Virus record (IMG/VR): IMGVR_UViG_3300031853_000024
DNA from: an uncultured virus (IMG/VR IMGVR_UViG_3300031853_000024)
Lineage: Duplodnaviria; Heunggongvirae; Uroviricota; Caudoviricetes; Schitoviridae
DNA length: 20,000 bases
Direction: 5' to 3' (one strand)
The position numbers were made by a program, and so were the translations under genes. The first letter of the stretch is position 1. Each line of letters opens with the position of its first letter. Below, piece by piece: positions 1 to 20,000 of the stretch. A model generated the notes under the pieces. The model saw only the letters and a program-made list of their open reading frames with translations, was not told the DNA's origin and searched no databases.

Positions 1-219
1 AGTTATTTATCAGGTTCAAAAGAATTTTCATTAAAAGAGTTTCTAATTAAAGGAATATCATCAGGCTTTACAGGCTATCTCATTTATCAATTATGCTTAT
101 ATGCTGCATTACCTGCATCAATGACTGCATTCTTATGTGGTACATTTGGATATGTAGGTAGTGAAGTAACTATAAACTTATTGAAAAGAATGATAATCAA
201 GAAAATAAATTCCATATAA
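1..219 (+). CDS. Holin, LydA-like family (3' part, truncated by the window edge)
   Basis: My frame-1 translation is SYLSGSKEFSLKEFLIKGISSGFTGYLIYQLCLYAALPASMTAFLCGTFGYVGSEVTINLLKRMIIKKINSI*. It has two Gly-rich hydrophobic helices (SGFTG; GTFGYVG) and a basic C-tail, the pattern of LydA-type holins. Not in the ORF track. Confidence 0.65.
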   Translation, partial: SYLSGSKEFSLKEFLIKGISSGFTGYLIYQLCLYAALPASMTAFLCGTFGYVGSEVTINLLKRMIIKKINSI

Positions 220-241
220 TTTTCCTTAAAAAAATGTAATC

Positions 242-274
242 AAAAGCTCTCAGTAATGGGAGCTTTTATTTTTT
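242..274 (+). terminator. Rho-independent terminator after the holin
   Basis: AAAAGCTCTCA-GTAA-TGGGAGCTTTT stem (one G-U pair) with a GNRA loop, followed by ATTTTTT. Confidence 0.85.
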
Positions 275-278
275 AGGG

Positions 279-291
279 GTCCCTACGGGAC
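279..291 (+). promoter_or_regulatory. Hairpin promoter candidate (N4 vRNAP type), copy 1
   Basis: GTCCC-TAC-GGGAC, a perfect 5-bp stem. The template strand reads C-GTA-G. It sits between a terminator and the first gene of an operon. Confidence 0.7.
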
Positions 292-337
292 TTAATGGTT
301 TTTATTTATTTATTTTAATTTAAATTTGGAGTTAATC

Positions 338-985
338 ATGACAACAATTACATTAATTAGTGGTGGTGCTTTAGGTGCAGATAGTGTTTGGTCTTATATT
401 GCTGAAAAGCATGGTATTAAGACTATTCATCTTATTGGTTCAGGTCTATCTAGACCTACAGGTGGTCTTGATGACAATAGAATTAAAGAACAAAGAAGTG
501 GAATTAACCAAGCAATAACCTATGAGCAAACTGCAGAAGCTATTAAAGGTTTAATAGCTAATAATTGTTTTGTTAGTGGTAAACCTGCTAAGGAGTACTT
601 TAAAGGTGAATTAACTACAGCTCAAAAGTTACATGCTAGGAATTATTGGCAGGTAATGAACGGACAACAAGTACTAGCTGTATGTAATATTGTTAATGGC
701 AAACCTACAGGAGGTACTGCTACAGCAGTTAATTTAGCTATTAAGTTGAATAAACCAACATATATACTAAATACTCAAGACCAAGAATGGTATGAGTATA
801 ATGGTACTAAATTTGTTCCATGTGATACACCAAAATTAAAGATAAAAAATACTTGTATTGGTTCTAGAAGTCTAGTTAAATATAAGGTTTGTAAATATGG
901 TAAATGGGTATATGCACCTTATGTAGGTGAAACCATTGAAAATAAACTTAGAGCTAAAATGGAAGAAGTATTTAATGGAATATAA
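338..985 (+). CDS. SLOG/DprA-Smf superfamily (MoCo-carrier/YspA-like) nucleotide-binding protein
   Basis: Motifs SGGALGAD, ARN, GGTATAV..A..LNKP and IGSR. Start moved to ATG 338, which follows a GGAG Shine-Dalgarno. Confidence 0.7.
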   Translation: MTTITLISGGALGADSVWSYIAEKHGIKTIHLIGSGLSRPTGGLDDNRIKEQRSGINQAITYEQTAEAIKGLIANNCFVSGKPAKEYFKGELTTAQKLHARNYWQVMNGQQVLAVCNIVNGKPTGGTATAVNLAIKLNKPTYILNTQDQEWYEYNGTKFVPCDTPKLKIKNTCIGSRSLVKYKVCKYGKWVYAPYVGETIENKLRAKMEEVFNGI

Positions 986-1295
986 AGCTGATATTTATTT
1001 GGTTTTACCGGAACAAGACTATATTACTTATCAATGGTTTGGACTAAAACCAAATGTTCAATTTTTATATGAAAATCAATTAGGTAGAAATACTGTATTA
1101 CTTAGTTGGAAAGGGATTGATACTTATAGTGATTATGGTGATGATATTCTTGCTGCTATTAAGCAATATAGAACCAAACATAATGACTATGAATATATGT
1201 TCTTAGGTGAAGATGTAGATAACATCAAACACTACTTAGGAGAAAATACCATAGGGGTATTAAAGGTAGAAAGAACAGTAAAGATTTGTGCATGA
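975..1295 (+). CDS. Hypothetical protein
   Basis: ORF track 927..1295. The in-frame ATG at 975 is more likely because it overlaps the end of the upstream gene. Confidence 0.65.
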   Translation: MEYKADIYLVLPEQDYITYQWFGLKPNVQFLYENQLGRNTVLLSWKGIDTYSDYGDDILAAIKQYRTKHNDYEYMFLGEDVDNIKHYLGENTIGVLKVERTVKICA

Positions 1296-1322
1296 AATTA
1301 ACTCCTATATTACATGCTAACC

Positions 1323-1352
1323 AAAGCCCTAGTAATAGGGCTTTTTATTTTT
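1323..1352 (+). terminator. Rho-independent terminator
   Basis: AAAGCCCTA-GTAA-TAGGGCTTT perfect stem with a GNRA loop, followed by a T-rich tract. Confidence 0.85.
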
Positions 1353-1364
1353 AAGGATATTATT

Positions 1365-1697
1365 ATGAAATTTGTTAAATTTAATTTTAGAGAACTATTT
1401 AAACAAGCAGTAATCGAAGAAGTATTCCAAATTAGAAATAGAAAATTATTAAGTCATAGAATATATGAATTAAATGAAGATACAAGTCAAATTCAGTGGT
1501 TTATTATTGAATTGGTATATGAAAGAAAGGGTATTGTATTTCCTGTTATGGTTACATTCTTTAAATATGCAGGTTGTAATCAAGTAAAAATGAAATTAAA
1601 AGAATTTATGTCATATAGTAATAAACCATTACCTAAAACAACAATAGAAAAAATTGAAACCATGTTTAAATTACTTGGTTTAGATATTGTAAGATAA
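1365..1697 (+). CDS. Hypothetical protein; possible outlying member of the 'YxxILG' paralog family
   Basis: Start moved to ATG 1365, after an AAGGA SD and downstream of the terminator. C-terminus IETMFKLLGLDIVR resembles the array motif. Confidence 0.65.
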   Translation: MKFVKFNFRELFKQAVIEEVFQIRNRKLLSHRIYELNEDTSQIQWFIIELVYERKGIVFPVMVTFFKYAGCNQVKMKLKEFMSYSNKPLPKTTIEKIETMFKLLGLDIVR

Positions 1698-1733
1698 AGT
1701 TCAGAAATTTATTATAGATTATGGAGTATTAAC

Positions 1734-2030
1734 ATGAAAACCAATTTAAACAAAGATGCTTATGCCAAACAATTATATGAAGTAGACCAAGACATAATAG
1801 CTTTTACCTTTGCTAAAAGTAAATATGAAGAAAAACTACTTAAAGCTAAAATGGAGAATGCTAAACCAAGTATAATTCAAGGTTTTAAGAACTATAAAGT
1901 ACGTAATGAGAGAGCTATTATGTACGCTAAAGAGTATAAGAAACAATTAAATCTACAGTATCAAAAATACATAGAAGATTGGAAAAAAGAATTGATGGAG
2001 AAAACTAATGAAAACAATACAACCAGTTAG
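1734..2030 (+). CDS. Hypothetical helical/coiled-coil protein
   Basis: ORF with a GGAG SD; Lys/Glu-rich. Confidence 0.65.
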   Translation: MKTNLNKDAYAKQLYEVDQDIIAFTFAKSKYEEKLLKAKMENAKPSIIQGFKNYKVRNERAIMYAKEYKKQLNLQYQKYIEDWKKELMEKTNENNTTS

Positions 2031-2337
2031 TATTATGGAATCCGAATGGTTCAGATATTATCAATTATATAATTCATTATTAAAATGGGCTGAACAAGGA
2101 TTAACAGTAAAAAATTTTAAAGATGATATGACACAATTTTTTAAAGATATAGAACCAATGAAAAAAGAATGTAAATATGATTATCTTGAACAACGTATTC
2201 TTTATGCTACATTTTTAGAAATGTGTGATAAATCATTAGTACCTGATGATACTCAACTAACTAAATTAGTTAACTATATCAAAATATTAGTAGATAATAC
2301 TTTAGATGAAATCGTAGTATGGAGTGAAGAAGAATGA
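2008..2337 (+). CDS. Hypothetical protein
   Basis: ORF with a GGAG SD; overlaps its neighbours (translational coupling). Confidence 0.65.
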   Translation: MKTIQPVSIMESEWFRYYQLYNSLLKWAEQGLTVKNFKDDMTQFFKDIEPMKKECKYDYLEQRILYATFLEMCDKSLVPDDTQLTKLVNYIKILVDNTLDEIVVWSEEE

Positions 2338-2606
2338 AAAATAAATATGTACCATTTGAAACATTAAATGATTTGAGGGATTATAAAATACATATAGGAG
2401 ATCCTATTGTATTCTTTAATAAAAAATATCCTGAAATACGTTATTCTACTATAGTAACTGAAATTCAATTTGATAATGATAATTTTACTGTTATAAACAT
2501 TACATTAGGTACTACTGCTTATAGTTTAGAAACTTTATGTGATAATTATATTTGGCATTGTCGTAATAATGAATGGGTTCCATTTGGTAAGAAGGTAGAA
2601 GAATGA
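2334..2606 (+). CDS. Hypothetical protein
   Basis: ATGA start/stop overlap with the upstream gene; ends in WVPFGKK. Confidence 0.65.
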   Translation: MKNKYVPFETLNDLRDYKIHIGDPIVFFNKKYPEIRYSTIVTEIQFDNDNFTVINITLGTTAYSLETLCDNYIWHCRNNEWVPFGKKVEE

Positions 2607-2830
2607 GCGACTTACAAAAGATGAAAGATGATAAGTTAAACTTATTCATTGAACACATTGAAAAGGAACTAGAGAATCTTGAATTTAAATTACAGGTAAG
2701 TTCTATATCAGGTTTTTCTCTTGAAACTGAAAGTTGGGATAAATACCATTATTACTTAACTGTATTACTTCAAGTAGCTAAAGAAGAAAAGAAAAAGAGA
2801 ACCAAAAGGGTAAAACATGAAAGTAAATGA
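2603..2830 (+). CDS. Hypothetical protein
   Basis: ATGA overlap; AAGG SD. Confidence 0.6.
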   Translation: MSDLQKMKDDKLNLFIEHIEKELENLEFKLQVSSISGFSLETESWDKYHYYLTVLLQVAKEEKKKRTKRVKHESK

Positions 2831-3032
2831 ATTAATTGCTAGGTTACAGCAACTAGTTAATACTGAACCAGATTTAAGCGAAGTAGATATTAAATTAGAG
2901 ACTGAACCAACATATAAGAACTCAATAGAGTCAGATATAGATAATGTATGGATACATGAATGGTATGACTCTAAAACCAAGAAAAAATATAAGACTGTAA
3001 TACTAGTGGAGAAACGAGATGATAATTCCTGA
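2817..3032 (+). CDS. Hypothetical protein (MKVxELIxxL N-terminus typical of small phage proteins)
   Basis: ORF track; coupled to its neighbours. Confidence 0.65.
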   Translation: MKVNELIARLQQLVNTEPDLSEVDIKLETEPTYKNSIESDIDNVWIHEWYDSKTKKKYKTVILVEKRDDNS

Positions 3033-3267
3033 ATATATTATTGTAATGACTTGGATTTTAGTAGCTATAGTTATCTTATCAATAATTGCAGCCATTCTCT
3101 TTAGATTATATATACTGTTCTTATTTAATGAAAAAGAAGAATTAAGAAATAAAGCATATGATATTCAAAATCAGATTTACTTTGCTAAAAATGAGTTAAA
3201 TGACCTTAAAAAAGAAATAGAAACTCTTAGAAAAGAAAAGAATTTATGGGAAAATAAAAATGCATAA
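3019..3267 (+). CDS. Small membrane protein with a C-terminal coiled coil
   Basis: About 30-aa hydrophobic N-terminus followed by a heptad-like charged helix; GGAG SD. Confidence 0.65.
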   Translation: MIIPEYIIVMTWILVAIVILSIIAAILFRLYILFLFNEKEELRNKAYDIQNQIYFAKNELNDLKKEIETLRKEKNLWENKNA

Positions 3268-3481
3268 AATTCAAAGATTAGGCTTTACTAAAATAGGTGA
3301 TGGTAGAGGTACTGCTTTACTAGAACCTATCCATACAACAAATCCAAAAGGTAATGATATAGTGTATTTACCTGTATTTAAAAATAAAAAAGTAGATTTT
3401 ATAAAAATAAACTCAAAGCAAGATTTATTTGTTTGGTTTAGACTAGCATTTCCTAATGCTGTAATGCCTAAAGAAGAATAG
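3260..3481 (+). CDS. Hypothetical protein
   Basis: ORF track; last gene before a terminator. Confidence 0.6.
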   Translation: MHKIQRLGFTKIGDGRGTALLEPIHTTNPKGNDIVYLPVFKNKKVDFIKINSKQDLFVWFRLAFPNAVMPKEE

Positions 3482-3536
3482 TATTATTTATTTTTGGTTT
3501 AATTTATAAAGTATTAAACACCCCTATATATTGTTT

Positions 3537-3575
3537 CACTCGATAGTTATAACTGACTACCGAGTGTTTTTTTTT
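3537..3575 (+). terminator. Rho-independent terminator
   Basis: CACTCG-A-TAGTTA-TAAC-TGACTA-C-CGAGTG hairpin followed by nine T. Confidence 0.75.
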
Positions 3576-3588
3576 GCCCCTACGGGGC
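3576..3588 (+). promoter_or_regulatory. Hairpin promoter candidate (N4 vRNAP type), copy 2
   Basis: GCCCC-TAC-GGGGC directly after a terminator and about 30 nt before the helicase ATG. Confidence 0.7.
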
Positions 3589-3617
3589 GTAAGAGAATTT
3601 TTTATAGGAGCTAATTT

Positions 3618-4784
3618 ATGTTAACCAAGTCACAACAAATTGCTATTGATGAAATTAAAGAATTTATTAAGAATGATATGACTGTACATTGTTTATCAGG
3701 TTCACCAGGTACAGGTAAATCATATTTGATTGAGACAGAAATCCCCAAGTTATTAAGAAATACCCCATATTTTTTAGTAACAACAGCTACAACTAATAAG
3801 GCTGCAGCAGTTATTCATGGAGTAACTTTATGCAAAGCTTTTGGTATTAGCCTGAAAGCTGATATGGACACAGGAGTACAGGATTATAATCTCAGCAGAT
3901 TAAAGACTATGCTTAATCAATTCATCATCATAGATGAGGCATCTATGTTAGATGGTAAATTATGGCAAATAGTTCAAGAATCCAGTGTTAACTGCAAGTT
4001 TTTATTAGTAGGTGATAAATACCAGTTACCACCTGTCAAAAGCACATTTAATCCTTTTAGTGAATATCCTATTAGTGAATTAACAGAAGTAGTAAGACAG
4101 AAAGACCCTGATTTTTTAAATGAAATTAAACAGGCAAAGCAGGGTGTAATAGACTCTGAAGTATATAAACCAAAAGAGAATAAGTGCATTCACTATCTTA
4201 AAACAAATAAGGAAGTGAGAGATTTATTAGCTAGTTTTACTAATGAAGACAAAGCATTAGCTTATACTAATGATAAATCAGTTGATTTAGCTTATACCAT
4301 TCGTAAATTACAGAACAAAAGTACTGATTTCTGTATTGGTGATCCTGTAGCACCAAAGAATTATTGTGAAGATAGTCAAGGTTGTTCAGTACAGACAGGA
4401 GAGGATTTAATAGTATCTGCAATAGGTAAGAAACAGAATATCAAAATTGATACATATGATATTGAAGTAAGACCATTCAATTTTATTGGTACTAGTGGAA
4501 CATTCTTGGTTCCAACTAATTATAAATATGCTCTCATTGTAGCTAAAGAAATGGCTAAGAAAAAGAAATGGAGAGAATATTACAGAATTAAAGAAGGTTT
4601 ATTAGATTTAAGATTTAATGAGGCTAGTACTATTCATTGTTCGCAAGGTAGTACATATAACAGAGTATTCATTCATATGACCGATTTGCTTACCTGTAAA
4701 GCATACAGCACTAAAGCTAGACTGCTATATGTAGCTTTATCCAGAGCCAAGAATGATGTGTATATTTATGAGGGAGACAGATAA
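3618..4784 (+). CDS. SF1B DNA helicase, Dda/RecD-like
   Basis: Walker A GSPGTGKS, Walker B IIDEASM, GDKYQLPPV, TIHCSQGST and LLYVALSRA motifs; AGGAG SD. Confidence 0.93.
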   Translation: MLTKSQQIAIDEIKEFIKNDMTVHCLSGSPGTGKSYLIETEIPKLLRNTPYFLVTTATTNKAAAVIHGVTLCKAFGISLKADMDTGVQDYNLSRLKTMLNQFIIIDEASMLDGKLWQIVQESSVNCKFLLVGDKYQLPPVKSTFNPFSEYPISELTEVVRQKDPDFLNEIKQAKQGVIDSEVYKPKENKCIHYLKTNKEVRDLLASFTNEDKALAYTNDKSVDLAYTIRKLQNKSTDFCIGDPVAPKNYCEDSQGCSVQTGEDLIVSAIGKKQNIKIDTYDIEVRPFNFIGTSGTFLVPTNYKYALIVAKEMAKKKKWREYYRIKEGLLDLRFNEASTIHCSQGSTYNRVFIHMTDLLTCKAYSTKARLLYVALSRAKNDVYIYEGDR

Positions 4785-5188
4785 TGAAAGAGTACCAATT
4801 ATGGTTTTTTAATATGCTGCAAAACAAGCAGCAGGATATTATCCACACTATGTATAAAGATTTTGATGAAAGATTATATACATGGCAGGCTTATCATAAT
4901 AATATATTTGATATGCCTGAAATACTTAAACATATACAACAAGTATTAGAAGAGTGGAAGAATAAATTTCTAACTAAATCATCGGTATTCTTTACTGATG
5001 AAACGCCAGAGGCAGCATTAAATAAACATTTAGAATATTTAGATATATTTCTTGAAGGAATAAAAAATCAAAAAGAAGTTGAATTATCAGAAGATTTAAA
5101 AGAAGTATTTAACGAAGCTCTAGGAATAAAACTAGAGCTTTCTTTTTGTTTACCTTCAAGAGAGGATATATTAAATGGTAGTGTGTAA
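4784..5188 (+). CDS. Hypothetical protein between helicase and polymerase
   Basis: TAATG overlap with the helicase stop; GGAG SD. Confidence 0.7.
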   Translation: MKEYQLWFFNMLQNKQQDIIHTMYKDFDERLYTWQAYHNNIFDMPEILKHIQQVLEEWKNKFLTKSSVFFTDETPEAALNKHLEYLDIFLEGIKNQKEVELSEDLKEVFNEALGIKLELSFCLPSREDILNGSV

Positions 5189-7724
5189 CGGACAACCAAT
5201 AAAACTAATCTTAATTAAACCAAATTGTTTAATTGAAGATAAGTTGGTTAAGTACTATGGTGGTGATTTTACAGCTATAGGAACACCTAGTAATGGACCC
5301 GATAGAAAAACATTTAAAGCTGATTTAAAGATAATGATACCTGCTACTACTAAGTGCATTATATGTGCTGATGTAGATATGTTTAAATCATTAACTAAGA
5401 TGAAAAAAACAGGTAACTTAGATGGTGTACCTGTTGATACTGAATTAGGTATTCCTGCATTCATAATGCCTAATTACAACAGTATATTCTATAATCCTGA
5501 AGAGGCTCAAAGCAGAATGGATTATATCAATGAGCATATTAATGATTATCTTAATGGTTCATATAAAGTAATAGGAGATAACATTATTCATTCTTCTGAA
5601 TATCCTACCAATATTATGGAAGTGAATATGTTTCTTAAAAAGCTGTATCAATATGATAAGATAACAGTGGATATTGAAACAGCTAGTAACCATTTTATAG
5701 AACTACCACCTAAAGAAGAAGAACAGTTTGGTAGTGGATTACACCATTTCTCTAATAGGTTATATTCTATTGGTTTTGCTTGGGATAAACATAATGGTGG
5801 AGCATTTATATATGATGATTCTTATAGAGATTTATTAAAACAATTCTTTATAAGTTATTCAGGTAGATTAATATTCCATAATGCATCATTTGATATAACA
5901 CAGCTTATATATCATTTATTTATGAATGATTTAGAAGATTATCCTAATATGCTAGAAGGATTGCATTGTATGTGTGATAAAACAGATGATACATACTTAA
6001 TGTCCTATCTAGCACTTAATTCATGTTCATCACCTTCATTAAGTCTTAAATCATTAGCTTATGAGTATTCAGGTAATTATGCAGAAGATGTATCTGATGT
6101 AACTAAAGTACCTGTTCATAATCTTTTGGTTTATAACTTAAAAGATGTTTTATCTACTTGGTTTGTATATGAGAAATACTACCCTAAAATGATAGAAGAT
6201 GAACAGGAAACTATTTATAAGGATTTATTTCTACCTAGTCTTAAAACATTAATACAAACTCAATTAGTTGGTTTTAGAATTAATGTTAATGCATTAGATA
6301 AATTAACTGCTGATTTAAATAAACAGTATGATGATTTAATTAATAAGTTAATGCAATATCCTGAAATTAAACAGGTAGAACATATCTTAAACCAAAGAGA
6401 ATTAATTAAATGGAACAGTGATAGCAAACATAAGAAAGTAAAAACTATTAAAGATTTTAATAAAACCTTTAATCCAGGTAGTACTAATCATGTAGCTATA
6501 TTGTTATATGATATTCTTAAAATACCTGTTATTGAATTAACTGAAGGCGGTCAACCTTCATGTTCATCTAAGACTTTAAAGAAATTGATAAATAGAATTA
6601 CTGACCAAAGATTATTAGATATTCTTCAATTATTTATTGATATATCTGCTGTTGACCAAATATTAGTTCTATTTATTCCTGCATTTCAAAGAACACCTAC
6701 TATGAGTGATGGTACTAAAGGTTTATTTGGTTCATTCAATTTAGGTGGAACTAAAACAGGTAGATTATCTAGTTCTAAGCCAAATCTACAAAACTTACCT
6801 TCTACAGGTTCACCATATGCTAAACCTGTTAAAGATATATTTGTAGCACCTAAAGGATTTATATTTGTAGGTGCAGACCAAAGGAGTTTGGAAGATAGAA
6901 TCAGTGCATTAACTACTAGAGATCCAAATAAGATAAAGGTATATACAGAAGGATATGACGGACATTGTTTACGGTCTTATTCATATTTCCAAGAAAAAAT
7001 GCCTGATATTACTGAAGAAATAAATAAAGGTGAGAAATCAGAAGTAGAAATTATTAATTCTATTAAATCAAGATACCCTGAATTAAGACAGAAGTCTAAG
7101 AGTATTACTTTCTGCTTAACTTATAGTGGTACTAAATATGCTCTTATGCAGGAATGTGGATTATCAGAAGAAGATGCAATCCAAGCTGAATCAAGATACC
7201 ATGAACTGTATAAAGTATCAGACCAATGGGTTAAAGACCATGTAAATAAAGCTTGTAAAGAGGGTTATGTTACATGTGCTTTTGGTTTAAAATTAAGAAC
7301 ACCTTTAATTAAGAAAGCTATTATGGGAGATAAACATACATTGAAAGAGGCTAGAGCAGAGGCTAGAACAGCAGGTAATGCTTTAGGTCAATCATGGTGT
7401 TTACTTAATAATAGAAGTGCTAATGAAGTAATGCAAATAGTATGGAATAGTCCATATAAGTATGATGTATTACCTGTAGCAGAAATTCATGATGCTCTAT
7501 ATTTCTTTGTTAAAGATAATTTAGAGATATTATCTTGGTTTAATAAAATATTAATTAAAGCTATGGAATGGCAGGAAGATCCTATTATTGCTCATGATAA
7601 AGTTAAATTAGGTGGAGATTTGGAAGTATTCTATCCTACATGGGCTCATGGTATTGATATACCTAATGGAGCTTCTAAAGATGAAATTGTAGAGGTATTA
7701 CTAAATGAGAAGAATAACAAATGA
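5175..7724 (+). CDS. DNA polymerase, family A, with 3'-5' exonuclease (N4-like)
   Basis: Exo I DIET, Exo II HNASFD, Exo III YNLKD; TGRLSSSKPNLQNLP; motif A DQRSLEDR; motif B RQKSKSITFCLTY (Phe at the position equivalent to E. coli 762); motif C EIHDA. Confidence 0.95.
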   Translation: MVVCNGQPIKLILIKPNCLIEDKLVKYYGGDFTAIGTPSNGPDRKTFKADLKIMIPATTKCIICADVDMFKSLTKMKKTGNLDGVPVDTELGIPAFIMPNYNSIFYNPEEAQSRMDYINEHINDYLNGSYKVIGDNIIHSSEYPTNIMEVNMFLKKLYQYDKITVDIETASNHFIELPPKEEEQFGSGLHHFSNRLYSIGFAWDKHNGGAFIYDDSYRDLLKQFFISYSGRLIFHNASFDITQLIYHLFMNDLEDYPNMLEGLHCMCDKTDDTYLMSYLALNSCSSPSLSLKSLAYEYSGNYAEDVSDVTKVPVHNLLVYNLKDVLSTWFVYEKYYPKMIEDEQETIYKDLFLPSLKTLIQTQLVGFRINVNALDKLTADLNKQYDDLINKLMQYPEIKQVEHILNQRELIKWNSDSKHKKVKTIKDFNKTFNPGSTNHVAILLYDILKIPVIELTEGGQPSCSSKTLKKLINRITDQRLLDILQLFIDISAVDQILVLFIPAFQRTPTMSDGTKGLFGSFNLGGTKTGRLSSSKPNLQNLPSTGSPYAKPVKDIFVAPKGFIFVGADQRSLEDRISALTTRDPNKIKVYTEGYDGHCLRSYSYFQEKMPDITEEINKGEKSEVEIINSIKSRYPELRQKSKSITFCLTYSGTKYALMQECGLSEEDAIQAESRYHELYKVSDQWVKDHVNKACKEGYVTCAFGLKLRTPLIKKAIMGDKHTLKEARAEARTAGNALGQSWCLLNNRSANEVMQIVWNSPYKYDVLPVAEIHDALYFFVKDNLEILSWFNKILIKAMEWQEDPIIAHDKVKLGGDLEVFYPTWAHGIDIPNGASKDEIVEVLLNEKNNK

Positions 7725-8682
7725 TTTAGGTATAGATAATATTATTGCTACTTGGCTTGCTAGTAATTCTTACAGCGGTAAGAAACAGGGTAAATGCATA
7801 TCTGCTACTACACTGTTAAGAAGTACGCAGCAACAGGTATTAGGTTATCGTTGTATGAATAGTGATGATTATGTAGAACAGGTAGATATAAGTACATTAC
7901 TTAAATCTCAAATAGGTACTGCTCTACATAAATCTATTCAAGATACATGGGAATCTAAAGGATTAAGAGAAAATGGATTACTTAATCTAGGTGTTTCACC
8001 TGAAAAGATAGCTAAGATTTGTGTTAATCCTGAGAATCCAAGTCCTGATAAATATAATCTATTCTTTGAAAAAAGAGTAGAGAAAGAATTTAAAGGTTGG
8101 ACTATTACAGGTCAATTTGATTTGGTTTGTAATGGTAATTTACATGATTTTAAATCTACTAGTACTTATACTTATGTAAATAAAACCAAAGAGAAAGATT
8201 ATATCTTACAGGGTAGTATTTATAGATGGTTAAATCCTGAATTAATTACAGGTGAGTTTATTACCATTCATTATATATTTACTGATTGGAATAAAAACTA
8301 TACACTAAGTAATCCTGACTACCCTAAGTGTCCTTTTGTAAGTGTTAAATTACCTTTAATGAGTATTACTGAAATTGAGACATTTATGAGTAATAAGATT
8401 ATGGGTATTGAGGCTTATCTTGAAGAAGAGAATCTACCTGAATGTGATGCTAAAACATTAATGATAGATGAGGTATGGCAATACTTTAGTTCTAATACTG
8501 CCCTACGGGCAAGCAAGAACTTTGATAGTCTTATTGAGGCTAATGCTTATTTACTATCTAAAGGTGGTAAAGGAGTAGTTAAAAAGAAAGCTTCTGAACC
8601 TAAGGGCTGCAGCTATTGTAACTGTAGAAATGTATGTAAGCAGTATAAACGATTTGTTAGTGAAGGTTTAATTAAGGAGTAA
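7705..8682 (+). CDS. PD-(D/E)XK exonuclease, Cas4/RecB-like
   Basis: GTALH, EKR, GQFD...DFKST, QxxIY motifs and a C-terminal CxxCxCxxxC cluster. Confidence 0.85.
   Translation: MRRITNDLGIDNIIATWLASNSYSGKKQGKCISATTLLRSTQQQVLGYRCMNSDDYVEQVDISTLLKSQIGTALHKSIQDTWESKGLRENGLLNLGVSPEKIAKICVNPENPSPDKYNLFFEKRVEKEFKGWTITGQFDLVCNGNLHDFKSTSTYTYVNKTKEKDYILQGSIYRWLNPELITGEFITIHYIFTDWNKNYTLSNPDYPKCPFVSVKLPLMSITEIETFMSNKIMGIEAYLEEENLPECDAKTLMIDEVWQYFSSNTALRASKNFDSLIEANAYLLSKGGKGVVKKKASEPKGCSYCNCRNVCKQYKRFVSEGLIKE
8499..8511 (+). promoter_or_regulatory. Intragenic hairpin promoter candidate, copy 3
   Basis: TGCCC-TAC-GGGCA inside the nuclease gene, about 170 nt upstream of the primase start. Confidence 0.55.
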
Positions 8683-8683
8683 T

Positions 8684-10855
8684 ATGAACATAGAAGAAGA
8701 AATTAAGAATGCTCAATATGACCCTACTATGGAAAAGATACTAGGTATTATTGAGCGTAAAACCAATAACAATTCACATAATTATTTTAGAGTTGTTATT
8801 TCATTCTACTTGGCTCAAGTAGCATCATCAATGCGATGTAAAATTAAAGGCAAAGTAAATAACAATGTACCTGTTAATATGTATGCTTGTGGTTTAATGC
8901 AATCAGGAGCAGGTAAAGGTCATAGTCAAGATATACTTGAATCACAGGTAGTAAATAAATTTAGAAATACATTTATGAACTCTACTATGCCACATGTTGC
9001 TAAAACCTCTATTGAAAAATTAGCTACTCAAAAAAGTATTGTAACAGGTATGCCTGTAGATGAATGTTTAAAAGCATTAACTGCAGAATATGTAGATTAT
9101 GGTAATTTTCCATATGCATTTGATAGTGCTACAGGACCAGCATTTAAACAGGTTAGAGCTAAAGCACAGTTAGCTAAAATAGGTGCATTATCATTTATAT
9201 GTGATGAAATAGGTTCTAATATATTAGCTAATCCTGAGTTATTAGCTATTGGTTTGGAAGTATTTGATTTAGGTAAAACCAAGAATAAATTAACTAAGGA
9301 TAGTGCTAATAGTAAGAGAACAGAATCAAGAGAAGACCCTGTACCTACTAATATGCTTTGGTTTGGTACACCTGCTAAATTACTTAATTCAGGTAAAGAA
9401 GAAGATGAGTTCTATTCTCAATTACAGGCAGGATATGCACGTAGATTATTCTATGGTGAGGGTACTAAACAAAATAAGAAATTCAAATCAGGTAAAGAAT
9501 TTAGAGAAGATTTACTTAAAGGTAATTCAGATAAAACATTACAGGATTTATCTGATAATTTAGGTATATTATCTAATCTTCAATACTATGATAAAACATT
9601 ATTGTTAGGTGATGCAGAAGAAGAATTGCTATATGATTATCAGCTTTATTGTGAACAAAGAGCTGAATCATTATCTGATGAGGCTACTGAGGCATTAAGT
9701 AAAGCTGAATTAAGTACACGTCATTGGAAAGCTCTTAAATTAGCAGGTGCATATGCATTCTGTGAAAAGAGTAATACAGTAGAGCGTAGACACTTATTAG
9801 CTGCATTTAAGCTAGCTGAAGATAGTGGTCAATCCTTTAGAAAGATAATGTATAGAGATCCTGACTTTGTTAAGCTTGCTAAGTATATTAGTAAAGCAGG
9901 TAAACCATTAACTTATGCTGCATTAGCAGAGGTATTACCATTCTTTAAGGATAAACAGAAACAAGCTACAGAATATCTTATTACTTTGGCTTCTGCATGG
10001 GGATATGATAATGGTATTGCTATTAAATCATTTGAAATAAATAAAATACCATTCCTTGAAGGACAAAGACTTGAAGAAACCAATCTAAATAAACTTATTA
10101 TTTCTACATCTAATGATATTTCTAATAACTATCAAAACCAAGAAATACCATGGACTAAGATTAATAGATTAGGTAAAGCTAATGGATTACATTGGTGTAC
10201 ACATCATTTTATGCCTGATGCAGCACACCCTGAATTAGGTAATCATAGAAGTCAAAAGTATGTAATACCAGCTTTTAATTTGTTGGCTTTAGATATTGAT
10301 GGTAATTGTTCTATTGAATCAGCTCAAGAGATTTTAAAAAATTATACATATTGTATTTATACTACTAAATCTCATACTGAGGCTACGCCTCGTTTTAGAA
10401 TAATTTTACCAATGAAATATAAATTATTCTTAAATAAAGATGATTATTCAATCTTTATGCAGAATATCTTTGATACATTACCATTTGTAGGTATTGATTC
10501 TCAAACCAAAGATATTGCTCGTAAATGGTTAACTAATGATGGTCAGGTATTTATGAATACAGGTGAATTATTTGATCCTAGACCATTTATCCCTAATACA
10601 GCTCAAGATAGAGAACGTAAGGAGAAGATTAAACAATATGGAGATATTGATAATATTACTCGTTGGTTCTTAGAGCGTATTAAAGAAGGCAATAGGAATT
10701 GTCAATTATTCCGTTATGGTATGATGTTGAAAGACCAAGGTTATGATATTAATGAAGTAGAGAGTAGAATACTTGGATTAAATGCTAAGTTAGAGAAACC
10801 ATTAGATATTAATGAAATTCATACTACTATCATTCAATCAATATCAGTTAAATAA
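8684..10855 (+). CDS. DNA primase (N4-like; N-terminal P-loop domain plus C-terminal primase/PriCT-like domain)
   Basis: SGAGKG P-loop and DEIG in the N-half; LDID, YTTKSH, PRFRIILP and GNRN in the C-half; AAGGAG SD; position matches the N4 replication module. Confidence 0.85.
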   Translation: MNIEEEIKNAQYDPTMEKILGIIERKTNNNSHNYFRVVISFYLAQVASSMRCKIKGKVNNNVPVNMYACGLMQSGAGKGHSQDILESQVVNKFRNTFMNSTMPHVAKTSIEKLATQKSIVTGMPVDECLKALTAEYVDYGNFPYAFDSATGPAFKQVRAKAQLAKIGALSFICDEIGSNILANPELLAIGLEVFDLGKTKNKLTKDSANSKRTESREDPVPTNMLWFGTPAKLLNSGKEEDEFYSQLQAGYARRLFYGEGTKQNKKFKSGKEFREDLLKGNSDKTLQDLSDNLGILSNLQYYDKTLLLGDAEEELLYDYQLYCEQRAESLSDEATEALSKAELSTRHWKALKLAGAYAFCEKSNTVERRHLLAAFKLAEDSGQSFRKIMYRDPDFVKLAKYISKAGKPLTYAALAEVLPFFKDKQKQATEYLITLASAWGYDNGIAIKSFEINKIPFLEGQRLEETNLNKLIISTSNDISNNYQNQEIPWTKINRLGKANGLHWCTHHFMPDAAHPELGNHRSQKYVIPAFNLLALDIDGNCSIESAQEILKNYTYCIYTTKSHTEATPRFRIILPMKYKLFLNKDDYSIFMQNIFDTLPFVGIDSQTKDIARKWLTNDGQVFMNTGELFDPRPFIPNTAQDRERKEKIKQYGDIDNITRWFLERIKEGNRNCQLFRYGMMLKDQGYDINEVESRILGLNAKLEKPLDINEIHTTIIQSISVK
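10379..10391 (+). promoter_or_regulatory. Intragenic hairpin, copy 4 (variant)
   Basis: GAGGC-TAC-GCCTC, a perfect 5-bp stem inside the primase gene with the same C-TAC-G core. Confidence 0.4.
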
Positions 10856-10869
10856 TTACCTTCTATTAA

Positions 10870-11022
10870 TGAGAGAGATTGATAGTGACATTCTTGGTAA
10901 TGTGATAACCGAGGGTCAGATATGTTCGGATTTATCTTTAATTTATGCAGGTGCTTTATAGCAGTGTGCAGAATATTTAAAATTAAGTTCTAAATGTATT
11001 TAGGTAAAAATATCACTCTTCA
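10870..11022 (+). ncRNA. Candidate structured non-coding RNA or origin-like element
   Basis: ORF-free intergenic region in a genome that is otherwise tightly packed. It has several hand-predicted stems, a closing helix and its own terminator (see findings). Confidence 0.35.
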
Positions 11023-11044
11023 AGGGAACGTAAGTTCCCTTTTT
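11022..11044 (+). terminator. Rho-independent terminator
   Basis: AAGGGAAC-GTAA-GTTCCCTT with a GNRA loop, followed by T residues. Confidence 0.85.
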
Positions 11045-11079
11045 ATACTTGAAATTTTTTAATTATTTGTTTAAATATC

Positions 11080-11092
11080 CAGCCTACGGCTG
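11080..11092 (+). promoter_or_regulatory. Hairpin promoter candidate (N4 vRNAP type), copy 5
   Basis: CAGCC-TAC-GGCTG between a terminator and the ATPase ATG at 11115. Confidence 0.7.
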
Positions 11093-11114
11093 TTAATGAA
11101 TTTGGAGAAAAATA

Positions 11115-11849
11115 ATGCCAAAAAGATTAATATGTGTTGTCGGACAATCAGCTAGTGGTAAAACATCATCACTTAGAGGATTAGACGAACAGGAGAAAGT
11201 ACTTTATCTTGGTTGTGAATCAGGTAAAGGTGTTAATTTTCCTAATAAATTCAAAAAGAAAGTTATTACAGAACCATTAAGTGAAATGGTAGGAGATAAC
11301 TCTTATATTAGACAGGCAGGAGCACATCCTGACAAGTTTAATACTATTGTTATTGATAGCCTTACATTCTTAATGCGTATGTTTGAGATTAAATATGTTA
11401 AAACTGCAACCAATACAATGCAGGCTTGGGGATTGTATGGTGATTTCTTTGATAATTTACTTAATCAGGAAATTCCTAAATTACCACAAAATGTTATAAT
11501 TACAGCTCATACAAGTGATGTATATAATGAAAAGGAAATGGTAACTGAAACCAAGATTAAATTAAAGGGAGCAGTTATGAACATTGGTGTTGAATCTTAT
11601 TTCAATGATATTGTTGCTTGCAAGAAAGTACCTATCAGTGAATTAGAAAAATACCAGAATGACCTTCTGCATATTACAGAAGATGATAGAGATTTGGGAT
11701 ATAAGCATGTTATTCAAACACGCTTAACCAAAGAAACCAGAAATGAAAGAATCAGAAGTAACCCTGATACATGGAGTAAAAATGAAACCTACATTGATGG
11801 AAATATTAAATTAGTTTTAGATCGTTTAAATTCATATTATGGAGATTAA
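11115..11849 (+). CDS. AAA-family ATPase, Sak4-like recombination/annealing protein
   Basis: Walker A GQSASGKT, Walker B IVIDSLT, W..Y and ITAH motifs; adjacent to the SSB gene; GGAG SD. Confidence 0.85.
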   Translation: MPKRLICVVGQSASGKTSSLRGLDEQEKVLYLGCESGKGVNFPNKFKKKVITEPLSEMVGDNSYIRQAGAHPDKFNTIVIDSLTFLMRMFEIKYVKTATNTMQAWGLYGDFFDNLLNQEIPKLPQNVIITAHTSDVYNEKEMVTETKIKLKGAVMNIGVESYFNDIVACKKVPISELEKYQNDLLHITEDDRDLGYKHVIQTRLTKETRNERIRSNPDTWSKNETYIDGNIKLVLDRLNSYYGD

Positions 11850-11855
11850 AATATT

Positions 11856-12590
11856 ATGGCAAAAATTGATTTTGGTTTAGATGCACCACTTAATGAAAAA
11901 GAACTTTATGAGAATCCTACTACAAGTACAGTATTAGACTCAGGGTTATATCAAGGTTTATTAAAATACATTTACTTTACAACTGTTGGAGCTAACAAGA
12001 CAAAGGTAGCTAATGCAGTAGTTGAAATTAATGGTATTTCAAGAACATTCTCAATGTTCTATTGCTATTCAGCTACAGGTAAACCAACAAGAATTACTAA
12101 TGGTAAGAAAGAAGTAATGCCAGGTTTTAAACAGCTTAATTCTTTAGCTTACTGTGCATGTGGTAAACCTATTACTGAATGTGACCAAGAAGATAAGACA
12201 ATCATGGTACATGATTGGAAAGAGAATAAGGATAAGCCTGAACTCGTTAAAGCTGTTATTGATGTAATGGATACTAAGATTGGTGTAGCTATCAAGAAAG
12301 TAAATAAACATAAGACAGCTAAAGTAAATGGTCAGAGTGTTCCTACTACAGATACATTCTTTACTAATGAGATTTACTGTTGGCTTACTGCTGATGGTTT
12401 TACAGCTAGTGAAAAAGCTACAGGTGGAGAACCTAATACAGCTAAAAGATTTAAAGAAAATCATACAGGTAAAATCTTTGAAGAAAAGCTTAAAGTAGAA
12501 CCTATTGCACCACCAACTGCAGCAACAGCAGCGGTAGCTAAGAAACCTGCTGATGATTTATTTGCTGATGATGATGAGTCAGACTTATAA
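11856..12590 (+). CDS. ssb: Single-stranded DNA-binding protein (N4-type)
   Basis: Position after the AAA ATPase, LDSGLY N-terminal motif, Ala/Pro-rich linker and acidic tail DDLFADDDESDL. Confidence 0.75.
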   Translation: MAKIDFGLDAPLNEKELYENPTTSTVLDSGLYQGLLKYIYFTTVGANKTKVANAVVEINGISRTFSMFYCYSATGKPTRITNGKKEVMPGFKQLNSLAYCACGKPITECDQEDKTIMVHDWKENKDKPELVKAVIDVMDTKIGVAIKKVNKHKTAKVNGQSVPTTDTFFTNEIYCWLTADGFTASEKATGGEPNTAKRFKENHTGKIFEEKLKVEPIAPPTAATAAVAKKPADDLFADDDESDL

Positions 12591-12981
12591 GCTGTCAATC
12601 CCATATTGGGTTATTCTCCCTCGTAAAAGAGTGGAGGATAAACGTGTGATACTGAATTTCAATCAGTATCACATTTGGGTTCCAGCACAAAGGAATGCTT
12701 ATAAACAATTATATACAGAACAATTACAACCGTTATTATCTCAAATTCCTCAATTACAACACATAAATAATATTACCTATAAAATTTATTATGAACGTAA
12801 TGGTTCTAAACCAGATACAAGAAACATAACTAATTTAATAGATAAATTTTTTTGTGATGCATTAGTACACTACAATATAATTCCTGATGATAATCATAAT
12901 ATTGTAGAAAGTACTACTGATATTTGGGGTGGAGTAGATAAGAATAATCCAAGAATAGATGTAACAATAGAAGGATATTAA
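12574..12981 (+). CDS. RusA-like Holliday junction resolvase
   Basis: D-x-x-N...K...D-A-L......I.DD and NPRIDVTI motifs. Start uncertain (12553-12574). Confidence 0.8.
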   Translation: MSQTYKLSIPYWVILPRKRVEDKRVILNFNQYHIWVPAQRNAYKQLYTEQLQPLLSQIPQLQHINNITYKIYYERNGSKPDTRNITNLIDKFFCDALVHYNIIPDDNHNIVESTTDIWGGVDKNNPRIDVTIEGY

Positions 12982-12983
12982 TA

Positions 12984-13250
12984 ATGAAAATTACATTATC
13001 AAAAGAAGAAGTATTTGAAATCATTAATGAATACACAAAGGCTAAAATGAATATTACTTCAGGTGTTAAAGGGGACTCATTAGATAATTTATCTATTGAT
13101 GTACCATTAACTACTATGGCTAAACCTGTAGAAGTAGACTTAGTAAAAGAAGAACCAAAAGAAGAAAATAAAGAGAAAGAAGAAGTATCTGAGGAAGATA
13201 AACCTGCAGATACTTCAAACATTAACTCTGTAAATGATATATTTGGCTAA
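12984..13250 (+). CDS. Hypothetical acidic protein
   Basis: AAGGA SD; Glu/Lys-rich disordered tail ending in DIFG. Confidence 0.7.
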   Translation: MKITLSKEEVFEIINEYTKAKMNITSGVKGDSLDNLSIDVPLTTMAKPVEVDLVKEEPKEENKEKEEVSEEDKPADTSNINSVNDIFG

Positions 13251-13272
13251 TCTAAATTTGTTTGTTTGGTTT

Positions 13273-13304
13273 GAGAGGATATTAATATATCCTCTCTTTT
13301 TTTT
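13273..13304 (+). terminator. Rho-independent terminator at the convergent junction
   Basis: GAGAGGATAT-TAAT-ATATCCTCTC followed by eight T. Confidence 0.85.
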
Positions 13305-13305
13305 A

Positions 13306-15273
13306 TTACTCTTCTAAATTAGCAAAATCTATTAATTTATTAATAGTGTACTTGCGAGGGAAAGCTAAGTTTAAAGCTGCAGCTACCCATTCAACTGATG
13401 ACATAGAATGCTCATGCATTAGATGTCTATATCCCATATCACCAATCATACTACCACGTTTATACTGAGTCTTTTCAAAGAATTTCTCTACATGATAAGG
13501 CTTAACTGTAGGCATATTAATTTTATATAAATCTACATCAGTATAAGCTTCAGTATATTCCATTACACCAGCATCTTCTCTACAAGCATAATAAGTTATT
13601 TCTTCAGGTATAGGTGTATTCTCAGAAACTAACCATAAACCCACATGAGTATAATCACTATTTAATATCTTAGATAATAATACTTCTATAGGTCTAGGAC
13701 TTACATGTGTAGGATAATTCTTAGGTAATACATTTAATATATGCTCAGGTTGAGCTAATGGAGGTATAAATGTACCTTTTAATGGTGGAGGTAATCTACC
13801 TACTAAATGTCTTAATCTAGGATCTATAGGTAGAGGTGGAAACTCTTTAGATGTTAAATTAGTTTTAATTATTCTAATTAATTTATCAAATATAGACGTT
13901 GCACCTTTATAACATACTAAATAGATACCTTTATTTATTATACCTGTAGGTTCAGGTTCTGGCTCAGGTTCTGGTTCAGGTTCAGGTAATATAGGTTCAT
14001 AGTAATCAAAGTAATTATCTTTCATTACATATGGTTTAGTTTCTGAATATACATGAACTGCAACATAATCTACTATTTTAGATGCATCTTGAGCAACATG
14101 ACTTAATGCACTTGATATATCAGAAAAACCTGGTATTACATCTCTAAAAAAACTACCAGGTAAAGTTCTACCACATATTTCTACTAAATCAAAATACTCA
14201 CCATCAAAGTAAAAATCTTTTAAATTACCATATGTTTCATAAGGTATTACTAGTTCATGCCAAGTAGATAATGTATCAGCAGGTAGTTGTTTTAATACTC
14301 TTATTGAAGGGTTAATCATCCATGACCATATTTTTAATTCTTTGGTTTCAGGGTCTATCCATAAATCTCCAGTAGAGGATAGATTACCATCGACATTTCC
14401 TGTTGTATGAAAATGTATTAATCTATAAATACGATTTTCACCATTAGTCTCAGTAAATTTAAATCTAAATATATAAGCACAATTTAATGTATCGTTAGGA
14501 TCTTCATGGTAATGAATAGAAGTTGGAATCCAGTTTAAAGTAAATCCAGACTTTAATATTGCATTAGTAAACTCAGGTACTTTAGTACCTGCATTATATC
14601 CATCTACTAATTGGTATTCTCCATCTATAACACCATCAGTAGATGTAAATATATAATAGCCATTAACTAGTATTTCATTAGGAAAATTATTGTATTTGCC
14701 TGCTTGAGAATTATTTCCAATATATGCACATTTATCTACCGTGGCACTTCTAAGTAATACATCATTTATACCTAATGTATAATTTCCTATTTTTCTTCCC
14801 GGAGCATATACTTGAGTACCATAATCAGTTATAAAACCAACATAAACTAATAAACTTCCATCTGTATCTGTTTTTAAGTATGGTCTAATATTATCAGAAG
14901 CATATGTACCACCTGTATGAGCACCATTTGCATTTATAGCATATACAAAAGAATGTAATTCCTCATTCTCATAATAAGAGAATATGAAATAAGTACATGC
15001 TTTTTCTTTAAATTGAACACTATAATCAAAAATAAAAGGTACTCTATAAGTATTACCTGTTATTGGCTCACCTCTAGTAGGATTGTCTTTCCAAAATTCA
15101 TTATAAATATCTGCTATATGCCAACCTTCTTCTAATGCAGTAGTTACATTAGACCTGTATTTACATGTACCTCTTGAATCACCAGAGTATTCATATGGAT
15201 AAAAATAAGAAACATAGTACTGCTTGTTAGGAGGCAATACTATAGTTAAATTAAATGGTGCAGTAGTACTCAT
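13306..15273 (-). CDS. Multidomain protein: beta-rich N-terminal region, (PE)n linker, C-terminal permuted papain-like (NlpC/P60-type) domain
   Basis: Start moved to 15273 (TAATG overlap with the upstream stop; GGAG SD). The C-terminal IYLVCYKG...DKLIR...YTHVGL...REDAGV...EKFFEKT...SSVEWVAAAL follows the pattern of phage permuted papain-like proteins as I recall it. Confidence 0.6.
   Translation of the reverse strand: MSTTAPFNLTIVLPPNKQYYVSYFYPYEYSGDSRGTCKYRSNVTTALEEGWHIADIYNEFWKDNPTRGEPITGNTYRVPFIFDYSVQFKEKACTYFIFSYYENEELHSFVYAINANGAHTGGTYASDNIRPYLKTDTDGSLLVYVGFITDYGTQVYAPGRKIGNYTLGINDVLLRSATVDKCAYIGNNSQAGKYNNFPNEILVNGYYIFTSTDGVIDGEYQLVDGYNAGTKVPEFTNAILKSGFTLNWIPTSIHYHEDPNDTLNCAYIFRFKFTETNGENRIYRLIHFHTTGNVDGNLSSTGDLWIDPETKELKIWSWMINPSIRVLKQLPADTLSTWHELVIPYETYGNLKDFYFDGEYFDLVEICGRTLPGSFFRDVIPGFSDISSALSHVAQDASKIVDYVAVHVYSETKPYVMKDNYFDYYEPILPEPEPEPEPEPEPTGIINKGIYLVCYKGATSIFDKLIRIIKTNLTSKEFPPLPIDPRLRHLVGRLPPPLKGTFIPPLAQPEHILNVLPKNYPTHVSPRPIEVLLSKILNSDYTHVGLWLVSENTPIPEEITYYACREDAGVMEYTEAYTDVDLYKINMPTVKPYHVEKFFEKTQYKRGSMIGDMGYRHLMHEHSMSSVEWVAAALNLAFPRKYTINKLIDFANLEE
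13948..13986 (-). repeat. Pro-Glu tandem repeat (PEPEPEPEPEPEP) linker
   Basis: CCW-GAR hexamer repeats over 39 nt. Confidence 0.95.
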
Positions 15274-15470
15274 TATTTTATTCTCCGTAAATATAGAACC
15301 AAAGCTAAAGTACATAAATCTACTATGTTTTGGTCTTTTGGTTTAGTAATAAATTGAAATCCTCTATCCATAAGACTTTGCATCAAAGATTCATTTGATA
15401 CATCTTTTGGATAGAGGAATGTAGTATTCTCTTTAATATGAACTAATAGCTCATCTAACTTATCTTCCAT
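15273..15470 (-). CDS. Hypothetical protein
   Basis: GGAG SD; translationally coupled to the downstream large ORF. Confidence 0.65.
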   Translation of the reverse strand: MEDKLDELLVHIKENTTFLYPKDVSNESLMQSLMDRGFQFITKPKDQNIVDLCTLALVLYLRRIK

Positions 15471-15554
15471 TGTATAGTCTCCATAACAGGTTTTATTCTT
15501 TTATACCTTTTCTAAAAAAATCAATAATAATTTTCATTTTCATTTTTTATTTAC

Positions 15555-15567
15555 GCCCCTACGGGGC
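15555..15567 (+). promoter_or_regulatory. Hairpin promoter candidate (N4 vRNAP type), copy 6
   Basis: GCCCC-TAC-GGGGC, identical to copy 2, 35 nt before the first gene of the paralog array. Confidence 0.7.
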
Positions 15568-15601
15568 TTTAAGATTTATATTTTTTTAAGGATTTATCAT
15601 T

Positions 15602-15991
15602 ATGGATAACTTAAATATATCTAGAAATTTATTTCTTGGTTTAAACAATCACAATGCTACATTTCAATTACTTAGAAGTAGAATAAAAACAGGAACAAGA
15701 AATAATAAAACATATTATATAATTCCTGTTAGAGTAATATATAGAACAATGTGGGGTTATTACTCATTTATTATTACATACAATATATATCAAGAAGGAG
15801 ATATACGTATGGATATAAATAAAAACATATATGCAAAGAATTACAGTGATTATATGGCATTAAAATGCTATTGTGGAACTGAAGTATATAGACCATGTGA
15901 TTTATTAAGGAATTATTTTAATATTCTTGGTTTAATTGACTCTAAAACAACTATAGTTGCTAAACATGGTCTATGGGTATGGCAAGCTTAA
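15602..15991 (+). CDS. YxxILG-family paralog 1
   Basis: Contains RNYFNILGL; AAGGA SD. Confidence 0.7.
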   Translation: MDNLNISRNLFLGLNNHNATFQLLRSRIKTGTRNNKTYYIIPVRVIYRTMWGYYSFIITYNIYQEGDIRMDINKNIYAKNYSDYMALKCYCGTEVYRPCDLLRNYFNILGLIDSKTTIVAKHGLWVWQA

Positions 15992-16245
15992 TAGAAGAAT
16001 TAGCTAAAGCATACGTAGATAGTATGCCTTTAGATACTATAAAAGATAAAATTGAAGATATAGTTACTACATACTATAAAGACAATATATTTACTATAAG
16101 TATTTATTTAAATGACTATTCACGCATACTTATATGGGTAGATTTAAATGATAAGCCTTCTTTTAGCATAAATAGTAATTATATTGGTAGAGCAATAGGT
16201 GAAATAGTTAATTACTTTGAAATACTTGGTTTTAGGGAAATATAA
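15973..16245 (+). CDS. YxxILG-family paralog 2
   Basis: MPLDTI ... VNYFEILGFREI. Confidence 0.75.
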   Translation: MGMASLIEELAKAYVDSMPLDTIKDKIEDIVTTYYKDNIFTISIYLNDYSRILIWVDLNDKPSFSINSNYIGRAIGEIVNYFEILGFREI

Positions 16246-16502
16246 TGACTACACAAGATGTTTATAATTTATATGCAAATTTACCATTAAATTTAGATGA
16301 TATATTATCTATTGAATTTTCTAATGAGAGTAGTGAACAAGAAAGTTGTTACTCTATTAGTATAACATTTAAATACATAATCAAGTTTTCTAATAGAATA
16401 GGGATATTTATATTTCCTGATACTATGGAATATAAAGCTTATCTAGGTGTACCTGAAGAATTACATGCTTATTTAAAAGTAGTAGGGTTTAGGGAAATTT
16501 AA
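16245..16502 (+). CDS. YxxILG-family paralog 3
   Basis: LPLNL ... HAYLKVVGFREI; TAATG overlap. Confidence 0.75.
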   Translation: MTTQDVYNLYANLPLNLDDILSIEFSNESSEQESCYSISITFKYIIKFSNRIGIFIFPDTMEYKAYLGVPEELHAYLKVVGFREI

Positions 16503-16530
16503 ATACAATTTGAATTAAGTTTACATAAAT

Positions 16531-16552
16531 AGGGTACTAAGTACCCTTTTTT
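16531..16552 (+). terminator. Terminator/attenuator inside the array
   Basis: AGGGTAC-TAA-GTACCCT followed by TTTTT. Confidence 0.7.
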
Positions 16553-16565
16553 ATTAGGAGTTATC

Positions 16566-16877
16566 ATGAACAATAATGAATTACTTAATTTAATAGATAA
16601 TATACCACATGAAATATTAACATATGCTAATTCTAAATATACAGTTCAAGAAATAGCATTTCCTCCAAAGAGAGTAGAAATTAATTTTGTTTTAAATAAC
16701 GCTATTGTATGTTTTATAAAAGTATATGGAGATAGCACTATATTCTTATCTTATTTTAATGCTGCATTAGCTTATTTTAATGGTGAAGAAGAAAAACCAG
16801 AATATAGAAATTGCTATATTGCTATGGAACAAACCAAAGCATATCTAGAAATATTAGGATTTCAATGTGTTAATTAG
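16566..16877 (+). CDS. YxxILG-family paralog 4
   Basis: IPHEIL ... KAYLEILGF; AGGAG SD. Confidence 0.8.
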   Translation: MNNNELLNLIDNIPHEILTYANSKYTVQEIAFPPKRVEINFVLNNAIVCFIKVYGDSTIFLSYFNAALAYFNGEEEKPEYRNCYIAMEQTKAYLEILGFQCVN

Positions 16878-16889
16878 AGTAATTAGCTT

Positions 16890-17201
16890 ATGAATAAAAC
16901 AGTATTAGATTTAATAGAAAATATGCCATATGAGATATATGGTAATAAATATTATAAAGGTAGACACTTTAATGATGAAATAGATTATTACCAATGGGAC
17001 TATGATACTAAATCCAAGTATTATAATTATCAAATTAATATATTTGAATGTGGTACTTATTTAGAAATCTATTCATATAAAAATGATGGAATCCTACCTG
17101 TTAGGGAAGTACCTAAAACAATAGCAAATACATTAGATAATATAGCTAGTTATTTTAATATTCTTGGTTTTACTGTAGGGAAAAAATATGACTACAAGTG
17201 A
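16890..17201 (+). CDS. YxxILG-family paralog 5
   Basis: MPYEIY ... ASYFNILGF. Confidence 0.8.
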   Translation: MNKTVLDLIENMPYEIYGNKYYKGRHFNDEIDYYQWDYDTKSKYYNYQINIFECGTYLEIYSYKNDGILPVREVPKTIANTLDNIASYFNILGFTVGKKYDYK

Positions 17202-17505
17202 GATAGTAAAGATAATAAAGAGTATGCCTCCTAACATATATAGTAATGAATATTATAAGAATAATCATTATGTTAATAATATAGGTTATTGTTCATGGAA
17301 TTATGATACTAAATCTAAATATTGCTCTGATTATCAAATTAAATTATTTGAACGTGATGGTAGCATAGGTATCTATCTCTTTAGAATGGATAAGGTTTTA
17401 CCTGTTAAAAAAGGACCTAAAGTAATTATAAATTCATTACAGAGTATAGCAGCTTATTTTAGAATTATTGGTTTTAAGGTAGAAACATTCTATGACCGCA
17501 AATGA
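17188..17505 (+). CDS. YxxILG-family paralog 6
   Basis: MPPNIY ... AAYFRIIGF; close paralog of no. 5. Confidence 0.8.
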   Translation: MTTSEIVKIIKSMPPNIYSNEYYKNNHYVNNIGYCSWNYDTKSKYCSDYQIKLFERDGSIGIYLFRMDKVLPVKKGPKVIINSLQSIAAYFRIIGFKVETFYDRK

Positions 17506-17836
17506 AGAAAATAGAAGAGATATATTATCTAAGCTACCTGATGAGTTGCTGCAAACCAAAGAATGTAAATTAATACATTCTTGGATTAGTAGTACACCTC
17601 ATGCAGCTTGGAGATTACTAGCATATTGTGAACCATATAGTATTAAATCAATAGAGTTAACTATAACTGATATAAGTGTTCGTGGTTCTTATTTTGTAGT
17701 TATTAAAGTATTTATCTCAGGTACTAAATATGACTACTTTAATGCACCTAAAAATAAATCATACCCTCAAGTAGATATAGCATATCAAATAGCTAATTAT
17801 TTAAAGATATTAGGATTATACGTAAATGACCATTAA
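17492..17836 (+). CDS. YxxILG-family paralog 7
   Basis: LPDELL ... ANYLKILGL. Confidence 0.8.
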   Translation: MTANEENRRDILSKLPDELLQTKECKLIHSWISSTPHAAWRLLAYCEPYSIKSIELTITDISVRGSYFVVIKVFISGTKYDYFNAPKNKSYPQVDIAYQIANYLKILGLYVNDH

Positions 17837-18122
17837 TGAATTACTTAATGTATTATATACTGTACCCTTTAATAAACTAACAGATGGTATTATTTATTGT
17901 AGAATAAATAACTTTGTAGACGTTGTATCTACTCTAGGTAGAGTAGATATAGATTTTATGAGAGGTAATACATGTATAGGTTTTATAAGGGTATATGGAG
18001 ATAATACTATAAACCCTGCATTACCTGAAATATTAGAAACAAATCCAAGACGTAAAGAATATTTAGAAGTTATAGAAAAAGTTATAGCTTACTTAGAAAT
18101 AATAGGATTTAAAACCATATGA
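17826..18122 (+). CDS. YxxILG-family paralog 8
   Basis: VPFNKL ... IAYLEIIGF; close paralog of no. 4. Confidence 0.8.
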   Translation: MTINELLNVLYTVPFNKLTDGIIYCRINNFVDVVSTLGRVDIDFMRGNTCIGFIRVYGDNTINPALPEILETNPRRKEYLEVIEKVIAYLEIIGFKTI

Positions 18123-18418
18123 TTACTTTACCTGAAGAATTATATACTAGTGAATTAGTAGATATAATATGTATACCTAATGAAGAATATGAAAATATTA
18201 CATTAAATGTAATACCATATAAATATGCACAAGAAACAGAAGAAGTAGCTGATATTTGGTTTAGAGAAAACACTTACTGTATAGATCAAGTACATTACCG
18301 TTTAAAAGATAAAGTAGGTAATGAAATGGTAGATAATGAAGTAAAAGAAATATTAGTTAATATAAAGAACTATTTAGATATTCTTGGTTTTAAGGATATT
18401 ACACATGATGAATACTAA
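18119..18418 (+). CDS. YxxILG-family paralog 9
   Basis: LPEELY ... KNYLDILGF; ATGA overlap. Confidence 0.8.
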   Translation: MITLPEELYTSELVDIICIPNEEYENITLNVIPYKYAQETEEVADIWFRENTYCIDQVHYRLKDKVGNEMVDNEVKEILVNIKNYLDILGFKDITHDEY

Positions 18419-18758
18419 AACAGCAAAAATAACAAATGCTCAATTAGATGCAGGAGCACAAATAGAAAAGTTTATATCAGATATACCATTAGATTTATTA
18501 GGTAAACATGATTTTGGTATAGGTATTAAAAAAGATATTAGATGGGGACATGACCCATATGGTGTATATGAATTATATGTACCTGATGAAAATAAAATAT
18601 TACATGCTGTATTAACAGCTATTATTACTAAGAGTACATATCAAATAACAACTTATACATTATTCTATGATGATAAAATAATTGATGAAATAGATAATAT
18701 AAAAAGTAAATTAGAAGCTTATTTTGGTATTCTTGGTTTAGAGAAAAAAGATGAATAA
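18405..18758 (+). CDS. YxxILG-family paralog 10
   Basis: IPLDLL ... EAYFGILGL. Start moved to ATG 18405/18408, after AAGGA. Confidence 0.8.
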   Translation: MMNTKTAKITNAQLDAGAQIEKFISDIPLDLLGKHDFGIGIKKDIRWGHDPYGVYELYVPDENKILHAVLTAIITKSTYQITTYTLFYDDKIIDEIDNIKSKLEAYFGILGLEKKDE

Positions 18759-19023
18759 ATTAGAATTAATTAATAATATTAAAGACTTATATGTTAATGC
18801 ATACTTTGTAGGATTTACTGAAGGTATATTTGTAAATAATAGTATTTTACTAAAATATAAATATCCTAATATGTATACTGAAAAAGTAGGAATTGCTATT
18901 GTATTTGAAAATGATGGTGCTATAACTATAATAAATTGGTTTAAAGGTGATTTAACTAAAGATATAGTTAATAAATTAATGAACTATTTTAAGTTACTTG
19001 GATATACAGTAACTAAGATATGA
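18751..19023 (+). CDS. YxxILG-family paralog 11
   Basis: Ends in MNYFKLLGY; lacks the N-terminal Pro. Confidence 0.75.
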   Translation: MNKLELINNIKDLYVNAYFVGFTEGIFVNNSILLKYKYPNMYTEKVGIAIVFENDGAITIINWFKGDLTKDIVNKLMNYFKLLGYTVTKI

Positions 19024-19030
19024 GATACAT

Positions 19031-19381
19031 ATGGATTCACTATTAAAGGCTCAACTAGAAACAGCCGAACAAATAGATAACTTTATGTCAGGTATTCCAA
19101 TAGATTTATTTGATAAACCTGATTTCTTCATAGGCATACATAGAGAAATTATGTGGGATAATCGTGGTGATCCATTTGGTAAATATGATTTAGTTGTACC
19201 TGATAAGAATAATTTACGATTTAGTGTATTATCTGCAATTATTACTAAGACTACATATCAAGTACATACTAATACAAGATTTTATGATGATAATGTAAAG
19301 ACTACAATAAATAATATAAAGAATAGGTTAGAAGCCTATTGTAGTATTATGGGTTTAGTAGAAAAGATAGTCCACTATTAA
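19031..19381 (+). CDS. YxxILG-family paralog 12
   Basis: IPIDLF ... EAYCSIMGL; close paralog of no. 10. Confidence 0.8.
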   Translation: MDSLLKAQLETAEQIDNFMSGIPIDLFDKPDFFIGIHREIMWDNRGDPFGKYDLVVPDKNNLRFSVLSAIITKTTYQVHTNTRFYDDNVKTTINNIKNRLEAYCSIMGLVEKIVHY

Positions 19382-19389
19382 GTGGACTA
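19362..19389 (-). terminator. Hairpin at the convergent junction, probably the minus-strand terminator
   Basis: TAGTCCACT-ATTA-AGTGGACTA perfect 9-bp stem. On the minus strand it is followed by TCTTTT. Confidence 0.6.
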
Positions 19390-19462
19390 GAAAAAAGGCT
19401 GTTAACTGGTCCGCTATAACTAAGCGCATAACAGCTCTATTATTTGGTTAAAAACAATAATA

Positions 19463-19492
19463 TTACTTCTTTTTCTTTCCACCACAACCCAT
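19463..19492 (-). CDS. Candidate 9-aa micropeptide MGCGGKKKK
   Basis: Strong TAAGGAGA SD overlapping the upstream stop codon; the GGAG core is 6 nt from the ATG. Confidence 0.45.
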   Translation of the reverse strand: MGCGGKKKK

Positions 19493-19502
19493 AATAGTCT
19501 CC

Positions 19503-19718
19503 TTATTCAAACAACTTAACCTTAACACTTTTACACAATTCTTTAATCTCATTGTCATTCTTTAAATCAGTTTTATATGCTTTTAAACATACCTTTTCTA
19601 AGTTATCAGACTGTTCAATAAGATGGTTTTCATGACTAACAGCTCCCCATAAAAATATTGATAAGCCAACTATTACAATTAACACAACACCGCCAAATTC
19701 AAAAGACTCAATATCCAT
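19503..19718 (-). CDS. Small membrane-anchored protein
   Basis: N-terminal transmembrane helix (GGVVLIVIVGLSIFLWGAV), two Cys; GAGG SD. Confidence 0.6.
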   Translation of the reverse strand: MDIESFEFGGVVLIVIVGLSIFLWGAVSHENHLIEQSDNLEKVCLKAYKTDLKNDNEIKELCKSVKVKLFE

Positions 19719-19830
19719 AAACCCTCACTTGAGTAAGTGTCTTGCAAGACAATTTAACTTCACATCCCACGTGGGAACGCACAGGATTTCAACCTGTTTA
19801 TAGCAAGACACTTGAAATCAATTTGCTACT

Positions 19831-20000
19831 CTATTTGCTACTTTCTAACTGTTCAATTCTAGCTGTCAGTTCCTTTAGCTTCTTTCGTAAATAAGCGCAC
19901 TCAACGATTAAGGCTTCTGTATACCTTAAACTGTAATGCTCAGATGCTTCTCTTATGACTTTTTTCTCTTTTGTTTTAGTTCCATCTTCATTTTCAACTT
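19831..20000 (-). CDS. Tail fibre/spike, C-terminal intramolecular chaperone (peptidase S74-like) end; partial
   Basis: My translation is ...VENEDGTKTKEKKVIREASEHYSLRYTEALIVECAYLRKKLKELTARIEQLESSK*. It matches the 'YxLRYxEAL..E.AY.R.....L..RI..LE' coiled-coil terminus of S74 chaperone domains. Not in the ORF track. Confidence 0.75.
   Translation of the reverse strand, partial: VENEDGTKTKEKKVIREASEHYSLRYTEALIVECAYLRKKLKELTARIEQLESSK

Follow-up and report, generated by a model that had tools for sequence, protein, structure and literature searches.

The window analyzed here is a stretch of 20,000 nt from an uncultured cattle-gut N4-like phage (Schitoviridae), and ~3.8 kb of it (15602-19381) consists of 12 tandem, closely packed plus-strand ORFs of 85-129 aa, m01 to m12 (Table 1). 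All 12 frames are intact and tightly coupled, with overlaps of 4-19 nt if m10 begins at the ATG at 18408, which a comparison with the ortholog P0004 makes a more likely start than the TTG at 18384. The array forms an opposite-strand island, divergent from the minus-strand 65-aa and 669-aa ORFs and convergent with an ORF at 19503-19718. Contigs from an RNA-labeled library map to m01/m02, m04, and m06/m07; such a library can contain DNA.

Table 1. Features of the array, its surroundings, and related elements in the window
Feature	Position	Strand	Remarks
m01	15602..15991	+	129 aa; YFNILGL; weakest member by HMM; ortholog P0009 80% identical
m02	15973..16245	+	90 aa; YFEILGF
m03	16245..16502	+	85 aa; YLKVVGF; missing in one public DNA contig (X10 joint 16253 -> 16528)
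m04	16566..16877	+	103 aa; YLEILGF; modeled
m05	16890..17201	+	103 aa; YFNILGF; paralog of m06, 47%
m06	17188..17505	+	105 aa; YFRIIGF
m07	17492..17836	+	114 aa; YLKILGL
m08	17826..18122	+	98 aa; YLEIIGF; paralog of m04, 35%
m09	18119..18418	+	99 aa; YLDILGF; most acidic member, pI 4.2
m10	18384..18758	+	YFGILGL; 124 aa from TTG 18384, 116 aa from ATG 18408
m11	18751..19023	+	90 aa; YFKLLGY; L012 ortholog 62%
m12	19031..19381	+	116 aa; YCSIMGL; modeled; missing in contigs of three public runs
ORF 1314-1697	1314..1697	+	carries only the C-terminal motif, MFKLLGL; HMM rank 16, E 0.19
Hairpin GCCCC-TAC-GGGGC	15555..15567	+	candidate N4/LUZ7-type promoter of the array
TAC-loop hairpin	279..291	+	upstream of ORF 326
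TAC-loop hairpin	3576..3588	+	upstream of Dda-like helicase gene
TAC-loop hairpin	8499..8511	+	upstream of primase gene
TAC-loop hairpin GAGGC-TAC-GCCTC	10379..10391	+	inside primase ORF, ~730 nt before next gene
TAC-loop hairpin	11080..11092	+	upstream of Sak4-like gene
Internal hairpin AGGGTAC-TAA-GTACCCT + T-run	16531..16547	+	m03-m04 gap, the array's only sizeable one
3' boundary element	19368..19441		conserved, between array and convergent late genes
65-aa ORF	15273..15470	-	conserved beside array in 4/4 loci reaching it; no known family
669-aa ORF	13306..15315	-	conserved N-terminal ~440 aa, PEPEPEP linker, variable C terminus; no known family

A first-pass annotation of this DNA had described the 12 ORFs as small paralogs with a shared C-terminal motif, and their coordinates, lengths, and motifs were all confirmed. 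The consensus of the motif in the array is Y-[FL]-x-[IL]-[IL]-G-[FL]. Searched across the six frames of the window, the motif pattern matched 13 of the 55 stop-to-stop ORFs that reach 60 aa, namely m01 to m12 and ORF 1314-1697, and in all 13 it lies 3-18 residues before the C terminus. We considered ORF 1314-1697 as an outlying relative, but its membership was unsupported (hhalign probability 9% over 16 columns). An N-terminal hydrophobic-Pro motif, claimed for ten members, was indeed found in 10 of the 12, m01 and m11 being without it at the aligned column; in the family alignment, proline occupies this column in 38 of 44 sequences. Leave-one-out HMMs recovered every array member (12/12), and the family profile is retained in at least 115 clusters. 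In keeping with the earlier statement that the family was not recognizable, none of the 44 members matched any Pfam family (E <= 0.001) or any entry in PHROGs, and structural and sequence comparison with characterized anti-defense proteins gave no link to the array family. The array is a set of old, strongly diverged paralogs of one undescribed, lineage-specific, small cytoplasmic alpha/beta protein of an N4-like phage.

AlphaFold models of two members, m04 (pLDDT 79.2, pTM 0.72) and m12 (pLDDT 92.5, pTM 0.83), both run helix-helix-four strands-helix-strand in the same order. The predicted scaffold opens with two N-terminal helices, continues with an antiparallel sheet of four strands, and closes with a long C-terminal helix and a short final strand. 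Both models have the same top match in the PDB, the sigma-S-binding RNA polymerase assembly factor Crl (3RPJ), with nearly full-length coverage, all structural scores being weak. Equal topology, a common top match, and the 12/12 HMM recovery bear out the common scaffold that had been proposed. The cores, previously described as unalignable, are in fact aligned by the profile, and show an alternating pattern of conserved-hydrophobic and hypervariable positions in the predicted strands: columns of low entropy (50, 52, 54, 66, 76, and 78) alternate with columns above 3 bits. The lowest-entropy columns of the 44-sequence alignment are P23, Y103, and G108, together with hydrophobic positions 22, 26, 27, 66, 100, 104, 106, 107, and 109, and the pI of members ranges from 4.2 to 9.5. 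From the alignment and the predicted secondary structure, the inward strand positions appear to be conserved hydrophobic and the outward ones hypervariable, and the conserved ends appear to be hydrophobic helix faces with a capping proline and glycine. Such helices had been suggested either to bind a shared partner or to form the fold. Because the conserved residues are nearly all hydrophobic, plus the helix-capping Pro and Gly, the fold-core role is the more likely of the two, and the shared-partner role loses ground.

The match to Crl raises an alternative, namely that the proteins are transcription or regulatory modulators with a Crl-like fold, which would bind a sigma factor or the RNA polymerase of host or phage and so tune host or phage transcription instead of countering defense. 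We regard this as unlikely. Crl ranks first structurally for both models; none of the 44 members matches the Crl family in Pfam. An origin from acetyltransferases, in which the proteins would be degenerate GNAT-derived domains serving as pseudo-enzymes or as binders of small molecules or acyl-CoA, seems to us quite improbable. Pfam acetyltransferase models matched 0/44 members at E <= 0.001, and none of 13 window proteins at E <= 0.1. GNAT motif A, which binds the CoA pyrophosphate, reads Q/R-x-x-G-x-G/A; the corresponding expression [QR]..G.[GA] occurs in 0/44 members. A length of 85-141 aa, models without a strand between the last two helices, and uniformly weak structural scores also speak against this ancestry.

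Related genomes that share conserved flanks all differ in array content, as had been anticipated when copy-number variation among relatives was put forward as a check. The window has 12 members. One genome (G002/L002) has 7 and a truncated m05 remnant in a changed order, with 3 members not in the window and 3 non-family ORFs; L005 carries at least 4, including an extra one; L012 has 14 alongside one HTH_3 and one DUF488 gene; and a 3.7-kb public DNA contig (X10) has 10, lacking exactly m03 and m12. The joint without m12 is present in 3 runs from 3 studies, and different last cassettes abut the boundary element at 19372 in other runs (loose ends). One protein, P0010, is a fusion with two C-terminal motifs. 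Regulator genes occur beside anti-CRISPR genes, an arrangement that the HTH_3 gene embedded in the L012 array may echo. Compared with L002, identity is 96.4% in array block 17063-18111 and 98.3% in array block 19020-19365 (dS 0.03-0.06); in the same two phages, the primase, Sak4, SSB, RusA, and exonuclease genes have dS >1.2, that is, their synonymous sites are saturated. Related phages thus gain, lose, reorder, and exchange entire genes, with joints that fall at gene boundaries or close to them, which makes the array a hypervariable accessory region in the genome of an N4-like phage. A gene-accordion expansion, as first envisaged, was not supported as a recent event. Near-identical tandem copies are absent, the closest paralogs are 47-53% identical (best pairs 47%, 51%, and 35%), and most members have orthologs in other phages that are closer than the paralogs within their own array. 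With no recent duplicates among them, the members form an old family that changes as cassettes are gained, lost, and exchanged, and not by recent amplification.

Seven ortholog pairs from the array gave dN/dS of 0.52-1.31, against 0.07-0.27 for five replication genes; these are Nei-Gojobori estimates, crude in a region of 25% GC and with Sd of 2-3.5 in four pairs. Flank controls gave 0.62 for the 669-aa ORF and 0.46 for the 71-aa ORF. With so few substitutions, relaxed constraint fits the high dN/dS as well as diversifying selection, and the comparison of ends with core, which had been suggested as a further check, yielded an inconsistent contrast. On another reading, the members would be inter-phage competition or superinfection-exclusion factors, or cassettes of little or no present function that are kept because the region tolerates insertion and recombination. 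Such a reading draws on dN/dS near 0.5-1.3, on decay in the form of the truncated remnant and the fusion, on the loss of whole genes in close relatives, and on the recent exchange of cassettes between diverged phages. It is opposed by the intact and tightly coupled frames of the array, by core residues conserved over 44 diverged sequences, by ortholog groups retained among phages with synonymously saturated replication genes, and by the number of clusters that have kept the profile. We consider it fairly unlikely.

Upstream of the array, a hairpin at 15555 had been flagged as a promoter candidate. This inverted repeat, rich in GC and with a loop of 3 nt, lies in the divergent intergenic region, 35 nt before the m01 ATG. 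Including it, the window has 4 exact CCCTACGGG sites, each of them on the plus strand, against a chance expectation of 0.28 (computed for up to 1 mismatch); none of 200 shuffles reached 4. The pattern SSSSC-TAC-GSSSS occurs 6 times in the window, always on the plus strand, and in 5 of 6 cases a plus-strand gene or operon begins a short distance downstream. In G002, the pattern matches 15 times in forward and 2 times in reverse orientation, versus 1 and 0 for a reversed-pattern control. L002 and L005 keep the 15555-type hairpin ahead of their arrays; L012 has another hairpin, GTGCT-TTC-AGCAC (template loop GAA), after a terminator and directly before the DUF488-plus-array unit. Recurrence, strand bias, and retention make the candidate credible.

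N4 early promoters, as described in PMC4496689, are GC-rich hairpins with a 3-nt loop centered at -11 and a sheared G:A pair in the template loop, which has G at -10, a required purine at -11, and A at -12. The N4-like phage LUZ7, in the account of PMC9163698, uses hairpin promoters for early and middle genes, and transcription starts at a G that lies 13-14 nt from the center of the hairpin. The window elements resemble both in their GC-rich 5-bp stem, 3-nt loop, template G-N-A, and a G 12-13 nt downstream of the center (12 nt at 15555; +12 in 4 of the 6 window hairpins and +13 in L012), and they are likewise recurrent, strand-specific, and upstream of small early-type genes. They differ in the template loop, which at 15555 is 5'-GTA-3', with G and A outermost as in N4 but T instead of a purine at -11, and in also preceding replication genes. 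Because the same hairpin class precedes replication genes, early and middle expression of the array are indistinguishable. On sequence grounds, the likeness of this class to N4/LUZ7 hairpin promoters implies probable expression of the array before the late genes, and the class provides an uncultured N4-like clade with a candidate promoter consensus.

The hairpin in the m03-m04 gap, which is present in L005 and kept in the m03-less contig, looks terminator- or attenuator-like. At the 3' end, the boundary element contains hairpins at 19368-19389 and 19397-19436, with a U-run after the second on the minus strand, and is 97% identical to L012 over 73 nt. As the array sits at the end of a tail-fiber block, its products might be virion- or tail-fiber-associated adaptors or chaperones, and it adjoins tail-fiber-like late genes in the window, L002, and L012. 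Its strand is, however, opposite to and convergent with those late genes, the preceding hairpin is of the class found at replication genes rather than late genes, and no fiber or chaperone family signature was found in Pfam or PHROGs. We hold a virion role to be highly improbable.

At about even chances, we read the array as a putative diversified host-directed binder or counter-defense arsenal. A phage-encoded RNA polymerase would transcribe the operon before the late genes, starting at a hairpin promoter of the N4/LUZ7 type whose class also occurs ahead of the replication genes. Each protein would bind or inhibit on its own, using its variable sheet face to recognize a different host (or competitor) protein that varies between strains; components of host defense or host physiology are the most plausible targets, and the phage would carry a changing set of cassettes matched to the hosts it meets. 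More tentatively, and with some doubt, we propose that an undescribed putative binder scaffold, with a constant helical core and a hypervariable sheet face, is deployed as 7-14 traded cassettes per genome under pre-late hairpin promoters, each cassette neutralizing a different strain-variable host defense or factor, and that it serves as a combinatorial determinant of host range or counter-defense in a gut N4-like clade.

One undescribed family takes up ~5% of a ~74-kb genome, and the makeup of this family turns over more quickly than other parts of the genome do. Should its members prove to be target-specific inhibitors, the array would supply, within a small space, at least a dozen new anti-defense or host-takeover proteins on one small, well-predicted scaffold, would represent a natural scaffold-plus-variable-surface diversification in a bacteriophage, and would mark host-range evolution in gut Schitoviridae.

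Large DNA viruses carry multigene families and gene accordions, such as the ASFV MGF families and poxvirus K3L amplification. The array resembles these in its diverged tandem virus paralogs, with copy number varying between strains, but lacks near-identical recent copies, belongs to a genome of ~74 kb, and changes by cassette loss, gain, and exchange. Closer to hand, the right-end N4 gp70/gp71 arrays of N4-like coliphages (NC_008720) are also small, diverged, phage-only tandem paralogs in Schitoviridae that adjoin the late genes but run on the other strand. Their motif and predicted fold are unlike those of the array family, and hhalign of the 44-sequence profile gave probabilities of 0.08% (gp70) and 0.23% (gp71) for homology. 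The location also departs from N4/LUZ7 early regions, since the array lies between replication genes and the late block and not at the genome end. Phage accessory/anti-defense islands, as outlined in bioRxiv 10.1101/2023.04.06.535777, share with the array a variable content between conserved flanks (here the ORFs of 65 and 669 aa at one end, with the 73-nt boundary element and the 71-aa ORF at the other), small unannotated genes, and exchanged cassettes, along with an expression that in our case is probably pre-late. Such islands usually mix unrelated ORFans, whereas nearly all cassettes here, and all 12 in the window, belong to one paralog family.

The 12 plus-strand ORFs of the array (m01 to m12; 15602-19381) were recovered with coordinates exactly as first listed, and they form the opposite-strand island that the first-pass annotation had described, flanked by minus-strand ORFs at 13306-15315 and 15273-15470 on the left and at 19503-19718 on the right. 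With the ATG at 18408 taken as the start of m10, neighboring genes overlap by 4-19 nt at seven junctions (m01/m02, m05/m06, m06/m07, m07/m08, m08/m09, m09/m10, and m10/m11), m02 and m03 have one base common to stop and ATG, and gaps of 7-12 nt separate m04 from m05 and m11 from m12. The only larger gap (63 nt) lies between m03 and m04. A six-frame scan of 55 ORFs (>= 60 aa) finds the C-terminal motif, Y-[FL]-x-[IL]-[IL]-G-[FL], in 13, i.e., the twelve and ORF 1314-1697, always 3-18 residues from the end. Pairwise BLAST detected a clear relation in only three pairs (m05/m06, 47%; m10/m12, 51%; m04/m08, 35%). In a leave-one-out HMM analysis, all 12 members ranked immediately behind the training sequences and ahead of the 42 remaining ORFs, with E-values from 1.4e-10 to 0.014 (m01 was marginal). 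Hence, the members cross-detect one another, as a single family should, and the array is a real observation, far beyond chance.

ORF 1314-1697 finds no support as a 13th member: it fails the leave-one-out HMM, and only its last 16 residues align to a profile of 44 family members. Apart from its array-like C-terminus, MFKLLGL, this plus-strand ORF is unrelated to the members by profile. Since a hairpin (1323-1344) with a T-run falls within its annotated 5' end, translation may really begin at the ATG at 1365.

The family had not been recognised from the sequence, and this stands: at E <= 0.001, 0 of 44 members match Pfam and 0 of 44 match PHROGs, and neither database has a match for the 13 window proteins. 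A profile search of all PDB sequences returned one match (E 2.8), the best score in the ESM Atlas (0.81) is at chance level, with no structure of this protein there, and blastn of the array against 50,697 phage records gave no match. Literature searches on N4-like phages, Schitoviridae, and phage counter-defence likewise turned up no description of the family or the array. Two specific assignments were considered. A GNAT reading fails two defining tests, the profile match being absent and the CoA-binding motif occurring in 0 of 44 members; homology to N4 gp70/gp71 was rejected, with no detectable relation. A profile search of 1.84 billion representatives retrieved only 15 proteins at E <= 0.001, all of 85-130 aa and with the same motif, and a word-indexed search with a larger profile retrieved 115 clusters at 90% identity, on contigs up to 77.5 kb, none with a Pfam domain and with "hypothetical protein" as the sole name. 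The family is new to the databases searched.

To describe the fold, AlphaFold2 models of m04 (12-sequence alignment; pLDDT 79.2, pTM 0.72) and m12 (44-sequence alignment; pLDDT 92.5, pTM 0.83) were compared. The elements follow one another identically in the two: a long N-terminal helix, a short helix right after the conserved Pro, four antiparallel strands, and a long C-terminal helix that ends in Y-L-x-I-L-G, followed by a short last strand from the F/L. Compared indirectly, the two models have the same best PDB match over nearly their whole length; Foldseek gave no match at E <= 0.001 in PDB (m04 and m12) or BFVD (m12). Together with HMM cross-detection, the models support the common scaffold that had been proposed. 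Among the 44 sequences, variability is lowest at Pro23, Tyr103, Gly108, and at hydrophobic positions along a single face of each helix, and along the strands low-entropy hydrophobic positions alternate with positions above 3 bits. On this pattern, the conserved ends would make up the scaffold's hydrophobic core and helix caps, and the suggestion that conserved helices bind a shared partner finds no support. From the alignment and the predicted secondary structure, the hypervariable residues would lie on the sheet's outward face and in loops. The pI of the members ranges from 4.2 to 9.5.

We then considered how the array evolves. Between the window and the related phage record G002, 17063-18111 is 96.4% and 19020-19365 is 98.3% identical (dS 0.03-0.06), and against L002 the array cassettes and right flank (17063-18111 and 19020-19857) are 92-98% identical, whereas dS exceeds 1.2 and amino-acid identity is 59-87% for primase, Sak4, SSB, RusA, and exonuclease of this pair of phages. 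Near-identical cassettes beside saturated replication genes indicate recent cassette exchange between otherwise well-diverged phages. By a crude Nei-Gojobori estimate, dN/dS ranges over 0.52-1.31 for seven ortholog pairs vs 0.07-0.27 for five replication genes; the flanking ORFs gave 0.62 (669-aa), 0.46 (71-aa), and 0.25 (65-aa). Substitutions are very scarce in four pairs, and the controls are saturated for dS. A comparison of dN/dS between ends and core showed no consistent pattern. Gene-accordion duplication, also proposed, is not supported as a recent event: most members have an ortholog in another phage that is closer than any paralog in the same array, so the family is old, with no sign of recent amplification.

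Copy number does differ among relatives, as had been anticipated, with 12 members in the window, seven in G002/L002, and 14 in L012. G002/L002 (66.9 kb) has the 669-aa ORF, the 65-aa ORF, and the array hairpin as in the window, followed by a 201-aa non-member, three members without a window counterpart, two more non-members, an m12 ortholog, a start-less m05 remnant (L002 10315-10500), and orthologs of m06, m07, and m08. The related locus L005 has an extra member ahead of its m01 and m02 orthologs and also a fourth member. L012, from a 72.6-kb contig, has its array inverted relative to the 65-aa ORF; its 14 members comprise 11 at E <= 0.001 by a profile built without L012 sequences, two at 0.002-0.003, and one at 0.33, counted on motif and position, a count that covers 15.8 kb of the record, beyond which the array extent and promoter region may be incomplete. 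Meanwhile, in the public sequencing run X10, a 3.7-kb DNA contig keeps the gene order of the window minus exactly m03 and m12, and three runs, each from a different study, show the joint without m12. The joint of 17258 to 18093 in run X5 and other joints with sides of ~21 nt were set aside because they probably represent other cassettes or repeats. P0010, a family protein from sequence databases, is a natural fusion with the C-terminal motif twice at its end; this fusion and the m05 remnant are deletion footprints with breakpoints near motif-coding DNA. That DNA is the longest repeat common to many units (26 nt, 77-92% identity, five copies), and we infer that it is a plausible substrate for unequal recombination.

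The window (~29% GC) is part of an N4-like podophage and belongs to a contig of 73,942 bp according to the cluster table; most public runs containing the stretch carry a bovine gut metagenome label. Its family-A DNA polymerase has ~45% identity over 98% of its length to counterparts in N4-like Salmonella, Escherichia, and Klebsiella phages. PHROGs matches identify plus-strand genes upstream of the array (Dda-like helicase, DNA polymerase, exonuclease, primase, Sak4-like annealing protein, SSB, and RusA) and, at the right window edge, a last minus-strand ORF encoding the C-terminal end of a tail fibre or spike. An Rfam search of the window was negative. Two adjacent ORFs of ~410-430 aa (L004 11505-12737 and 12827-14116; G002 about 7100-8300) show RNA_pol (PF00940) signals that are weak and below threshold, and this pair is probably the split N4 RNAPII-like polymerase of the clade. 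Two plus-strand ORFs, window 2334-2606 in the upstream small-gene region and L002 9272-9790 in an insertion within the relative's array, have similar ends by eye (W..PFG..VEE) and otherwise look unrelated.

Coordinates of hairpins and array-associated elements in the window and in the related record L012
Feature	Record	Coordinates	Strand	Position
TAC-loop hairpin	window	279-291	+	before ORF 326
TAC-loop hairpin	window	3576-3588	+	before helicase
TAC-loop hairpin	window	8499-8511	+	before primase
TAC-loop hairpin	window	10379-10391	+	inside primase gene
TAC-loop hairpin	window	11080-11092	+	before Sak4
GCCCC-TAC-GGGGC hairpin	window	15555-15567	+	divergent intergenic region ahead of array
7-bp hairpin, then T-run	window	m03/m04 gap		63-nt interval
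73-nt element	window	19369-19441		just after array; 97% identical to L012 copy
73-nt element	L012	9656-9728		
HTH_3 (Cro/C1-type) gene	L012	10623-10979	-	mid-array insertion
DUF488-N3a gene	L012	14759-15157	-	head of transcription unit, precedes array

The hairpin ahead of the array had been put forward as a promoter candidate. As a terminator it would make no sense, since the region is divergent intergenic. The window has four copies of the site CCCTACGGG, each on the plus strand, against a chance expectation of 0.28 (computed for up to 1 mismatch), and six of six TAC-loop hairpins are on this strand when any GC-rich 5-bp stem is allowed. Recurrence of the class, its restriction to the plus strand in the window, and retention of the array-preceding hairpin in L002 and L005 are consistent with a promoter. 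In G002, SSCTACGSS has 15 forward and 2 reverse sites (control, 1 and 0), 12 of the forward sites lying in the first 31 kb, the stretch that reaches up to the array. Ahead of its DUF488-plus-array unit, L012 has a terminator, then a hairpin of another sequence (GTGCT-TTC-AGCAC), then a ribosome-binding site. The template-strand loops are G-T-A for the TAC hairpins and G-A-A for the L012 hairpin. According to PMC4496689, an N4 virion-polymerase promoter is a GC-rich hairpin whose 3-nt loop has its centre at -11, in which -10 G and -12 A form a sheared pair and -11 is a purine. For the N4-like phage LUZ7, PMC9163698 describes early and middle promoters that are both hairpins, the start being a G at a distance of 13-14 nt (early) or about 15 nt (middle); four of the six TAC hairpins in the window have a G at 12 nt from the loop centre. 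Lying for the most part ahead of plus-strand operons, the TAC hairpins offer a candidate consensus for promoters of the phage RNA polymerase(s), and we consider it fairly likely that a phage-encoded polymerase transcribes the array before the late genes, early or middle. Contigs of one RNA-labelled library, in which DNA may be present, lie on m01/m02, m04, and m06/m07; those of the RNA-labelled run X24 lie downstream of 15590 only and leave several members uncovered, and such gaps in cover carry no evidential weight, be it on a transcript start or on silence.

The 3' end of the array is marked by the 73-nt element; other genes shared by the window and L012 have DNA identities of about 69-82%. 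The element contains two hairpins (z -3.0 and -4.1 on its two strands), is covered in the RNA-labelled library too, and is a fixed boundary that different last cassettes adjoin in other runs. Its role may be to terminate transcription in both directions or to delimit recombination. On the other side, the minus-strand 669-aa ORF (13306-15315) combines ~440 well-conserved N-terminal aa, a PEPEPEP linker, and a C-terminal region that varies, with no Pfam or PHROG family match. Its homologs (L012 4454-5941 and L004 7802-9631) lie within a structural-gene block, which in L012 is the late, tail-fibre block, and the protein is a probable component of the virion or tail whose distal domain can be exchanged.

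We suggest that the array may be a diversified set of host-directed or counter-defence binders, the best reading available to us, at about even odds. As a genome feature, the array represents a variation on two known themes, phage accessory regions and viral multigene families.
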